Shown here: positions 1 through 64,000 of the stretch, one piece after another
Numbering within the stretch: position 1 is the first letter of the stretch
How the letters are laid out: the number at the start of each line of letters is the position of its first letter
IMG/VR virus record: IMGVR_UViG_3300028886_000004
Span: 70,992-134,991 of that record
Reading direction: 5' to 3' (one strand)
DNA from: a virus
Lineage: Duplodnaviria > Caudoviricetes
Length of the DNA stretch: 64,000 bases
Position numbers and translations under genes: made by a program
Notes under the pieces: generated by a model
Database searches by the model: none
What the model was told of the DNA's origin: nothing
The model's input: only the letters and a program-made list of their open reading frames with translations

Positions 1-134
1 GAAAAAGACACCCGTTTTCTGCAGATTTCTGCATTTTCTTGAAAAACGGCGAAATTTTCGCGGAATTCCGAAGGGTTGGGACAGTCCGTATATATCAACA
101 AATAACGAACAACCCATAACTGGAGGTTATCCAA

Positions 135-338
135 ATGACAGATTTGCAGTTGAAAATTCGCCGCCTTGCCCACCGCGTCTCCGCTTTGAAGAAGAACGGC
201 AAGGACTTCTCCGCCCCGCTCGCCGAACTTACGCAGCTCCGTGCCCAGCGCAAGACCGAACATGCTGGCGAAAAGAAGGAAAAGGCGGACAAGAAGGCCG
301 AAGCAGCTGCCCCGGCTGAAGCTCCTGCCAACGCGTAA
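135..338 (+). CDS. small Lys/Ala-rich hypothetical protein
   Basis: GGAGG RBS at 122; codon usage like neighbouring phage genes. Confidence 0.7.
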   Translation: MTDLQLKIRRLAHRVSALKKNGKDFSAPLAELTQLRAQRKTEHAGEKKEKADKKAEAAAPAEAPANA

Positions 339-345
339 GGACTTT

Positions 346-353
346 TGTATATT
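346..353 (+). promoter_or_regulatory. -10 box (TATATT) for the ncRNA cluster
   Basis: Same GTATATT/GTATAAT motif recurs before ~20 transcription units in the window. Confidence 0.55.
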
Positions 354-655
354 TAATCACCTCCCGATGAGGTTTTGCTAAGGTGACCGTGATAAGCGAA
401 GCGGGCCGAGGCAAAGCGCCGGAGGCCGCATTGGGCTGAAGGAAATCGGAAAAATACAGCGTGCAGGCCCGCATGGGTTAAACAGTGAGGCTAGGTCCTT
501 CAAGCTGCACGCCATGTCGCCTACGTAGTTGTCTTGACAAGCAATGAAGTAGTTTCCCTCGGACCGGTCAATAGGGTTAAGAGATCGGCACCTCTTTCTA
601 GGAGGTCCTCCCTGAGATGGGCAGGTAGCGCTACGTCAAAAGCGTATAGATTTAC

Positions 656-729
656 TGCGGGATAGAGCAGTTGGTAGCTCGCGTGGCTCATAACCACGAG
701 GTCCCCGTGTTCGAGTCCGGGTCCCGCTA
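656..729 (+). tRNA. tRNA-Met(CAT), initiator-like
   Basis: Cloverleaf TGCGGGA/TCCCGCT, D arm GAGC/GCTC, CGTGG-CTCATAA-CCACG, TTCGAGT T-loop; 1:72 mismatch and A11-U24; no encoded CCA. Confidence 0.9.
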
Positions 730-891
730 CTAAGGAAATAGGCGGTGCGCAAGCATCGCTGAAAGCGCCGAATGCTAGTTGCGCAACAATGGCTAGTAGG
801 TGGCATTCCCGCCTTGAGTGCTCCGGGGACGTTAAAATAAATGGGAGCGCAGCCAACTAAGAGGCTGTGAAGATGCAGCCAAAAGAATTTT

Positions 892-1045
892 GGGCTTGTG
901 AACGCGCGGGCTTGCCTCAAACCAACGCAATATGCCGATAGCTCTGAAATAAGGTGCGTGTAAACACTGGGCGGGAAACCGCCACAGCCAATCGGTAGGC
1001 AGAAGCGATGTTGAGGATGCGCCGGTTCGACTCCGGGCGGGTCCA
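892..1045 (+). ncRNA. tRNA-like/mini-tmRNA-like RNA
   Basis: GGGCTTG/CGGGTCC-A acceptor (G3.U70, A73), CCTCAA/TTGAGG stem, CCGG-TTCGACT-CCGG T arm, ~90-nt structured insert. Confidence 0.55.
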
Positions 1046-1199
1046 CTAAAAATTCAGGTCTTCTAAACGAGCAGGCGCTAATACCGCTTGTGCTTAGGAA
1101 TCCGGCGGCGGCAGTATGGTGTAAACATCCCGGCAGGGAAAGATAGCACTCCGCGGGCAATGCAGGTGTAAGTCCTGCCCTGATAGCTTTTTGAGTGTA

Positions 1200-1283
1200 G
1201 TCCTTGTGGTGGAAAAGCATACACTTGGCATCCGTTGGCCGAGGACCGAATCGGCTCTGTAGGTCCGTATCCTACCTTGGGCA
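1200..1283 (+). ncRNA. degenerate class II (Leu-like) tRNA with 8-nt anticodon loop
   Basis: GTG-GAAAAGCATA-CAC D arm, TTGGC/GCCGA stem, long variable arm, GTAGG-TCCGTAT-CCTAC T arm; two U.U mismatches in acceptor. Confidence 0.5.
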
Positions 1284-1509
1284 TGACTCAAAACGAAGGA
1301 GCTCCGGACGCCCAGCCCTTGCGAGGGAAGCGTCGCGCCACCGCGCTAGGAGACCTTCAAAGATTTGAAAGAACGCTGGTAAGTCCAAGCTCGAGATTGG
1401 GACAGCTGGCGAGCACGATTGGGACGCCTCCCGTGTGTGCTTCTCCGGTGGCCGTGAGGGCCGGGGGAAACAAGTTACCAGCAGGGGGCACAATTATCCC
1501 GCGCGGGAG

Positions 1510-1624
1510 CCGTGAAGGCATAGGTATAGTCCTTTGAAGTTGTGAAATTCAGCTGCTACTTTCACGGACCGGATATGGCCTTGTATAGCCTTTGAGTCTG
1601 TGAAATTCAGCGCGTCATATCCGG
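1510..1624 (+). ncRNA. tandem pair of a structured RNA motif
   Basis: Core GTATAG(T)CCTTTGA..TGTGAAATTCAGC twice, each closed by a different 9-11 bp stem. Confidence 0.55.
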
Positions 1625-1645
1625 ACGATTTTTCTTTCCTGGTGT

Positions 1646-1677
1646 AGGGGGCGCCTATTATTTAGGCGCCTCCTTTC
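1646..1677 (+). terminator. intrinsic terminator, immediately followed by -10 box at 1679
   Basis: AGGGGGCGCCTA/TAGGCGCCTCCT hairpin plus short T tract. Confidence 0.6.
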
Positions 1678-1709
1678 GTATATTTAGGTATCTTTTCAAA
1701 AGGAATACA

Positions 1710-2342
1710 ATGGAACACAAACTCGAAATCGTATACCTCCCGGTAAAGGACATTTACCCCTACAAGAACAACAATAAGACCCACGCCGATAACGTGGATT
1801 CCATCGCGAACTCCATTGAATGCTTCGGTTTCCAAATTCCTATTGTCGTGAATAAGGAACACGTCGTTATCACCGGCCACGGCCGCTTGATGGCAGCGCA
1901 GAAACTTGGCTTGGACGAAATCCCCTGCATCATCTCCAACCTTGACAAGGAAGCTGAAGATGAATTCCGCATCATCGATAACGTGACGCAGTCCCTCGGT
2001 AAGCTGGACTTTGCCTCCGTTGCGAAGGAAATTATGGGCGGCCGCGTTCACTCCAAGTATCTCACCGAAATGAAGAATATCATTACGGACATCAAGAACA
2101 TCCGCCCGCTGGACCCCAAGATCCTCAAGAAGCGCAACATGTTGCCTCAGGAAGCTGGTATGGCCGCCGAAGTGGTTGGTGAAATCCCCGAAGACAATGC
2201 CGCCACGCCTGCTTCGGCGGTTCCGGATCCTGAAGCGCCTGCCGACGCCGAACCGGTTGAACCGACCGACGCCGAACCGGTTGATACCGGCAGTTCCGAA
2301 GGCGCCGAAGACTTTAACATCATTGGTTGGGATAAGGTTTAA
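1710..2342 (+). CDS. ParB/Srx N-terminal domain protein
   Basis: SIECFGFQIPIVV..VITGHGRLMAA motif; acidic Pro-rich repeat tail. Confidence 0.85.
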   Translation: MEHKLEIVYLPVKDIYPYKNNNKTHADNVDSIANSIECFGFQIPIVVNKEHVVITGHGRLMAAQKLGLDEIPCIISNLDKEAEDEFRIIDNVTQSLGKLDFASVAKEIMGGRVHSKYLTEMKNIITDIKNIRPLDPKILKKRNMLPQEAGMAAEVVGEIPEDNAATPASAVPDPEAPADAEPVEPTDAEPVDTGSSEGAEDFNIIGWDKV

Positions 2343-2344
2343 CA

Positions 2345-3109
2345 ATGAAGTATTATGCCGGTCTTGATATCGGAAAGCTTCATGCGACAGTGTCCAAGGA
2401 AGCATTCCGTAAACACAAATTCAAATATGTCCTTGTGTCCTTCTATTATTTGAGCAAGGCATCCCCGGAACGCGTGCAAGAGGCGCTGGATCTTTATTCC
2501 GGCCCCGAACCCGGTCAGGAGATCCTGCTTGACTCCGGCGCCTTCTCTATGATGATGGCAGCCAAGAAGGGAAAGCTGAAGGGCGAATTCAACCTTGACA
2601 AGTATGTGGAAGCCTACGGCGAGTTCATCAAGAAGTATCGCCGCTATTTCACCCACTTCTTCGAATTGGATATTCAGTCCGTGGTTGGCGAGCAGGAATA
2701 CGCCCGCCTCCGCAAGAAGCTGATTGACATTGTCGGCGAGGAACCTACGCTGGTTTGGCACATCTTCGACCCGATTCAAAAGTTTGCCGATTACTGCGAA
2801 AAGGTAGGACCCGGCGGATTCTTTGCAATCGGTGGCGTGGCAGGCTCCGGCTTGACCAACTGCCACGATGTCGCCCGCCTGATGCGCGAACTCGTTTGGT
2901 ATGCCCGCGCCCGCGATGTTCATATCCACGGCCTCGGCATTACGAGCAAGCTGGCGCGTTACATTGACTTTGATTCGGTGGACAGCTTCACCTACATCAA
3001 GCCGGTAACGAGCGTCCCTGAATTCATACGTGCCTACGGCTACAACCGTGGACATATGATCAGTTGTGCGGTCGCCAAGCTCAACCAGCTGATTTGGGAT
3101 ACGTTCTAG
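2345..3109 (+). CDS. dpdA: DpdA-like 7-deazaguanine DNA transglycosylase (TGT fold)
   Basis: LLDSGAFS, FELDI, VWH, AIGG, IHGLG, DSVDS motifs; next to queC. Confidence 0.7.
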   Translation: MKYYAGLDIGKLHATVSKEAFRKHKFKYVLVSFYYLSKASPERVQEALDLYSGPEPGQEILLDSGAFSMMMAAKKGKLKGEFNLDKYVEAYGEFIKKYRRYFTHFFELDIQSVVGEQEYARLRKKLIDIVGEEPTLVWHIFDPIQKFADYCEKVGPGGFFAIGGVAGSGLTNCHDVARLMRELVWYARARDVHIHGLGITSKLARYIDFDSVDSFTYIKPVTSVPEFIRAYGYNRGHMISCAVAKLNQLIWDTF

Positions 3110-3179
3110 CGGTCCGTATAAATAAGGGCTGTTATTGCAACCCTTAACGGAGATGCCAACTATGAAGAAGTAATCCTTT

Positions 3180-3329
3180 TTGTGATCCTTGCGTGGCAGG
3201 AGATGGCCAAAACTGCCGCCCTGATTAGGGTAGGGATAGGACCGGAGGCCGCGTTGAAAAGCGCTATAGTGTTGAAAAGCCGCTCCGGAAACCGTCCACA
3301 AAGGTTCAAATCCTTTCCGGGGGTCACAA
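3180..3329 (+). ncRNA. tRNA-like RNA with truncated anticodon arm and giant variable arm
   Basis: 12-bp closing stem, GCAG/CTGC D arm with GG loop, AAAGG-TTCAAAT-CCTTT T arm; own promoter (3117) and terminator (3346). Confidence 0.6.
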
Positions 3330-3345
3330 TGTCCTTTCCTTGGTG

Positions 3346-3371
3346 GGCGCCCTATTATGGGCGCCTTTTTT
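3346..3371 (+). terminator. intrinsic terminator followed by -10 box at 3374
   Basis: GGCGCCC-TATTAT-GGGCGCC-TTTTTT. Confidence 0.7.
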
Positions 3372-3457
3372 CGTATATTCGAACAACGCGGCCCCTAAGA
3401 GATACAGCGCTCCCAATTACGCAGGGCTGCCCAATTTAATACCTAAAGAGGTTATCT

Positions 3458-4156
3458 ATGAAGGCTCTCGTTCTTAACTCCGGTGGCGTTGATTCTACTA
3501 CCTGCGTCGCCCTCGCAATCGAAAAGTATGGCAAAGAAAATGTGGTGACCGCCACCCTTTACTATGGGCAGCGCCACGACAAGGAACTCGAATGCGCCCG
3601 CAAGGTTGCAGAATACTACGGCGTCCGCCACATCGAGGAAGACATCTCTTGCGTGATGAAGTATGCCGGCGATGTGTGCTCCCTTATGAAGGATTCCAAG
3701 ACGGAAATCCCGGACAAGTCCTATTCCGAACAGATCGCCGAAAATGGCGAAGGCCGCGTCGGCACCTATGTTCCGTTCCGTAACGGCTTGCTGCTTTCCA
3801 TCGCTACCGCCTATGCGGATTCCTTGTTCCCCGGTGAAGATGCCGTTGTCGTTTACGGGGCACATGCGGATGATGCCGCCGGGCAGGCTTACGCGGATTG
3901 TTCCCCCGCCTTCGCCGATGCAATGGACAACGCCATCTCGATCGGCACCTATGGCAAGATTCATGTGTGGCGCCCACTCATCAACCTGAATAAGGCTGGC
4001 GTTGTTGCCGAAGGCCTCCGTCTCAAGGTGCCTTACGAATTGACGTGGAGCTGCTACAAGGGTGGTGAAAAGGCTTGTGGCACCTGCGGCACCTGCATTG
4101 ACCGCAAGGCCGCATTCGAGGCAAACGGAGTAAAGGACCCGATCGAATATGTGTAA
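3458..4156 (+). CDS. queC: 7-cyano-7-deazaguanine synthase
   Basis: SGGVDST, YGQRH, YVPFRN, YADC, TWSCY, CGTCGTC motifs. Confidence 0.97.
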   Translation: MKALVLNSGGVDSTTCVALAIEKYGKENVVTATLYYGQRHDKELECARKVAEYYGVRHIEEDISCVMKYAGDVCSLMKDSKTEIPDKSYSEQIAENGEGRVGTYVPFRNGLLLSIATAYADSLFPGEDAVVVYGAHADDAAGQAYADCSPAFADAMDNAISIGTYGKIHVWRPLINLNKAGVVAEGLRLKVPYELTWSCYKGGEKACGTCGTCIDRKAAFEANGVKDPIEYV

Positions 4157-4544
4157 TGGACCAAGAACAGTTCAGCGCACTTGGGACGAGGTGAAGGCCG
4201 CCGCCATTTGGGCAGCCTCCAAGATGAAGGTGGACGGCAGGATGCTTAACGGCGTTTACGGGATTCCCCGTGGCGGCGCCTGCCTTGCGGTCCTCTTCTC
4301 CCATCTCCTGAAAATCGAATACCTTGACAAGCCGCGTGAAGGCTGCCTGATTTGCGATGACATCTCGGACACCGGCCAAACGCTGCTTCGTTACGCGAAT
4401 CTCCCCGGGGTAACCTTCTACACGGACGTGGCGAAGGAAACCGCCCGGAAGCAGCCGGACTACTACGGGAAATTCATTCCTGAATTGGATGCGGATTCCG
4501 CCGCGTGGATTGAATTTCCGTGGGAGGAACCTTCCAAGAAGTAA
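4149..4544 (+). CDS. type I phosphoribosyltransferase (Gpt-like)
   Basis: YGIPRGG, LICDDISDTGQT PRPP loop, WIEFPWE. Confidence 0.85.
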   Translation: MCNGPRTVQRTWDEVKAAAIWAASKMKVDGRMLNGVYGIPRGGACLAVLFSHLLKIEYLDKPREGCLICDDISDTGQTLLRYANLPGVTFYTDVAKETARKQPDYYGKFIPELDADSAAWIEFPWEEPSKK

Positions 4545-4574
4545 AAATGTCCGCCGTAGCGAATACGGCGGCGT

Positions 4575-4680
4575 TTTTATATATTTATAAGCGCGTATAC
4601 GGCGATTTCGCAAAACCCAAGACTAATTCAAACACCTAAACAGAAATCGCCTTATACGCTTGTTATTGCGCAAATAGGAG
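4575..4680. repeat. periodic GC/AT intergenic element (copy)
   Basis: CGCCTTATACGCTTGTTATTGCGC at 4648 with an inverted arm upstream. Confidence 0.45.
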
Positions 4681-4685
4681 GCAAT

Positions 4686-5225
4686 ATGCAGTTCGATCTC
4701 GGATTACGTGCATTGCATAAATTTCTTGACCCCCGCCGGTCCTTTTATGTCGGGGAAATCAAGGAAGAAGGCCCGAACTACATTGTCGGCATCAAGTATA
4801 CCGATGCCAAAGGAAATGAGACGGAGCTGGAGACCACGGCGCGTCAAATCCTCCCGCTGACCTTCTCATATGAGATTGGCGATAAGGTGGTCATTTCGGT
4901 TGATACTTTCGTTCAATCGTATATCCTCGGCCTTGCGGAGGAGCTGGCGGGGATGGACCTCAGCACGGACTTTTATTTGCGCTTCGGGAAGAACATCTTT
5001 ACCGGAAAGAAGGACGGCTCTATGGTCAGCTTCGAAACCGGGGATGGCAACCTGAAAATCTCGCACGATCCGACCGGCACAAAGGTGGAGGCAACCGGCC
5101 TTGTCACCGTGACCGGGGATGTTATCAACGTGGGCAACGCAATCGCCCCCGCCTTGAACGCCTGCACCGTTTGCCCTCTCCAAGGTGTCCACGCCTCAAC
5201 CGTTCCAACAATTTGTATTGGATGA
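4686..5225 (+). CDS. putative baseplate spike/assembly protein (gpV-like)
   Basis: beta-helix-like VEATGLVTVTGDVINVG and C-terminal CxxC..H. Confidence 0.45.
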   Translation: MQFDLGLRALHKFLDPRRSFYVGEIKEEGPNYIVGIKYTDAKGNETELETTARQILPLTFSYEIGDKVVISVDTFVQSYILGLAEELAGMDLSTDFYLRFGKNIFTGKKDGSMVSFETGDGNLKISHDPTGTKVEATGLVTVTGDVINVGNAIAPALNACTVCPLQGVHASTVPTICIG

Positions 5226-5243
5226 TTTGCCGTATATTGAAGT

Positions 5244-5552
5244 ATGGCAAAGAACATTACGAAAAAAGATTTAGTGCTTGACATCGCTGACGGGAGCAAT
5301 CTCTCCCACGAAACAATTCAAGGCATTGTTGAGTCCTTTTTGGATTTTGTAAAATTTCATATCTCGAAGGGGCAGACCATCGAGCTCCGCGGGTTTGGAA
5401 CCTTCTCTCTCCAGCACCGCAAGCGCCGCCCTGCCCGGAACATTCATACCGGAGAAGTGGTCCCCATCCGAGAACGCTATGTCCCCACCTTGAAGTTCTG
5501 CGATGCTTTCCGCAAGCGCGTGACAATGGTGGAGGTTCTCCCGGAGGACTAA
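5244..5552 (+). CDS. HU/IHF family DNA-binding protein
   Basis: IELRGFGTF..RPARNIHTGE..VPTLK. Confidence 0.95.
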   Translation: MAKNITKKDLVLDIADGSNLSHETIQGIVESFLDFVKFHISKGQTIELRGFGTFSLQHRKRRPARNIHTGEVVPIRERYVPTLKFCDAFRKRVTMVEVLPED

Positions 5553-6286
5553 TGGCATTCAATCTTCGACAAAAGGTGGCGGACGATCCGGTCACCGTCA
5601 TTGAGAAGCGCTTTCCCAATATCATTCGCCAGTCCCAAAGCATCTTCACCAAGACGCATAAGGAAGGGCTGGAATTGATTGACGAGATTGCCACGAATCG
5701 CTTTGTCCGCGATTGGGCGGACCACTGCAAGCCTAGGCGTCCGTTAGTGTGCAACGGGACAGATGACGCCGTGAATATGATTACGACGGCGCTTCAAACC
5801 ATCACTGAAAGGCAGAAGGAAGGGTGTTGGTATCCGCCTTTACAGAATGGCGAGCGTATGCGCGTGCCCGTTGCACACTTCCTCATTGCCCCGGTGACCA
5901 AGGGACAAGGCGTATTTAGTCCCTTCCTCCATTTCTTCTTCCAAAAGTCCGAGGCCGCCAGGATCGCGGAGGCTCGTGCGGAATTGATGAATCGTATTTG
6001 CGAGCTGGTGGAGCGCATAGGCGTGAAGGCGCAAATGAAGGCGCCGGCATACTTTTGGCAGGGCGCCGTCAACCTGCTCCACTATTGGCAGGGCATCCCG
6101 GAAACCTTTATGGACAACGACGCAAAGAAGTTGTTGCTTGGAAAGGCGTCCTCCTTGTTCATCGCCGTGGAAGGCTATCAAAATGAAGGCGGATGGGTTC
6201 CGGACGGATTCATTTGCCCTGAGTCCCCTGCGTGGGGACGATTCAAGTATTGGGTGGAGGTGAAGAAGCACGTTCGCCTGCCGTAA
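5552..6286 (+). CDS. hypothetical protein
   Basis: Start overlaps HU stop codon. Confidence 0.7.
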   Translation: MAFNLRQKVADDPVTVIEKRFPNIIRQSQSIFTKTHKEGLELIDEIATNRFVRDWADHCKPRRPLVCNGTDDAVNMITTALQTITERQKEGCWYPPLQNGERMRVPVAHFLIAPVTKGQGVFSPFLHFFFQKSEAARIAEARAELMNRICELVERIGVKAQMKAPAYFWQGAVNLLHYWQGIPETFMDNDAKKLLLGKASSLFIAVEGYQNEGGWVPDGFICPESPAWGRFKYWVEVKKHVRLP

Positions 6287-6339
6287 GGCCGCATTTTATT
6301 CCGGTGCGCCTATTTACCGGAAAATAGTATATTTAGTGT

Positions 6340-7890
6340 ATGAACATTTTTACTCGCGCAGCTAAATCTTTTCAGCAGACATTTGTGGACTACACCATCA
6401 TGCGGGCCATCGCGTCCCGTATGACTGACGTTGAATACGCCATTGCCACATCGGATGCGGACAAGCAGCGCCTCAAAGAAATCGCGAATGCGCCTACTTC
6501 CCAAATGGGCTTGTGGACGCAGCTGTATGAGCACTTTGTCAATTACCGAAATGACCTGAACAAGTACGAGGTATTGAAGGAACAATACCTCGTCGAGGCT
6601 ATGGTCAATGCCTACGCCTATGATGCCCTCGCGATTGACCCGCAAACCGAAAAGTCCTTTGATTTGACCATTGATAAGCAGTTCCCGTCCTCCAATCGCG
6701 CCCAGCGCATTGTGGACGATTTCCGCTTCAACATCTCGCTGGACACATTCCTCAACAAGATTGTTTGCGATGCCATCTTCTACGGGCAGTATTGGGTTGA
6801 GTATCTCCGTGATAAGAATCACCATATTGTCGGCTTGAAGGACAGCTACCAGCCCGGTTCCATCTTCACGGTCGGACTTGAAGGCTTGTCGGCACAGCCG
6901 CTTTACTACTGCATCACCCCGGGGAATGCCACCCGAATTTCTACGCTTGACAGCGACAATATCGCCTGCCTCCAAATGCAAATCGATAGAATGCGCTTCT
7001 CCCTCTCCAAAGAACAGATTATGATTCAGGGCAGGGATTCGATCATCGCGCAGACTTCCACGGTTGGCCGCCACTTCTGCGCGAACATCTACGATAAGGT
7101 GTTCTCCCTCGAAATGCTGGAACAGCTGTATTTGGCAGGCATTGCCGCCGCTATGCAGCGCAATACCTTGATTAGCGTGAAGGCGCCGGATGGCCTTGAT
7201 CTTCAACAGATTAAGTCCTTTAACGCCTATTGGGAAAACCTCATCAACAACAACGATAGTAATGATGCTCCGGCCCCCGGTGCCGATTTGAATTCTATCC
7301 GTCTGTTTGCTGCTTCCGCTTCCAAGATCCGCGTGATTCCGGAACAGACGCAGCGTGGCGGCATCAGTGTTGCCTTGTCCGCCGATCAGGCTGGAGACAC
7401 CTCCATCCCGGACAAAATCAACAATCTCCGCAATCTTATTACGGATATCAAGGGTGTTCCCTACTCGTTCCTTTTCAGCGCCGAAGGCCGCACGGCCCAG
7501 CCAGCCGGTCTTGCAATGCGCCAGTACGTGCGATATGCGCGTGCGGTGAAGATGATGCAAAACGGCCTTCGTCGCTTCCTTACCAAGATTATCAAGGATC
7601 TTCTCCGGTCCTATGGCTATTCTGTCCCGGACGAATTCATCCACGTCAGCCAGTATTGCGCCGTGAACGTTGCCGAGCTCGACCGAATGGAATACGCGGA
7701 TGCGACCACCACGGTTATCGAGCATATCTATCAAACCGTCAGCACGCTTACTCAGGACCCGGATGTCCAGCCGTTTGTCAATGGGACGGAAAAGGCGCGT
7801 TACATCGAATCGCTGCTTGATAGCATGTCCGGCGCCACGCAGATTATCAATGTGCCGGCGGCGCAAGCCGCTGAACAGAAGAGGTCATAA
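6340..7890 (+). CDS. putative portal protein (T4 gp20-like)
   Basis: 516 aa, helical; IKGVPYSFL motif resembles portal clip region; head-gene context. Confidence 0.55.
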   Translation: MNIFTRAAKSFQQTFVDYTIMRAIASRMTDVEYAIATSDADKQRLKEIANAPTSQMGLWTQLYEHFVNYRNDLNKYEVLKEQYLVEAMVNAYAYDALAIDPQTEKSFDLTIDKQFPSSNRAQRIVDDFRFNISLDTFLNKIVCDAIFYGQYWVEYLRDKNHHIVGLKDSYQPGSIFTVGLEGLSAQPLYYCITPGNATRISTLDSDNIACLQMQIDRMRFSLSKEQIMIQGRDSIIAQTSTVGRHFCANIYDKVFSLEMLEQLYLAGIAAAMQRNTLISVKAPDGLDLQQIKSFNAYWENLINNNDSNDAPAPGADLNSIRLFAASASKIRVIPEQTQRGGISVALSADQAGDTSIPDKINNLRNLITDIKGVPYSFLFSAEGRTAQPAGLAMRQYVRYARAVKMMQNGLRRFLTKIIKDLLRSYGYSVPDEFIHVSQYCAVNVAELDRMEYADATTTVIEHIYQTVSTLTQDPDVQPFVNGTEKARYIESLLDSMSGATQIINVPAAQAAEQKRS

Positions 7891-8144
7891 TGGGTGTTTT
7901 ACTGAATCACGAACCGGACCCGCAGTACAAGGCGCTGCATGATTTCTATCACCGCCCGAATGCTATTTCGGCAGCTAGAACTTCCCGCTCTTGGACGATT
8001 ACCGGGGTCAAGCGCCGTAAGGGAATGCTGAAGTGGACCCACTCCTTGGCAGGCCGCCGCTTCTATCGTCAGTTGGCATTGCATAAGGCATTGCACGAAC
8101 ATTTCCACATTACCATCGCCCCTAAAAAGCAGGCAAATGACTAA
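7890..8144 (+). CDS. hypothetical basic protein
   Basis: Coupled to previous stop. Confidence 0.6.
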   Translation: MGVLLNHEPDPQYKALHDFYHRPNAISAARTSRSWTITGVKRRKGMLKWTHSLAGRRFYRQLALHKALHEHFHITIAPKKQAND

Positions 8145-8153
8145 GGGGGACGA

Positions 8154-9266
8154 ATGATTACTTCTGTTGCCGTTCAGGCGTATCTTGCGCGTATCGCCGA
8201 GCTGTTTAAAGAGCAGGGGTTTGACCCCAGTATGAATGTCATTTACGATGCGGAGGAGGCTCAAACCGAGGAATGGATTTCCGACGAATTGGCCGGAAAA
8301 CATATGCAGCGTAAAGGGACAACTACAAAAGAGGATGTCCGCAGCAAACCGTTTATGGCATTGTTTTGGACCCGCTCCAGCCTTGAACCGATTATCCGGC
8401 GCCCCTATCGTTTGATAGATTCCCCGGATGAGGGTATCACCGGGCCTGCTGGCAAATCCACGGTCAATGCGAAATTCCGTATTGCGTGCGCGTTTGTGTC
8501 CAATAAGGCGGAAGCGGTGGAAGACTTGGAAGAGGCATTTGCCGCAAGATTCCAAAGCACCTACAATGTCCCGATCTCCTTGGAGTTCATCTATAATTCC
8601 GCCGAAAAGCGTCCGGAAGAAGCGAAGACGAATTTCACAGTGATACAGAATATGGGCGAAGCGGACCTCGTCAATTACAAAGAAGGCAACCTGTTTGCCT
8701 ATGCGTGGGGTGCGGAGATTCATATGAACTGCGTGTCCGAATTTGCCTGGTCCCGCGTGTTCCCGGTCGAAAAGGTCGTGGTTGATTTGTATGACCCCAA
8801 GGGCATCCCGCTTGCATCCCTGGACGCCTCCGGAAAAGCGCATACGCATACCTATACGGCTGTGGATGGCACTGAGGTGGAGAATGTGCCGGATGAACCA
8901 TTAGTCGCCTTTACAAGCGCAGATCCGCGCGATTATGCGCTATTCTCGATTACCCTGCCGTATTCCGTTCCGTATTCGGAAGGCAAGGAAGCAGCCGGTC
9001 AGGAACCTCCGATTATGCCTAGCGTGTATGGCATTTCGGATGAGGCACATGCATTGATTGAATCCGCCATCAAGGGGATCGGCGGCGAGGTATCGCTGCG
9101 CTCCACCAAGTATATGATGGTGGTGCGGATGCCTTTGGCCTTGAATCATAAGGAAGATGCAACCTATGACGAGGACCTGATGGCAACCGCCGGGGCGGTA
9201 GCCACTGCCGTGCATTCTGCCGCATCGGACGAATATATCGTGACCCCAATGCCACCCGAAGAATGA
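8154..9266 (+). CDS. hypothetical (possible neck/tail completion) protein
   Basis: RBS AAGGGG; position after portal. Confidence 0.55.
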   Translation: MITSVAVQAYLARIAELFKEQGFDPSMNVIYDAEEAQTEEWISDELAGKHMQRKGTTTKEDVRSKPFMALFWTRSSLEPIIRRPYRLIDSPDEGITGPAGKSTVNAKFRIACAFVSNKAEAVEDLEEAFAARFQSTYNVPISLEFIYNSAEKRPEEAKTNFTVIQNMGEADLVNYKEGNLFAYAWGAEIHMNCVSEFAWSRVFPVEKVVVDLYDPKGIPLASLDASGKAHTHTYTAVDGTEVENVPDEPLVAFTSADPRDYALFSITLPYSVPYSEGKEAAGQEPPIMPSVYGISDEAHALIESAIKGIGGEVSLRSTKYMMVVRMPLALNHKEDATYDEDLMATAGAVATAVHSAASDEYIVTPMPPEE

Positions 9267-9673
9267 CCCAAAAGAAAAAGTATATCTATTTTGCCGGGGA
9301 CAACCTCCTCGGCACTAAGTATTATCGCCGGGCGGTGATTGTCGGCGAGACCACAGATCTAATCCATCGACAGCACATGTATACCCCGGGGAAGGGGATG
9401 GTTACTCCAGCCACCGGGGACTTGGTTTCCTACTCCGGATTGAAGAACCTGCCGTGGCCTTTTATGGACTATTTCGAGGCGCCGGCCGGAATGTCGGACA
9501 AGGACCTGCACGAACTTTTTACGATGGTCCGCCCTTTCAAGGATTTCGTTTACCCGATAAAGGATATGCAAAATATGCACACAAAGGAGGCCTTCGGTTT
9601 TTGGGGGACCACTTCTTTGGAGGATGCCATCGCGCAATTGAAGCGCCTCCTGCTTGAGCATCTAGGTGGTTAA
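9263..9673 (+). CDS. hypothetical protein
   Basis: ATGA overlap. Confidence 0.65.
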   Translation: MTQKKKYIYFAGDNLLGTKYYRRAVIVGETTDLIHRQHMYTPGKGMVTPATGDLVSYSGLKNLPWPFMDYFEAPAGMSDKDLHELFTMVRPFKDFVYPIKDMQNMHTKEAFGFWGTTSLEDAIAQLKRLLLEHLGG

Positions 9674-9709
9674 ACCCTTCCAGTAATGTATATTTTGGAG
9701 GAGGTTAAT

Positions 9710-10831
9710 ATGCACATCAATTTTGTTGTCCAGCAAAATGAAGCCTCCGCATTGACCCGCGGCGGGCGCCCTACAAAGCTGTTTGATGTAGTCGATCTTA
9801 TTTTGAAGAACGGCGGTTCTGTCCGTGGAAAGGATTTGAAGCCGCTGTTCCCGCAACTCCCCGCATTGTATTCCTTGCTGAAAAGCGAGCCCGGTCTCGT
9901 CCGTGATACCACCGGCGCCTTCCCCACCTTGTCCGTTTCGGATGACCTGTATCAGCGCTATGTGGCAGCCTGCAAGGAAATGAATCGTCCTTACTATGAC
10001 CAAAAGGGCGCCCAGCAAGGCGCTCCGGCCGGCACGCCTGCCACCCCGGCGCCTGCCCAAGAACCGGCTGCCTCGGAAGAGCCTCCTGCCGAGCCGACCC
10101 ACTGGTGGAAGTATACCTTCAAAAATGACAAGTGCGAGTTCAAGTGCAGCCCCACGAAAATCACCATCAAGCAAAAAACGCGCGATGGCTGGAAGACCTC
10201 GACCATTAGAAAGGGAAGCGCCCGCTCGGATCTCTATGATGCCGTGCGCATTTCCGCCTACAGTTACGAGCACGATGATTTGGATAAAAGATTGGGCATT
10301 GCCGTGAAGGTTATGCTGTATGCAGGTTACAGCCGAATCGAATACGAAAACTTCAAGCCGAACCGCGAAAACATCCTTCACCTGACCGAATGCCTTGACG
10401 GCGTGTTTGGTGTCCCCGCCAATTACTGGAAGCCGACCGAAGCAGGCTGCCTCGCGAAGGTCAAGAGCCTGATTAAGAAGCGCGTCGCGGACAACGACTA
10501 CGGGTCCATTGTCCTGAATGATATCACGCTGTCCGGGAAGACATTGAATGTCAATGTGGAATTTTATAAGAAGGCGTATGGCGATGGCTATGACCGCAAT
10601 TATTATGGCCGCTGGACGTTTAATGATTTGAGCGAATTTGGATCCCGCCACAGCACGGAATACCCCGAAAATGCGTGGTGGGATGGAACGACCTCCAGGG
10701 ATACTCCAAGCGGGGTTGTTCAAAAACTGGTATTCTTCAGCGACGACGCGGATACGAAGGGCGCCACGCCTAACTACTTCGCAATGATCGCGGATGAAAT
10801 TTGTATCACTGAATATTTAAGCGCTGACTAA
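9710..10831 (+). CDS. hypothetical, candidate internal head protein
   Basis: GGAGG RBS; N-terminus MHINFVVQQNEA. Confidence 0.65.
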   Translation: MHINFVVQQNEASALTRGGRPTKLFDVVDLILKNGGSVRGKDLKPLFPQLPALYSLLKSEPGLVRDTTGAFPTLSVSDDLYQRYVAACKEMNRPYYDQKGAQQGAPAGTPATPAPAQEPAASEEPPAEPTHWWKYTFKNDKCEFKCSPTKITIKQKTRDGWKTSTIRKGSARSDLYDAVRISAYSYEHDDLDKRLGIAVKVMLYAGYSRIEYENFKPNRENILHLTECLDGVFGVPANYWKPTEAGCLAKVKSLIKKRVADNDYGSIVLNDITLSGKTLNVNVEFYKKAYGDGYDRNYYGRWTFNDLSEFGSRHSTEYPENAWWDGTTSRDTPSGVVQKLVFFSDDADTKGATPNYFAMIADEICITEYLSAD

Positions 10832-10843
10832 AAGAGGTCAATT

Positions 10844-11233
10844 ATGTATGTAAAAAAGAAGTACGAAGCTAATGAACCGAAGGGGTTTGTCACGTCCATC
10901 AATAGTTGCTATAACGCCTATTGCGAACCTACGCCGGATGGCATCCTGCTTGAAGTGACCCTTATTGGGCGCGATGAGAAAGATGCCGCTACCGCTGCCG
11001 TAAACGTGGCGAAGCCGCTTACCGAAGAAAAGATCTCGGCTGCCCTTCAGTATGCAGCCTTGAAAGGCATTCACGATTACATCGGCAACAACCTTGTGGC
11101 GCCTTCCAAGGATGGCGGCGCCTCAACAAAGAAGGTTGCGGACTATTCCGAATTGTTTACCCAAAAACTTGGTTACGAGCGCCACTTCAACGGTGCCGCC
11201 GCCGAGATCTTCCAGCGCGTTAGCAAGGAGTAA
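10844..11233 (+). CDS. hypothetical, candidate internal head protein
   Basis: N-terminus MYVKKKYEA shared with next gene. Confidence 0.7.
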   Translation: MYVKKKYEANEPKGFVTSINSCYNAYCEPTPDGILLEVTLIGRDEKDAATAAVNVAKPLTEEKISAALQYAALKGIHDYIGNNLVAPSKDGGASTKKVADYSELFTQKLGYERHFNGAAAEIFQRVSKE

Positions 11234-11236
11234 ACC

Positions 11237-12757
11237 GTGTTTATCAAGAAGAAATACGAGGCATCCAGCCCTTTCAAAATCACGGATGTGAAGTGCGACC
11301 AAAAGTGGCTCGCCGAGGCGGGGAATGACGGCTTGGTTGTTTCCTGCCTGATCAACGGCGTTCCTTGCAAGTTCCCGTTTAAGGGGGCACGCTGGAGCAA
11401 GGTGATGGTGGGCGGCCTTGGCATTGATTGCGAAGATGCCCTCTTCCCTCGCAGCGGATCCTTTTGGCCGGAACATGTTAAAATCGCAACGGAAGGCGGC
11501 GGGAATTATTACTACCCGCTTTGCATCAATGATGATGTTGTGAAGTCCCAGCCGAAGGAAAATCAAAAGGATTTCCGTTTTACCGGACAGCTGTATTCCA
11601 CGGCGCCGATCGCCAAGGCTTTCAAGACCAAGCTGCTTGAATTGTACAACAAAGGCTATCTCACCCAAAAATTCCTTGAACACGTAGGCGCCGCCGAAGC
11701 GACCACGGAAGCCCGCAAGGATAAGGTGGACTGGAATGATCTCGCCTATTGGGTTTCGAAGGCAAACGAACCCGAATATGGTGATATGCGTATCACCTTG
11801 AAGGAAATTGCCGACCACGCGCATACCACCGTCGATGATGTCAAGGCGCACGCCTATGATATGCTGAAGACAATGCGCGGGATTGATTGTATTGACGATG
11901 TCTACTGGCGTGGCGATACGGACTCTCCCATTACTTTCACCAAGAAGAAAATGTGGTATGAGGATCGCGTCGCCAACGAGGCAACCCTTATGATTCGCGG
12001 CGGCAAGGCAACCGGCCTTCTTGAAGTGGTCGGCCGCATTGCGCAGGCAAAGAATCAGGCGCGTGCTCAGGACTTGCAGGGAATCTTCTCCCACTATATG
12101 GCATTGTCCAATGTTCTTTTGAACACCGATGGCATTACGCGCGAGCAGGTCCCCGGAAAGCCCTATTATGTTTACAGCGTGAATGACTTTCTCCATTCCT
12201 ACTACAAGGATGCCTGCCGTGAATTGGGCCGTGGCTACTACGAACTCGATGGCAAGTATGTACCGGGGAAGAAGGATAGCACGCCGCAAAAGCCGCAAAC
12301 CCCTCCGGCTCCAGCCAAGAAGCCCGAAGGCACGGTGCTGCCTTTTGAACAATGCTTCTTTGCCTCTATGATTCTTGACGCCAAGGATTACAGCGGCGGA
12401 CGCGAATGTTCTTGGATTGACCCCAAGAATCTCAGTCGCGTGTTGGCTGCCTACGAGGACGATGATGGCACCCCGCTTTCCCGCAAGATGGGCGATCTCA
12501 AACAAAAGTATGAACGCCTCAAGGAAAAGTGCCTTGCGGATGGAAAGTCCAAGGTTGCCCGCGTCGGCGAGGACTACGGAACCGTTGATTCGGATTGCAT
12601 CCCGGATATCAAGGATTACCTTGAAATGTGGCCGAAGCATAGCCGCGACGGGCGCGTGCAGGAGGCGACCTCCCTTTGGATGTGCGTTGCGCCTTCCAGG
12701 GACAAGGTCAAATTCGATAGCAACGAATGGAATAGCCGCCCGGTCATTGACGTGTAA
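11237..12757 (+). CDS. hypothetical, candidate internal head protein
   Basis: GTG start after AGGAG; N-terminus MFIKKKYEA. Confidence 0.7.
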   Translation: MFIKKKYEASSPFKITDVKCDQKWLAEAGNDGLVVSCLINGVPCKFPFKGARWSKVMVGGLGIDCEDALFPRSGSFWPEHVKIATEGGGNYYYPLCINDDVVKSQPKENQKDFRFTGQLYSTAPIAKAFKTKLLELYNKGYLTQKFLEHVGAAEATTEARKDKVDWNDLAYWVSKANEPEYGDMRITLKEIADHAHTTVDDVKAHAYDMLKTMRGIDCIDDVYWRGDTDSPITFTKKKMWYEDRVANEATLMIRGGKATGLLEVVGRIAQAKNQARAQDLQGIFSHYMALSNVLLNTDGITREQVPGKPYYVYSVNDFLHSYYKDACRELGRGYYELDGKYVPGKKDSTPQKPQTPPAPAKKPEGTVLPFEQCFFASMILDAKDYSGGRECSWIDPKNLSRVLAAYEDDDGTPLSRKMGDLKQKYERLKEKCLADGKSKVARVGEDYGTVDSDCIPDIKDYLEMWPKHSRDGRVQEATSLWMCVAPSRDKVKFDSNEWNSRPVIDV

Positions 12758-12773
12758 TTCCGTATAATAGTTC

Positions 12774-12876
12774 TATCAGCCGATAAGGAAAGGTATTCCC
12801 CAAACGTCCAAGGACCATTTTTTTGTTTCACCCTTATTGGTTGGTGGAAAGGCGTCGGAGCGATTCGGCGCCTTTC
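12774..12876 (+). ncRNA. candidate small RNA
   Basis: TATAAT at 12763, 15-bp GU-rich stem 12774-12788/12832-12846, then GC hairpin. Confidence 0.45.
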
Positions 12877-12900
12877 ATATTTCACACATAGGAGAATGCA

Positions 12901-13713
12901 ATGCAACAGTATCTCAATCTACTCAAGGACATCATTGAAAATGGCGTGGACCGCTCCGATCGCACCGGAACCGGAACCCGCTCCGTATTTGGCCGCCAAA
13001 TCCGTTTTGATCTTTCGGCGGGATTCCCGTGCCTCACTACAAAGAAACTTTCTTTGCGCAGCATTATCTACGAGCTGCTTTGGTTCTTGAAAGGCGAAAC
13101 CAATATCCGGTATCTTCACGAACATATGGTTTCGATTTGGGACGAATGGGCTGACGAGAACGGCGAATTGGGCCCGGTATATGGCCGCCAGTGGCGCTCG
13201 TGGCCGACACCGAATGGAGGGCACATTGACCAAATTTCCAACGTGCTGGATTCCCTCAAAAACAACCCGGATTCAAGGCGCCACGTAGTTAGCGCTTGGA
13301 ACGTGGCCGACGTGGACAATATGGCTCTCCCGCCTTGCCATTGCCTCTTCCAGTTCTATGTGGGCGGCGTAGGCGCCAGCGGAAAGCGCCGTTTGAGCTG
13401 CCAGCTTTATCAGCGTAGCGCCGATGTGTTTTTGGGAGTCCCGTTTAACATTGCCTCGTACTCCCTGCTGACAATGATGATTGCACAGGTATGCGGCTAT
13501 GAACCGGGAGAATTTGTCCACACGTTCGGGGACTTGCATTTGTACAGCAACCACTTTGAGCAGGCGAATCTCCAGCTCTCTCGCGACCCTCGCCCCTTGC
13601 CTACTATGAAATTGAATCCGGAAATCACGGACCTGTTTAAATTTGATTTCACGGACTTCACGCTGCTCAACTACAACCCGCATCCTGCCATCAAGGCGCC
13701 TATTGCGGTGTAA
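12901..13713 (+). CDS. thyA: thymidylate synthase
   Basis: [40 protein letters not shown]. Confidence 0.98.
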
Positions 13714-13828
13714 ACGTATATTAGGTATACGATCGATCCAGGGAAGAAGGGCGGTCCGTGAAAGCCGGAGTAAATACGAATGATTCCCGAGCCCGCCTCT
13801 ATTCCCGCTTTTTACAAGGAGATTTAAA

Positions 13829-14521
13829 TTGGAACGCAAATACACCATCACAGAAGAAACCGTAATCACCAAAAACATCTTCAATAAGGAAGATGAAAAG
13901 ATGGTGGAGCACCTTCTCCGCAAGATGCTTGGTATCCCCGAAAACGTGGAACTTGACGATAACCTGAAGGACACGCCGCATCGCTGGTGCAAGCTGTGGA
14001 CTGAAATGACCGAAGGCTATCGCACCAACCCCGCCGATTACCTGAACAAGATGTTCCCGGTAAATAGCGAAAATATGGCGGACGATGCCGAGAAGCGCCA
14101 CTTTGACGGCAGCGCCACCAAGCCGATGTACGAACAGGGAATTGTGGTGGTGTCCACCGATGCGTGGTCCAGCTGTTGCCACCATTTGGCTCCGATGCAT
14201 TGCCGCGTGGATGTGGCATACATTCCGAAGGACAATGTCGTGGGCCTTTCCAAGATTGTCCGTATGGTGAAAATGTATGGCCGCCGCCTGAATCTTCAGG
14301 AGGGCTGGCAGGCAAACATCGCGGACGCCATTATGGAAAAGCTGGGGGCCTTGGCGGTTGCTGTCCGCATCAGCGGCATTCATTCCTGCGTTTCTATGCG
14401 TGGCGCCAGTGAACAGACCTCGAAAACAACCACAAGTTGCGTGCGTGGAATCTTCACGGAAAATGATGCTGCCCGTGCCGAGGCATTTGCCTTGATGGAC
14501 AAAAACAAAAACAAGGACTAG
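13829..14521 (+). CDS. folE: GTP cyclohydrolase I
   Basis: LKDTPHR, SCCHHL, VGLSKIVR, RRLNLQE, HSCVSMRG; TTG start after AGGAG. Confidence 0.93.
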   Translation: MERKYTITEETVITKNIFNKEDEKMVEHLLRKMLGIPENVELDDNLKDTPHRWCKLWTEMTEGYRTNPADYLNKMFPVNSENMADDAEKRHFDGSATKPMYEQGIVVVSTDAWSSCCHHLAPMHCRVDVAYIPKDNVVGLSKIVRMVKMYGRRLNLQEGWQANIADAIMEKLGALAVAVRISGIHSCVSMRGASEQTSKTTTSCVRGIFTENDAARAEAFALMDKNKNKD

Positions 14522-14526
14522 TCCTT

Positions 14527-14736
14527 ATGTTCGACAAGGCGCGGACAAAGTCCAATCTTGAAGATGCCGGATTTGATGAAGATGATCTTGGCAATCTTCT
14601 TGAAGGGCTGGAGACATCCAACGATGGAGCAACCTTTCGTGATTTCATTACGCACCTGTCCTTTACCGGGGACTATTCAGCAGTGTATGATTCGGACGAG
14701 CCGTGGTATCGTGCGATGGCGTGCATCCATTGGTAA
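14527..14736 (+). CDS. small acidic hypothetical protein
   Basis: Follows folE directly. Confidence 0.5.
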   Translation: MFDKARTKSNLEDAGFDEDDLGNLLEGLETSNDGATFRDFITHLSFTGDYSAVYDSDEPWYRAMACIHW

Positions 14737-14831
14737 AGTAGTCCCTTACAAAAAAATTTTCCAAATAAATGCGGCCGTGGTGCATCCCCGGCGCATTTTT
14801 TCTTATTTTTAACGCATAAGGAGTTCAATAC

Positions 14832-15863
14832 ATGTCTCAAAGAATTATAGATGCCGTTCCGTTCGAGCATTACACCCTTATCGAAGACAAGGCACAAATT
14901 TCCGAATCCTTCAAGGACGAAGTGAATAATAGCCGTGGCGCTATCCTTGCAATTGTTAAGGGAAAGCACTTCTGCCCCGATGGCACCTCCCGCAACCACC
15001 GCTTCTATCCCAAGGCACTTTGGCTTGGAGTGAAGAACGATGAAAACTTTATGGCACGCCTCAAGCGTAATGGGGTTGTGGGCCGCGTGGGACACGAACC
15101 GGAAATCACCGATGAAGATATCGGCGAAGGAAATTACTCCCATTTTACCCGCAATATCAATTGGGAAACCGGTGAAGCGGAGTCCGTCATTGTGGACACC
15201 CCGATGGGCCGCAACCTGCTTACCGCCCTTCGCGCCGGAATCCAGCTTTTTGTAAGTTCCCGCGCAACCGGCGATTATTGCGGAAAGAATGATGAAGGGA
15301 ACGATATTATGGACGCCAAGACCTATGCGCTTGAACGTTTTGATTTCGTTCAGGACCCCGGATTTCTTGAAGCTCATCCGACTCTTGTGTCCGAATCCCT
15401 TAACAAGGGCGGAGCCAAGAGTGCGGTTGCTGAAGCGCTTCTCCGCATTGCGCAGAAGATTGGTGCCTCTGTATTTCTCGACGGCCGCCGTTACGTGGTC
15501 GAATCCCTTGATGCTAAGGGGATTCACATGGCTACGGAGGACACCAATCTTCGCGAAACTTATGAAAGCCACGACTTCGAAGATGTCCTCCCCGATCTTG
15601 AAAAAGCTATTGTGTCCGCTGCTTCAAAGAATGAAGCGCTCGCCAATGATTTGAAGAGCGCCAACAACGATTTGAAGATTGCCCGCTTTGCCAACGACCA
15701 GGGACTGGACGAAGAACATGTCCGCAAGCGTTTGCAAGAAGGCGCAACGTTGGAAATGATCGCAAAGGAGCATCCGGCGCCGCAACAGACGTATCGCATT
15801 GCCGAACAACATGTTCCGTCGAAGCCGAAACACGAGTCCGTCCTCAACCGAATTTTTAGATAA
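14832..15863 (+). CDS. prohead protease (T4 gp21-like)
   Basis: RNHRFYP, GHEP, DTPMGR, VSSRATG, FDFVQDPGF. Confidence 0.85.
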   Translation: MSQRIIDAVPFEHYTLIEDKAQISESFKDEVNNSRGAILAIVKGKHFCPDGTSRNHRFYPKALWLGVKNDENFMARLKRNGVVGRVGHEPEITDEDIGEGNYSHFTRNINWETGEAESVIVDTPMGRNLLTALRAGIQLFVSSRATGDYCGKNDEGNDIMDAKTYALERFDFVQDPGFLEAHPTLVSESLNKGGAKSAVAEALLRIAQKIGASVFLDGRRYVVESLDAKGIHMATEDTNLRETYESHDFEDVLPDLEKAIVSAASKNEALANDLKSANNDLKIARFANDQGLDEEHVRKRLQEGATLEMIAKEHPAPQQTYRIAEQHVPSKPKHESVLNRIFR

Positions 15864-15873
15864 CGGGGGGTGT

Positions 15874-15902
15874 TGCCCTTCATATCAAAATGAGTTATAT
15901 TA
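15874..15902 (+). promoter_or_regulatory. sigma70-type promoter for scaffold-capsid genes
   Basis: TTGCCC-17nt-TATATT. Confidence 0.55.
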
Positions 15903-15933
15903 CTGTTAAACATTCCCTAAGGAGTAAAAACTT

Positions 15934-16434
15934 ATGAGCATCAAAATTTTGAAGAAGTTTACGGGCAAGAAGAGCGAATCGGCCGCATCCGTAGCCGCAC
16001 GCCTTCGTGAACGTAACAAAGCCCGTGCTGAAGCTCTCGCTAAGGCCAAGCAGGCTGCTGCTGCAAAGAAGAACGAAGATGAAGGTGGTGAAGGCGATCA
16101 GGTTGATGACATCAACATGGACGCTGAAACTGCTGAAGTCCTGTTCTCCACCAAGGACGTCAACTATGATGGTCCGATGCAGGTTCTCGTTGGCGAAGAT
16201 CCGGTTGACGGCGGCATTGTTGTAGCTGTTGCCACCGCAGAAAAGGACAACGTGGAAGAAGAAGAAGTCCTCGCCTCCATCACGGTCGGCGAAGGCGACG
16301 CCCCTGCTGCCGGAAACGGCGAAGCCGGAAACGGTGAAGAAACTGAAGAATCCAAGAAGGCTGCTGCGGACGCTGCAAAGGCTAAGGCCGTTGAAGAAGC
16401 TCGCACTGCCATCAAGGCCCGCCTCAAAAAGTAA
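15934..16434 (+). CDS. putative scaffold/prohead core protein
   Basis: Highly charged, between protease and capsid genes. Confidence 0.55.
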   Translation: MSIKILKKFTGKKSESAASVAARLRERNKARAEALAKAKQAAAAKKNEDEGGEGDQVDDINMDAETAEVLFSTKDVNYDGPMQVLVGEDPVDGGIVVAVATAEKDNVEEEEVLASITVGEGDAPAAGNGEAGNGEETEESKKAAADAAKAKAVEEARTAIKARLKK

Positions 16435-16452
16435 TTACAAGGAGATCACATT

Positions 16453-18153
16453 ATGGCCCAGCCCGTAAATGAAAAGAATGTCGACGAAGATTTGCTCGTT
16501 GCCAAGCACCAGCGCCAGCTCGAATCTTACGATCGCAAGTATGCCGAACAGTTCGAAGCCCTCGCCAAGTCCGAAACCTATAAGGGCGGCCTTGATGACA
16601 ACGCTCGTTTTGTCCTCGGCTCCAACCTCGACGCCTACAAGCGTTATGAAGCCGACCTCGTGTCCGGTGGCTCTTCCGCCAGCTCCCTTGGCAAGCTCCC
16701 GACCATCGCAGTTGACCTCATCAGCGCAACCTACGGCCTCACTGTTGCCCCGCAGCTCGCCTCGATGCAGAACATCGAAGAAGACCAGGGCATCGTTTAC
16801 TTCAAGAAGGTGTTTACCCACGGTTATCCGTTCACCGCTACGAAGGGTCTTCCGGCTCTTCCGAACGATGGCTGGATGGACGCCGATGGTAACGAACCGG
16901 GCTCCTTGCTGAACGGCAAGTGGAAGACCTGGCACGACCACCGTGGCGCCCCGACCGGTTCCGAAGGTGCTTCTTCCGCAGGCAAGCTCCCGTCCGAAGA
17001 CATCTCCGCCAAGAACTTTGACGCCATCACGTTTGACGCTCTCAAGGGCTGGCAGTCCTCTCCGACCGCCTACATGTCCGAACGTCAGGTTGCTAAGGTC
17101 TCCAACGGCCAGTGCACCCTTCCGAACGTGATCGGTAACACCCGCTGGAACGTCCCGATGGATGTCCGCCTTGTCAACGAAGATGGCAAGTATGTGGACC
17201 TCAAGGGTATGTGCGATGGTCCGGGTATGCTTCCGACCTTCTGGGGCAACGGCGTGACTGTTGAAGTCGAAGCCAGCGGCAACGACCTCATCCTCATCTT
17301 TGACGGCAAGATCGCCGGCAAGGACATCATCGGCGGTGCCGTCGCTTATGATGTGGACTTCGAAAAGGCTCCGGATGTGCCGACGATTGAATTCGCCACC
17401 ACGTCCACCTTCGTCAACGCCCACATCTTCGGCGTGAAGGAACTCACTGGTGACTTCAAGTCCTTCCAGTTCAAGAAGCGCTTTGGCCGTGCTGCCGAAG
17501 ACGAAGTGGTTATGGACCTCTCCGGCCACCTCGCTCAGGCTGAATCCGAAAAGGTGATTGGCGCCCTCAAGCGTGCTGCAAATGCCAACGGCAAGCCGCT
17601 CACTTGGAACGTCAACTGCCCGGTCGCCATTGCTGAAGCCCAGCACCGTAAGAGCTTGCTCTTCACGATCAACGCTGGTAGCTCCATCATCGGTACCCGT
17701 TGCGGTCGCGGCCGCATCAACCGCATCGTGGCTGGTTACACGGCTTGCGAATACCTCGCATCCCTCGACGGCTTCCGTCAGGCTCCTGCACAGAACGGCA
17801 TTGGCCCGCACGTGTTCGGTACCCTCGAAAACGAAGGCATCACGATTATCCGTTCCAGCACGGTTGTTGCTACGAACGAAATCATCGGTTGCTACATCAA
17901 CCCGAACTCCCCGTGGGAAGCTGCCGTGGTTGACGCAACCTACATGCCGGCGTTCCTCACGGACACCATCAAGGTTGCCCACAACCCGTTCCAAAACATG
18001 CGTGCTATCGCTGCTTGGAAGGCAATCGAAACGGTTGTCCCGCAGTTCGTGGTCCGCATCGTTTTGACCAAGGCTCCGATCGTCACCCCGGATGCAACTG
18101 TTGCACTGGTCAATCCGACCTCCGGTAACAGCTCCGCTGGCTCTCAGGGCTAA
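16453..18153 (+). CDS. major capsid protein (T4 gp23-like)
   Basis: 566 aa, strongest codon bias in window, ASMQNI..QGIVYF and YMP motifs, strong terminator after. Confidence 0.85.
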   Translation: MAQPVNEKNVDEDLLVAKHQRQLESYDRKYAEQFEALAKSETYKGGLDDNARFVLGSNLDAYKRYEADLVSGGSSASSLGKLPTIAVDLISATYGLTVAPQLASMQNIEEDQGIVYFKKVFTHGYPFTATKGLPALPNDGWMDADGNEPGSLLNGKWKTWHDHRGAPTGSEGASSAGKLPSEDISAKNFDAITFDALKGWQSSPTAYMSERQVAKVSNGQCTLPNVIGNTRWNVPMDVRLVNEDGKYVDLKGMCDGPGMLPTFWGNGVTVEVEASGNDLILIFDGKIAGKDIIGGAVAYDVDFEKAPDVPTIEFATTSTFVNAHIFGVKELTGDFKSFQFKKRFGRAAEDEVVMDLSGHLAQAESEKVIGALKRAANANGKPLTWNVNCPVAIAEAQHRKSLLFTINAGSSIIGTRCGRGRINRIVAGYTACEYLASLDGFRQAPAQNGIGPHVFGTLENEGITIIRSSTVVATNEIIGCYINPNSPWEAAVVDATYMPAFLTDTIKVAHNPFQNMRAIAAWKAIETVVPQFVVRIVLTKAPIVTPDATVALVNPTSGNSSAGSQG

Positions 18154-18174
18154 TCAAGGTTTCTTTCCTTGAGT

Positions 18175-18203
18175 AAAGGCTCCCGCTCACGCGGGAGCTT
18201 TTC
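18175..18203 (+). terminator. intrinsic terminator after capsid gene
   Basis: AAAGGCTCCCGC-TCAC-GCGGGAGCTTTT. Confidence 0.8.
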
Positions 18204-18253
18204 TTGTCCTTCCGTATATTTGAAAAAGTCACATTATACAAAGGAGTAAACCA

Positions 18254-18460
18254 ATGACTCAAAAAGAGATAATCGCGAAGGTCCACGATGAGACGACCGG
18301 TCGCGTTCCCCTCACTGAAATTGTCCATCGAATTGCCGATGTGATTGTGCAGGCTGGCGAGACAAGCCTCCCCGCCGTGCTTGCCCGCCTGGAACCTGCT
18401 TCCATTGCATATGCGCACGCATATCCCGATGACATTTCGGATGGTCCGTGGGATATCTAG
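18254..18460 (+). CDS. hypothetical protein
   Basis: -10 box and AAGGAG RBS. Confidence 0.6.
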   Translation: MTQKEIIAKVHDETTGRVPLTEIVHRIADVIVQAGETSLPAVLARLEPASIAYAHAYPDDISDGPWDI

Positions 18461-18560
18461 TTAATTGCGCATAATGCGCTTATAGGCGCTTCAAATATCT
18501 TAATCAGGTATTTGGGCGCCTTTTTATTTTATGAGGCTATAAGCGCGTTTATTTGCAAGG
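18461..18560. repeat. periodic GC/AT intergenic element (copy)
   Basis: Inverted arms GCGCTTATAGGC / GGCTATAAGCGC with ~10-bp phasing. Confidence 0.45.
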
Positions 18561-18624
18561 TATGTGCCCCTGCACGGAATATGTTATTATTTTTCTACTA
18601 GAAAACCCTATAGGAGATCTAATC

Positions 18625-19734
18625 ATGACTAAAACACAAAGCGAGGCCGGGCGCTCTACCGGCACTGTCAAGCGTAAGGGCTCCCTTGCGAAGATGACAA
18701 ATTTCGGTTACTACCTTGACGATGACAAGGCATTCCTCGCACGCTGCGAAGAAGCGCTCGCCACTACTCAGGTTTCCGAGGATTTGGCCGAAAAAATCAA
18801 GGTCGCCAAGGAAGCGCTCGAGAAGGAAATGGAGATTGAACCTACCGATATGCGTAGCGCCCTCAATCGTCTCCACAGCCCCCTCGCTAAGGACGATGCG
18901 GAAAAGGAAAAGATTTTCAAGGATTCCCGCAGCGCCGTGTTCCTTGTTCGTAAGGCTATTTACGACGAAAAGCTCAATGGTATGGTCAATACCCTTACTT
19001 CCAAGTATGCCACCAACGCAAAGCGCGTTTTGGAAGAAGGCGCCCACACCATTGAAGTGACCAAGACTGAAATGGAAAAGCTGGGCATTACGGGCGATGA
19101 CGTTACCGCCGGCCTCTATTCCGCAACGACCTTGACCAAGTCGCAGAAGAGCAAGGCGGTCGCGGAATTCATCGTGAAGATGCGCCCGCAGCTGGAAAAG
19201 GCTATTGACGCCGTCAAGGCGGCCGATGCCATCCTTTCCTCCGACTTGAACGCAATCCTCCTCGAAATGAAGGATATGTTTGATGAAGCACAGAAGGACG
19301 CCGAATCTATCAAGACCACGGTGAAGACCACTGTTGCCGCCGCCGATAAGGGCGACATCGAAGCCATCCCGCTTCCGGATACCCTTGGCGAAGCCGTACA
19401 GAACGAAGGTATCTTCTCCAAGCTGGCAGGCTGGTTCTCCAAGGTTGCCGGAAAGATCCGCTCCTTTGTGGACCGCGTCCTTGGCCTCACCAATGAAGCT
19501 GACGACGAAATCGACCACCTTATGAGCGTGCTCGAAGGCGCCGAAGAATCCAAGCAGGATGATTGGACCGATGATGACTCCGAAGCAGTTGCCGAAGGCA
19601 TTGATCCGAGCTTGACGCTCGAAGACATCCAGGGCATCTTGAAGGAAGAAGCATTCTTCGTCCAGCATTCCGACAAGGTTGAAGCGGTAGCACAGAAGAT
19701 CTTTGCTTCCGTTCAGGCACGTGCAAAGAACTAA
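18625..19734 (+). CDS. coiled-coil virion/internal head protein
   Basis: AGGAG RBS before MTKTQSEA; high-expression codon bias. Confidence 0.65.
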   Translation: MTKTQSEAGRSTGTVKRKGSLAKMTNFGYYLDDDKAFLARCEEALATTQVSEDLAEKIKVAKEALEKEMEIEPTDMRSALNRLHSPLAKDDAEKEKIFKDSRSAVFLVRKAIYDEKLNGMVNTLTSKYATNAKRVLEEGAHTIEVTKTEMEKLGITGDDVTAGLYSATTLTKSQKSKAVAEFIVKMRPQLEKAIDAVKAADAILSSDLNAILLEMKDMFDEAQKDAESIKTTVKTTVAAADKGDIEAIPLPDTLGEAVQNEGIFSKLAGWFSKVAGKIRSFVDRVLGLTNEADDEIDHLMSVLEGAEESKQDDWTDDDSEAVAEGIDPSLTLEDIQGILKEEAFFVQHSDKVEAVAQKIFASVQARAKN

Positions 19735-19748
19735 GGAGGGCATTCAAA

Positions 19749-20486
19749 ATGACTGAAAACGCAATTCGTCATTATTTCAAGGACTTCCCCACTTGGTGTG
19801 CAATCAAGAACATCACCGAACCTAAACACGATGATGTGATTGATTGGGCTGCCGAACTGGTGGCGGACAACTTTATTTCCGAAGAAGAAGCTGCCGAATT
19901 GGCCGCTGCTGCCAAGGAAAACAAGGACCTTTACGCGGTTCCTTCCCTCTCCGGCAATGCCACTGTTGCCGCGGGCGGCGAAGATCCTGAAAAGGGCAAG
20001 GGCAAGAAGAAGGATTCCGAATCCGCTTCCACCTTGGGAGTGTCCCCGATGCCGGGGCTCAAGAAGTCCATTGAAGCGTTCGCCGACAAGGCAAGTGCAG
20101 CTGTCAAGAGCGTCTATGATTCCAACTCCGTGATGATGGAAGATTGCGAACAGGACATTCTTGATCTCAACAACGCTATTGCTACGATGCGCCGCTGCGC
20201 CGAAAAGGCTAGCGGGGCGTTGGAATCTATGGGCAAGGCGATGTCCTACCAAAAGAACGAGGATACGATGAAGGCTATTTCTTTGCTCGGCGATGCCATC
20301 AAGGAATTGGCTGGAAGCGAAGGTGAAGGTGGCGAGGAGGAAGCAGGCGCCCCTGCGGACTCCCTGAGCTCCGAGGTGTCCGCCATTTACAATGACGAAC
20401 CCACCGCCCCGAATGACTTGCCGAATCCGGCCGGAGGAGAAGGCGGAGAAAATCCGAACGAACTCCCCAACCCGGCGGAAGCATAA
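19749..20486 (+). CDS. acidic virion/internal head protein
   Basis: AGGAGG RBS; PNxLPNPA repeat at C-terminus. Confidence 0.65.
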   Translation: MTENAIRHYFKDFPTWCAIKNITEPKHDDVIDWAAELVADNFISEEEAAELAAAAKENKDLYAVPSLSGNATVAAGGEDPEKGKGKKKDSESASTLGVSPMPGLKKSIEAFADKASAAVKSVYDSNSVMMEDCEQDILDLNNAIATMRRCAEKASGALESMGKAMSYQKNEDTMKAISLLGDAIKELAGSEGEGGEEEAGAPADSLSSEVSAIYNDEPTAPNDLPNPAGGEGGENPNELPNPAEA

Positions 20487-20568
20487 CCTCTACTTTTGCA
20501 AATCCCCGAGGTGTTCTCCTTGGGGATTTTTTCTTATATTTCCATATAGATAATTTTAGGAGATCACT

Positions 20569-21657
20569 ATGACCCGCACCATTATGAGTCAGAAAATCTG
20601 CGAAGCAATTTCCGCCGTATTTGGCAGAACCACGCAGAACCCCGAAAATTGGCTTTACGAGCAGGATTATGTTCGCGGCCACGTGTCCTTCACCGAAAGT
20701 GCTGCAAGCTCCCGTTGCGCAACTGCCTTGTGCATCCGCCTCGAAGAAATGCTCGGCCCCGGTGTGAAGGTTTCGTCCACGACCCGTGCTGCTGACGCCT
20801 ACACTTTCACGATTGATTTTGAAGGCGCCAAGAACGAAGACAAGAACGGCGGCAAGAACGAAAGCAAGTATACGGACGGCAAGACGACGCTCTCCACCAT
20901 CGAACAAGGCGGCAAAACCGTCATTACCGATGGCACGCCCGAAGGTACCCTTGCAGTCAACGACCCCGATAAGTTTGTCGATGGCCTTAACAAGGTGACC
21001 GGCTCCCACTTCCGCAAGGCTGAAGAACTTTTGGATGAACGCACAGAGCAGGCTAACCTCGCCCTCGATGGCACCGGTTATGCAATCAAGCGCGAAGACA
21101 ATTGCCTCCGCGTTACCGGCCCGAAGCCGGAAGCACTTGCTCCTCTTTGCAACTTCATCCCGGAAGGCGATGAATACTACGGCTCCGGCATTGAAACGTG
21201 CCCGGATGGCAGCGAATGTGTCGTGCTTGTCATTCCTCCGGAAATCTTTGGCGTGGAAGAATTGCTCGCCTTTATCGACAAGGCTGCTGGCTCCTTGATG
21301 GATTCCGCCGAACAGCCGGAACCGATGACAGACGCCGAATGGAGCGATGCCATCAATGCCGCCGAACCGGACCCCGCTATGGCACGCCGCTTCAACTTCC
21401 TGAAGAACGTCGATGGCCTTTCGCTGGCACTTTCGGATGAAAAGTTTGCTCAGGCGGTTGCTTCCGTACGCGACGTTTTCGGCAATGCTAAGGCAGAAGC
21501 AGTTTTGACTCTCCGTCTTGGCGCCCGTATGGCACGCGCTATTGTGGAACGCCTCGGTGCTCCTAAGAAGTCCGAATCCTTTGCCGGATCCCACGGCGGA
21601 AAGGCTAGTCCCGGTGTGAGCGCAATCATCGCCGGCCACATGGTCACCCGCAAGTAA
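20569..21657 (+). CDS. hypothetical structural protein
   Basis: AGGAG RBS; precedes tail sheath. Confidence 0.65.
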   Translation: MTRTIMSQKICEAISAVFGRTTQNPENWLYEQDYVRGHVSFTESAASSRCATALCIRLEEMLGPGVKVSSTTRAADAYTFTIDFEGAKNEDKNGGKNESKYTDGKTTLSTIEQGGKTVITDGTPEGTLAVNDPDKFVDGLNKVTGSHFRKAEELLDERTEQANLALDGTGYAIKREDNCLRVTGPKPEALAPLCNFIPEGDEYYGSGIETCPDGSECVVLVIPPEIFGVEELLAFIDKAAGSLMDSAEQPEPMTDAEWSDAINAAEPDPAMARRFNFLKNVDGLSLALSDEKFAQAVASVRDVFGNAKAEAVLTLRLGARMARAIVERLGAPKKSESFAGSHGGKASPGVSAIIAGHMVTRK

Positions 21658-21691
21658 ACCTTCAACCTGTTCAGTTTTATGAGGTAATAAG

Positions 21692-23935
21692 ATGGTCAAT
21701 GATTCCGCCGGAACTGACGTAATCCTCGTTGACAAGTCGCAGCGCCCTGCCGGAGCGGCGGGGTTCAAGGCTGCTGTTGCCATCGAGGCGGAACGCGGAC
21801 TTTGCAATAAGCCCGTTTTCATCACCAGCACCGATGATTTTGTAAAGGTCTTTGGTAATCCGAGTTTTGACAAGTATGGGCAGGCAAACCTTGAAGCCTA
21901 CTTCCTCGCACAGAATAATGTGCCGCTCGTCATTACGCGTGCCAAGAACCCCAGCCTCGAACCTACTGATCCGGCCTTTGGCTGTATGAAAATCAAGGTT
22001 CAGGACAAGGACCCCGAAACCGGGGTTGGTTCTCTGTTCATTGATCCGAATGCTAGCGCGAATGCAATCGCCACGCCTGCTGACGCTGATACCTGCTTGC
22101 TCTTCTTTAAGGGCGAAGGTAAGTATCCGTGTAAGGTGCTTGGCACCGATGGCTCCGATCGCTCGAACATCGTGATTCGTTTCAGCAAGCCTACTACCCA
22201 ATCCGCCTATGCAAATGTCAAGCGCACCTTCCAACTTCAGGTGTTCGACTTTGCCGGTGCCCGCCATATTGACAAGGATACCGAAGGCATTTTGGGAATC
22301 ACCCCGAATCTTGAACAGGTCTTGGATAATCCGTCCTCCGGTGAAGGCGAAGACAAGCTTTCGCTCCCCGGTTACGAGTTATCGTTTGATTCCGGTTCTT
22401 CGGGCGGCGATTCCGGTAAGAAGAACCTTGTGACGGTGTTTGTGAATGGCCGTAAGGGCACTGCGCTTTACGATGGCGGCTCTGTGTATGATGCCATTGA
22501 AGCGGCTGTTAAGGATGCAAAGGACGCGCAGGGCAACCCGGTCCTCACTTCTTTCGAATCCGTCGGCGATGGCACTTTCAAGGTCGCTGCAGGCGCATTC
22601 AATTGCTTTGACCTTTCGATCTCTATTTCGATCTCCGCAAGCGCACAGGGTGTGCCTCTTGAAGGTCCCGCCCGTACCGCTTACTTCAATTACGGTTGTG
22701 GTTCTGTTTCCGTCACGCCGGATAATGACGGCGAAATGGCAACGGTTGACTTTGCCATCTCCACCGGCTTGTATCTCGAAAACCGCAAGGACTACATGTA
22801 TATGGGTCCGGAGAATGCAGCGTGGGCTTCTTACTACGGCGCATATATCAAGGAATCGTATGTCACCAGCTTCAGCTACGAGGATTACGATCCGTCCTAT
22901 GTGTCTATGCAAATTGACGCCGTCCTTGCCGGTTCGAATTACTTGGTCGCCAAGACCAGTGATCAGTTCTCCAACTACGAAATTCTGTTCGCGGAAGACG
23001 TGGAAGATGATGAAGATCAGGAACCGAGCGGCATTGTTAAGAACCTCCAGTACTTCGATGCCTTCGGATCTATCGTCAGCAACCTGATTGAAGCCGGTCA
23101 GCGTTCTTACGCCTATGCCTTGGCACTTCGCCAAATCATGGGCAACAACCTGACGATTTGGCGTTGCGTGGTTACGGCAAACTTGGGCGACGTGATGAAC
23201 ACCCCGGACTTCCAGGGCGTTATCGAAGCCGCTGCCGAATCCACCTTGGGCGTGACGAACATTGGTAAGGCTGCTTCCCTGGATGCCTTCGGCAACTTGG
23301 GCGGCCGCCACGGAATGCGCTTTATTGCGGACTTCCCGCAGTATGGCCGCCGCAATGTTGCTGGTCGCCGCATGTGGCTCACGATGGCAGCCCTTGTCAC
23401 CTTGACGCTCAACAACAACTACAAGAACGGCAACGAAGCTCGTCCGCCGATGGGTCTGTCCTACGGCAAGATCCAGTGTGATGCCCTTTCCGAAGACTTC
23501 ACCGGACCGCAGCGTAAGATGTTGGCGGAGACCTTCAAGCTCAATCCGGCAATCGATGAAAACGGCTTCTATCTGTGGGAAGAAACCACTTCCCAGCAGG
23601 CTGATTCCGCTCTCTCGGATACGCACGTTATCCTTTCGTATTGCTGGATGAAGTATATGATTTACGAATCGATGCGTCCGTTTGTCGCGGAATACAACGA
23701 TACGCCGACCATCAATGAAGGCGTGCGTGTTTTGAAGACTCTTAACCGAACCTTCATTTCCCGCAACTACATTGAAGAAGGCAAGCCGAACGCCGACAAG
23801 AACGTTCTCGGGGACAAGGTGATGCGCTTTGACTTCCCGGTCCGCTTCAAGGGTGTTGGCCGCTATGTGGACGTTTACGTTACCGCATATCCGCAGACGC
23901 AGTCGCTTGAAATTAGCTTGTCCGAGGAGGCATAA
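21692..23935 (+). CDS. tail sheath protein
   Basis: N-terminal AERG..KPVFITS..FVKVFGNP; C-terminal RPPMG..YG, LNP, FVAEYND sheath motifs. Confidence 0.88.
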   Translation: MVNDSAGTDVILVDKSQRPAGAAGFKAAVAIEAERGLCNKPVFITSTDDFVKVFGNPSFDKYGQANLEAYFLAQNNVPLVITRAKNPSLEPTDPAFGCMKIKVQDKDPETGVGSLFIDPNASANAIATPADADTCLLFFKGEGKYPCKVLGTDGSDRSNIVIRFSKPTTQSAYANVKRTFQLQVFDFAGARHIDKDTEGILGITPNLEQVLDNPSSGEGEDKLSLPGYELSFDSGSSGGDSGKKNLVTVFVNGRKGTALYDGGSVYDAIEAAVKDAKDAQGNPVLTSFESVGDGTFKVAAGAFNCFDLSISISISASAQGVPLEGPARTAYFNYGCGSVSVTPDNDGEMATVDFAISTGLYLENRKDYMYMGPENAAWASYYGAYIKESYVTSFSYEDYDPSYVSMQIDAVLAGSNYLVAKTSDQFSNYEILFAEDVEDDEDQEPSGIVKNLQYFDAFGSIVSNLIEAGQRSYAYALALRQIMGNNLTIWRCVVTANLGDVMNTPDFQGVIEAAAESTLGVTNIGKAASLDAFGNLGGRHGMRFIADFPQYGRRNVAGRRMWLTMAALVTLTLNNNYKNGNEARPPMGLSYGKIQCDALSEDFTGPQRKMLAETFKLNPAIDENGFYLWEETTSQQADSALSDTHVILSYCWMKYMIYESMRPFVAEYNDTPTINEGVRVLKTLNRTFISRNYIEEGKPNADKNVLGDKVMRFDFPVRFKGVGRYVDVYVTAYPQTQSLEISLSEEA

Positions 23936-23938
23936 CGT

Positions 23939-24514
23939 ATGGCTGAACTCCAAAACGTAAAATTCGATGATTTGCTCGGTAAGAACTTCAGCGAAAAGGA
24001 CTACGCTGTAAGTTCCAACTGGCGCATCAATTTCGAGGTGTGTAAGGAATTTGTGGATCTTGTGGGCAACGGCGATGTGGTCAAACATATGAGCTACGCC
24101 TGCACGAGCGACTATGATTTCGAAGCCACCACGGAATTTGCCAACGCCAATATCAAGGGTATTCCCGTTAGTCAGGCGGTGTGGCAGCATCGTGAATTTG
24201 ATGGCGTCAACATTACGATCCTCGAACCGATGGACCGCTCTGTTGAAAATGCCCTCATCAAGGCGATGAACAAGTCCACCGGTTACTACGATAGCCGCGA
24301 TATTGCCGAAAAGAAGACCTACACCTTCTCCGGCATCCAGCTCATCGAACTTGGCAACGACGGCAAGACCTTGACGGACAATATCATTATCCTCGATGGC
24401 GTTCAAATCCAAGGCGTCAAGCCCGGAACCTTCACTTCCGGCGACAGCGCAAGCATCGTCAATACCACCTTGACCATCAAGGGTCACGGCTGGCATAAAC
24501 CGTTCGAGGCATAA
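23939..24514 (+). CDS. tail tube protein
   Basis: 191 aa beta-rich, directly after sheath. Confidence 0.7.
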   Translation: MAELQNVKFDDLLGKNFSEKDYAVSSNWRINFEVCKEFVDLVGNGDVVKHMSYACTSDYDFEATTEFANANIKGIPVSQAVWQHREFDGVNITILEPMDRSVENALIKAMNKSTGYYDSRDIAEKKTYTFSGIQLIELGNDGKTLTDNIIILDGVQIQGVKPGTFTSGDSASIVNTTLTIKGHGWHKPFEA

Positions 24515-24517
24515 TGA

Positions 24518-24982
24518 ATGGCAGTAAGCATCCTGGAATCTGTAATCGAGAACCAGTATCTCGATAATGGAAACTTTGATGTTTTCATAAAACTCCCGGA
24601 CTCCTTTGATGGGGGCCCGGGCTCCTTGTTAGTTTCCGGTATTCAAGGCGCCAACGCTTTCCTTGTCGGCGACAACGGAATGAAGACCCCCGAAGTCACT
24701 ATCACCGCCCACGTCACGAAAAAGCAGGATTCGCTTTTGAGACATTTGTATGTGGCAACGGTCCACCCCGGTTATATTGACCAGCGCTACCCGATCAAGG
24801 TGGAATGGGGTGATGTGTCCAAGATGCCTTTTGCAAAGCCTGCTTCCGATGCCGATGGACTTTTGAATGACGCCGGCGTGGATGCGCACGACTTCTATTT
24901 GGCCTCATATACCCCGCCTGAATCGGTGAATTTCGCGCAAGGTGAGATGCTTCCCGTATCTATGGTATTGAGGTTAATTTAA
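24518..24982 (+). CDS. tail tube-like/baseplate protein
   Basis: Position and size. Confidence 0.45.
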   Translation: MAVSILESVIENQYLDNGNFDVFIKLPDSFDGGPGSLLVSGIQGANAFLVGDNGMKTPEVTITAHVTKKQDSLLRHLYVATVHPGYIDQRYPIKVEWGDVSKMPFAKPASDADGLLNDAGVDAHDFYLASYTPPESVNFAQGEMLPVSMVLRLI

Positions 24983-25707
24983 TGATTTACATTCCTATCA
25001 ACGAACTTCCGACCGGCTTCAAGCCGTATCCTTTCAAGTCTTTCCGAATGAAGGCTCTCACCATCGATCAGGCGATGAAGCTGGGGTCCAAGCCGACCGA
25101 CCGCGATGTACGCAACCTGATGGCGGAGCTCACCGATCAAATTGACACCAACCTGCTTGTTCCGAAGGACCTGCGTTTCCTTGTGGCGGTGCTGGCATTC
25201 AATACCGAGAAGGATCGTTCTTGGCGCGTTGACGTGACCTGCCCCCATTGCCACGACAAGCAAACACTTGGATTGACCCGCAAGGACTTCCCGCCCATCA
25301 CCGTGCTTGCCAAGGATGCGCCGTATCCGCTTACCATTTTCGATGGCGCCCACACTTGGACCTTGGGGTTTGCCACCGTTGAATCTATGGAGCGATTCGA
25401 GCAGCGCGATCCGGAGCATAAGAATATCAAGGAAATCGTTGCGCAATATGTCCAAAAGGTGGACGAGGAAACCGACCCCGACAAGATTGCGGAAGCGCTC
25501 GGCTCGATTACGGACTTCTCGTTGATTGCATTGATGCTCAAGGCAGCCGAGAAGTATTTCGCAATCACGGACACCTATAAGAATTGTGTTTGTCCGAAGT
25601 GCAAGAAGACCTATCGTGTGCCGCTGAGTGCCCTGGAGGTCACTCAATACACGCCGTTTCTTGACCCGGAAGCGCTTGGCCAATATCAAACTAATTTTAG
25701 GCTATGA
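24982..25707 (+). CDS. baseplate hub/tail assembly chaperone (T4 gp26-like)
   Basis: ELPTG..YP, DLRFL, two CxxC motifs; precedes tape measure. Confidence 0.6.
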   Translation: MIYIPINELPTGFKPYPFKSFRMKALTIDQAMKLGSKPTDRDVRNLMAELTDQIDTNLLVPKDLRFLVAVLAFNTEKDRSWRVDVTCPHCHDKQTLGLTRKDFPPITVLAKDAPYPLTIFDGAHTWTLGFATVESMERFEQRDPEHKNIKEIVAQYVQKVDEETDPDKIAEALGSITDFSLIALMLKAAEKYFAITDTYKNCVCPKCKKTYRVPLSALEVTQYTPFLDPEALGQYQTNFRL

Positions 25708-25798
25708 CCTGAATGAGGACCAGTGCCTTGCGGAGATCCTTGACTATATGGATGCCCGCGAGGAAATGCTCCGCAAAAAGGACCATCATCATAGATAG
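25661..25798 (+). CDS. overlapping +1-frame ORF (gp51/GT-like chaperone partner)
   Basis: LTRKRLANIKLILGYDLNEDQCLAEILDYMDAREEMLRKK..; fills gap before tape measure. Confidence 0.45.
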   Translation: MTRKRLANIKLILGYDLNEDQCLAEILDYMDAREEMLRKKDHHHR

Positions 25799-25860
25799 CG
25801 GCGGCGGTGTTTATCGCCGCTAAATTATGTAGTTTTGTTATAGATTTAACGCGGGTAATT

Positions 25861-27750
25861 ATGGAAACTGTAAGTTCTTTGTTGACTCGAGCATTGGGTT
25901 CGAAAGGCGACTCCGAAAAGAAGTCTCCCACCAAACTTGATGATCTTCCGGATTCCCTGCGCAAGCTTGTTGAGTCCATCAACAAGAATACTTCCGGGCG
26001 CGATAAGGAATCCAAGGACGAAAAGAACGCAGCCGCCAAGCGCCAAAATCAAATCGACACGATGCAGCGCCAATTCAATGCGAATATTCAGGAATTGGCC
26101 GATGTGACTGCAATGTTGAATGATACGCAGTCGGATGCCCTTAAACAGGCTGAAAAACGCGCAAAACGCGATGAAGAACGCCATAAAAGGGATGAGGCCG
26201 CCCGTAAACGCGCCGAGAAATTATCCGCCGTTACAACGCGTCAAAACGCGGCTAAAAATGAAATAGGCGTTGGACTCCTTGGTGCCTTGTTTGGCAAAGG
26301 CATCGGGGACTTCGTCTCCAATACCCTCAAGGCGCAGGCGCAGACGCAATCGGACATCGCCGAATTGTCCGAAGCCCGCTACGAGGATAAGATTGCTACC
26401 GCCGCCGATCAAAAGGCGGACAAGCTGGAAGGCGCCGAGATAGAGAAGGAAGCAGCCATTGCAAGGGCTACAACTTCCTATAAGGGAAAGGTGGAAGAAC
26501 AGACCACCTCCCTTGGCAGCGCAATCCAAGAAGCGAAAACGAATGATGCAGTGTTGGCACGGACCGAGGCGGCTCAAGCACAATTGGAGGCTGCCAAGGC
26601 CTCGCGCGATAAGATTGAGGCCGAGGGGTCCGCTCGCCTTGCGGAAACATCCCCGGGAAAACCGACCGCGACGACCCCGGAGGGTGCCGCGGTCGGTGCC
26701 TCTTCCGTTAAGGAAAATGCCGTGGCTCCGGCCACGCCTACCCCTTCCGTTAAGGAAAATGCTGCGGCTCCTGCCACTCCTATAATTGTGACTCCTAGTG
26801 GCGAGGACGCCGTCGCGGCTGTTCAGGCGGAGCGCACCCGTCAGGAGGTTGCTTCCCGCAATCTTGAGGCGGATGCGATTGTGTCCAGGGCCGCCGATGA
26901 ATTTGCCAAGGCGACGCGCGAAGAAGGTGCCGCCCCCGCCGCATATTCCGGCGCAACTATTCAAGGCGAAGCCGCCGTTACCGAAACACAGAAGGCTGGT
27001 GAAGAAGCGGCAACCGCTATCAAGGACGCAATCATCAATGAGTCCAATAGCAAGGCCGAAGCCGAAAACGCCGAGCGCCTTGCCAAGAACGAGGCGTATG
27101 CCGAAAAGGCTACCGGCGCCTTGGTCTCCAAGGAAGAGAAATCGTCCATCGGCGCAACGAATTTGGTGACCAGTGCTGTCGCCCCGCCTGCCCTAGTTAT
27201 TATCGGAAAGGTGATGGAGAAATTCCAAGGCATGTTCCCGGTGATCGAGCAAACCGGAAATGCGTTGATTGAAATGGGCACTGCGCTCCCCGCCACAATG
27301 TTTACAGTGATAGGGCAGTCGACCGCCGGTCTTACCTATGCCTTGTCGGAACTGCGCGATGCCATTTGGACGCCTAATGTGCGTAAGCGCTATGACAAGT
27401 CCGATGCCGCCGTTATGAAGGCAACCGGAAAGAGCCGTGCCGATTTGTTTGAGGAGGCTCAGGAAGGGAACCTTGAAGCCTATAAGACGGCAGCCACCAG
27501 TGTGACGATGACCACTTCCCGCGGCGGCCTTGACAAGGCATCCCGCGGACCTGTACGCGCCAACTCCAAAAGGGAGTTCACCGTTGCCGAAACCCCGTCG
27601 ACGGCCGCTGGCGTCACCCATGTTGCCCGTACCGGCGCCGAGGCAAGGGAAACGTACGCACCGCCTGCACCGGCGCCTGCCTCTCAGGATCGCGCCTTGG
27701 GAGTCATCCCGGTCGGTCCTAGCAGTAGCAGCGTGGACTCTTGGAGGTAA
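25861..27750 (+). CDS. tape measure-like protein
   Basis: Ala/Glu/Lys-rich helical with hydrophobic segments; SVKENAxAPATP repeat. Confidence 0.55.
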   Translation: METVSSLLTRALGSKGDSEKKSPTKLDDLPDSLRKLVESINKNTSGRDKESKDEKNAAAKRQNQIDTMQRQFNANIQELADVTAMLNDTQSDALKQAEKRAKRDEERHKRDEAARKRAEKLSAVTTRQNAAKNEIGVGLLGALFGKGIGDFVSNTLKAQAQTQSDIAELSEARYEDKIATAADQKADKLEGAEIEKEAAIARATTSYKGKVEEQTTSLGSAIQEAKTNDAVLARTEAAQAQLEAAKASRDKIEAEGSARLAETSPGKPTATTPEGAAVGASSVKENAVAPATPTPSVKENAAAPATPIIVTPSGEDAVAAVQAERTRQEVASRNLEADAIVSRAADEFAKATREEGAAPAAYSGATIQGEAAVTETQKAGEEAATAIKDAIINESNSKAEAENAERLAKNEAYAEKATGALVSKEEKSSIGATNLVTSAVAPPALVIIGKVMEKFQGMFPVIEQTGNALIEMGTALPATMFTVIGQSTAGLTYALSELRDAIWTPNVRKRYDKSDAAVMKATGKSRADLFEEAQEGNLEAYKTAATSVTMTTSRGGLDKASRGPVRANSKREFTVAETPSTAAGVTHVARTGAEARETYAPPAPAPASQDRALGVIPVGPSSSSVDSWR

Positions 27751-27752
27751 TA

Positions 27753-28691
27753 ATGCCTGATGCAATTGAATCTAAATCTTTTCGTGCCGCAGCGCGTAAG
27801 AATTGCGTTTCGTATTTGGGCCTTCCCATTTATGTGACAAGTATTCCGGAACTGGTGAAGATGGCGCTGCCTTCTTTCAAGACGCAAAGTCCCGATGGCG
27901 CCGTATCTCAGCTGTTTGCCACCCTCGTAAACATGAGCACGCAAATTGAACAGATCCGCCAAAACTTGCGTATGACGGATTCGAAGCCGGTCCCCGGGGT
28001 ATCCTATGGCGAAATTGAAGGAATGTCAATGTCCCTCAATGGAGACGTGTATTTTGAAAATGCCCGCCAGTACAACGAGTTTGTCTCCCGCATTTCTACC
28101 ATAGGCAAGGAATACGGCTGGGAAGAAATTGTCTCGAAGAAGTTGAGCACCGCCGTTTATCATCCGGCCAAAAATTCGTTCTCCAACACCGACCCGGTGC
28201 AGGCTGCCGTCAAAGGTATGGTCCTTGGCACCGTTTCGGATATGATGGATACCAGCACGTTGCTTGGCGCCAGCGATGAAATCAAGGAGGGCTCCGAGGC
28301 GGAAAAGCAGTATTTTGAGGCACGCGACCGTTACAAAGGCGGGAGCATCTTCAATACGGCAGCCATCCAGTATTACTCAAATACCCCGACCGCTGTCCAA
28401 AACGCGTGGTCCGGCATGGGCGATGAAATGACCCCGACCATTTTGATTGACGGGAAGCCGCAGGGCAAGGCGAATATCGCCTATATGCCTACCTCGTTGA
28501 GCGTGACCCCGGGCGCCTTTGTTGTGGACGCCTCCGGTTACTACCCCACGAAATGCTCGGTGTCCATACAGATGAGCAACCCGCTTGGCGGCCTCTTTGC
28601 CAACTTTGCCGTAACGAATGGCACTTCCACCGATAAGGATTCCAGCGGTGCGAAGGCGACCATCCCAACCAACTACCTGCCGAAGTTCTAG
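27753..28691 (+). CDS. putative baseplate/tube initiator protein
   Basis: GGAGG RBS; YPTKCSVSIQ tube-fold-like C-terminus. Confidence 0.45.
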   Translation: MPDAIESKSFRAAARKNCVSYLGLPIYVTSIPELVKMALPSFKTQSPDGAVSQLFATLVNMSTQIEQIRQNLRMTDSKPVPGVSYGEIEGMSMSLNGDVYFENARQYNEFVSRISTIGKEYGWEEIVSKKLSTAVYHPAKNSFSNTDPVQAAVKGMVLGTVSDMMDTSTLLGASDEIKEGSEAEKQYFEARDRYKGGSIFNTAAIQYYSNTPTAVQNAWSGMGDEMTPTILIDGKPQGKANIAYMPTSLSVTPGAFVVDASGYYPTKCSVSIQMSNPLGGLFANFAVTNGTSTDKDSSGAKATIPTNYLPKF

Positions 28692-28702
28692 GAGATTGAT
28701 TT

Positions 28703-28987
28703 ATGCCGTCGCTTGGATTAAAATCGCAGAACATTCAAATGCTGTTGACAACCAACAGCGATATTCACCTTCGGAAGGTCTACCAAGGGCAGCCCGCCGT
28801 GACTACGCCCTCTAACGAGTATCGCCCCGACCGCATCTTTGGCGCAGATCAGTATATGAAGGTAACAATGATTGCGGCCGGCATCGATTCTCCCTGGATG
28901 CTGGTGCGTGGCCGCGTCATTCCCCGCCCCGACCCGTTGACCTTGAATCGTGAGTTCGTGGCAATGGACGAGGACTTCAAAATATGA
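28703..28987 (+). CDS. baseplate wedge LysM/gp53-like protein
   Basis: EYRPDRI and L.RGRVIP motifs. Confidence 0.5.
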   Translation: MPSLGLKSQNIQMLLTTNSDIHLRKVYQGQPAVTTPSNEYRPDRIFGADQYMKVTMIAAGIDSPWMLVRGRVIPRPDPLTLNREFVAMDEDFKI

Positions 28988-29808
28988 ATATTCAAATTTC
29001 AGCGGCATCCGAGCAGCCGGAGAGCTTCCTCGTAAGGGAGGCATTGTCCGAATATCCATTCTATCGCTTCACCTGCAAGATGGATAACTTCGATACAATG
29101 AATAAGGTGACCCTGACTGCGGACGACAAATCGTTTGAAGGCACGCTCTCCGGTATGGATGTGTCCATTGATGCAACCGGTTCCCTGCTTTACAATGTCG
29201 GCGCCGTTGATGCTAGGTGCCCCGCCTATGACGAGGTCCACCCAATTAGTTTCCGCGATACGCCAATCAAGGATATCATTGCGCACTATGGGTTCCAGCT
29301 TGAAGGCGATGGACTCGTGACTGAAATGTCCCTGCTGAATTTTACCCATTCGGATGCGGATATGATATTGACCTTGGCAAATTTAGGCGCCACGCCTGCC
29401 TTTATCGATTTCGTCAACAAGAAGGTGATGTTCCTGAATCAGCTTTACAAGCAGGATCCGGTCGAGGTTATGGCAGGCTTTCAGGCGATGTACAGCAAGC
29501 CGGTGTCAATAGGATTCACCTTGTCCGATGCCACTTCCGCCACTTTTGGCGGAAGCGCCTCCCCGAATGCGGTTCTTGAAGGCGGGCGCCCTATTGCGCA
29601 GGCGGCCGGTACAATGCGCAACCTCGTGAAGAATTACAATGACCTTGCGAAGCTGTGGTCCCGCAAGCAAATGTTCTCCGTGACCGATCAGGACATTCCG
29701 GTCGGCAGTATGGTGATTTCCGCCTTGACGGAGGATAAGCGCCTGATTGTTGCAAAGGAAGCGGTCTACACGGTTCGCGGCGCACGCTTCACTTATTGGG
29801 TTGTTTAA
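28984..29808 (+). CDS. putative baseplate hub (gp27/gpD-like)
   Basis: Position; SFRDTPIKDII resembles hub motif. Confidence 0.45.
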   Translation: MNIQISAASEQPESFLVREALSEYPFYRFTCKMDNFDTMNKVTLTADDKSFEGTLSGMDVSIDATGSLLYNVGAVDARCPAYDEVHPISFRDTPIKDIIAHYGFQLEGDGLVTEMSLLNFTHSDADMILTLANLGATPAFIDFVNKKVMFLNQLYKQDPVEVMAGFQAMYSKPVSIGFTLSDATSATFGGSASPNAVLEGGRPIAQAAGTMRNLVKNYNDLAKLWSRKQMFSVTDQDIPVGSMVISALTEDKRLIVAKEAVYTVRGARFTYWVV

Positions 29809-29853
29809 CGCGGGAGAATGTATATTTAAGAGGAACTTTTACCTGAGGTATCT

Positions 29854-30393
29854 ATGCCTAAAATCAAACTTATCCGTGCGAACGAAGATTTTGACCCCGC
29901 AGCATTTAATCCGAAAACCGTCACTATCGGCGGGAAAACCTGGATGGCGGAGAATTTGAACGTAAACGACCGCGAAGGCGGAATTGTCCGTGCCCGTAAT
30001 GGACAGGTCTATTACACCCGCCCTGCGGCGCTGCGTATTGCGGAAAAACTTAAAGGCTGGCGTGTCCCTACCTATGATGATCTTATAGCGCTTGTAAGTG
30101 CCGCCGGTGAAGGAGAGGCCGTGTGGCCGCACGGGGAAGGAGAGGCGGCAGCGAATGCGCTCAAGGCGACCAGCGGGTGGCCGGACGGAGAAGGCGGGTC
30201 CGATAAGTTTGGGTTTGGCGCCCTTCCGTTTGGCATGTATGCCCGCCAGTATTGCCGTGAATTTGCCGCTATCTTTTTGTGCGCTGATTTGTATATGGCG
30301 ACCCGCCCGTACTTCATTCAAATAAGCAGCAAAATTTATTTTGATTATCACATCAGCGATGCCCGTTTCACCGTTCGCCTTGTAAAGGAGTAA
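29854..30393 (+). CDS. FISUMP (Fibrobacter succinogenes major paralogous) domain protein
   Basis: VTIGGKTWMAENLN, GWRVPT, LKATSGW, GSDKFGFGALPFG, FTVRLVKE. Confidence 0.85.
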   Translation: MPKIKLIRANEDFDPAAFNPKTVTIGGKTWMAENLNVNDREGGIVRARNGQVYYTRPAALRIAEKLKGWRVPTYDDLIALVSAAGEGEAVWPHGEGEAAANALKATSGWPDGEGGSDKFGFGALPFGMYARQYCREFAAIFLCADLYMATRPYFIQISSKIYFDYHISDARFTVRLVKE

Positions 30394-30402
30394 GGGGTCA
30401 TT

Positions 30403-30879
30403 ATGGCAATCAGGATGATACACAAGAACGAAGCAGCCACCCTCGAAAATGCGGATGGCTATCTCGTCCAGTATAAGTTTAAAAATGGCTTCCGCGACTT
30501 CCGCCTCAGCGATTGTATGTTTGTCAAGGATCTTGCAACGCTTGATTCCTTGGTGAAAACAGCGGACGACCTGAGCACCTATGCGTTTGACTTCCCTTTC
30601 CCCAAAGGCAAGCCGGAAGTTGCCGACAAGGCGGTCAAGTATCTCAAGGATAAGGGATACGATGTCGTCCCCAGCAACACCTACTCCAACTACTATGATG
30701 TTTACCTGACTCGTTGCGTCAAGGTATGGCCGATGGAAAACGAAAAGCCGCTCCCGGCTGGCGTTTCCATCTACATCACGCCGGACCACAAGCATCTTTC
30801 CTCGCGTGAATATGAAGAATTGCGCAACCAGGTCCGCGAAGAAACGCTGAAGCTGCTCCCCAAGCGTGGCGATAATTAA
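30403..30879 (+). CDS. hypothetical, candidate internal head protein
   Basis: N-terminus MAIRMIHKNEA. Confidence 0.65.
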   Translation: MAIRMIHKNEAATLENADGYLVQYKFKNGFRDFRLSDCMFVKDLATLDSLVKTADDLSTYAFDFPFPKGKPEVADKAVKYLKDKGYDVVPSNTYSNYYDVYLTRCVKVWPMENEKPLPAGVSIYITPDHKHLSSREYEELRNQVREETLKLLPKRGDN

Positions 30880-30894
30880 ATTCTCCCGGAGTCA

Positions 30895-31045
30895 TTAAAT
30901 GGGCGATTAAACGGGCGATTAAATGAGCGTAAAGGCGCCTATAAATGCGCCAAATTATTAAGGCAGGCAAATACCTGCCTTTTTATTTTCGCGCCTTAAA
31001 TCGCCGTTTTTGCGCGAAATCCGAAATTTTCAGAATTTTTCTCAA
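30895..31045. repeat. periodic GC/AT element with central terminator and 3x ATTAAAYGRGCG
   Basis: 12-bp tandem repeat, AGGCAGG/CCTGCCT hairpin, core CGCCTTAAATCGCCGTTTTTGCGC. Confidence 0.6.
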
Positions 31046-31051
31046 AAAGGG

Positions 31052-31106
31052 GTGTCTTTTTCAAATCAAGTAGTTATATTTAGGACATAAGGGTGCAGGT
31101 AGCACC
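31052..31106 (+). promoter_or_regulatory. early-type promoter plus leader hairpin
   Basis: GTGTCT-17-TATATT; near-identical copy on - strand at 59522-59576. Confidence 0.75.
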
Positions 31107-31125
31107 GAAACCAAGGAAAGAAAAC

Positions 31126-31434
31126 ATGCCTTTAATCAAGAATTTCCGCAATGAATTTGGCGGCCACTGGACTTTCGGCTACATCGCCGCGGCAAAGCGC
31201 CGTTTCGTCTATAAGCACCGCAGCGATATCAAGAAGGGTGTCACTGTTACGGTGGTATACAAGGGCGAAACGCATACCAAGACATTTTCGAAGGAAGTGG
31301 TCCGTGCCTACAAGCCGCACCGCCGTAACTGCCCCCCGCATTTCCGTGTGCTGGGCATCGTAAAATGGGCAAAGACCTTTATGACGTCCTACCCGGATGT
31401 GTGGATGTTTGTTTCTAAGGTCAAAATCGCATAG
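31126..31434 (+). CDS. hypothetical protein
   Basis: AAGGAAAG RBS. Confidence 0.65.
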   Translation: MPLIKNFRNEFGGHWTFGYIAAAKRRFVYKHRSDIKKGVTVTVVYKGETHTKTFSKEVVRAYKPHRRNCPPHFRVLGIVKWAKTFMTSYPDVWMFVSKVKIA

Positions 31435-31446
31435 GAGGTTATCAAT

Positions 31447-32001
31447 ATGGATTATAGAGGCTACAAAGTCAAAGAAACCACCGCCATCGGCGCGTTTGAT
31501 GTTCCCCGCAAGATGCTTGTATGGGGCGAACGCGGAAAGGGCAAGAACGAATCCCCGAAGGTGGACACCGTTTCCGCCCGCGTGCGCCTTGATGCTGGCG
31601 TATACGCCTTGACCACGACCGGCGCCTTCTATGAACACTGCGCCGACATCCCGCTCGAAGCGCAGCTGGACGATGCCACCGCCGAAATCGCCAAGCTCAA
31701 GAAGGCATTGGATGCGGTGCACAGCGGAAAGGTCATCATCTACCGCAAGCACGATCGCCACACCGAGGACCACGTTGAAATTTATCCGTATTCGGAAGAA
31801 AACTTCGAAAAGCTCAAACTCAAATGCCAAGGCGACTGGTGCATGAATTCCGGTTTCGCTTCCAATGCGCCCGGAAAAGAAGGCAAGTGGTCCGAAGATC
31901 TTTCCGACTACGAATGGGGCTGGGAAGACTCTTACTGGTCCTCGCTGATGGTTAAGGACATTCTCAAGATTTCGGAGGCCACCAATGGACATCGGAAGTA
32001 A
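31447..32001 (+). CDS. hypothetical protein
   Basis: AGGAGG RBS. Confidence 0.7.
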   Translation: MDYRGYKVKETTAIGAFDVPRKMLVWGERGKGKNESPKVDTVSARVRLDAGVYALTTTGAFYEHCADIPLEAQLDDATAEIAKLKKALDAVHSGKVIIYRKHDRHTEDHVEIYPYSEENFEKLKLKCQGDWCMNSGFASNAPGKEGKWSEDLSDYEWGWEDSYWSSLMVKDILKISEATNGHRK

Positions 32002-32461
32002 CGGGAAATACCCCGGATGCGCGTTGAGCAACTTCGCTGCGCACGAATTTACAATTGACGGCGTTCGCTGCGCCTCTATGGAAGGATTCCTTCAGTCCCT
32101 CAAGCACTCTAACCCCGAAGTGCAAAAGGAGATCTGCACCCTGGTTGGCATCAAGGCCAAGCGCCGTGGCGGCACCCATTGGCAGCGCCATCAAAAACTC
32201 TACTGGCAGGGCAAGGCCTACCTCCGCACCTCCAAAGAGTATCAGGAACTTCTCGATCGCGCCTACGACGCGCTTTTCGAAAACGAAGGTTTCAAGGCTG
32301 CCTTGTGGGCGGCCGGGAATGCAACGTTCACCCATTCCGTAGGTAAGCATAAGCAGGGCGAAACGTGCTTGACAACGCAGGAATTTTGTTCCCGCCTCAA
32401 CAAGCTCCGTGATCGCCTGCGTAGTCTCACCAAGTTCAATCTTGGAAAGGAGCCGGTATGA
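31985..32461 (+). CDS. NADAR family protein (T4 gp30.3-like)
   Basis: YP..ALSNFAAHEFTIDGV.CASMEGFLQSLK, LYWQG, FTHSVG, LTTQEF. Confidence 0.85.
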   Translation: MDIGSNGKYPGCALSNFAAHEFTIDGVRCASMEGFLQSLKHSNPEVQKEICTLVGIKAKRRGGTHWQRHQKLYWQGKAYLRTSKEYQELLDRAYDALFENEGFKAALWAAGNATFTHSVGKHKQGETCLTTQEFCSRLNKLRDRLRSLTKFNLGKEPV

Positions 32462-32868
32462 AACTCGTAAACAAGAAGATTTGGGTCTGCGACAATTGCG
32501 GCGAAAAGACAACCGATCCGAAGACCTTCAATCAGGCGGACCGCGAACGTGGCGACTATTGTATGAAGTGTCACCCGAAGCGTATGACGCCTCTCCAGCT
32601 CGTTGAATGGCTGGCGAAAGGCAAGGGCTATGTTTGCCGTCAGGGAAAGGACTACACCACCCATCTTGATTTTGATTTCAGCAACAAGAAGCTTGGCGGT
32701 GCAACGATTCCGGACATGCGCGAGCAGCTCCCTTACAGCGAGCACAATTTTGTGGTGCGCTACTTTGACGAGGACCATCCCCGCCACAAGAAGGACTACT
32801 GGCTGATCCCGACCGAAGAAATGTTCTTGGAAGATTGCCGAGGCAAGAAAAGCAAGCGAGGCAAGTAA
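32458..32868 (+). CDS. hypothetical Zn-ribbon protein
   Basis: CDNC/CMKC. Confidence 0.65.
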   Translation: MKLVNKKIWVCDNCGEKTTDPKTFNQADRERGDYCMKCHPKRMTPLQLVEWLAKGKGYVCRQGKDYTTHLDFDFSNKKLGGATIPDMREQLPYSEHNFVVRYFDEDHPRHKKDYWLIPTEEMFLEDCRGKKSKRGK

Positions 32869-33662
32869 TGGCTAGTGAACTGAAAGCAGACAAGACGTTC
32901 GTTTTTGGCGAAGAATGCGAGGCATACAAGAAGGCCGAAGCCGACAAGGTTATCGCGGACTTGGAGGAATCGCACAAGAGGGAAGTCGAGCAACTCTTGA
33001 TGGAGATTGTGAAACTGAAAGGCGATTACAAGGAAGCGTGCGACCGCTTGCATACCGCCGGCCTCGTCAAGGATGAACAGAAGGCGAAGGCGGACATAAT
33101 AGAAGAGGCTGGTAAAAAATACCAAGGGCTTGTGCCGTTGGTCTACGACATTGAAACAATGGGCCTTGATGAAGCTCGCCCGCAAGATATGCCGTATGCA
33201 GTCTATTTGAAACGGGAAGCCGACAAGGTGCTTGCGGATAAGGATGCGGAGATTGCGGGGCTGAAAGCAGCGGCGAAAGAACCCAGCGTGCCTAATAGGA
33301 CTTGCCGAAAATGCGGTAACGTTGGGACTTTAATGTATTTGCCGATTGCAAAAGATGGGCGCACATACTGGAACCTTTATAACAATAAAGGGATTGACTA
33401 CGTACTTGGTATTCAGTGTGCCCATTGCGGAGAAGTCGCCTTTGTGACAAAGCAAGTCCACGAATATGAACTCCGCAAACAGAAGTACAAGCGCTGCCTT
33501 GATAAGGCGAAGTGGTGCTTCACCAAGTCCAATTATCATTTCGTCCTTGCACGCCACGGCGAAAATGGTAAAGAAAATAACAGAAGGTCCATTCTGTATG
33601 CCAAGTGGCACAAGCGCTGGCTGGAAATCGCCGCCAAAATCAAGGAGGCCGGAAATGATTAG
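32868..33662 (+). CDS. hypothetical coiled-coil/Zn-ribbon protein
   Basis: EADKV repeat, CRKC/CAHC. Confidence 0.65.
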   Translation: MASELKADKTFVFGEECEAYKKAEADKVIADLEESHKREVEQLLMEIVKLKGDYKEACDRLHTAGLVKDEQKAKADIIEEAGKKYQGLVPLVYDIETMGLDEARPQDMPYAVYLKREADKVLADKDAEIAGLKAAAKEPSVPNRTCRKCGNVGTLMYLPIAKDGRTYWNLYNNKGIDYVLGIQCAHCGEVAFVTKQVHEYELRKQKYKRCLDKAKWCFTKSNYHFVLARHGENGKENNRRSILYAKWHKRWLEIAAKIKEAGND

Positions 33663-33948
33663 CGACGAGGAATGGAAAAAGGGTCCGGACTGGTCCAAGT
33701 GGACTCCCCGCACAATTCTCAAGAAGAAATGCGACTGCCCGGATTCTTGCGAGCGTAAGATCGTTGCCTCCGGCTACGATGGCTCAAAGGACTACTGGTG
33801 CCGTAATTGTGGGCAGGTCTATACCTTGAAAGGCTTGCGTCCGATCAGGCTGGCGCCTACGCCTGCCGTGGCACAGAAACTGCGCTCCGCCGAAAAGCAC
33901 CAAGCCCGCTTCACCCGAAAGATTGGGAGGACCAATGAATCTGTTTAA
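33655..33948 (+). CDS. hypothetical Zn-binding protein
   Basis: AGGAGG RBS; CDC/CRNC. Confidence 0.55.
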   Translation: MISDEEWKKGPDWSKWTPRTILKKKCDCPDSCERKIVASGYDGSKDYWCRNCGQVYTLKGLRPIRLAPTPAVAQKLRSAEKHQARFTRKIGRTNESV

Positions 33949-34390
33949 AAGAATACAGCGCCATTTTGCCCGCAAGGCATATTTGGACTATTTGTTTAAG
34001 CATTACATCCGCGTCGAAAACAATGCCTTGGTAATGTATTACACCCTCGACAATGAAAAGCGGGATGATTCCGGCTTATGGCGCAAGAAGGTGCTTGTTC
34101 CGGACCTGCCTCTCAGCTATCCGAAATGCAGCGTGAATGTGGTTGATTTGGGCTCCGTCGGAAAACGCGAATTTTTCATTGCCCTGCTTTTCAAAATAGG
34201 GAAGCGCAACAACTCTATTTGCGGCGACGACATTATCCGCCCGGTGATTGTGTTTTGGAATCAGGAACGCGGCTTTTGGTGGGAGCAATTTACAACCGAG
34301 CAGGCGCTTGTGGACCGCATCGGATCGTGGAACTGGTCCCACATCAAGGATTATGCCCGGTTTAACTGGAACATAACTTTTATTGGCTAA
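33935..34390 (+). CDS. hypothetical protein
   Basis: GGAGG RBS. Confidence 0.6.
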   Translation: MNLFKRIQRHFARKAYLDYLFKHYIRVENNALVMYYTLDNEKRDDSGLWRKKVLVPDLPLSYPKCSVNVVDLGSVGKREFFIALLFKIGKRNNSICGDDIIRPVIVFWNQERGFWWEQFTTEQALVDRIGSWNWSHIKDYARFNWNITFIG

Positions 34391-34551
34391 TTGCTTTGCC
34401 AAATAGCGCTTATAAAGCGATAAATATAAGGAGGCGCCCATTTACACCGGGCGCCTTTAAAATCGCCTTAAAACGCGGTTTATGCGCAAAAGCGGAAATC
34501 TTTTAAAATTTCCAAAGAACAGGTGTCTTTTTCAAAACCTGGATGTATATT
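34388..34551 (+). promoter_or_regulatory. periodic element, terminator and GTGTCT-17-TATATT promoter
   Basis: Core repeat at 34464; -35 at 34523, -10 at 34546. Confidence 0.65.
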
Positions 34552-34618
34552 TAAAGCATAAAAAGGAACCCGCGGCGATTATCAAGGTCGCTGCATAACC
34601 TCCGTATATTATAGTCCT

Positions 34619-35521
34619 ATGAAAGTTCTCATTACTGCAGATTGGCACATCAGTGGCACCCGCCCCCGGTGCCGTGCCGACGAAGATTGGATGGAATCCC
34701 AGCGCCAAGATATCGAGGCCGTGTGGCAAATTGCCCGCGAGCAGCGCGTCGAGGCGGTTTGGATTCTCGGGGACCTGTTTGACACCAGCCGTGTCGCCAC
34801 CGAGGCGGTTAACCTCGTCCTGACGGAATTTGAAAAGGCGCCTTGTGCTGTCTACACGCTTTGTGGCAACCACGACCTGCCTTACCACAGTTTCGATTTG
34901 CTGGAACGCTCCAGCATTGGAACCGTTCTCCACAAATTCCCGATGCTGGGCACGGATCAAAGTATTGGCGTCGTTGCCTACCCGTTTGGCAAGGAACCTG
35001 AATATGGCGCCTTGAGCGACTATATGAAGGCAAACGGGATGCACACGTGGATTACGCATCAATTGACCTTCCCCAACGATGCCGCCCGCCCTATTCCGGG
35101 CGTTGGAGTGCTTGCTCAGGAATTGCTGGATGCTTGCCCCACCGCTAGCGTCATTCTTACTGGCGACTACCACCACGGCTACGTCTACACCGCCCCCGAT
35201 GGCCGCCGCGTTATTACGCCGGGCTGCCTAAATATCGGCGATGCGGACATGAAGGATTACCAGCCGCAAGTTTACATCTTTGACACCTTCGATCTCTCGG
35301 TTGAAGCGGTCAAGCTGCCGATTCACGGCAAGATTGAAACAACTTATCTCGAGCACGAACACGCGCTGGCGGATATGAAGGAAAAATTCGTTGCCTCCCT
35401 TTCGGCAGGCGCCGTTACGATGAAGTCCTTCCCCGAGGCATTGGAAGAAGTGCTCCCCACCTTGCCGGCCGGCGTGCGCAAGGTCCTTGAAGAAGTTAAA
35501 GAGTCCACAATCGCCGCGTAG
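34619..35521 (+). CDS. Mre11/SbcD-like nuclease (T4 gp47-like)
   Basis: ADWH, GDLFD, GNHD, TH, GDYH, PG motifs. Confidence 0.92.
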   Translation: MKVLITADWHISGTRPRCRADEDWMESQRQDIEAVWQIAREQRVEAVWILGDLFDTSRVATEAVNLVLTEFEKAPCAVYTLCGNHDLPYHSFDLLERSSIGTVLHKFPMLGTDQSIGVVAYPFGKEPEYGALSDYMKANGMHTWITHQLTFPNDAARPIPGVGVLAQELLDACPTASVILTGDYHHGYVYTAPDGRRVITPGCLNIGDADMKDYQPQVYIFDTFDLSVEAVKLPIHGKIETTYLEHEHALADMKEKFVASLSAGAVTMKSFPEALEEVLPTLPAGVRKVLEEVKESTIAA

Positions 35522-35559
35522 TGGACAAGTCCGTATAATTTAGAAAAAGGAGTCCAACA

Positions 35560-35787
35560 ATGGATATTCAAACCGCAATTCAGAAACGTGACCAGCTCAA
35601 GGTTGACATCGGCATTATGGAAAACAAGCGTGCCACCATCCTTGGCGCCCTCAAGGAAAAATTCGGCACGGATGATGTGCAGGCGCTCATCAAGATCCGC
35701 ACCGACAAGTCCACCGAACTCGCCGCCGCCAATGCGCAGCGCACCCAAATCGAAGCCGAACTCGATACTCTTTTCGCAGGTAAGTAA
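35560..35787 (+). CDS. small coiled-coil protein
   Basis: AGGAG RBS; stop overlaps Rad50-N start. Confidence 0.7.
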   Translation: MDIQTAIQKRDQLKVDIGIMENKRATILGALKEKFGTDDVQALIKIRTDKSTELAAANAQRTQIEAELDTLFAGK

Positions 35788-37091
35788 TGCATCGCATAAC
35801 CATCCATAATTTCCAGTCGCACAAGGATACAATCCTTGAATTGTCGCCAACGGTTAACTCGTTGGAAGGCGTGAGCGATTCCGGAAAGTCCGCCGTTCTT
35901 CGCGCAATGCTGTGGTGCTTGACAAACAAGCCGGATGGCGTTGCCTTCGCCTCCAATTGGGCGAAAGACAAGAAGGGGAAGTTGAAGGATGAAGTAAGCG
36001 TTTCCATCGACAACATTACGCGCTCCCGCAATGCAACCGTAAACGGCTACACAAAGTTTGTGGCAGGCAAGGACCCGCTGACCTATGAAGCGCTGAAAGG
36101 CACCGTTCCCCCGGACATTGAAAATGCAATCAATATCGGCAGCGTGAATATTCAGCGTCAAATGGATCCGCCGTTCCTTTTGTCCTCCACGCCGGGCGAT
36201 GCCGCCCGCTACGTGAATGAATTGATTGGCCTTGAAGAAATTGATACCTATCAAAAGGCGCTCAAAGGCAAGTCCCACGACAACGCCAATTCCCTCAAGG
36301 ATGAAACCAAGCGTCTCGCCGATGCCGAGGCATCTTTGGCCCAATATGATTGGGTCGTAGGCGCCAAAGAAAAGGTTAACGAATTGGCCGGCGTTGAAGC
36401 CACCTGCACCTCCCTGGAAGCGGATCTCGCCAAGCTGGCGGAACTCGATGCCTTGGAAGAGGTGTCGAAAAAGCTGGATGACGCCAAGGCGCTGGAAAAG
36501 AAGGTGACCAAGCTGATCGCCTCCTGCCCGGACACCAAGGCACTCGAAAGTGATGTGGCAGCCTTGAAGCAGGTCGATGAAGTTGATGCCCTCACGGCGC
36601 AGCTCATTGAAGACAAGGCGGTGGTAAGCACTGCGGACGACAAAATCGCCGCATTGGGCAAAATCAACACCGCCACCCTGGAAGCCGCCATCGCCGCATT
36701 GAAAAATGTGGAGGAGGCCAGCGACCTGAAATGGAAGGTCGCCGAGAATACGCGCATTGTAGCCGAGGCAACCATTCACATCGATGCGCTGGCGAAAATC
36801 AACATCCCCGCCATTGAAGTCGATCTTGCTTTCCTTGACGATCATCTCGTAAGGGACAAGGCAATTTGCAATGACCTGTTCCCGGCGATAAATATGATGC
36901 CGCGATTGAACCAGCTCATTCAGGCAGGCGCCGCCCTCAATGAACAGATTGATGCGGCAACTACCGCCGTGGCTGAAATTGACGAGGTTACCAACCTGAA
37001 TGTCAAGATCGCGGAATCCCGCACCGAGCTGTATCGCGCCAATGATTTCCTCAAAGGCAAGGCCTGCCCGGTGTGCGGCAAACCGCTCTAA
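35787..37091 (+). CDS. Rad50/SbcC N-terminal half
   Basis: NFQSH, Walker A GVSDSGKS, Q-loop, coiled coil ending in zinc hook CPVCG. Confidence 0.88.
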   Translation: MHRITIHNFQSHKDTILELSPTVNSLEGVSDSGKSAVLRAMLWCLTNKPDGVAFASNWAKDKKGKLKDEVSVSIDNITRSRNATVNGYTKFVAGKDPLTYEALKGTVPPDIENAINIGSVNIQRQMDPPFLLSSTPGDAARYVNELIGLEEIDTYQKALKGKSHDNANSLKDETKRLADAEASLAQYDWVVGAKEKVNELAGVEATCTSLEADLAKLAELDALEEVSKKLDDAKALEKKVTKLIASCPDTKALESDVAALKQVDEVDALTAQLIEDKAVVSTADDKIAALGKINTATLEAAIAALKNVEEASDLKWKVAENTRIVAEATIHIDALAKINIPAIEVDLAFLDDHLVRDKAICNDLFPAINMMPRLNQLIQAGAALNEQIDAATTAVAEIDEVTNLNVKIAESRTELYRANDFLKGKACPVCGKPL

Positions 37092-37118
37092 CTTGTCCCT
37101 TAACCCGTATATTTGAAT

Positions 37119-37727
37119 ATGAAACTTGCTGAAGCACAATTGAAATTGGCGAAGGCCGAAGGGCAGCGCGAGGCACTTGAAAATGCCGTCGCCGCCTCGA
37201 AGGCACAAATCGCCAGCCTTGAACAACGCTCCAATGATATTGCGCAGGCGGTTCTCACGGTCCAAAAGATCGCGAATGAATTGCAGGCAAACATCACGGC
37301 GTTCTTCACTACCTGTGTCCAGTCGGCGCTTGACATTGTATTCCCCGGGTCCTACAAATTCTGTATGGAATTTAATTCCCGGCGCAATCAGGCGGAGCTG
37401 GATATGTGGCTCGATCGTAATGGCGAAAAGGTGTCCGCCCTTGATGCTGCCGGTGGCGGCGTTGTGGACGTGATTTCGTTTGCCTTGCGCACCTGCTGCC
37501 TGCTTTTATCAAAGAAGCGTCCGGTCCTCTTCCTGGATGAACCTTTCAAATTCATCCGTGGCGAGGCGCGCGATCGCCTTGGCGAATTGCTTAACCTTCT
37601 GTCCGTTCAAAGCCACGTTCAAATCATTATGGTTGCGGATGTGGCAGGCGCCCCGATTGAAGGCGCCAAGCGGTTCCGCATTGGTATTGAAGGCGGGGTC
37701 TCCCGCCTGCTTCCCGTGGAGGGCTAA
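37119..37727 (+). CDS. Rad50/SbcC C-terminal half
   Basis: AAGGG signature, Walker B LFLDEPF. Confidence 0.85.
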   Translation: MKLAEAQLKLAKAEGQREALENAVAASKAQIASLEQRSNDIAQAVLTVQKIANELQANITAFFTTCVQSALDIVFPGSYKFCMEFNSRRNQAELDMWLDRNGEKVSALDAAGGGVVDVISFALRTCCLLLSKKRPVLFLDEPFKFIRGEARDRLGELLNLLSVQSHVQIIMVADVAGAPIEGAKRFRIGIEGGVSRLLPVEG

Positions 37728-38231
37728 ATGCCTATCGATGCAAAGACGCGCGACGAATATGCCACCAAGGCGGCAAACAATCAATGCCGTTGTTTTAAGT
37801 GTGATGGCATCCGCAACGACACCCATGAAAAATGCGGCCCAAAGCCGTGCAATACCTGCCCGGAATGGAACACCGCCTATTGGGCGTCGCGGCTTGCCCT
37901 TGAAATGTTCGGCAGGGACAAGATCCCTGCCGATATGGAGCCGTACGAAAATCACCCCCGCATTCAGTATTTGAAGGCCCAAATCAAGTCGCTTGACGCC
38001 GAGCTGGAAACTGCCAAGGAGGATCGAGACAAGTGGAAGGACGAATCCAACCGTTGGTTTGAACGCTATACGGGGATGGAGACGTTCAAGAAGCTGGCGG
38101 AGGTGGAGGACGAAAATCGGCGCTTGAAGGACGCAAACCACGGACTGGAACTTTGCAATTCCAAATTGCAGGAACAGGTGGCGCTTCTTCAGGCGGAATT
38201 CAAAAAGGACCCCGGGGATGGAAAAGGTTAA
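37728..38231 (+). CDS. hypothetical Cys-rich/coiled-coil protein
   Basis: Abuts previous stop. Confidence 0.65.
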   Translation: MPIDAKTRDEYATKAANNQCRCFKCDGIRNDTHEKCGPKPCNTCPEWNTAYWASRLALEMFGRDKIPADMEPYENHPRIQYLKAQIKSLDAELETAKEDRDKWKDESNRWFERYTGMETFKKLAEVEDENRRLKDANHGLELCNSKLQEQVALLQAEFKKDPGDGKG

Positions 38232-38394
38232 GGACTTTTTAATCCACGTGGGGCTGCTCCTTGTGGCGCTCCCCGTGCTGGCATTCGTATTCATATATGG
38301 AATGGGCCTTATGCTTTTCAAGGGAGGCCCGTTGCCGCTCGGGGACGAACCTTTTGATATTTATCCGAAAGGGCATCCGCTTTCCCGTAAATAG
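38218..38394 (+). CDS. small membrane protein
   Basis: 58 aa with one hydrophobic helix (not in ORF track). Confidence 0.45.
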   Translation: MEKVKDFLIHVGLLLVALPVLAFVFIYGMGLMLFKGGPLPLGDEPFDIYPKGHPLSRK

Positions 38395-38400
38395 AACTTA

Positions 38401-38581
38401 GCGTGTGGTCCAATAGGGTGAGCCCCGGTTGCAAACTCGGCAGCGCCTGAACGCGGTCTTGGACTCAAATGATCGGATTATTGCAATTAGTCCGATGCTG
38501 TAGTAGGGTCGGTAAAAGAATTCGAAGCTTGTAGTAGGATGTTCCCGCCCCGAGGCTACCGGTTCGACTCCGGCGCACGCG
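38401..38581 (+). ncRNA. tRNA-like RNA with ~110-nt insert
   Basis: GCGTGTG/CGCACGC acceptor, CCGG-TTCGACT-CCGG T arm, two TTGCAA(A/T) loops. Confidence 0.6.
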
Positions 38582-38600
38582 ATAATTTAAAAGGATTGAT

Positions 38601-38852
38601 ATGAAGTTTCACGGCGGAAACCAATTACTGGAAAAACACAGCGGCTGGTTCACCATTTTCGAATTGTGGTTTGGCAGGCGCGTTATCTCCCTCAACTTTT
38701 ATCCGCAGCATCTCTTTCACTTTCAATGCGACACCAACGGCGCCGTGAAGGGGAAGGACAACTGCCTGGATGTGAATCTTCATATTCTTGGCTTTTTCTT
38801 TGGATACACCGATTACGGCTACTCCCGCTATAAGAAGGAGGACTCAAAGTGA
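38601..38852 (+). CDS. hypothetical protein
   Basis: AAGGA RBS. Confidence 0.6.
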   Translation: MKFHGGNQLLEKHSGWFTIFELWFGRRVISLNFYPQHLFHFQCDTNGAVKGKDNCLDVNLHILGFFFGYTDYGYSRYKKEDSK

Positions 38853-39049
38853 TTGTCCATTTTGACAAGGACAAGCGCAATGATTTGGTTTTTACGATTT
38901 CTGTGGATGAAAACAATCACATCGAAATTATCATAGACCAGCAGCGCCCGCCGTGTGGCGACTTTAATCAGGTCGGCCACTACTCCGTTCCCGTCCCCGA
39001 AGAGCCTGCCGAAATTTTCACTATCAAACAACAAGAGGAATCGACATGA
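38849..39049 (+). CDS. hypothetical protein
   Basis: GTGA overlap, AGGAGG RBS. Confidence 0.6.
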   Translation: MIVHFDKDKRNDLVFTISVDENNHIEIIIDQQRPPCGDFNQVGHYSVPVPEEPAEIFTIKQQEEST

Positions 39050-39432
39050 AACCTATGGTAGAAACGAAACACGACCTGCTCACCTCCAATTACACGCAGG
39101 TATTCGAAGAAGCCAATCCGCAGACCTATGCACCGAGCACTTTTGAAGTGACCCGCAAGCTGCCCCCGAACACGGAATTCAACCCGGAAACCGACCTGCT
39201 CGCCAAGGTCCATTTCCAAGAAGGTCCGATCAAGGAGCAGGGCGTCAACGGCATCAACAACGAAGATGCCATTGTGATGGTGATCCGCCGCCTTCAGGGT
39301 TTCCAAGACAGCCCGTTCTCCTGCCGTGAAAACGCTATGGCCATCACCAAGCTCGAAGAAGCATTGATGTGGCTGCGCAAGCGCACAATCGGCCGCGAAA
39401 AGCGCGAAGTTGTGGGAACCAGCTCCGTATAA
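39046..39432 (+). CDS. Tad1/Acb2-like nucleotide-signal sponge
   Basis: FQEGP..GVNG..RL.GFQ.SPFSCRENA.AITKLEEALMWL.KR...R.V.GT matches the Tad1 family pattern. Confidence 0.8.
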   Translation: MKPMVETKHDLLTSNYTQVFEEANPQTYAPSTFEVTRKLPPNTEFNPETDLLAKVHFQEGPIKEQGVNGINNEDAIVMVIRRLQGFQDSPFSCRENAMAITKLEEALMWLRKRTIGREKREVVGTSSV

Positions 39433-39438
39433 TCTAAT

Positions 39439-39555
39439 GCGGCCGTAGCCTAGTGGTAAGGTAGCCCGGCGGCGAATGGAAGCGCCGCGAGCGGGTCCCG
39501 TTCCCACTTCCATAATGGGGCGGCTTTGACGCTGGCTCAAGACCAGCCGGCCGTA
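39439..39555 (+). ncRNA. tRNA-like RNA with extended anticodon arm and kissing variable arm
   Basis: Intact acceptor, D and T arms; TATAAT 5 nt upstream. Confidence 0.75.
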
Positions 39556-39586
39556 ATAACAAATTCAAAAATCAAGAGGTAAATCA

Positions 39587-39985
39587 ATGAGTGAATCTAA
39601 CATGAATGCAAAGACCGAAGCAGCCGAAAACAAGAGCGTGCCTGCTGATGAATCCCAGCGCCCGATCGCGCCGGAAGAAGACAAGCGCCGTCTCCGTGCT
39701 ATGCGTGGTCCCAAGTGCATCCCGGATGTTCTTCGCCAGGTTCTCGGCGAAGCTACCAAGGACCACGTAGACACCCCGAGCGAAAAGCTCGTGAAGGTTG
39801 CCAAGGAACGCGACATTCTGTTTGACATGATCAATCACTGGAAGGAAAACCTTGACGAAGCGGTTGGCCGCGAAGGCGCCGACAAGAACGAAGATGCGGA
39901 TTTCATTCGCGAATACATCGCAGCCCTTACCGCTGCGAAGGACGTTCTCACGCGCCGCATCACGGCTCTCCTTGCCCAGTCCTAA
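39587..39985 (+). CDS. hypothetical protein
   Basis: GAGG RBS. Confidence 0.7.
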   Translation: MSESNMNAKTEAAENKSVPADESQRPIAPEEDKRRLRAMRGPKCIPDVLRQVLGEATKDHVDTPSEKLVKVAKERDILFDMINHWKENLDEAVGREGADKNEDADFIREYIAALTAAKDVLTRRITALLAQS

Positions 39986-39991
39986 TGAGTT

Positions 39992-40093
39992 TGTCCCCGC
40001 GAGGGGTAGCCGCTGATCCCGGCGCCCGATTCGCCCTGCAAGAGCTAGCGTTGCCAAAAACCGGACATAAAGGTGGAAGTCCGGGCGGGGACA
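39992..40093 (+). ncRNA. candidate structured RNA
   Basis: TGTCCCCGC/GCGGGGACA closing stem stacked on CCGGAC/GTCCGG hairpin. Confidence 0.4.
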
Positions 40094-40109
40094 TTTCGTT
40101 TTGGGTTTC

Positions 40110-40229
40110 GGGGACGTGATCTAATTGGTAGCGACCCCGTCAAGGGACGAAAGATAGTTGGTTAATCGCCAACGGTAGCCGCAAGGCTGCGAGCGGCGGG
40201 GAGTGTAGGTTCGAAGCCTGCCGATCCCG
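40110..40229 (+). ncRNA. tRNA-like RNA with branched insert at anticodon position
   Basis: GGGGACG/CGATCCC acceptor (stem extends to 16 bp), AATTGGTA D-loop, CCCCGTC/GGCGGGG, GTAGG-TTCGAAG-CCTGC. Confidence 0.65.
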
Positions 40230-40242
40230 GAATCCAATCATT

Positions 40243-40272
40243 TAAAGGCGCCCCACAAGGGCGCCTTTATTT
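40243..40272 (+). terminator. intrinsic terminator followed by -10 box for queE
   Basis: TAAAGGCGCCC-CACAA-GGGCGCCTTTA. Confidence 0.7.
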
Positions 40273-40309
40273 CCGTATATTTTTCATATCTTAACCGGAA
40301 AGGATAAAA

Positions 40310-41029
40310 ATGTCCAAACTCAAAATTATCAACATCTTCAGGTCCATTGATGGCGAAGCCTACCACGCAGGCCGCCCTACCATTTTCCTCCGCACCTATG
40401 GCTGCAATTTGCGTTGCGCTTATCCGTGCGATACGCCGGAAAGCTGGAACCCTTCAGCCTACTCCCGCCTCTACAATCGCCCGCTCCTTGAATTGGAACC
40501 GGAAGAGGCATTCTTTGAAATCTCCAAGCTCTCGGGGAACTTTATCCGCCACGTGACCATTACCGGCGGCGAACCGCTCCTCCCCGAAAATGTCCCTTGG
40601 ATGAAGATCCTTTCGAATATGCTTCTCGGGGCAGGCTATGCGATTGACTTTGAAACCAACGGCGCCGTGCCTCTTGCCGAGATGGCCGCTTGGCGTGCCT
40701 CCTTGGCGGATGGCGCCAGCATTGTTCATTTCATTATGGACTGGAAGTGCTCCAGCTCGAAAATGCTGGACAAGATGATTCCGGCCAACCTCGATGTCCT
40801 CCGCTCTTGGGACGTTGTGAAGTGCGTCGTGGCGGATGACGATTTCGAGGACGTGGTAAATGTCCGTGCCCGCCTGAATCCTTACATTCCCATCTACATT
40901 AGCCCGAGCTTCGGCAAGGTGACTATGAGCCATATCCCGGACTTCGTCATTCGTCACCCTCAGGACAACTATTGCTGCCAGCTTCAGCAGCACAAGTATT
41001 TTTGGGATCCAACCACAAAGGACGTTTAA
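40310..41029 (+). CDS. queE: 7-carboxy-7-deazaguanine synthase (radical SAM)
   Basis: IFRSIDGEA, FLRTYGCNLRC...CDT, ITGGEPL, ETNG, QQHK. Confidence 0.92.
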   Translation: MSKLKIINIFRSIDGEAYHAGRPTIFLRTYGCNLRCAYPCDTPESWNPSAYSRLYNRPLLELEPEEAFFEISKLSGNFIRHVTITGGEPLLPENVPWMKILSNMLLGAGYAIDFETNGAVPLAEMAAWRASLADGASIVHFIMDWKCSSSKMLDKMIPANLDVLRSWDVVKCVVADDDFEDVVNVRARLNPYIPIYISPSFGKVTMSHIPDFVIRHPQDNYCCQLQQHKYFWDPTTKDV

Positions 41030-41030
41030 G

Positions 41031-41471
41031 ATGCAATTACCTAAATTCTTTTCCCTCAAGGAAATGACAACCACCTCCCAAAACCTCCCCAACCATCCGG
41101 AGACGTGGGAGGAATTTTCAGCCTTGCGCGATACGGCGCTCTTGTTGGATGCGCTCCGCGAGAAGTTCGGCAAAGGCATCCGTGTTACTTCCGGCTATCG
41201 TTCCGCCGCCGTAAACGCTGCCGTAGGCGGCAGCAAGACCAGCGCCCATCGTAAAGGTATGGCCGCAGACATCAAGCCTTCCAAGAACACGAAAAAGAGT
41301 ATGCTGGAACTCGCCACCCTTTGCCGCAAGTGGGTCTCCACCCTTTCGAGCCCGGTTGATCAGGTGATTATCTACACCCCGACCGGGAAGGATACCGAGG
41401 ACATCAAGTGGATTCACATTGGTTTCTCCGATAAGCCGCGTCACCAGCTTCTCTTCAAAAAAAGCGTATAA
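41031..41471 (+). CDS. peptidase M15A (endolysin-like)
   Basis: TSGYRS..VN.AVGG..TSAH..G.AADI, WIHI. Confidence 0.9.
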   Translation: MQLPKFFSLKEMTTTSQNLPNHPETWEEFSALRDTALLLDALREKFGKGIRVTSGYRSAAVNAAVGGSKTSAHRKGMAADIKPSKNTKKSMLELATLCRKWVSTLSSPVDQVIIYTPTGKDTEDIKWIHIGFSDKPRHQLLFKKSV

Positions 41472-41505
41472 AACCGCATAACCTTCAATAAAAAGGAAAA
41501 TTCAA

Positions 41506-41958
41506 ATGCACATTGAAACTCTCGGCAGCCTGACCGGCTATCAGGCATTCACGAAGAAGGAAGACCTCCTCGTCTACGAAAAGCTTACCTTCACCATCAA
41601 GGAAGAAGGTCAGCCGACCCTTTGGAATCATTTTGGCAAGGTTCCCAAGACCGATGATGCCTGGTCCGCAAAGCTCCCGCAAGACAGCGAATGCACCATC
41701 ACGTTTGATGGACTCCCCGTGAAGGGCATCCTCTCCGAAGTGTCCGCCTCCTGCAAGGTTTGCGATGGCGGCGCCACCACGACCTATCGTTTTGCCTTGA
41801 CGCGCCAGCTGGACAAGGAAACCGTCAACGCGCTCATCCATCCGTATTTCAATGCCCGTGAGGAACAGGACGTTGAAAAGCCGAAGACGCAGTGGTCCAA
41901 GGGCGGAGTGACTACCAAGATTGTCCCGATCACCTACGCATTTGCTTTGGACATTTAA
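41506..41958 (+). CDS. hypothetical protein
   Basis: AAGGA RBS. Confidence 0.7.
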   Translation: MHIETLGSLTGYQAFTKKEDLLVYEKLTFTIKEEGQPTLWNHFGKVPKTDDAWSAKLPQDSECTITFDGLPVKGILSEVSASCKVCDGGATTTYRFALTRQLDKETVNALIHPYFNAREEQDVEKPKTQWSKGGVTTKIVPITYAFALDI

Positions 41959-42869
41959 TGGATACCGCTAGGCTGCTCGATGAGTTAAGGATTCCCTATA
42001 CAACCGAGGGAAAGAATGCGACCAGGAACGGCTTGTCCGTTCGCTGCCCTTTCTGTGACGACCCGAGCAACCACGGCAGCTTCCATAAATACTCATTACA
42101 TTACCGTTGCTGGCGCTGTAAAGGCGGAAAAGGCATTGATGCGCTGAAAGCCTTATCCGGCGCAAATGACGCCGTTATAGCGCAGGCTATGCGCAATTGC
42201 GGCGGCCCTGCCATCATCAGGGAGGAGGCACCTAAATATGCCGACACCTTGACATTGCCGGGACGCGCCCTTTTGCCATATCATCGCAATTACCTCCTGA
42301 AACGCGGGCTGGATCCGGACTATATCGTTCAGCGATATGGCATCCTCGGGACCAGCCCGTTTGATAAGTTTGAGGGACTGAATTATGGAAATCGCATAAT
42401 CATTCCCATTTATGACTTGGATGGAAATTTGGTATCCTTCCAAGGCCGCGACGTAACCGGGGTCGATGGCATCGAGCGCTATAAGGTGTGCCCCATCAAA
42501 AAGGCGCTGATGCATTACAAGGACACGGTTTACGCGGGGCACCTTGCTACCGGGGACAAGGTCGTTGTCCTTGAAGGCGTTGTGGACGTGTGGAAATTTG
42601 GTCCCGGCGCGGTGGCAACTTTTGGCACCGGTTGCAAAAAATCGCAAATCTTGGCACTTACCAACTGGCGCGAGGTGATATTCTTCTTCGATCCGGAAAA
42701 GGATGCACAGAACAAGGCACGCGAATACGCCGAGGAATTGGCATTGATGGGAGTACGCGTGTCCGTCGCGTACGAGGATTTCGGAACAAAGCCGAACGGA
42801 AAGAAGCGTGATGTCGGCGATCTCGAGCCCCACGAAATTGCCCGCATAAGGAGTGAACTCGGCGTATGA
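41958..42869 (+). CDS. DNA primase (Zn finger + TOPRIM)
   Basis: CPFC..H..CWRC, RIIIPI, FQGR, LEGVVD, FDPE, DVGD; start moved to TAATG overlap. Confidence 0.88.
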   Translation: MDTARLLDELRIPYTTEGKNATRNGLSVRCPFCDDPSNHGSFHKYSLHYRCWRCKGGKGIDALKALSGANDAVIAQAMRNCGGPAIIREEAPKYADTLTLPGRALLPYHRNYLLKRGLDPDYIVQRYGILGTSPFDKFEGLNYGNRIIIPIYDLDGNLVSFQGRDVTGVDGIERYKVCPIKKALMHYKDTVYAGHLATGDKVVVLEGVVDVWKFGPGAVATFGTGCKKSQILALTNWREVIFFFDPEKDAQNKAREYAEELALMGVRVSVAYEDFGTKPNGKKRDVGDLEPHEIARIRSELGV

Positions 42870-43036
42870 CAGCGGAAGATATGACAAAGAAATTAAACAT
42901 GATGCCCCACGGGACAACCATGTATATCTATTACAACCACGAGTTCCTCCCAATTGATTGTATCCGCTACAATAAGGAAGATGAGGAGGCCGTTATCCTC
43001 CCAATAAAGGACTTTCCGCCCGACCCCAAAAAATAG
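42866..43036 (+). CDS. small hypothetical protein
   Basis: ATGA overlap, 56 aa (not in ORF track). Confidence 0.45.
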   Translation: MTAEDMTKKLNMMPHGTTMYIYYNHEFLPIDCIRYNKEDEEAVILPIKDFPPDPKK

Positions 43037-43048
43037 TATATTGATTGT

Positions 43049-43897
43049 ATGACCGTTGAAAAGCCTAGCATAAGACACGCGTTCTCAATCGACTGGCACA
43101 CCCAACGCTGGGGCCGCGGAAAAATGGCGCCGGCGCCTGAGTACGTGGTTGTCCATTTCACCGGGTCCGGAGGCAAAGGCGGATCCGCCCTCGGCGTGTA
43201 CAAGGATTGGGCGGCCCGCGAAAAGAAAACGCGCTGCAATGCCCATTACATCATCGACGCGACCGGAATCTATGAAGGCGTCGATCCGAAGAAATACGGC
43301 TGCCTTGCCGCCACCGGTTCCAAGCCGAGCGAGGAGCACATTAGTTTCTTCCCCGATAGCCCGCTCTCCTGCAGTCACGCAGGCGTCGCAGGCAACTATA
43401 ACACCATCAACATTGAAACATGTTCCGCAAAGCGTACCCCGGTAAGCCGCCGGAGAAACGCCTATATGGACAACGATTTTTATTTCCCCGATGCCACCTA
43501 TAAAAATCTTGTGGCGCTTGTCGCGTGGCTGCTGGACGAGTTTAGCATTCCGCTGACCAACCTGATTATGCATCATCAAATCACGGGGAAGCTTTGCCCT
43601 GCAATGTGGTGCAATAGCAAGGATGCTATCAACCAATGGAATTTGTTTAAGAGCGATGTGGCTCAGGTTTTGAACAAGGCGCCCACGGCGGATGACTTGC
43701 CCGCGCCAACCGGCGCCAGCTCCGAAAGCGGCGGGACCGAAGGAACCATCAGTGTGAAAAAGGGGACCCCGTATTATATGGATGCCGAAGGCACCGTGAT
43801 GCTTGGCTACATATCATCGGACAAGTCCTTGAAGTATACCGCCGTAAAGGGCGATATGTATTATACCAATGAAGGATATGTGAAAGGAGGCGAATAA
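43049..43897 (+). CDS. N-acetylmuramoyl-L-alanine amidase (Amidase_2)
   Basis: VVVHFTG, AHYII, INIE, HHQITGKLCP. Confidence 0.85.
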   Translation: MTVEKPSIRHAFSIDWHTQRWGRGKMAPAPEYVVVHFTGSGGKGGSALGVYKDWAAREKKTRCNAHYIIDATGIYEGVDPKKYGCLAATGSKPSEEHISFFPDSPLSCSHAGVAGNYNTINIETCSAKRTPVSRRRNAYMDNDFYFPDATYKNLVALVAWLLDEFSIPLTNLIMHHQITGKLCPAMWCNSKDAINQWNLFKSDVAQVLNKAPTADDLPAPTGASSESGGTEGTISVKKGTPYYMDAEGTVMLGYISSDKSLKYTAVKGDMYYTNEGYVKGGE

Positions 43898-44355
43898 TGG
43901 AAGCCAATGAAAGTATGCAAATCAATGAAGGCGTAACGTCGCGCATGACCCTTGGCGGCCTGCTTAACAACTACACCAAGCTCTATGGCTCCAATGTCGG
44001 CGGCACAATTGTCAAGTCCGAGGCAACAGAGGACAAGGACAAGACCGCGAAAACCTTCACGGCCACGGTCCGCTCCCAATCGGGCGGGGTCCATCCGGTA
44101 ACAATCAAGCTCGGCAAGGATCGAAACGGCGCCTATACCCTTTCCAGCCCTTGCAAGGTGGATTGCAACTGCGCGACCTACGTTTTCCGCAACAACGAGC
44201 CCCTTTTCAAGATGGGCGCCTCCTTGTATACCCGCTTCACCAAGAAGCCTTCCAAGACCGGGCGCAAGGCAAACCCCGAAAACATCGTTACCTGCTGTAA
44301 GCACATTTACAACTACGTTTCGTTCCTCATGCGCCGTGGAGATATGCATAGATGA
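43897..44355 (+). CDS. SWIM-like Zn finger protein
   Basis: VDCNC...CKHI. Confidence 0.6.
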   Translation: MEANESMQINEGVTSRMTLGGLLNNYTKLYGSNVGGTIVKSEATEDKDKTAKTFTATVRSQSGGVHPVTIKLGKDRNGAYTLSSPCKVDCNCATYVFRNNEPLFKMGASLYTRFTKKPSKTGRKANPENIVTCCKHIYNYVSFLMRRGDMHR

Positions 44356-46757
44356 GTTTCTTAGGCGGCCTTTTCAGTTCGAATACCCCGGATGAGCGCT
44401 TCGTCGATGACCAGGCGGCTCAGGAGGACTACCGCGATAACAAATATGTCGGGCACGTTATTGATCAGGCGTGCACGGTTTATGATACTATGTTTTTCGC
44501 CCTGGAGTATGCAATCAAGGGGCGTGCCAATGTCATTGAGCAGCTCGACAAGGTTATCGACAAGCTGAAAAAGCAGTGCGACAAGATCGTTGAAAAATAC
44601 AAGGAAATTCTGTCCAAGCTGACGGATGTGAATGCAGGCGTGGATCTTAGCCTTTCGTTTGATATTGCGAAGGACGCCCTTGCGATATTGAATGCAAACC
44701 CCGTCTTGCGCCGCTATGTAGGCGAGGCAAACTACTGGATGCTTTGGGATATGCTGGCGGTTTTGGCAGGCCAAGGCGTGACGGCAGGCGCCGACATCTC
44801 CTCCAACATCAAGAACGCAATCAAGGGGACAATCTATGCATTGCTTTCTATGACGAATGGAATGATGCATTTCGAGGCCTACATAGCGCAGGTCACGCAG
44901 TTTTGGGGCTGGCTCTATATGAAGGAGATTTGGCTCCCGCTGACCGATAGCATTTGCCCACAGGTGACCTGCCAATACTACTACAAGAAACCGCTGCCGG
45001 ACAACCCGATCCCCGGACCCGCCAACTATGCGCCGATGCCGGTCCCTATATTCGATCAGGTGAAATACTCTTGGCCGTATATCCTGAGCCACTTCAGCTA
45101 CGACGATCCAACCACTTGGGATGTGCTCACCCCGGCATCGCGTAACGCTATGAAGAAGGCGTATGCCTATTGGAAGAGCAATTATACCAACGCGATAAGC
45201 GCAAATGACCTGCTTTCCGGCGCCTCCAGCAAATTGACCGGAGGAGCCTTCACGCTTGGCTTTGGCACGCGTAATACCGATTATCCCGGAGGCGCCCCGC
45301 TTAAAATCGGCAGGACCTTCAACCAGCTCGACACGGATGAGAACGTGAGCTTCCCCGTCAAATTGGTTGAAGATGCCTATGCGGAAAAGTTTGCGGAGGT
45401 GGATAAGACTTTCCTTGCACTCGTCGCCGCAATGAATTCCCCGGAGACAACCGCCTTGCGAGATGCCCGCTTATCCGAGGCAGGCTACGAGGATTTCGCC
45501 GGGGATTGGGATTGGGCGCTTGGACGCGCCTGGATGAATATGGAAGAGGAGCGCAGCGCCGCCATCGAGATTTGCAGCAGCGTGGCAGGCTCGTTGCCTG
45601 AATTTGCCAATTATCGTAATGCGCTCGTGGCACTGAGCCGCTTCTATTTTGAAAAGAAGGCTGTCCCATATGTCACCGGGACGATCGAGAACTATTCCCC
45701 GCTGTCCCAGTATCTTCTCACCACCTACAAGGAACTGGCGGAGGATGCATCGCTGGCATCGTTGAAGGACTTTATCGAGGCAAGCGAAAAGAATCAGTCG
45801 GTATTCAACCCTTACCAGCTGTATTCTGACAACCCCGATAATTTCAGTCTTTACTGCTACATCGGACAATATCTTACCTATGTGACCGATGGCAACCCGT
45901 TCTACACGGGCGCCGCCGGGAACATGTCCTTTACGGTTGATGCGGATGGCGAATTGGGCCGCAAGTGTGATGGCGGGCGTGAGCCTTTGTTTGCCGCATT
46001 GGGCATTTATGGCGACTTGAAAGGCTTGTATCCGTGGAATTATGAAATTGTCCCGCTGGATGCCTTCCGTGCCTCGTATACCAAAATCAAGGGGTCCTAC
46101 CACATCTATTACAAGAATGATGACCCTTCGCGCGTCATCTTTGCGGACCATACCATTCAGGCAGGCGCCTTGAAATATATTGCAACCTGCAAGCACGCAA
46201 CCACGGACACAATCTCCCGCGGATCCGAGACGTTTACCGCCTATATCTTCCCGAGCGAAACCTGCTCCGTGTATGAGGTGCCGAACCCCGGGGTAATGTT
46301 TGGCGCCGAATGGCCCAGCCTTGCATCGTTACAGCGCGTGGACGCGGTGAATCCGTCCACCGGGCAGCAATACATGTATGACTTGGCCCGCAACCAAATT
46401 CCCCGCTATCCGAAATTCGTGGATGCGGACAAGTGGTCCGTGATGGATTTGATTCACGAGCTGTGGCTGCTTGCGGATGCGCTGGCGCCTATTTGCGGCG
46501 ATGGCGGCGAGCGCAAGCAAAAGCTGAACGACCTGCTGAACAAATTCGGACTCCACGTCAAGAACGGCTCCGGCAATGGACCGCTGTTTATCGGACAATT
46601 GCCTACCTCGGCAGGTCAGGGCGATATGGCGGGTCAAGGCACGCACGTGGAATTGGAGTTCGATGCTATGAATGCGTTCGCCGGAAAAATCAAGGAAGCG
46701 CTGGACACGGTTTATAAGGTCCGCGACGAGGTTATGGCGGCGACGCAGGCGTGGTAA
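44352..46757 (+). CDS. large hypothetical (probable virion) protein
   Basis: 801 aa ORF in tail-fibre region. Confidence 0.65.
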   Translation: MSFLGGLFSSNTPDERFVDDQAAQEDYRDNKYVGHVIDQACTVYDTMFFALEYAIKGRANVIEQLDKVIDKLKKQCDKIVEKYKEILSKLTDVNAGVDLSLSFDIAKDALAILNANPVLRRYVGEANYWMLWDMLAVLAGQGVTAGADISSNIKNAIKGTIYALLSMTNGMMHFEAYIAQVTQFWGWLYMKEIWLPLTDSICPQVTCQYYYKKPLPDNPIPGPANYAPMPVPIFDQVKYSWPYILSHFSYDDPTTWDVLTPASRNAMKKAYAYWKSNYTNAISANDLLSGASSKLTGGAFTLGFGTRNTDYPGGAPLKIGRTFNQLDTDENVSFPVKLVEDAYAEKFAEVDKTFLALVAAMNSPETTALRDARLSEAGYEDFAGDWDWALGRAWMNMEEERSAAIEICSSVAGSLPEFANYRNALVALSRFYFEKKAVPYVTGTIENYSPLSQYLLTTYKELAEDASLASLKDFIEASEKNQSVFNPYQLYSDNPDNFSLYCYIGQYLTYVTDGNPFYTGAAGNMSFTVDADGELGRKCDGGREPLFAALGIYGDLKGLYPWNYEIVPLDAFRASYTKIKGSYHIYYKNDDPSRVIFADHTIQAGALKYIATCKHATTDTISRGSETFTAYIFPSETCSVYEVPNPGVMFGAEWPSLASLQRVDAVNPSTGQQYMYDLARNQIPRYPKFVDADKWSVMDLIHELWLLADALAPICGDGGERKQKLNDLLNKFGLHVKNGSGNGPLFIGQLPTSAGQGDMAGQGTHVELEFDAMNAFAGKIKEALDTVYKVRDEVMAATQAW

Positions 46758-46823
46758 GAGTGTTCTTTTCTCCGATTATAATGTATTTTTGAATGGTAGA
46801 AACATTATATTCGGAGCGCGTAA

Positions 46824-49781
46824 ATGGCTGAGAAAGAGACAATACATGTTCCCGCAAGACAGCTGCAACTTGCAAGGCCCAACCGTACCGGCCTGATCAA
46901 CGACTTGTTCCCCAATGAAACCGGCTGGAGCGAAGAGGATAAGACCCTTTTCTATAAGACGGCTGGCGGGGATGTTCTTCCGATTGGCGATTCTCCCGTA
47001 GTCGTGATTTCGGGGGGCACCAAGCGTTCGAAAATTATGGCTCTTGTGGCAGCGGGGAAGATCCCCGTTGTTAAAATGGTTCAAGGCCAGGGCGACAAGT
47101 ATATGTATCCGGCGTGGACTGGAAGTGACAAGCTTCGCTTCTCGTCCACTATGTTTACCAACGATAGCAGTGTCACCGGTTTTTGGTGGGCCGATGTTCC
47201 GCGTTCCGATGATGCTAATTGGACCTACGGCTATACTTCCCTGACCGAAACGGAAGTACTGAAACTTGCCTACCCCGACCCCATTACTTCCGGCATCTCG
47301 GATGAAGATTATGGGAAGATTACGGGCGGGGCATATAAGGCAATCCTGATGGTGGTTGGCAGCGGCACATCTCAAACTGTTGCCAATTTGATGGTGATGG
47401 GCGCCGAGCCCAAATTCTCGTATTTCACCTACACGGTTGAAGAGGAGCAGGTCACCGGGAAGATGGTGGTCCTCTCTGTCAGCGCTACCTCTGTGGATGG
47501 CAACCACGCCGTTACGCTCACGAATGTTCCGTTTGGCGGCGGTGCCGGAGCTGTCCCTTCTTTTTGGAAAGGGGCAGGCGATGGCGCCGGTGTAACCATT
47601 CAGGACACTACCAGCCACGCAATTCCGATTGCGTCCCGCGGCGATCATACCGGGGACGATATTACGGTTACCGATGGCAACTTCGTTCTCTCCCGCGGCG
47701 TTTATTTTTGGAATTTCAACTTGAAGTTCCAGCGCGTAGGTACCGGAAATGAAATTCAGGCGGTTGAAGCCGCCTTCAGCGACAATAGCGCCTTGATTGA
47801 ATTGGATCGGACCCGCGTGGGGAATCCGCTTACATGTTCGTTTAGCGGCCTCCTTCGCATTACCGAGGATAACACAGCGGTTGGCCTTGCCATTACCGCC
47901 GGATCCAGCGACGGGTTTACCGCATCCATCCTTCGTTGCGCTATTTTCCGTATCAATGGGGTTACTGAAGGCGAAGGTGGCGGAGGCGGCGAGGACAATG
48001 TCATTGAAGGTGTCCAAATGCCGGACTCCCAAAGCCCGCTCACCCCGGATGGCAATAAGATTGTCCACATCCCGTATGCGCAGCCTAGCAGCGGATCGGG
48101 CGATGGCGTGGCCGGTGTCATCACTGGCGCCGAAAAGGCAAAACTCAATAGCTTGAGCGGCTGGCTTGCCGGTATTGTTCTTGGATCCGATGTTTATCCT
48201 TTCAATCCCGCCGATGGCTTGGAATTTGCTGGCGGGGACGGCATTGGAATTGCGCTGGACGATAGCGACGAAATACCGAAACTCAAGTATGAGGCGCTTT
48301 ATGCGGCCGGTCTTGAAATGACCAACGAGTCCCATAAGCGTCTTCAGGTGCGCCTTGGCAGGGGCTTGCAGTTTGATTCGAACCTCGGAATTGAAATCAA
48401 GCTCGGCAAGGGCCTGCAATTCAATGAAAGCGCCGGGGTTGATGCAAACGCCCTTGAAATTGAAGGGTATGAAGGAATTGAAAATGTCGTGGAAACCGTT
48501 GAAAAGCTGGCAAACGATTTGGACACCCAAATCACCACGAACTTTGACTTCCCGAATATCTCCGGCGTAAGCGATTTTGCCGACTCTTCCGTATCTACAT
48601 TGGTGAATGGCGCCGGGATGTTGTGCCAGGCGTTTACAATTCCTATTAACCACGATATTCGCACCATCTCGGATGATGCAGGTTCCCATACATTGCTCGG
48701 CATTTTCGCAATGCAGAATTACACCCAGTCGAAGATTATGCTGGCGCTGTATGAATATTCCTACCCCGAAGGCGATGCGGAACACGGCTCCACCACGTAT
48801 GTTGGCGACACCGGCCCGGTGGACGTTGTGGCGGGCATCAATGAATACCCGCTTCGTAACCGCAATCCGCAAATCACGGAATTGCGTTCGGATAGGGTGT
48901 ACTACGCGACGTTATATGTCCCTAATTCGGTTCACGGAACCTCCAATCTTAGTCTTGCATCCATTCCGGGATATGGCGCAAATAATTTCTTGAATGCGGA
49001 ACCGCGTTTCTCGTGCGCAGTGGAAAACATCACCTATGACGGACATGAACTTGATATGAGCGATCCTACCACGACGCTCAATCATTACACTGCCGAGCCG
49101 TCGGAGGACCCGGAAGTTCCGTATTTGAACTATGCGATTGGCCCGTGGAATAGCCAATACAACGAACGCCCCACGGCGCCGCGTTTCTATTTGCAAATCC
49201 GCAACGGCAAGCGCACGATGCCGGAACCTTCCAATGATCCGTTTGTTGATCTTGGCAACCCGTCGTTGAAGGCATCCGCAACCTACAACAGCCTATTCCC
49301 CAACCCCGGATTCACTATCGGTCAGCAAAGCATCGTCTTCCAAGAAGTTCAGCCTTCGCTGGCCTGCACGATCACGGAATGGACCATTTACGACAATAAC
49401 CCCACCGACTCTCTCAGCTGGGGCGGTATGGTTTACGATGGCGGGTTCAACAACCAGCTGTGCAGCAATAGCGATGTGACGCTTACGGAATTGGGCGAGA
49501 CCTCTTCCGGCTCCGGTATTTACGGGCATAAGTATGTGCACAACAACGGCGGGCTCCAGCTCTCCGCAAATACCACGTATCGCTTTGTGGCAAGCTGCCA
49601 GGGCTCCTCTTCCGGAAGCACCAAGATCGTGCAATACGACGGGACAACTTCCAAGAAGGATTTGCGTATGGCGGAATCCGGCAATAACATTTCGCAGTGG
49701 GTCACCATCGCTCAGGCAACGCAGGTTGATGGCACCTACCTGAAGGTTAAGACTTCCGATAACAAGGAATACGTGATTTAA
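46824..49781 (+). CDS. putative tail fibre/adhesin
   Basis: 985 aa Gly/Ser/Thr-rich; triple-beta-spiral-like LGRGLQFD/LGKGLQFN repeats. Confidence 0.6.
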   Translation: MAEKETIHVPARQLQLARPNRTGLINDLFPNETGWSEEDKTLFYKTAGGDVLPIGDSPVVVISGGTKRSKIMALVAAGKIPVVKMVQGQGDKYMYPAWTGSDKLRFSSTMFTNDSSVTGFWWADVPRSDDANWTYGYTSLTETEVLKLAYPDPITSGISDEDYGKITGGAYKAILMVVGSGTSQTVANLMVMGAEPKFSYFTYTVEEEQVTGKMVVLSVSATSVDGNHAVTLTNVPFGGGAGAVPSFWKGAGDGAGVTIQDTTSHAIPIASRGDHTGDDITVTDGNFVLSRGVYFWNFNLKFQRVGTGNEIQAVEAAFSDNSALIELDRTRVGNPLTCSFSGLLRITEDNTAVGLAITAGSSDGFTASILRCAIFRINGVTEGEGGGGGEDNVIEGVQMPDSQSPLTPDGNKIVHIPYAQPSSGSGDGVAGVITGAEKAKLNSLSGWLAGIVLGSDVYPFNPADGLEFAGGDGIGIALDDSDEIPKLKYEALYAAGLEMTNESHKRLQVRLGRGLQFDSNLGIEIKLGKGLQFNESAGVDANALEIEGYEGIENVVETVEKLANDLDTQITTNFDFPNISGVSDFADSSVSTLVNGAGMLCQAFTIPINHDIRTISDDAGSHTLLGIFAMQNYTQSKIMLALYEYSYPEGDAEHGSTTYVGDTGPVDVVAGINEYPLRNRNPQITELRSDRVYYATLYVPNSVHGTSNLSLASIPGYGANNFLNAEPRFSCAVENITYDGHELDMSDPTTTLNHYTAEPSEDPEVPYLNYAIGPWNSQYNERPTAPRFYLQIRNGKRTMPEPSNDPFVDLGNPSLKASATYNSLFPNPGFTIGQQSIVFQEVQPSLACTITEWTIYDNNPTDSLSWGGMVYDGGFNNQLCSNSDVTLTELGETSSGSGIYGHKYVHNNGGLQLSANTTYRFVASCQGSSSGSTKIVQYDGTTSKKDLRMAESGNNISQWVTIAQATQVDGTYLKVKTSDNKEYVI

Positions 49782-49787
49782 GGAGGA

Positions 49788-50135
49788 ATGATGCTCACTA
49801 CATACAATCGCGAAAAGATGTCCACGATTTTTCACGGCGAGGAGGCTGGCGTATACGAGCGCTCCAATGGCGTGACCGGGCTGGAATGGAATCAATACAT
49901 TGGGCGAGTTATCATCAATGATTTTATCAAGGCGATGGACGACCACGAAGGCACGGACTTCAGCGAGTATATGGGAGTGCTTCCCTATATCGATTACGGA
50001 TTGTTCCAGTCGGCGATCAAGCTGCTTGGAAGCATTGAGATCCCGGGGCTGGAGAATGTTAAGGAATGGATGATAAAGGCGCTGACAGAGGCTGAAGATC
50101 GCTATCCTGCCAAGCAGGCAGCGGCTACGGCGTAA
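49788..50135 (+). CDS. putative fibre chaperone/hypothetical
   Basis: AGGAGG RBS; follows fibre gene. Confidence 0.55.
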   Translation: MMLTTYNREKMSTIFHGEEAGVYERSNGVTGLEWNQYIGRVIINDFIKAMDDHEGTDFSEYMGVLPYIDYGLFQSAIKLLGSIEIPGLENVKEWMIKALTEAEDRYPAKQAAATA

Positions 50136-50147
50136 TGAGGTAGTATT

Positions 50148-51986
50148 ATGGCAAGCAACAATAAGGTATGCGTAAACATTGACCAAACCGATCCGGAGTC
50201 CGGCGGCTTCACCGATGCTGAAAAATTGCAGGCCCGCAACAATATCGGAGCCTGTGGCAATGCCCCTGATGACGCACTTTATGCCAATCATAACGGCAAG
50301 TGGTTCAAAGTAAATTTTGTCACACCCGAAATGTTCGGCGCAAAAGGCGATGGCGCAACGGACGATACCGCTGCTTTCGAAGCGGCGTTGGCAGCATCCG
50401 ACTACGTCATGTTGAGTGACAAGGTGTACATTGTTGGCGACATAATTTTAGATAGTGGAAAGCACGTTATAGGCATCGGCCCGCAAGCGCCAACAGTGCT
50501 GCGAATTGCCGACGGCGCATCCTGCATTTTCTCTATTCCCGGATCAAGATTCGTTGAACTTAAAGACATATCCCTAGCCGGGGGAACTTCCTCGAGTCCT
50601 AAAGGAGTGGGTCTTCTGCTGTCTAACGATGCTGCCCAGTTGTATTTTGAACGTTGTGTGTTCAGCTATTTTGACTGCGGCGTCAAAGTACCAGATACTG
50701 ACATCGCTTGGGACTGCATTTTCACGCAGTGCAATTTTTCAAGTAACGTTATTGGTTGCGAATGGTATGGCAGCACCGCATCGTTTAGCCATTGCAAGTT
50801 CTATAGGTCAAAAGATACCGGCATCATTCTCCACGGCACAAGACGCATGTCATTCGACACATGTGGGTGGACCTCGGATGTTCCGTCCAAGTTTATAACG
50901 CTGGACGGCGTCAACCTATATACAACCTTCTTTAAGTGCAACTTCGAAGTAGGCACTGTCCCTGATGGTTCGAGTCTCTTCTTCGTCCTGAGTACGTCCA
51001 AAGTCGTGTTCGAAGGTTGCGTCATTAGAGCTATCACGGCACAAAACGACAATCCTGAGGCTTCGTTCTTCTACATGAACGGAAATGCTGAACTCTATAT
51101 CAATGGCATAGCTTATTCCGGAAATAGCGTTCCAAATTTCTTGACTTCCAAATACGGAACTTACAAAAAGCTTGTTATCGATCAGGACAGCATCCCTCCC
51201 AATGGACTTAACATAAACGGGTCCACGGCCGCAGCAGTACATGTGGAAATAGTAAACACAGATAGCGTTCAAGACGTTGCGTCCTTGCCGTCTTTTTTAA
51301 GTAACGCAGCTGGAACGAGCGTCTATGTCAGGGATTTGGGCAGGCGCCTCCTATGGGACGGGACGGCATGGGTTAATCAGAGTGAGGCGATGGCTGTAAA
51401 GTCTTTCGGTTCGGACTCCGCTGGAGCTAGGACACGATACACAAAAATACTGACTTCCGTGCCATTGACCAACGGGGCGTCTGGGGTGCTGGCGTTCGTT
51501 TCAGGGCTTGTCTCGACTGGTTATCGGAACTATGCGTGTGTCATAGCGTCTCTCACATATATTAGAAGAGACAACGGAAACATGTATGTCACGCTATGTG
51601 CACAATGGCCAGTCAGGCAGTCCGATCAGCAGCTGTATTACGAGATTGTAACTGATTCAGACAACAATGCTTACATAAATATCTACATGTACATGGGTGC
51701 TCCACTTGCAGATCATATACCTCGCGTATTCGTCAAGATATTGTGCTGCAACGGAGATTTCTCGATCGTAAGTCCAATCGCACTTATAGCGGATTCAGAC
51801 TTCGCACTACTAAGTACAAACAAAGCTAGAAATCTGCTTGACCCAGTACATGGCGACTCAACCCAACGACCGGCACTTAATGGCTCGACTGATATAGGAT
51901 ACCAGTACTTCGATACCACACTAGGAAAACCTATCTACTGGCAGGGTACAAAGTGGATTTACGCTGATGGTACCGATGTAGTCTAA
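50148..51986 (+). CDS. tailspike with right-handed beta-helix (pectate lyase-like depolymerase)
   Basis: TPEMFGAKGDGATDDTAAF; FxxCxF coils; C-terminal YFDTTLGKPIYW. Confidence 0.8.
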   Translation: MASNNKVCVNIDQTDPESGGFTDAEKLQARNNIGACGNAPDDALYANHNGKWFKVNFVTPEMFGAKGDGATDDTAAFEAALAASDYVMLSDKVYIVGDIILDSGKHVIGIGPQAPTVLRIADGASCIFSIPGSRFVELKDISLAGGTSSSPKGVGLLLSNDAAQLYFERCVFSYFDCGVKVPDTDIAWDCIFTQCNFSSNVIGCEWYGSTASFSHCKFYRSKDTGIILHGTRRMSFDTCGWTSDVPSKFITLDGVNLYTTFFKCNFEVGTVPDGSSLFFVLSTSKVVFEGCVIRAITAQNDNPEASFFYMNGNAELYINGIAYSGNSVPNFLTSKYGTYKKLVIDQDSIPPNGLNINGSTAAAVHVEIVNTDSVQDVASLPSFLSNAAGTSVYVRDLGRRLLWDGTAWVNQSEAMAVKSFGSDSAGARTRYTKILTSVPLTNGASGVLAFVSGLVSTGYRNYACVIASLTYIRRDNGNMYVTLCAQWPVRQSDQQLYYEIVTDSDNNAYINIYMYMGAPLADHIPRVFVKILCCNGDFSIVSPIALIADSDFALLSTNKARNLLDPVHGDSTQRPALNGSTDIGYQYFDTTLGKPIYWQGTKWIYADGTDVV

Positions 51987-52124
51987 GTGTCTATTCGTTC
52001 GCTGCCTCCCCATGTGGGTGCGCCAGGCGAAGGAATACAGAATAAAATAACTTCCTTTTGTATGATCAACGGGTTCCAATCTCGCCCAACGTTTCTTTAT
52101 TAAGATGGTTCCAGTTTATAGGAG

Positions 52125-52517
52125 ATGAAAATGGAAGCATTACCGGTCATTGCTGAGACCAGCCGCGAGTTGGGACTCCCGCTCGCAGTAACCCTCGCGC
52201 TGCTTATTATCGCCACGATTGTCATTGTGGTGGTAGTCCTTCGGGAGCACCGCAATAAAATCGAAAATATCAAGGAGGCAGTGACCACTATGAAAAGTAA
52301 TGTGGATGCGCAAATCGCCGAAATCAAGGAAGCTACCTCTAAGGAAATCGCCGAGGTCAAAACCTCTATGGAAAAAGCGGTGGACGAAATAAAAACCGAA
52401 ATGGTTAGGCAGGCCTCCGCCCATAACGCCGAACTGAGCTCCTTGTATAAACTCGTCAATGGCGTTGCCATTGATGTGTCCTTTATCAAGGGAAAAATGA
52501 CCCGCGGCCAAAAATAA
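52125..52517 (+). CDS. membrane-anchored coiled-coil protein (holin/hemolysin-like)
   Basis: Single N-terminal TM plus coiled coil. Confidence 0.55.
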   Translation: MKMEALPVIAETSRELGLPLAVTLALLIIATIVIVVVVLREHRNKIENIKEAVTTMKSNVDAQIAEIKEATSKEIAEVKTSMEKAVDEIKTEMVRQASAHNAELSSLYKLVNGVAIDVSFIKGKMTRGQK

Positions 52518-52562
52518 TTCCCCGGGGTGAAATGTCCCTTATAAAAAAGGTATAATAGTGAT

Positions 52563-53336
52563 ATGCATATTCACATGATTAAACCCCGTCCCCTTTCCGC
52601 ATTGGATGAACGCCTCTCCCGCCTTATTGACCTGAAGAAGCATCCAAGACACCGCCTCTATGAATCAATGTCCGATTGGGCGGAGCGGGAAGTTGAACTC
52701 GCCTGCAAAAAAGAAGATGGCTACGGCGCCGGATGCTACAGATCCGCGTTGAAGGCTTTCCGCTCCCTTTGCGACGACGGCCACAGCGGCTGCTCCATCG
52801 GAATCACCAAATCAATCTTGAACCGCCTGATTGATGGCAAGCCGCTCACCACCATCGAGGATACCCCGGATGTTTGGATCGAATGCTGCTGGGGCGATAA
52901 GGATGGCAAGGCGACCTACCAAAATTCCCGCATGTCCGGGCTCTTCAAGGATGTCTACCCGGACGGCACCGTTACCTTCAATGATGTTGACCGCGTCACC
53001 TTGATTGAGGTTGAAGATGACGGGACCGAAACTTCTTGGCACAGCGGGCTGGCATCCAAGCTCGTGGACGAAATCATCGGACCGATTACGCTGCCGTATT
53101 ACCCCAAGGCGAAGCCCTACAAGGTCTATGCACAGCAATTTGACTCCGTGAACGCCGAGGTCGGCTGCTTCGATACAACGCATGTTATCAAGATTGTGGA
53201 CCCGGACGGGAACGTAATTCCGTGCGAGCGCTTCTACGCCGAAACGGCGGACTCTATGGAAGAAATCAGCAAGGAAGAATACCTCCGCCGCGAACAATCC
53301 TATAAGGCGGCATTGAAGGCAGGGAAATCAAAATGA
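52563..53336 (+). CDS. hypothetical phage protein
   Basis: GHSG.S..LTTIED, YQNSRMSGLFK conserved-looking motifs. Confidence 0.7.
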   Translation: MHIHMIKPRPLSALDERLSRLIDLKKHPRHRLYESMSDWAEREVELACKKEDGYGAGCYRSALKAFRSLCDDGHSGCSIGITKSILNRLIDGKPLTTIEDTPDVWIECCWGDKDGKATYQNSRMSGLFKDVYPDGTVTFNDVDRVTLIEVEDDGTETSWHSGLASKLVDEIIGPITLPYYPKAKPYKVYAQQFDSVNAEVGCFDTTHVIKIVDPDGNVIPCERFYAETADSMEEISKEEYLRREQSYKAALKAGKSK

Positions 53337-53800
53337 TAGCGTGTTATGGCATTGACTTCCATCGCGGCGCCGAGCATCTTCTTGAGCTGGTCCCGCTGAA
53401 ATCCCTGAAGCGTCGTTATGACCTGCAGGGAGGAGTTTCGGCGGACTTCCGATTCGATGACGGCACCTTGCGCGTGGAGACGGCGCCGCACTTCTTGTTT
53501 GACGGAAGAAGCGGTCCTCCCATAATTGACTGGTATGTGCCGAATCTTGGCAGCCTTGAAGAACGCGCCTTGTGGTGGATGCACGATTGTCTAGGCTACG
53601 GCGAATCCCTGGACTTTTGGCATACGAATCGCGCCTTGAGACTTGGCCTCCGCGATCAGGCAGGCTACCGGGCAACGAAGGCGTGGGCAATCGAAAGGGC
53701 GGTGAGCGTATCGAAATCTTGGTACGGGACCCCGGAACCGGACGATTGGTGCTACAATAACATCACGAAAGTGTCTACGCTGTGGATTCCCGCCACATAA
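53333..53800 (+). CDS. DUF1353-like protein
   Basis: F.FDG.S.P, HD.L.Y motifs. Confidence 0.55.
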   Translation: MIACYGIDFHRGAEHLLELVPLKSLKRRYDLQGGVSADFRFDDGTLRVETAPHFLFDGRSGPPIIDWYVPNLGSLEERALWWMHDCLGYGESLDFWHTNRALRLGLRDQAGYRATKAWAIERAVSVSKSWYGTPEPDDWCYNNITKVSTLWIPAT

Positions 53801-53826
53801 ACGCGCCTAGAATCGCTTCAAATACA

Positions 53827-53858
53827 AAAGGCAGGTATTTACCTGCCTATTTATTTTC
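53827..53858. terminator. bidirectional terminator at convergence, within periodic element
   Basis: AAAAGGCAGGTA/TACCTGCCT plus T-rich tail; core repeat at 53860. Confidence 0.7.
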
Positions 53859-53875
53859 TCGCCTTAAAACGCCGT

Positions 53876-54208
53876 TTATGCGCATTTAATGGATTTCTTA
53901 TCTTTTTCTTCCGGATAGTCGTGTTTTAGGGTGACGGTGATATATGAGGGGTGGTAGTTGAGGTTCATATTTGCCTCGTATTCCGTGGCCTTGACCACGG
54001 CCGCCCGGAATGCGGTTTTCATCGCCTTTTCCGCCTTGCGCAGATCCTCCAGCTTTGAGCCCCACGGGAATGTAATCAGGTAGCACTCCTTTCCGGTATC
54101 CTTCCATTTCACCCACTTTGCCGATTTGGTCAGGGTGATGCCTAAGGATTTGATAATCCCGGCGGCGCGGGATTCAATCTTCCTTTTGTAGGCATCGTGT
54201 TGACTCAT
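53876..54208 (-). CDS. hypothetical protein
   Basis: AGGAG RBS. Confidence 0.65.
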   Translation of the reverse strand: MSQHDAYKRKIESRAAGIIKSLGITLTKSAKWVKWKDTGKECYLITFPWGSKLEDLRKAEKAMKTAFRAAVVKATEYEANMNLNYHPSYITVTLKHDYPEEKDKKSIKCA

Positions 54209-54218
54209 ATATTACTCC

Positions 54219-54506
54219 TTATTTTGCGGTTGCCTTCTCAAAATGGGCCTCCAGCACCTTGGACCAAGTTCCAAGCGCATCAATGATTTTGCCAACCAGC
54301 GCCGTTTCATTTGGCGCCTTCGCAACAATCAGGCCGCTGTAGAGCGCCTCGACACGGCAGCTCTTCTTTCCCCGGAAGAATTTAACCTCAAGACTGTTTT
54401 CGAGGTCGTTTTTGTTTAACAAAAAACGCTGGCCGCTTTTCATTGCGGCGAGCTTCATAGTCATACGGGACTTTTGCTCATTGGTATAGCGGATAGGCTG
54501 GGGCAT
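54219..54506 (-). CDS. hypothetical protein
   Basis: AGGA RBS. Confidence 0.65.
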   Translation of the reverse strand: MPQPIRYTNEQKSRMTMKLAAMKSGQRFLLNKNDLENSLEVKFFRGKKSCRVEALYSGLIVAKAPNETALVGKIIDALGTWSKVLEAHFEKATAK

Positions 54507-54515
54507 ACTTATTCC

Positions 54516-54818
54516 TTACTTGTGGTGCCTTCTTGCGATTGCATTCTTGAGGCAGTTGTGGCGGTGCCCGCCCTTCAAATCCATACGCCTCGGGTTTAGG
54601 GCGTGCTTACGTTCGTGCGGGGTCATCGAATTGAGCATGTCTTGACAATATTCTTCGTATGCCTGCGAGCAATATGCCTCGTATTCGGCATCAAGATCCC
54701 TTTCGGCCCTGCTGTCAATCAGGTCTTGTTCAACCGCATCGTCAAACCGGCGGTCAAATTCCCTGGATGAAATTATTCCCAGCGCTTCCTGCCTATAAAG
54801 ATCTTGGACGTGGCTCAT
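54516..54818 (-). CDS. hypothetical protein
   Basis: ATGA overlap. Confidence 0.6.
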   Translation of the reverse strand: MSHVQDLYRQEALGIISSREFDRRFDDAVEQDLIDSRAERDLDAEYEAYCSQAYEEYCQDMLNSMTPHERKHALNPRRMDLKGGHRHNCLKNAIARRHHK

Positions 54819-55321
54819 AAACGTTTTCCTTCCGCCCTATCCTTCAATAGGGCAAGATATTCGGTATCTGTGATCTTGTAGTCAACTATTTCCGCCACCT
54901 TCAAATTCTCCAGGCGCTCGCGCTCAATTGCGGCTTCCATCGCCTTACGCTTGGCATCGGAAACATCCGCCTGCATCGCACGCTCGAGATATTGGATGGC
55001 TGAAATCTTATACGAATATCCGGACAAGAACTTCCAATGCCAGCACTTGAAATAGGCGTTGCCGCCGCTTTTATCGTTGGGCGGATAATACTGCTTGTCC
55101 GGGTAGTCAAACACGAATTGCTGCACCCAATACATCTTGTCCTTCGTGCGGATGACGCGGTAAGACCCTTCACGCCTTTTGTTTTCCGCCTCTTCCCTTG
55201 CCTTGGCACGTTCTCGGCGGGTATCTCTAATCCCAAAGATGGTGGCGCCTATAAACATCGCGCCAAAGACAATGACAAATGCAATGCTTTCCCAATTTGC
55301 GTAGAGGTATTCGTAGGTCAT
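54815..55321 (-). CDS. hypothetical membrane protein
   Basis: N-terminal TM; AGGAG RBS. Confidence 0.65.
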   Translation of the reverse strand: MTYEYLYANWESIAFVIVFGAMFIGATIFGIRDTRRERAKAREEAENKRREGSYRVIRTKDKMYWVQQFVFDYPDKQYYPPNDKSGGNAYFKCWHWKFLSGYSYKISAIQYLERAMQADVSDAKRKAMEAAIERERLENLKVAEIVDYKITDTEYLALLKDRAEGKRL

Positions 55322-55800
55322 TTTTTACTCCTTGAATGCTTTTCGGCGCCGCGCCTCCAGCGCCACATGATATATGCCCATTTAATTGCGCGTAAACGCT
55401 GCCCTAGGCGCTTAAAAAATAAATGCCAAGGCCAAGTCCGGGGATGAACTTTTTGCACTTCCTGGCGCTCCCATTTGCGGCGGACATTATCGGCAAATTT
55501 GATTGCCTCGTCTTGCGTGAGATCCCCGCCAACGCAGAAGCTGTGGAAGCCGCGCATTTCCGCTTCGCATGTAGGACCATATTCGCATTCCGAGCACATG
55601 TTGGACGCGTAGAAGTCACAAAAGCCGCACGGCGCATAGCAGCGTCCCGGACTCGGCACGTGAAATTTAGGCAGGGGATACAACTTCTCGATAGGGATAG
55701 CAGCCGCGTTTTCTTCCGCAAGCAGGTTCAATTCCCGGTGATTGCTCGGCTCGGCAAACGGGGCATAATCTTCCGGCATGTCCGGGTAGGCGCTAGACAT
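55318..55800 (-). CDS. hypothetical Cys-rich protein
   Basis: CGFC/CSEC; start re-assigned. Confidence 0.55.
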   Translation of the reverse strand: MSSAYPDMPEDYAPFAEPSNHRELNLLAEENAAAIPIEKLYPLPKFHVPSPGRCYAPCGFCDFYASNMCSECEYGPTCEAEMRGFHSFCVGGDLTQDEAIKFADNVRRKWERQEVQKVHPRTWPWHLFFKRLGQRLRAIKWAYIMWRWRRGAEKHSRSKK

Positions 55801-56227
55801 TGTCGGCCGCCTTGTCAAGGAGTTCGGCGTAATCGAGGCACTTGCGTTCAACCTTCAGCCAAATGTCAATCCATTCGCTGGTCGGAAGCATTCGTCTTGC
55901 CTTCGGCGTCGCAAAGGTGCGGGTGTTGATGTTACGCGGATATTCGCCCGGCATCAGGGAATCGAATGCCGAGAAAAGGTGCGCCTTGTAATGGGCTGCC
56001 AGCGCACGCGAATGATAGAGGTTTGCCTTTTGCCTGATAACAAACGGGTCCACCTCATCGCGGTGGTAGTATTCGCCATAGCCATCCACTTCCATAGTCG
56101 GGTAGGTGGATTCGTCATCCCTGTCCTCCGTGCAGTCATACGGCGTAAAGAACGGGGTTCGATGCGCCTTGGCTTCGTGCGCCTGAATGACGGCACGCGG
56201 ATCAATTGTCATTATTTGTACTGCCAT
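55793..56227 (-). CDS. hypothetical protein
   Basis: AGGAGG RBS before MAVQ. Confidence 0.6.
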   Translation of the reverse strand: MAVQIMTIDPRAVIQAHEAKAHRTPFFTPYDCTEDRDDESTYPTMEVDGYGEYYHRDEVDPFVIRQKANLYHSRALAAHYKAHLFSAFDSLMPGEYPRNINTRTFATPKARRMLPTSEWIDIWLKVERKCLDYAELLDKAADNV

Positions 56228-56732
56228 TTTCGGCCTCCTTTTCCAAATGCTTTTTGAGTTGTGCTGCGCATTGCTTACGGACAAATTCCGCACGGAATTC
56301 ATAGCGCCTTCTTTGGAACACGTAGTTGGCGAGCGAGATGCCTACCACGGCGAGGCCTGCCAGCCAATGACCTGTGATGATCGAAGTGCCGCCGTCAAGG
56401 TAGTAATCAATAGTATCGAGCAGGTGGCAAGTGCCAAATGCGATGGCCCAAAGAATCCAAAAGTTGCGGATGAGCCAGCTTGGGTAAATATCCATCTCGG
56501 CCGCAAAGATCGGGAGAACCACGTGAACCGCTTCAAGGACATTTTGCGCCTTGATACCATCCTTGGTTTCGAAGTAAACGATGTCCCAAGCAATGCGCTT
56601 GACGTTTTGGACGCCTTCCAGCTTCTCGAGGTGTTCCATTATGCGCTTGCGGATGAAACCGTTAAGGCACTGAAGGGTTCCGACGTGGTCGCCTTCCGTG
56701 GCTGCTTTTACGTGAACCAATTGAATACGCAT
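56202..56732 (-). CDS. hypothetical membrane protein
   Basis: Two hydrophobic segments. Confidence 0.55.
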   Translation of the reverse strand: MRIQLVHVKAATEGDHVGTLQCLNGFIRKRIMEHLEKLEGVQNVKRIAWDIVYFETKDGIKAQNVLEAVHVVLPIFAAEMDIYPSWLIRNFWILWAIAFGTCHLLDTIDYYLDGGTSIITGHWLAGLAVVGISLANYVFQRRRYEFRAEFVRKQCAAQLKKHLEKEAENGSTNNDN

Positions 56733-56735
56733 AGG

Positions 56736-57005
56736 CTAAACCAACATTGTAAAGGTGGCGACGATCTTGTCAATGTCCGCCGGGGAGTAGTGGACCACGC
56801 CGTCCATTGCAATTTCGACAAATTCAAATTTGTAGGAAGATTGCGGAAAGATCATTTCGGCAGGCGCCCCGGGGAAATAAAGGGCAAGCGCAGGGGCCTT
56901 CGTATCATTTGGCGCGACCTTTTTGCGCACTGCAAATGCCTTGGTGAGATCGATGACGCCGACATCATCGGTATCTTTTAATTTGATTACGCGGATTTTG
57001 TGCAT
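56736..57005 (-). CDS. hypothetical protein
   Basis: Operonic spacing. Confidence 0.55.
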   Translation of the reverse strand: MHKIRVIKLKDTDDVGVIDLTKAFAVRKKVAPNDTKAPALALYFPGAPAEMIFPQSSYKFEFVEIAMDGVVHYSPADIDKIVATFTMLV

Positions 57006-57006
57006 A

Positions 57007-57231
57007 TTAGTCGTCCCAGTATTCGGAAAGAAATTCAACAAATTGGTCCTTGTAGATCCAGCGCGTGCCTTCGCCCATATCGGAATGGGTGGTGCCATCC
57101 AATTCTACGAAAACGCCTCGGGGGTCATATTCGCCTTCGAGAAAAAATCCGCTGCCGACGCAGTTGATCCAATAAACGACCAGCGGCTTGCAAAAGTCCG
57201 GCTTGTGCTGATTCCAAAAGTGCCAACGCAT
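57007..57231 (-). CDS. hypothetical protein
   Basis: Operonic spacing. Confidence 0.55.
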   Translation of the reverse strand: MRWHFWNQHKPDFCKPLVVYWINCVGSGFFLEGEYDPRGVFVELDGTTHSDMGEGTRWIYKDQFVEFLSEYWDD

Positions 57232-57233
57232 AA

Positions 57234-57383
57234 TTACATCCCCACCTCGATGTAGCCTGCCACGCAGTAGGCGGCAAGCAGGCCGAGAACGATTCCGGCG
57301 GTTTTCACCTTGTCAAGGAGTGCCTTGCGCTTGTGATACTTGATCCAGCCGCAAGCAGGTGTGTATTCGTTAACAATTCCCAT
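57234..57383 (-). CDS. small membrane protein
   Basis: GAGG RBS, 49 aa with TM (not in ORF track). Confidence 0.45.
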   Translation of the reverse strand: MGIVNEYTPACGWIKYHKRKALLDKVKTAGIVLGLLAAYCVAGYIEVGM

Positions 57384-57394
57384 TTTGATACCTC

Positions 57395-57616
57395 TTAAAT
57401 TATGAACGCCCACACGATGTTACGCGTTAAGGCAAAAACGCCGAAGGTCGCGGCAGCGGCGGCGACCCCGCAAAAGAAGGATGCCCCGGCAAAACGGTCG
57501 CCATCGTTTGAGTAATGGTCCACCCCGGATTTGTAGAGGAACACCAGGCACCCGACAATGGCGCCTACGGCGACGATGGCACAAATAATGGTGCCGATAA
57601 AAACTCCGAGCGTCAT
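57395..57616 (-). CDS. two-TM small membrane protein
   Basis: AGGAGG RBS; two hydrophobic helices. Confidence 0.6.
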   Translation of the reverse strand: MTLGVFIGTIICAIVAVGAIVGCLVFLYKSGVDHYSNDGDRFAGASFFCGVAAAAATFGVFALTRNIVWAFII

Positions 57617-57626
57617 TGCCTGCCTC

Positions 57627-57914
57627 CTACATGAAATAGCCACAGCTGGAGAAAAGGTCCACACAGAGCTTCACCTGATAGGCGAGGTTGTAGCCGCTCA
57701 CGCAGACGCTGCTCACGCCGAGCTTGAAGAAAACGTGGCCGACGCCCGGCGACACTTCAAAGGTGATGCCGGAATGTGCCCAATGCGAGCGTTCAATCAT
57801 TTCCGCAATGATATGCGCCAGCGGGCGCACCGGATCGAGCCCCGGACGATCTTCCGGGCAAATGTCCAGTTCAGTTTTGTGGATTGCGGTTTTCATTTCT
57901 TCTTCATTAGCCAT
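57627..57914 (-). CDS. hypothetical protein
   Basis: GGAGG RBS before MANEE. Confidence 0.55.
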   Translation of the reverse strand: MANEEEMKTAIHKTELDICPEDRPGLDPVRPLAHIIAEMIERSHWAHSGITFEVSPGVGHVFFKLGVSSVCVSGYNLAYQVKLCVDLFSSCGYFM

Positions 57915-58302
57915 TGTTGGCCTCCCGTTTGAGAATTTCCTTCGGGTCGATGTGGTCCACCAAATTGCTGGCGGCGGAGAAAGCGGCCCGGATATTTGTT
58001 TGAATGTTTTGGGCCGTGGCGAGGCATTCGTCCACATAGATGGTGGAAAGGCCCTTGAACGGCTTAACCTCAAAGACGCGTTCGATGCGGGACGCGCCAA
58101 AGTCCACGAAATCCAGGCGAATGTAGCCACGGATCTGTTTGAAATCACCCTTGGCCTTGCGGTCAATGTAAATTCTCACGGTGACCAAATCAAGGCGCGT
58201 TTCCAGCTCGGTGAGGTCGCGATCCTGCTTAAAGCCTTTTGCTTCAAGAGCCGCGGCGAACTCGCGGAGTTCGGCCCAGTTTACTTCTTTTGCTTCTTTC
58301 AT
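57907..58302 (-). CDS. hypothetical protein
   Basis: AGGAG RBS. Confidence 0.65.
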   Translation of the reverse strand: MKEAKEVNWAELREFAAALEAKGFKQDRDLTELETRLDLVTVRIYIDRKAKGDFKQIRGYIRLDFVDFGASRIERVFEVKPFKGLSTIYVDECLATAQNIQTNIRAAFSAASNLVDHIDPKEILKREANNG

Positions 58303-58313
58303 AGAAAAACTCC

Positions 58314-58736
58314 TTATGCGGCGGCTTTTGCCGCAAAATAATTACGGACGGTTTTGATCAGTGCGGCGACCATTTCCTTGTGGTCATCGCCGCGATAGGT
58401 GTATTCATCATTGTTTTCCAGCTCAAAGCGATATTCAAAATTGCCTTCGCCAAACGCAATGTCGCATACAAACTTATCGCCATCAAAAATGCGGAGGCGA
58501 TCGTAAAGCGGTGCGGAGATCGGGCAGCAATTCTTCCCGCTCGGGGTGAGGGCGCCTGCTTCCGGAATTGCCTTGATAAGCTGGTGGAGCGGACCGATGA
58601 ACTTGCGCGTGCGGGCGAAAAGGCCCTTTGTGGAGCAGAACCAATCATACCAAATGTCCGTGGCAATGCCGTTGCGTGCTTCCTTGGTCGGCTTTGCGGC
58701 AAACCAGGCGTCCAAAAATTCTTTGATATTGCGCAT
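58314..58736 (-). CDS. hypothetical protein
   Basis: AGGAGG RBS; WYDWFC..KNCCP..LYD motif seen in other phage proteins. Confidence 0.65.
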   Translation of the reverse strand: MRNIKEFLDAWFAAKPTKEARNGIATDIWYDWFCSTKGLFARTRKFIGPLHQLIKAIPEAGALTPSGKNCCPISAPLYDRLRIFDGDKFVCDIAFGEGNFEYRFELENNDEYTYRGDDHKEMVAALIKTVRNYFAAKAAA

Positions 58737-58747
58737 GATGATACCTC

Positions 58748-59155
58748 CTAAGCGGCGAAGCCTCTGTGCCACATAATCATATGGTTGGGCACGAGAACGA
58801 CCCTTCCGCCATCGTATTCAATGCGCCAGCAATATTTCGGGCGCTTGCGGTTGTAGCCGAGGATCTTGGCGATCTTGCCGTTAAGCAGGTGCACGGAGCG
58901 GCCGATAACCGTAGGCGCGTTCTTCACTTCGTCCGGGGCGCCTTCGATGAGGGAGGTGATTGCCATCTTGTCCCACGGATCGAGGGAGACATTACCGGCT
59001 TCGTCGGTCGCGCGGATGGTGCACTTGTAGTTGATTTCATTCTCGGTGTACGAGATGGACTTGGGGTCAAACGCCAGCCCGTTTTCTTCGCAGTACTTGG
59101 AGATGAGGGCGTTGATGGCGTCGTGGTGGGTGCGGATGTCCTTGCGTTCAAACAT
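58748..59155 (-). CDS. hypothetical protein
   Basis: AGGAGG RBS; GYN.KRPKY motif. Confidence 0.65.
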   Translation of the reverse strand: MFERKDIRTHHDAINALISKYCEENGLAFDPKSISYTENEINYKCTIRATDEAGNVSLDPWDKMAITSLIEGAPDEVKNAPTVIGRSVHLLNGKIAKILGYNRKRPKYCWRIEYDGGRVVLVPNHMIMWHRGFAA

Positions 59156-59156
59156 T

Positions 59157-59504
59157 TTATGCCTCCTTATCGGAACGGGTTTTGCGGTCAATTACAACGG
59201 TGCCTTTGTTGCGGCAATGTTCCACCAGCTGGCCGCAGTAGTGCGGGAGAATGGTGCGAAGCTTGCGCATCGTTTCGGGGTAAAGACGCGGGTAGCGTGC
59301 TGCGGTGGAACAGAAACGGGCGTGACGCGGCTGGAAGCCAACGTCATTGTGATGGATGGTTTCCTTTGCATCCTTCTCGTCCGCCGTTTGGTAATTTTCG
59401 AGGGTGCGAAGAGCGCCGACAACCCACTTGTCGTCCTTGGCGATCTTGTCCTGAAAGAAGGCGACTGCCGCCTTCTTGGTTTCAAAGTGCATCACGTTTG
59501 CCAT
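59157..59504 (-). CDS. hypothetical protein (first gene of early-type operon)
   Basis: QTADEK..T...N.VGF..Y..QL pattern; AAGGAAAG RBS. Confidence 0.7.
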   Translation of the reverse strand: MANVMHFETKKAAVAFFQDKIAKDDKWVVGALRTLENYQTADEKDAKETIHHNDVGFQPRHARFCSTAARYPRLYPETMRKLRTILPHYCGQLVEHCRNKGTVVIDRKTRSDKEA

Positions 59505-59521
59505 ATTTTCTTTCCTTGTTA

Positions 59522-59715
59522 AGCGCTACCTGCGCCGTTATGTCCATAATATACATTCGTATTTTGAAAAAGACACCCCTTTTTGAGAAAAATTTTCACT
59601 TTTCTTTAAATTGCGGAATTTTGCGCAAAAACGGCGATTTAAGGCAAAAAGAAAAGGCGCCGCGTATTTGGGCACCTTTATAATTATATGCGGTTATAGG
59701 CGCCGTTATGCGCCA
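59522..59715 (-). promoter_or_regulatory. early-type promoter, leader hairpin and periodic element
   Basis: GTGTCT-17-TATATT on - strand; core repeat at 59623-59646. Confidence 0.75.
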
Positions 59716-61163
59716 AAGGCATCCACTGTTTCAGCGTTTGCCTTCCCTTCCGCAACGTCTTCCGGGGGTTCCTCCTCGTTAGGCGCCGCCCAAGCTTCTC
59801 CGCCGCCAAGCGGGCGTTCAGCCAGCGGGTTCGGTTCGGCAGGCTGGGGAGCAGGCGCAGCAAAGCGGCCGCCGCCATACTTGCTCGGGCGCACCGGGAT
59901 GGAATCTTCGCGGGCTTCCCACTTGGCGATGACGCGGCGGGTAAGTTCCGCATTCATCTTCGGGTCGGTTTCACACATGCGGATAAGTTCGTCGCGCGTA
60001 TACTGGCGGCCGAAATATTCGATGTATTTTTCCTGAAGCGCCGGGTCGGTCTTGAAGCGTTCAGCGAGCCACTCCTGCTGGAACTTCATAGAGACCTGAT
60101 AGTTCCCGCCCTTGGCCTTGTTCGCAGCCTTCACCTCGTCCATCACGCCAACGTCGGTGAGCCACTTTGCAAGAGTGTCCTTGTTAAGATCGTGGCCTTC
60201 AACCCACTTGATGGAATCGGAACCTTCAACGAACTTGCCGTCCTTGCCACGCAGGTCGAAGAGGAAGTCGAGGTTGCTGCCGATATTGTCAATGCCGTAG
60301 TTGAAATAAACGGAGTAGTAGATGGTGCGGTAAGGACGAGGCGTCTTGGACTTGAATGTGGTTGCCTTGACGTAGGCGCCGGTTACAAGATCGTCCGCCT
60401 TTTGAATCGGGCGGCCATCAACGCCGAGCTTGGCAATCGTTTGGAGGAAGATGCGGGTGTGGCAATAAAATTCCAATGCCTTTCCACACGAAACGTCCCA
60501 CTTCTGTCCGTAGCCCATCGAATCGATTTTGTCACGAATCTGCGAAACAATGATGAGCGAGCAGTGCGCGTCTTCCAGCTTCTTGTGCTTGGGGCGGAAG
60601 AAGTTTTGGCTGAGGAACTTCGGAATTTGCATCCCGTAGTCGCCTTTGTCCTTCACTTCATTTCCGGTCTTGAGCTGACCGAGGCGGGCGCCTTCCATCG
60701 CTTCCTTCACGGCATCGCTCAAACCATCAAGGGAGTCAACTGCATAGATGCCAACCGCGTCCTTGTCCAGCTTGTCCAAGTGTTCAAGGAAAAGGGAAAC
60801 GTGCGCATCCATATCTTCCACTGTTGCGGAGTCCTGGACTTTCTTGTTGCCGATGCGGAGGTAGCCTTCGTCGTCAATCGGGCGAATGTTCACGCCGTAA
60901 AGCGCTTCTGTGTTGAAGGTGTCGCCGCTTTCGCAGTCATCCGAGAACCAAGCGAACTTGTCCGGATCGCCGCCGTTCACGTGGTAGTTTGCCGCGATAA
61001 TTTCGTTTTTCAAGAAGGACTTGCCGGAAGATTTGTCGCCAGCAAGATTGAGGATTGCGCCATAAGGCAGGCCCATCACGCCTTTGTCCCCGCCAACGAG
61101 AAGGTTGAAGAGGTCGGACCCCATACTCATGTAAGGGACCTTTTTTACAGTTTCTTTCGCCAT
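59706..61163 (-). CDS. RecA/UvsX-like recombinase
   Basis: GLPYG, Walker A GDKSSGKS, AVDSL, IVSQIRDKI, GKALEFY. Confidence 0.9.
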   Translation of the reverse strand: MAKETVKKVPYMSMGSDLFNLLVGGDKGVMGLPYGAILNLAGDKSSGKSFLKNEIIAANYHVNGGDPDKFAWFSDDCESGDTFNTEALYGVNIRPIDDEGYLRIGNKKVQDSATVEDMDAHVSLFLEHLDKLDKDAVGIYAVDSLDGLSDAVKEAMEGARLGQLKTGNEVKDKGDYGMQIPKFLSQNFFRPKHKKLEDAHCSLIIVSQIRDKIDSMGYGQKWDVSCGKALEFYCHTRIFLQTIAKLGVDGRPIQKADDLVTGAYVKATTFKSKTPRPYRTIYYSVYFNYGIDNIGSNLDFLFDLRGKDGKFVEGSDSIKWVEGHDLNKDTLAKWLTDVGVMDEVKAANKAKGGNYQVSMKFQQEWLAERFKTDPALQEKYIEYFGRQYTRDELIRMCETDPKMNAELTRRVIAKWEAREDSIPVRPSKYGGGRFAAPAPQPAEPNPLAERPLGGGEAWAAPNEEEPPEDVAEGKANAETVDAFGA

Positions 61164-61276
61164 AAAGAAATTCCTTAATTGTTTTAGTGATTCATTCATT
61201 TATTCGATTTTAAAAAGGGAAACGGGAATAAAAAGGCCGCCCGCACTGGTCGGGCAGGCCTTGAAGAACCACGTGA

Positions 61277-62401
61277 TTAGAACGTGGGTTCCGGATAACC
61301 GGTGGCGGGAGCTGCTTCAGCGGCCGGAGCTGCTGCCGGAGCTGCGCCCGGAGTAGGACGTGCGCCATGCGGAACCTGAGCGCTTGCACTGCCATACGGA
61401 GTAGCGGCAGCGGCGGCACCATACGGATTAGCCGGAGCACCTGCTGCCGGGGCGCCATACGGATTAGCGTTCGGAGCCGGAGTTTCCTGAGCGGGAGCCT
61501 GATACTGCGGCTGAGCCGGCGCCGGAGCCTGCTGCTGGTAAGCCGGAGCGCCGTAGTTGGCCGGAGTTTCCTGAGCCGGAGCCTGATAGGCAGGAGCGGC
61601 GCCCTGAGCCTGATAGCCAGCGGCGGCACCCTGAGCCGGAAGGGCATCGGAGCCGTAGAGGGCCTCGTTGATTTCCTTTTCGGACGGGATGTGGAGGAAG
61701 CGGTCAAGTCCCGGAATGTTGTCGAGGATGTTCTGCGGAATGGCATACTGACGCGGGAGGAAGTCGAAGTTGGTTGCTTCGGTGAAGTTGAAGCCGCCAC
61801 CGGACTTGGAGTTCACGCGGAATGCCACGATCTTGCCATCGGTGCCCGGGTTGGCGAACGGAATCGGACCGGGGAGGCCGAGACGGCGGCCCTGCACTTC
61901 GGCGGCGTCAAGGAGAGCCTTGCCAAAGGTGGCGTAGCTGGTAATGAAGAGCTTCGGGGTCGGATCGCCGCCGATCGGGTTGCCGTGAACATCCACATGC
62001 TGAACCCAGAAGGCGCAACGGTGGGATGCCTTGGCTTCGCCTGCGCCGGAGTTGCGGGAGGCTTCGCAGAACGGGCACTTGGTGCCGTACATGCGCTGAA
62101 GACAAAGGGTTGCGCCCTGCGTAATGCCTTCGACGCGGTGGGTCCACATTTCGAGGAGGTATTCGCCCTGGCCGATCTGTGCGGTGCCGTTGTGGACGCC
62201 CATGTGGTTGGCGGTTTCAATGCCCCACGGAATGATGTTGAGGTAAACGTCCTGACCGATCATTTCCTTCTTCATTGCGAAGTACTTGGTGCCGGCGGGA
62301 GCGTCGATGATCTGCGGACCGGAGGTGCCGAAGCTGTCCTTCGATGCCTGAGCGTTTGCCTGTGCTGCGTTGAGATTCATTGTTTGCGGATTGTAAGGCA
62401 T
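61277..62401 (-). CDS. single-stranded DNA-binding protein (gp32-like)
   Basis: H..C..CPFCE Zn site; long low-complexity tail; between UvsY-like and RecA genes. Confidence 0.75.
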   Translation of the reverse strand: MPYNPQTMNLNAAQANAQASKDSFGTSGPQIIDAPAGTKYFAMKKEMIGQDVYLNIIPWGIETANHMGVHNGTAQIGQGEYLLEMWTHRVEGITQGATLCLQRMYGTKCPFCEASRNSGAGEAKASHRCAFWVQHVDVHGNPIGGDPTPKLFITSYATFGKALLDAAEVQGRRLGLPGPIPFANPGTDGKIVAFRVNSKSGGGFNFTEATNFDFLPRQYAIPQNILDNIPGLDRFLHIPSEKEINEALYGSDALPAQGAAAGYQAQGAAPAYQAPAQETPANYGAPAYQQQAPAPAQPQYQAPAQETPAPNANPYGAPAAGAPANPYGAAAAATPYGSASAQVPHGARPTPGAAPAAAPAAEAAPATGYPEPTF

Positions 62402-62433
62402 ATTGATTTTTCCTTTTTGTTTTTGGTGTTAGA

Positions 62434-62931
62434 TTACTGATTCGATTTGAGGTTTTTATTCTTGATGGAAAGGCGCACGGCATCGGCGATGGCAGCTTCG
62501 GTGCTGCCATTAAAGCCGCCCGAAATTTCGAGGCGCACTGCGTCGTCAATCATAGATTTCTTGTGGTCCATTGCCCAGCGGGCATTTTCAAGCAGACCGG
62601 CGGCGGCTTCGGCGTCAATGAGTTCATTCTCCAACATAATAAGGTCGGAGTCCACGCCGAGCATTGCCTTGATTTGATTTTCGGTGAGTTTGTTGCCCTC
62701 TTTTTGGGCCTTTTCACGAAGCGCGAGTTCCTTCTCGCTTGTCGCCTGCTTCAAACGTAATTTTGCTTGAGCCGCCTCCCGCTTTGCATTAACCGCGAGC
62801 TTTCCGTAATACTGGAACCAGGAGGATTGTTTGCGAATGTCTTCGTTAAGATCAATGATCTTGAAGTTGTCCGGATTGATGTTGACCGGTCCTTCGGACA
62901 TCTCGGGTCGGTCCAAGTCGAATTTTTTCAT
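62434..62931 (-). CDS. UvsY-like recombination mediator
   Basis: Helical; KLTENQIKA, A.DHKKSM motifs; context. Confidence 0.65.
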   Translation of the reverse strand: MKKFDLDRPEMSEGPVNINPDNFKIIDLNEDIRKQSSWFQYYGKLAVNAKREAAQAKLRLKQATSEKELALREKAQKEGNKLTENQIKAMLGVDSDLIMLENELIDAEAAAGLLENARWAMDHKKSMIDDAVRLEISGGFNGSTEAAIADAVRLSIKNKNLKSNQ

Positions 62932-63055
62932 TTTGTATACCCTATTAAAAATTAGCCGTAGCAGTTTGTGTTGTGGGTATTCATATTATACGAAATGTGC
63001 GCACCCTTTCCAACCGTATATTAAGGCATCGCATTTTCATAAAGGACTATACGCA

Positions 63056-64000
63056 ATGGGATTTTTTAATTTAGGCGTGGCGCCTGAAAAGCAAGAAAAG
63101 AAAAAGTCAACCGCAACATTGCCTCCGCCGAATGCACCCGACCCCGGGGTAGTAGGCAATATGCTTTCCGGCATCCTTTTTGTTGGTGACTATCCGCTAA
63201 TAGAAAAATACACCATCAACCTGCCGAAGCCGTGGGAACGCAGCGCCTCCGGTCCTTCTTTTATTGAGGACCCGATGAAGCCGCTCCAATCTCCCCGCTT
63301 CAAGGAATTGTGGGAGATCTTCCGCGATATGGGTATGGATGTGGCGGACGCCTTTGAACAATTCGGCTTCGTTAACGCCGTCCCCAATCGTTGGCAGGGA
63401 ACCGACCTGAGCAATAAAACCGCGTCGATGTTTGCTCCAAGGCTCAGCCAAATTATAATGCAGTATCGGCCGAAGGTGATTATCCCGGTCGGCATTATGG
63501 CTACTTGGGCGGTGCTCGGTCCGCGTCTCTCCGGGCGTATCTCCAATACAAAGGCGGATGACTTTTTTGGCAAGACCATCCCCGACCGTTATTACAATGC
63601 TTGGGTGTGTCCGACTTGGGGTTGCCCGTTTATGGCTGGTTTCCGTCGCAAGGCCGAGGAAGATAACGCCTATCGTAAACAGCGCATCGCGCATATCACG
63701 GCGGCCATTGATTTGGCAAATAAGCCGTTCCCCGTAATTCCAAACGATTTGCGCACCACGGAAAATCCGTTGGAGGCTGCACAATGGATAAGCGATGCCA
63801 TCCGCGAGGCGCTTTATTTCGACCCGCATCCGGATATGGCAATAGACTACGAAACCACCGGAATCAAGCCGCATCGCCCGGAGCAGCAAATTGTGGCAGG
63901 CTCCCTCGCTTGGCGTGCCAACGGCAAGTATCGCGCGATTGGCTTTAAGTGGGACAAGGATTGTCCTCAACTCATTGATGCTTGGCACGAACTTTATAAG
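63056..64000 (+). CDS. DNA polymerase with N-terminal UDG-like domain (SPO1-type), partial
   Basis: ILFVGDYP, FVNAV, RPKVIIPVG UDG-fold motifs then 3'-5' exo AIDYETTG; runs off window (not in ORF track). Confidence 0.75.
   Translation, partial: MGFFNLGVAPEKQEKKKSTATLPPPNAPDPGVVGNMLSGILFVGDYPLIEKYTINLPKPWERSASGPSFIEDPMKPLQSPRFKELWEIFRDMGMDVADAFEQFGFVNAVPNRWQGTDLSNKTASMFAPRLSQIIMQYRPKVIIPVGIMATWAVLGPRLSGRISNTKADDFFGKTIPDRYYNAWVCPTWGCPFMAGFRRKAEEDNAYRKQRIAHITAAIDLANKPFPVIPNDLRTTENPLEAAQWISDAIREALYFDPHPDMAIDYETTGIKPHRPEQQIVAGSLAWRANGKYRAIGFKWDKDCPQLIDAWHELYK

What the first reader, a model, noticed from the sequence alone, without database searches (positions are those of the whole stretch)
892..1045. 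154-nt mini-tmRNA-like RNA with alanine identity elements
Seen: G1-C72, G2-C71, G3.U70 and A73, no clear D stem, a P2-like CCTCAA/TTGAGG helix, short linker and T arm, which is the layout of the tmRNA tRNA-like domain. The insert (TGCCGAT/ATCGGTA, GTG-TAAA-CAC, GGCGG-GAAA-CCGCC) contains a short frame ending ..M-P-I-A-L-K-stop (932-952). Known: G3.U70/A73 specify AlaRS, tmRNAs are usually ~300-400 nt, and tags end in -AA. Inference: a minimal ribosome-rescue RNA with a non-degron tag, or an SmpB/AlaRS decoy.
Basis: partly seen in the sequence, partly recalled or inferred. Interest (0 to 1): 0.72.

Follow-up and report, generated by a model that had tools for sequence, protein, structure and literature searches.

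The report
Anticodon-less alanine tRNA mimic in phage
A rumen phage that already has a full ribosome-rescue RNA (tmRNA) also carries a very conserved, probably transcribed 154-base RNA gene with the alanine-accepting top half of a tRNA and a long rod instead of an anticodon arm; it is a new variant of the little-studied phage "mini-tmRNA / tRNA-mimic" RNAs, and its job is still unproven.

Summary
Window 892-1045 has G1-C72, G2-C71, G3.U70 and A73, a UUCGACU T arm, no D stem, and a CCUCAA/UUGAGG helix closing a 90-nt insert.

The window is part of a complete 135-kb rumen myophage. That phage also encodes a full tmRNA (tag AAPVAMAA) 17 kb upstream.

The element is the best-conserved piece of its locus:
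- It is 157/157 identical in a second phage variant whose flanks are 85-94% identical.
- It is 150/157 identical in a third variant, with a compensatory C-G to U-A change in the T stem.

It lies in a 1.3-kb gene-free tRNA "operon". In one rumen RNA library this stretch assembles as a single contig at about 18 times the depth of the next gene.

It fails three membership tests:
- The Rfam tmRNA model gives 17.6 bits against a cut-off of 47.
- A model of the DS6A-type 75-80-nt TLD-only family gives 14 bits, against 52-95 for members.
- It lacks the GGnUUCGAC elbow motif, the pseudoknots and a credible tag frame.

Best reading (0.4): an alanine-chargeable, anticodon-less tRNA mimic derived from tmRNA or tRNA-Ala that engages the rescue or charging machinery. 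Main rival (0.32): the tRNA top half is only a processing and stability handle for a cargo RNA.

This scan has reported related phage mini-tmRNAs many times on other DNA.

The parts
892..1048 (+). Whole RNA module: 154 nt to the discriminator A1045, plus the CUA trailer
   Evidence: 157/157 identical in L040 and 150/157 in L009, while the flanks diverge. An RNA-run contig of a variant starts matching at 889, and another variant matches only from 1049. This places the module borders at about 889-892 and 1048/1049.
892..898 (+). Acceptor 5' strand GGGCUUG (preferred 5' end)
   Evidence: Pairs 7/7 with 1038-1044. The same acceptor, GGGCUUG/CAGGUCC, occurs in a full phage tmRNA in L017. The leader ends in UUUU.
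899..914 (+). D-loop analogue without a D stem. It holds the second GGGCUUG copy (908-914, the alternative 5' end). G909 and G910 sit at tRNA positions 18/19.
   Evidence: Sequence. Rfam aligns the acceptor from 908. The two L009 substitutions here (899 U>C, 907 C>U) keep the alternative hairpin 892-900/905-913 paired. The GGnUUCGAC motif of tmRNAs is absent.
915..939 (+). 5' strand of the long irregular rod (P2-like): 915-920, 923-924, 926-928, 933-939
   Evidence: All 25 proposed rod pairs form in both distinct sequences, but none of them varies. An alternative register, UGCC 933-936 with GGCA 998-1001, is equally possible.
940..990 (+). 51-nt cap replacing PK1, the tag region and PK2-4: an A-rich single strand (940-957), hairpin GUG-UAAA-CAC (958-967) and GNRA hairpin GGCGG-GAAA-CCGCC (970-983)
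   Evidence: Sequence and fold. 983 C>U in L009 and in two RNA-run variants keeps G970 paired as G.U. The Rfam model treats this part as an insertion where 261 model positions are missing.
991..1016 (+). 3' strand of the rod, including a GUAG motif at 995-998
   Evidence: Sequence similarity to the P2 strands of real tmRNAs is not significant.
1017..1021 (+). Linker AUGCG, of variable-loop length. It is not the GGAC of tmRNAs.
   Evidence: 1020 C>U occurs in one RNA-run variant.
1022..1036 (+). T arm: 4-bp stem and UUCGACU loop (position 49-65 would be G.G)
   Evidence: Compensatory change C1023-G1035 to U-A in L009.
1038..1045 (+). Acceptor 3' strand CGGGUCC plus discriminator A73
   Evidence: 1039 G>A in L009 turns U6.G67 into U6-A67. 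In GTDB genomes the 3' 22-mer occurs mostly in tRNA-Ala genes (19 of 24 called). In IMG/VR it occurs mostly in tmRNAs.
656..730 (+). tRNA-Met (CAU) upstream in the same gene-free unit (context)
   Evidence: ARAGORN and Rfam. In L040 an odd tRNA replaces it.
386..1714 (+). Gene-free, probably transcribed unit that contains the element (context)
   Evidence: In rumen RNA run X3 one 1347-nt contig matches 386-1714 with 0 differences at depth 166, against 9.3 for the next contig. A promoter-like site lies at 325-353 and a terminator-like hairpin at 1641-1655.

Best explanation
This is a real small-RNA gene of a lytic-type rumen myophage. Its two ends form an alanine-type tRNA 'top half': a 7-bp acceptor with G3.U70, A73, and a T arm. 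Its middle is a rod of about 100 nt with a two-hairpin cap. It has no anticodon, no D stem and no pseudoknots.

Inferred pathway:
1. It is cut out of the 1.3-kb tRNA-containing precursor by host RNase P (5') and RNase Z (3').
2. It receives CCA from the host enzyme.
3. It is charged with alanine by host AlaRS, which needs only the acceptor helix.
4. Because it cannot decode, it acts as a tRNA/tmRNA mimic. It occupies or competes for factors that handle Ala-tRNA-like molecules (AlaRS, EF-Tu, possibly SmpB and stalled ribosomes). This modulates ribosome rescue during infection rather than adding a degradation tag.

Shown here: the sequence features, conservation, one compensatory change, the module borders, and presence at raised contig depth in RNA libraries. 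Inferred: processing, CCA addition, alanylation, partners and effect.
For:
- Weak but non-random tmRNA-model match: 17.6 bits, E 2e-4 to 2e-6.
- An alanine-type top half is found once in the genome and 0 times in 30 shuffles.
- The acceptor is identical to that of a full phage tmRNA (L017).
- The 3' 22-mer is found almost only in tRNA-Ala genes (cells) and in tmRNAs or minis (phages).
- The element is the most conserved part of the locus: 100% against L040 (flanks 85-94%) and 95.5% against L009 (tRNA-Met 90.7%, next module 82.6%, ParB 79%).
- All four substituted paired positions keep pairing, including C-G to U-A in the T stem.
- The module borders at 889-892 and 1048/1049 coincide with the predicted RNA ends.
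- RNA-library contig 386-1714 has depth 166, against 9.3 downstream.
- The phage lineage invests in trans-translation: full tmRNAs occur in G000 and in the L009 phage.
- Precedent: the TLD-only tmRNA of phage DS6A. A similar molecule inhibits tmRNA in E. coli (PMC4131195, PMC11915505).
- At least 9 further DS6A-type minis were found in IMG/VR here.
Against: - The elbow motif GGnUUCGAC and the GGAC linker are absent. Every full tmRNA and TLD-only mini examined here keeps the GGnUUCGAY elbow motif, and all of the full tmRNAs and most of the minis have a GGAC or GAC linker before the T stem.
- The DS6A-family model scores the element at only 14.3 bits and picks a wrong 5' end.
- The T stem has a G.G mismatch at 49-65.
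- No SmpB is encoded, and the same phage's full tmRNA would compete for the same host SmpB.
- A second RNA family in these phages has the same plan but freely varying, non-alanine acceptors. In this lineage the top half can therefore serve without any amino-acid identity.
- Only two distinct sequences are in hand, so covariation is not statistically meaningful (266/500 shuffles reach the observed values).
- Contig depth is a poor measure of expression.
- The 5' end (892 or 908) is undecided.
Confidence: 0.4

Rival explanations
1. Cargo RNA with a tRNA-like handle. The acceptor/T-arm minihelix serves only as an RNase P/Z processing signal, a CCA-addition site and a stabiliser. The function lies in the invariant 100-nt rod and cap, which would bind a protein or another RNA. 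The alanine identity is inherited from a tRNA-Ala or tmRNA ancestor and is incidental or tolerated. It would work like phage T4 RNA C/D, small stable RNAs of the tRNA cluster.
For: - The same phages carry a second RNA of about 180 nt with the same plan (window 38402-38582; L009:1347-1524). Its acceptor stems differ completely between homologues (CGUGUGG/GCACGCG against GGCACCU/GGGUGCU) and lack G3.U70.
- The whole insert is invariant, not just its stems. That fits sequence-specific binding.
- The tmRNA elbow motif is absent.
- T4 rnaC (139 nt, annotated as a small stable RNA next to tRNAs) also ends in a CCGGG-UUCGAAU-CCCGG T arm closed by a terminal stem.
Against: - The complete alanine set (G1-C72, G2-C71, G3.U70, A73) is kept in every variant, and a processed RNA carrying it should be charged in the cell.
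- No antisense target above chance was found in the phage genome.
- No Rfam family matches the insert.
Confidence: 0.32
2. True minimal tmRNA. It is charged with alanine, enters stalled ribosomes with host SmpB, and offers a very short non-degron message. One candidate is GCC 934 ... UAA 961-963, with the stop codon in the loop of hairpin 958-967; another is UGC-GUG-UAA after AAUAAGG. Ribosomes would be released without marking the protein for proteolysis.
For: - An A-rich single strand with AAUA lies upstream of short frames, and a stop codon sits in a hairpin loop, as in tmRNA helix 5.
- tmRNAs with 2-residue tags are reported (PMC11915505).
- The tmRNA model aligns the rod as P2, including the GUAG motif.
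Against: - There are no pseudoknots, and PK1 is the most conserved of them (established knowledge).
- No frame has the canonical spacing together with a GCN start and an ..AA end.
- The SmpB elbow motif is missing.
- The P2 similarity is not significant.
- No sequence variation is available to test coding.
Confidence: 0.1
3. Counter-defence decoy. The RNA mimics the top half of tmRNA or tRNA-Ala to absorb a host factor that senses or cuts such RNAs. Candidates are SmpB-like sensor domains of CoCoNuT systems, acceptor-stem nucleases and RNase R.
For: - Defence systems with SmpB-like domains predicted to bind tmRNA are described (PMC11090510).
- A phage anti-CRISPR works through t(m)RNA fragments and RNase R (PMC11662646).
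- The contig holding the element has high depth in an RNA library.
- These phages swap tRNA-like modules as cassettes.
Against: This is purely by analogy. No defence or anti-defence gene was linked to the element here, and the elbow motif that SmpB-like folds would read is absent.
Confidence: 0.1
4. Non-functional relic: a decaying tmRNA or tRNA-Ala duplicate, or an attP fragment of a host ssrA gene.
For: - A related phage (L010) does carry a truncated tmRNA remnant.
- The MFE z-score is unremarkable.
Against: - The element is the most conserved segment of the locus, and it shows a compensatory T-stem change.
- No integrase is present.
- The 5' acceptor strand is present.
- The 22-mer is absent from rumen-type host genomes among 185,579 species.
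- It lies in a contig of raised depth in an RNA library.
Confidence: 0.05

Closest known systems
TLD-only (CDS-less) tmRNA of mycobacteriophage DS6A (JN698994 28478-28557), and its uncultivated-phage relatives
   Same: Phage-encoded, with an alanine-type acceptor (G3.U70, A73), a T arm, no anticodon, no D stem and no tag. Often sits beside tRNA genes (PMC4131195, PMC11915505).
   Different: DS6A-type RNAs are 75-80 nt and keep GGnUUCGAY, a short P2 hairpin and usually GGAC. The window element is 154 nt with a 102-nt rod and cap. It lacks those motifs, scores 14.3 bits against 52-95 bits with the family model, and coexists with a full phage tmRNA.
Canonical one-piece tmRNA (Rfam RF00023), including this phage's own copy at genome 54831-55186
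   Same: The acceptor and T arm, a long helix closing the body, and the absence of a D stem. The model gives a weak match.
   Different: The element has no pseudoknots, no recognisable resume codon or degron tag, and 51 nt where 261 model positions are expected. Its score is below the gathering cut-off. It is not a recent copy of the phage's own tmRNA, which has a different acceptor and T stem.
Phage T4 small stable RNAs C and D (rnaC/rnaD, species 1 and 2) of the tRNA gene cluster
   Same: Stable RNAs of 119-139 nt encoded next to phage tRNAs. rnaC ends in a canonical T arm closed by a terminal stem around an insert of about 100 nt. By the author's recollection their function is still unknown; no literature search on this ran.
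   Different: There is no alanine identity in rnaC and no detectable sequence relationship. T4 is a coliphage.
CDS-less organellar tmRNAs (jakobid/oomycete mitochondria, about 65-bp plastid forms)
   Same: tmRNA derivatives retained without a tag reading frame (PMC11915505).
   Different: They are organellar, much shorter or two-piece, and co-occur with a dedicated SmpB.

Membership tests
tmRNA (RF00023) | Alanine identity: G1-C72, G2-C71, G3.U70, A73 | tested here: met
   892-898 pairs with 1038-1044, followed by A1045.
tmRNA (RF00023) | T arm with a GGUUCGAnUCC-type loop stacked on the acceptor | tested here: met
   1022-1036. One compensatory pair change. The outer 49-65 pair is a G.G mismatch.
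tmRNA (RF00023) | Elbow / SmpB-binding signature: D-loop analogue GGnUUCGAC and 3' linker GGAC | tested here: not met
   The element has GGGCUUGCC and AUGC(G). All 8 full tmRNAs and 9 minis inspected keep the GGnUUCGAY motif.
tmRNA (RF00023) | Pseudoknot PK1 followed by a resume codon, a tag frame and a stop codon in helix 5 | tested here: not met
   Only 51 nt lie beyond the rod, forming two plain hairpins. Three short frames exist, none canonical.
tmRNA (RF00023) | Score at or above the Rfam gathering threshold (47 bits) | tested here: not met
   17.6 bits. ARAGORN -m gives no call.
tmRNA (RF00023) | Alanylation by AlaRS, and binding of SmpB and EF-Tu | not testable with these tools
   Biochemical. 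No SmpB gene in the phage.
DS6A-type TLD-only mini-tmRNA | Match to the family covariance model (built from 4 IMG/VR members; it recovers DS6A at 52.3 bits) | tested here: not met
   14.3 bits with a wrong 5' end, against 52-95 bits for members.
DS6A-type TLD-only mini-tmRNA | Size of about 63-80 nt with only a short P2 hairpin | tested here: not met
   154 nt with a 102-nt rod and cap.
Canonical tRNA (RF00005) | Cloverleaf with a D arm and an anticodon arm | tested here: not met
   No tRNA-model match at E<=10 and no ARAGORN call. No D stem can be drawn.
Phage tRNA-cluster small stable RNAs (T4 RNA C/D type; a loose, function-unknown group) | Non-tRNA RNA in a tRNA transcription unit, closed by a terminal stem next to a T arm | tested here: met
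   Same gene-free unit as tRNA-Met. T4 rnaC shows the same plan. No family model exists, so homology was not tested.
attP fragment of a host ssrA/tRNA gene | A 3' gene fragment identical to the host gene, with an integrase nearby | tested here: not met
   No PF00589 integrase. The 5' strand is present. The 22-mer is not in rumen-type genomes.

The most novel reading that the evidence does not exclude
A third form of trans-translation RNA. It would be pseudoknot-free and 154 nt long, alanine-charged, and work beside the phage's own full tmRNA. It would enter stalled ribosomes and release them either with no tag or with a 2-9-residue non-degron tag (stop codon in the loop of hairpin 958-967). 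The phage would thereby split ribosome rescue from proteolytic tagging.
Probability: 0.1. Interest if true: 0.8.

Novelty: new variant of a known kind. Interest (0 to 1): 0.45.

Why it matters
In the tmRNA database papers read here (PMC4131195, PMC11915505), the only CDS-less phage tmRNA derivative named is that of phage DS6A. This element shows that the theme is broader. A phage lineage can hold both a complete tmRNA and a much-modified alanine-type tRNA mimic that standard tools miss, and it keeps the mimic more conserved than the tRNA gene next to it.

If the RNA is charged and meets ribosomes or SmpB, it offers a natural minimal scaffold for asking what tmRNA needs beyond its acceptor half. 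It would also point to a way phages tune host ribosome rescue.

If it is only a handle for a cargo RNA, it joins T4 RNA C/D as a case of phage RNAs that borrow the tRNA top half for processing. By the author's recollection the function of RNA C/D is still unsolved.

Either way it needs an experiment, and the constructs are simple.

Tried and rejected
- ARAGORN (tRNA and tmRNA modes) and Rfam at gathering thresholds found only tRNA-Met in the window.
- The MFE of 892-1045 is not unusual (z = -0.80). Constrained folds do not decide between 892 and 908 as the 5' end (-53.8 against -52.8 kcal/mol).
- The DS6A-family model R1 gives no real match.
- Global alignment of the rod strands to 8 real tmRNAs gives z mostly below 2 and 2.9 at most. 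Rod homology to P2 is therefore not claimed.
- A search for antisense targets of the element in the phage genome found only chance-level 10-11-mers, plus the T arm of the second RNA family.
- attP idea rejected: no integrase, and the 3' 22-mer is absent from plausible hosts.
- Phage-encoded partners: no SmpB and no CCA-adding enzyme. A weak RF-1/ArfB-like hit at window 52224-52412 lies in a coiled-coil membrane protein without GGQ and is spurious.
- Search for more homologues:
  - The IMG/VR scans with the 3' 22-mer and with an 18-mer of the insert found the element in only one other record, that of L009. An exact 27-mer of the window's own T arm and acceptor found nothing.
  - The metagenome scan gave only L039 (the same phage as L009) and L040.
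  - blastn against 50,697 phage genomes matched only the tRNA-Met.
- Covariation statistics on 2 distinct sequences are uninformative.
- Parts of the locus without cover in some RNA runs are not used as evidence.
- The phage's own tRNA-Ala (GGGACGU...) and its own tmRNA (GGGGAUG...) are not the recent source of the element.

Full report
**1. What and where**

The window is bases 70992-134991 of a complete 134,991-bp virus record with direct terminal repeats. It comes from bovine and sheep rumen samples. Gene content marks it as a tailed phage with a contractile tail: a tail sheath, a ParB-like nuclease, and DpdA/QueC-like genes for 7-deazaguanine.

The phage has no integrase, no SmpB and no CCA-adding enzyme. 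It encodes a full tmRNA at genome 54831-55186 (143.8 bits, tag AAPVAMAA). It also encodes a tRNA array (Glu, Ala, Asn, Tyr) and a tRNA-Met at window 656-730.

**2.

- The acceptor is 892-898 paired with 1038-1044, giving G1-C72, G2-C71, G3.U70 and two further G.U pairs.
- A1045 is the discriminator. No CCA is encoded.
- The T arm is 1022-1036 with loop UUCGACU.
- The helix CCUCAA/UUGAGG is 915-920 paired with 1011-1016.
- The inner helices and the 932-952 mini-frame are also there.

- The outer T-stem pair is a G.G mismatch.
- GGGCUUG occurs twice (892 and 908), so two acceptors can be drawn. The Rfam tmRNA model picks 908.
- The two copies can also pair with each other as a hairpin.

I prefer 892 as the 5' end, for three reasons:
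- Sequence variants break synteny at about 889-892 and at 1048/1049.
- The leader there ends in U's.
- Counting from 892 puts GG at tRNA positions 18/19.

This point is not settled.

**3. More than chance, and under selection**

- The Rfam tmRNA model gives 17.6 bits (E 2.3e-4 for 3 kb against all families; 2.4e-6 in the genome).
- An alanine-type top-half descriptor hits once in the genome and never in 30 dinucleotide shuffles.

Three independent copies exist:
- The window itself.
- L040, a 4.8-kb rumen metagenome contig.
- L009 (the same phage as L039), a 131.7-kb related phage.

| Comparison | Element | Other parts of the locus |
|---|---|---|
| Window against L040 | 157/157 identical | upstream module 90%, downstream module 85%, ParB gene 87% |
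| Window against L009 | 150/157 identical | tRNA-Met 90.7%, next module 82.6%, ParB 79%; the rest of the spacer unalignable |

The seven L009 differences fall as follows:
- C1023-G1035 becomes U-A, a compensatory change in the T stem.
- U6.G67 becomes U-A.
- G970-C983 becomes G.U.
- Two changes lie in the D-loop analogue.
- One lies just after the discriminator.

With only two distinct sequences this is consistent with the fold but not statistically meaningful. The rod and cap never vary, so their pairing is unproven.

**4. Expression**

Six rumen RNA libraries hold the stretch. In run X3 a 1347-nt contig matches 386-1714 exactly at depth 166, while the next contig (from 1716, the ParB gene) has depth 9.3. 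DNA contamination would give equal depth on both sides, so this is moderate evidence for a strongly transcribed gene-free unit. The unit runs from a promoter-like site (325-353) to beyond a terminator-like hairpin (1641-1655). Contigs cannot show RNA ends.

**5. What it is not**

- *Not a canonical tmRNA.* It scores below the gathering cut-off and has no pseudoknots. It has 51 nt where 261 model positions are expected.
- *Not a copy of the phage's own tmRNA or tRNA-Ala*.
- *Not a member of the DS6A-type TLD-only family.*
  - I found at least 9 distinct 75-79-nt members of that family in IMG/VR. Each has G3.U70, A73, GGnUUCGAY, a short P2 hairpin and usually GGAC. None is called by ARAGORN, and three lie in tRNA arrays.
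  - A model built from four of them scores the nine at 52-95 bits and recovers the published DS6A gene (JN698994 28478-28557) at 52.3 bits.
  - It gives the window element only 14.3 bits, with a wrong 5' end.
- *It lacks the conserved elbow motif and the GGAC linker,* which all full tmRNAs and minis inspected here retain.
- *The rod's resemblance to tmRNA P2, including GUAG, is not significant at the sequence level*.
- *Not an attP site.* There is no integrase. The 3' 22-mer occurs in only 39 places among 185,579 species genomes. Those are mostly tRNA-Ala genes of archaea, planctomycetes and others, not rumen taxa.

**6. What the top half says**

The same 22-mer pattern in IMG/VR lies almost only in full or permuted tmRNAs and in minis. 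The L009 acceptor, GGGCUUG/CAGGUCC, is identical to that of a full phage tmRNA (L017). The top half is therefore an alanine-acceptor helix by descent, from tmRNA or tRNA-Ala.

It is established knowledge that AlaRS charges minihelices carrying G3.U70 (Francklyn and Schimmel). That RNase P, RNase Z, the CCA enzyme and EF-Tu read the acceptor/T-arm stack is likewise established. If the RNA is processed as predicted, alanylation is the expected biochemical outcome.

**7. A caution from a sister RNA**

These phages have a second RNA family of about 180 nt with the same plan: a terminal 7-bp stem, a 4-bp T stem with UUCGAYY loop, and a large structured insert.
- It lies at L009:1347-1524, between tRNA-Met and the element.
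- In this window it lies at 38402-38582, in another intergenic region.
- The two homologues are 80% identical but have entirely different terminal stems and no G3.U70.

Here the top half clearly works without a fixed amino-acid identity. That fits a processing or stability handle, as in T4 RNA C, which also ends in a T arm closed by a terminal stem. This raises the odds that the alanine set in the element is inherited rather than used.

**8. The tag question**

All three frames through the A-rich strand stop quickly:
- AUG 932 to UAA 952.
- UGC 933 to UAG 941.
- GCC 934 to UAA 963.

The last frame places its stop in the loop of hairpin 958-967, as in tmRNA helix 5. AAUA lies 3 nt before UGC-GUG-UAA. 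However, none of the frames combines the usual spacing, a GCN resume codon and a hydrophobic ..AA end. No sequence variation exists to test coding. I treat a functional tag as unlikely (0.1).

**9. Verdict**

This is a genuine, conserved and probably abundant phage RNA. It has the alanine-type top half of a tRNA/tmRNA and a long invariant rod.
- Best reading (0.4): a chargeable, anticodon-less mimic that engages the Ala-tRNA/tmRNA-handling machinery and modulates ribosome rescue.
- Main rival (0.32): a cargo RNA using the tRNA top half as a handle.
- Further rivals: a true mini-tmRNA (0.1), a counter-defence decoy (0.1; compare PMC11090510 and PMC11662646), and a relic (0.05).

The kind is known: the DS6A TLD-only tmRNA (PMC4131195, PMC11915505) and T4 RNA C/D. 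This scan has already reported related phage mini-tmRNAs on many other genomes.

What is new is the architecture (154 nt, a long rod, no elbow motif), its coexistence with a full phage tmRNA, and its extreme conservation.

Noticed in passing
G000:C1:54831-55186 (L001, L008; 16 kb upstream of the window): Full-length phage tmRNA (143.8 bits) with the short tag AAPVAMAA. The L009 phage has AAPVAQAA. The L010 phage keeps only a 117-nt internally deleted remnant without a T arm (L010:1838-1954).
   Followed up: partly
window 38402-38582; L009:1347-1524: A second family of RNAs of about 180 nt, capped by a tRNA acceptor/T-arm top half around a large structured insert. The two homologues are 80% identical, with completely different terminal stems and several covarying inner helices. 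There is no alanine identity, and no Rfam or ARAGORN call.
   Followed up: partly
window 1049-1314, especially the hairpin at about 1071-1093: A separate conserved RNA module downstream. It has a hairpin with a 7-nt loop CUAAUAC (anticodon-loop-like: Y-U-NNN-R-N). Its stem shows compensatory changes in L009, L040 and RNA-run variants (A1073-U1089 to G-C). In another phage variant it is joined to unrelated upstream sequence at 1048/1049.
   Followed up: partly
window 382-456: The start of the gene-free unit. A 62-nt contig here reaches depth of about 4900 in a sheep rumen RNA library, and the stretch is also conserved in L010 right after the tmRNA remnant. It is possibly a very abundant small RNA. 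It has no Rfam match.
   Followed up: no
L009:2516-2591 and 2826-2899; L010:2260-2333 and 2749-2822; L040:1580-1654; G002 86688-86765: tRNA-shaped genes with 6- or 8-nt anticodon loops. ARAGORN labels them 'tRNA-???' with anticodons tt, gtca, ac, gata and tcga. The bodies are conserved while the anticodon loops differ between phages. In L040 one of them sits exactly where tRNA-Met sits in the window.
   Followed up: no
window 740-814: A hairpin domain between tRNA-Met and the element, with a compensatory C-G to U-A change in L040 (GCGGUG...CAUCGC against GUGGUG...CAUCAC).
   Followed up: no
IMG/VR loci L102, L069, L041, L059, L080, L090, L098, L011/L020, L014, L034: At least 9 distinct DS6A-type TLD-only mini-tmRNAs (75-79 nt) and one 109-nt alanine-type mimic in uncultivated phages. 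None is called by ARAGORN and several lie in tRNA arrays.
   Followed up: partly
window 2345-4544: A gene cluster for 7-deazaguanine DNA modification: a DpdA/TGT-like gene, a QueC-like gene and a phosphoribosyl-transferase-like gene. It lies just downstream of a ParB-like nuclease gene (1710-2342).
   Followed up: no
L036:5065-5138: A phage tRNA-like gene with a D arm, G3.U70 and A73, but an irregular anticodon loop (ARAGORN 'gt'). It shares the same 3' 22-mer as the element.
   Followed up: no

Follow-up and report, generated by a model that had tools for sequence, protein, structure and literature searches.

A conserved tRNA-shaped phage RNA with two complementary loops and no apparent decoding role

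tRNA-like stable RNAs of phages and bacteria

Stable RNAs that resemble tRNAs are already known as a broad kind from both phages and bacteria. The T4 stable RNAs species 1 and 2 (rnaC and rnaD) are phage-encoded, measure 139 and 119 nt and are annotated beside tRNA genes; we know of no function assigned to either. The Y RNAs of YrlA type reportedly have both ends at the Ro60-binding stem, while their acceptor-like stem is capped with a loop. These non-decoding RNAs (RF02553) mimic the elbow formed by the D and T arms of tRNA, and occur in phages as well as in bacteria (Chen et al. 2014, PMC4201824). Among true tRNAs, the class II molecules (tRNA-Ser and tRNA-Leu) combine a 7-bp acceptor stem, a 4-bp D stem, G18 G19 and a T arm with a long extra arm. 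Fully paired 7-nt kissing loops of antisense RNAs are represented by the complexes of ColE1 RNA I and RNA II, which form between two different RNAs and control replication. In engineered ‘tRNA scaffold’ RNAs, a foreign RNA is carried in the anticodon arm for processing and stability. Phage tRNAs can also evade tRNA-cutting defences, and those described in a 2024 Nat Commun report (PMC11555353) are working tRNAs that replace cleaved host tRNAs.

We studied an RNA at positions 39439-39555 (+) of a window of 64,000 nucleotides, by which we mean the whole stretch of DNA analysed. The window comprises bases 70992-134991 of a complete phage record (134,991 bp, direct terminal repeats, 52.6% GC overall). 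Like T4 rnaC, which has a tRNA-like acceptor stem and T arm in a weak Rfam alignment, this RNA is built on parts of tRNA, but it lies between protein genes rather than inside a tRNA cluster and has a pair of complementary loops, which is not known from rnaC or rnaD. A model built on it found no match in the T4 tRNA region that holds these two genes. We also rejected an identity with YrlA, on the grounds that the family is not among the Rfam matches at E up to 10, that the topology differs (the two ends of the present RNA pair with each other in a normal acceptor stem) and that no Ro60/TROVE gene (PF05731) is present in the complete phage genome.

All of the class II features listed above are found in the RNA, and its D arm resembles that of tRNA-Ser from a related phage (G002) and from Fibrobacter. 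It departs from class II tRNAs in its doubled anticodon arm, 8-nt loop, 7-nt linker, and discriminator A with a G1.U72 pair. With the ColE1 complexes it shares seven contiguous Watson-Crick complementary bases with hardly any spare loop bases on one side, although here both loops sit on one tRNA frame and their pairing is putative. The logic is that of the engineered scaffolds, in a natural, phage-borne and conserved form whose payload spans the anticodon and extra arms. The RNA and the phage tRNAs of the 2024 report are both of tRNA type with a possible role against immunity; the RNA studied here would not decode, because its anticodon arm is lengthened by 6 bp. The preliminary description of this locus stated that no RNA of this architecture had been described. 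This holds for the exact design, for which the generic tRNA model is the only Rfam match; it does not extend to the broader kind.

Fold and conservation of the RNA

The Rfam tRNA model (RF00005) covers the RNA from end to end with 35.7 bits (gathering score 29, E = 3e-6), and the same match was recovered in a whole-genome search, although a speed-filtered scan of the whole window had passed over it. The alignment places 61 nt where the model expects 15. ARAGORN made no tRNA call at this position, whether or not introns (0-100 nt) were allowed. An Rfam scan of the RNA at E up to 10 returned only the tRNA model and a chance match to radC, and a tmRNA identity was ruled out.

The acceptor stem pairs 39439-39445 with 39548-39554 in the Rfam alignment and begins with a G1.U72 wobble. 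It is followed by a D arm (39448-39462) with a 4-bp stem, a 7-nt loop, A14 and G18 G19, and by a 5-bp inner ‘anticodon’ stem (39464-39468 with 39492-39496). Inserted within the inner stem is an outer hairpin (39469-39488), which consists of a 6-bp extension (39469-39474 with 39483-39488) and an 8-nt loop (39475-39482), with an invariant 3-nt bulge, GAG (39489-39491), between the outer and inner stems. A long extra arm (39498-39523) pairs 39498-39504 with 39517-39523; its strands of 9 and 8 nt allow two drawings, a 7-bp stem under a 12-nt loop or an 8-bp stem that has one bulged base and a 9-nt loop. Between the extra arm and the T arm runs a single-stranded linker of 7 nt (39524-39530), in which one position is either A or G and the others are invariant; its last base is the likely C48 partner of G15. 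The T arm (39531-39547) has a 5-bp stem and a 7-nt loop with U55, C56, a purine at 57 and A58, and C at position 54. The 3' acceptor strand and discriminator A (39555) complete the RNA at 39548-39555, and CCA is not encoded. All of these parts lie on the plus strand.

When we re-read the sequence, every motif listed in the preliminary description was found where it had been placed. Its account of the arms was sound for each element that it named and incomplete in leaving out the GAG bulge, the bulged base or 12-nt loop of the extra arm, and the 7-nt linker. The core tertiary bases U8, A14, G18 G19, U55 C56, A58 and the G53-C61 pair are all present, so that a tRNA elbow should form; they are invariant in nine aligned copies, and C54 is the sole atypical core base. 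No standard 5-bp anticodon stem with a 7-nt loop lies at the normal distance from this elbow.

We identified relatives of the RNA by searching the contigs of the 68 homologues of the downstream protein P0002, which yielded 10 loci where the RNA is complete and the order of genes is the same. A pattern scan of metagenomes added five more copies, one of which was a contig already in hand (L087), and revealed no new loop variant among the five. In total there are 14 copies, 11 of them distinct, all in related phage contigs and always after an Acb2/Tad1-like sponge gene. The RNA was absent from 80 viral loci retrieved through the widespread sponge protein, and it had no match in three Fibrobacter genomes. 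A DNA pattern scan of viral contigs gave 20 hits, all 20 of which were attributable to chance. A hit of the RNA model in G002 was discarded because it overlies real tRNA-Asn and tRNA-Ser genes.

Across nine distinct aligned copies, 99.7% of cells in the proposed structure are paired, compared with just 28-44% in control structures whose partners were slid by 1-3 columns. The acceptor pair 4:113 changes from G-C to U-A in two copies, and the extension carries compensatory changes at 33:48, 34:47 and 35:46 in addition to one change from G-C to G-U, while its loop is invariant. One-sided changes were found in the D stem (10:24, G-U to G-C in one copy) and in the T stem (93:109, G-C to G-U in some copies, with position 57 varying between A and G only). 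In the extra arm, changes from U-G to U-A (63:82) and from U-G to C-G (64:81) agree with the proposed register, and variation in the loop is limited to its three 3'-most positions, two of which vary. Four of the five inner-stem pairs are invariant and the last is lost in one copy (L113). Paired changes thus back the acceptor stem and the 6-bp extension, and the D, extra-arm and T stems accommodate the one-sided changes. Few independent events underlie this comparison, as the phages are closely related (72-98% DNA identity in the flanking genes), and one exchange or recombination may account for all three swapped pairs of the extension.

The predicted cloverleaf is not the minimum free energy fold (-51.2 to -51.9 versus -53.3 kcal/mol, that is, 1.4-2 kcal/mol above the minimum), and the fold z-score is only -1.1. 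The minimum energy fold contains a four-bp helix closing a three-way junction. We rejected it, since it is broken by changes at element positions 64 and 82 that fit the extra arm, and comparison of the copies speaks for the cloverleaf as the right fold. The preliminary description had claimed a tRNA shape, which the 35.7-bit match and the conserved copies bear out, and a lack of decoding, with which the anticodon arm (5 bp, bulge and 6 bp, with an 8-nt loop) and the rejection by ARAGORN agree. Comparison of these sequences confirms the RNA as a real, conserved gene for a tRNA-shaped RNA, predicted to be non-decoding.

Some of the related phages do without it. Three contigs (L112, L115 and L116) lack the RNA, and in two others (L119 and L120) all that is left of it is the last 40 nt (L119:1057-1096), joined to the end of an upstream ORF by a deletion that took the sponge gene together with the first two-thirds of the RNA. 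The remnant indicates that the RNA is dispensable in some phages.

Gene row, host and maturation

The conserved gene order consists of an SbcC-like ATPase, small ORFs, the sponge gene, the RNA, P0002 and a QueE-like radical-SAM gene. The sponge gene (39046-39432, +) encodes a 128-aa Acb2/Tad1-like cyclic-nucleotide sponge, which matches Pfam PF24729 at 29.9 bits (cut-off 27) and phrog_2428 at E = 3e-42. It is the upstream neighbour of every full-length copy of the RNA and is shortened to 63 aa in four contigs (L088-L090 and L113). Part of this gene (39209-39420, about 210 nt) shares 67-71% DNA identity with genes of SPO1-like phages of Bacillus and Staphylococcus, which is unusual given such distant hosts. 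In an unrelated viral contig (L017:3399-3821), tRNA-Cys and tRNA-His genes begin 33 nt past an Acb2/Tad1-like gene, a further example of tRNA-type genes straight after a sponge gene of this type.

Downstream of the RNA, a conserved spacer (39556-39586, +) holds a ribosome-binding site, AAGAGG, for P0002, 20-25 nt 3' of the RNA, and has no terminator. P0002 (39587-39985, +) is a 132-aa protein of no known family with a fast-evolving N-terminus. Its 68 homologues are 50-98% identical, and no match to a family or function was found in Pfam, PHROGs or the protein atlas. The 239-aa radical-SAM protein at 40310-41029 matches the QueE-like phrog_2076 (E = 4e-33), which fits a 7-deazaguanine pathway in the phage.

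The best genomic relatives of a FISUMP-type protein encoded in the window come from Fibrobacter and further bacteria of the FCB group, and we consider a (rumen) Fibrobacter a plausible host. ARAGORN identified tRNA-Glu, Ala, Asn, Tyr and Met genes in the phage. It also predicted a tmRNA with the tag AAPVAMAA outside the window (54831-55186 of the phage genome), and a weak tmRNA-like Rfam match below the cut-off (17.6 bits) lies at 908-1048 of the window. The related phage G002 lacks the RNA, and its tRNA cluster (L117:1256-1755) includes tRNA-Ser genes with anticodons UGA and GCU that are absent from the cluster of the studied phage (67719-68043 of its genome). As this compares two genomes only, it can at most hint at a trade-off.

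A TATAAT hexamer (39428-39433, +) ends 5 nt before G1 and is conserved in all copies, making it a candidate -10 element. The preliminary description had it start transcription at the mature 5' end. The hexamer and its spacing are as described, but a two-box sigma-70 scan identified neither a promoter flanking the RNA nor a -35 partner for TATAAT. The hexamer also overlaps the last codons of the sponge gene and contains its stop codon, an overlap that by itself possibly explains the conservation. Fibrobacter, the likely host, may not use promoters of this type. No terminator directly follows the RNA, and a strong hairpin with a T-run first appears past 40237. Because the flanks have no two-box promoter or terminator and both neighbouring genes share the strand of the RNA, we consider it no less likely that RNase P and RNase Z release the RNA from a longer transcript than that it is transcribed from a dedicated promoter. 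The RNA keeps the acceptor stem, D arm, T arm and core tertiary bases, which are features read by RNase P, RNase Z and the CCA-adding enzyme. We predict that it is most likely excised from a longer transcript and then stabilized like a tRNA. Since CCA is not encoded, as is also the case in the tRNA genes of the related phage and in the Fibrobacter tRNA-Ser gene that we retrieved, maturation would include CCA addition by the host.

We observed two additional tRNA-like elements in the same gene row, which lie within 1 kb of the RNA, one on each side, and are not reached by the Rfam tRNA model. The upstream element (38401-38581, +; 181 nt) has a 7-bp acceptor-like stem with G1.U72, a canonical T-arm hairpin and a large insert with two hairpins. 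The loops of these hairpins share the palindromic hexamer TTGCAA and are thus complementary to each other; a homologue at about L091:2285-2467 has the same loops on different stems. The downstream element (40101-40237, +), between P0002 and the QueE-like gene, has a long acceptor-like stem, a T-arm-like hairpin and a branched insert with a GNRA-type tetraloop. It is followed at about 40246-40275 by a terminator-like hairpin and T-run, the only clear one in the gene row. Farther away, at 3180-3329 (+), a structured RNA with a T arm contains the decamer GTTGAAAAGC twice. In one related contig (L121:2300-2432), the exact place of the RNA studied here is taken by a different tRNA-like RNA; CCGTATAAT again stands upstream, and the downstream spacer is likewise the same. 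The Rfam tRNA model matches this other RNA at 33.0 bits. Its anticodon loop carries an insert of 68 nt, and it also contains a second, internal T-arm-like hairpin.

Complementary loops and possible functions

The heptamers ATGGAAG (39476-39482), in the loop of the outer hairpin, and CTTCCAT (39507-39513), in the loop of the extra arm, are exact complements over 7 nt, as had been reported previously with the same positions. The probability of a 7-nt match by chance is 0.0013 for random loops, 0.004 for shuffled loops and 0.005 for any two unpaired segments, and the isolated loop-loop duplex has a predicted energy of -8.3 kcal/mol. In sequence the two invariant loops look like anticodon loops of Ser(GGA) and Gly(UCC). 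Between two natural complementary anticodon loops the match would span five bases (U33 to A37), but here positions 32 and 38 match too, which suggests that the two loops are tuned to each other. A search for antisense targets of the heptamers gave 15-20 occurrences on each strand of the phage, most of them Met-Glu codons and four of them start sites; we named no target, as 7 nt is too short to define one.

None of the 14 loop positions varies in any of the 11 distinct copies (7 of 7 pairs are invariant in the nine aligned copies, and none is changed in the five metagenome copies). The sponge gene, compared across the same seven phages, is variable at 28.7% of its columns and at 54% of its third codon positions, so that the probability of no change at 14 positions is about 0.009 or 2e-5, respectively. 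With every loop base invariant, covariation is silent on a kiss, for or against. The D loop, the bulge and the linker are as invariant as the two loops, and hence the constraint on the loops is not specific to pairing.

We modelled the kiss by a rigid-helix Monte Carlo search with four A-form helices and linkers of at most 5.9-7 A per nucleotide, with the rest of the tRNA body omitted. This coarse search found clash-free intramolecular arrangements with all chain links satisfied, overturning an estimate from coaxial rods in which such a kiss was sterically impossible. All solutions have the outer hairpin bent back over the inner stem at the GAG bulge, by 129-158 degrees. The model thus neither supports nor excludes an intramolecular lock. 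A kissing-loop lock of the anticodon arm had been proposed in the preliminary description; the complementarity on which it drew does exceed chance, whereas the loops are invariant and the modelled RNA closes only with a sharp fold-back.

Several functions can be weighed against these observations. A decoding tRNA, whether Ser(GGA), Gly(UCC), a four-base decoder in which UGGA within the 8-nt loop reads UCCA, or a tRNA with a short intron, is close to refuted. The loop does contain U-GGA-A, and the related phage has the two tRNA-Ser genes that the studied phage lacks. However, an anticodon arm of 11 bp plus a bulge far exceeds the fixed span from anticodon to CCA, ARAGORN is negative even with introns of up to 100 nt, and the flanking genes are intact frames that need no frameshift. 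For a four-base decoder the 8-nt loop is suitable, but the arm is 6 bp longer than normal. Removal of the 46-nt insert as an intron also fails, as no exon junction yields a 5-bp stem closing a 7-nt loop. The introns known from bacterial tRNAs belong to group I and measure at least 200 nt. We find it equally hard to credit a decaying tRNA pseudogene, or complementary loops that are a functionless evolutionary leftover: the loss of the RNA in some relatives and a weak, non-significant similarity to phage tRNA-Ser genes would fit, but changes preserve pairing in all five stems and the unpaired functional positions are far less variable than the adjacent coding DNA. Descent from one particular tRNA was rejected after local alignments to 11 phage tRNAs (z at most 2.8). 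A doubtful but more substantial alternative is a cis-acting processing signal, at which RNase P and RNase Z would separate the sponge-gene and P0002 portions of the operon transcript (tRNA punctuation) and so set the stability or translation of the flanking mRNAs. The shared strand of the RNA and both neighbours, flanks without a two-box promoter or terminator, the P0002 ribosome-binding site 20-25 nt downstream in a conserved spacer, and the two further tRNA-like elements in other intergenic gaps of the row are all consistent with it. Such a signal leaves the loop complementarity unexplained, as well as the invariance of the 14 loop bases, the bulge and the linker, and a minimal hairpin of acceptor and T arm would suffice for cutting.

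Other explanations give the loops themselves a role. If they kiss within one molecule and lock the anticodon arm, the RNA could be a cleavage-resistant decoy that titrates tRNA-binding defence proteins, EF-Tu or RelA, as had been suggested previously. The exact 7-nt complementarity (P of about 0.001-0.005), the invariance of both loops and of the GAG hinge, the energy of the loop duplex (-8.3 kcal/mol), the clash-free closure in the coarse model and the position beside an anti-defence sponge gene all speak for this explanation; for the titration itself, the last of these is the sole support. We nevertheless regard it as unlikely, given that the loops never vary and hence show no covariation, that the 129-158 degree fold-back is accompanied by no K-turn-like G.A pairs at the bulge and by linkers near full stretch, and that there is no known target. 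In a decoy for an anticodon nuclease one would expect an open loop, placed as far from the elbow as in a normal tRNA, and a locked, lengthened arm offers no such loop. Pairing between copies, loop 1 of one with loop 2 of another, would instead build dimers or chains of a self-assembling RNA. It draws on the same complementarity statistics and makes the sharp fold-back at the bulge unnecessary, and the two palindromic loops of the neighbouring element could also pair between copies. Assemblies of this sort on a tRNA frame have no described function, and we hold this possibility to be distinctly improbable.

Our preferred reading, which we consider probable by a modest measure, is that the phage gene encodes a non-decoding ‘tRNA chassis’ RNA that carries a two-loop payload, with a role in phage-host conflict over tRNA as the likeliest function. 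On such a chassis the decoding end would be replaced by two hairpins, namely the 6-bp extension stacked through the GAG bulge on the 5-bp stem, and the long extra arm. Their loops would be the functional part, and could pair within one molecule, between molecules or with another partner. We count the Acb2/Tad1-like gene upstream as context in favour of this reading, together with the neighbouring element at 38401-38581 and its own pair of complementary loops, and the different tRNA-like RNA in the same slot of L121 in favour of an exchangeable chassis slot. That the RNA acts as a competitor for a tRNA-binding factor in such a conflict, and thus as a decoy, is a conjecture. A strict decoy reading is weakened by the comparison of the outer hairpin with the anticodon arm of Fibrobacter tRNA-Ser(GGA), since the stems differ and only UGGAA is common to both; the hairpin does not copy that arm. 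We found no genes for a CCA-adding enzyme, an Rnl2-type ligase, PTH2 or Ro60 in the phage genome, and thus no gene that points to a conflict over tRNA repair.

We speculate further, as a long shot, that chassis RNAs form an undescribed phage class, in which the tRNA frame would provide only maturation and stability and the payload would be exchangeable. Here the payload would be two anticodon-like loops that pair with each other or self-assemble, and it would neutralize a host factor that recognizes the anticodon loops of tRNA, for instance a tRNA nuclease of the immune system. If so, the RNA would be an RNA-based anti-defence device within a row of anti-defence genes. The RNA is a clean and conserved case, with an intact tRNA frame, complementary loops where the decoding end would be, and a payload in the slot that differs in a relative. 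Should RNAs of this kind turn out to serve in anti-defence or regulation, phage counter-defence would gain an RNA layer, and tRNA-scaffolded RNAs would have a natural precedent. Otherwise, the RNA is still useful for annotation, as an example of a match to the tRNA model that should not be called a tRNA.
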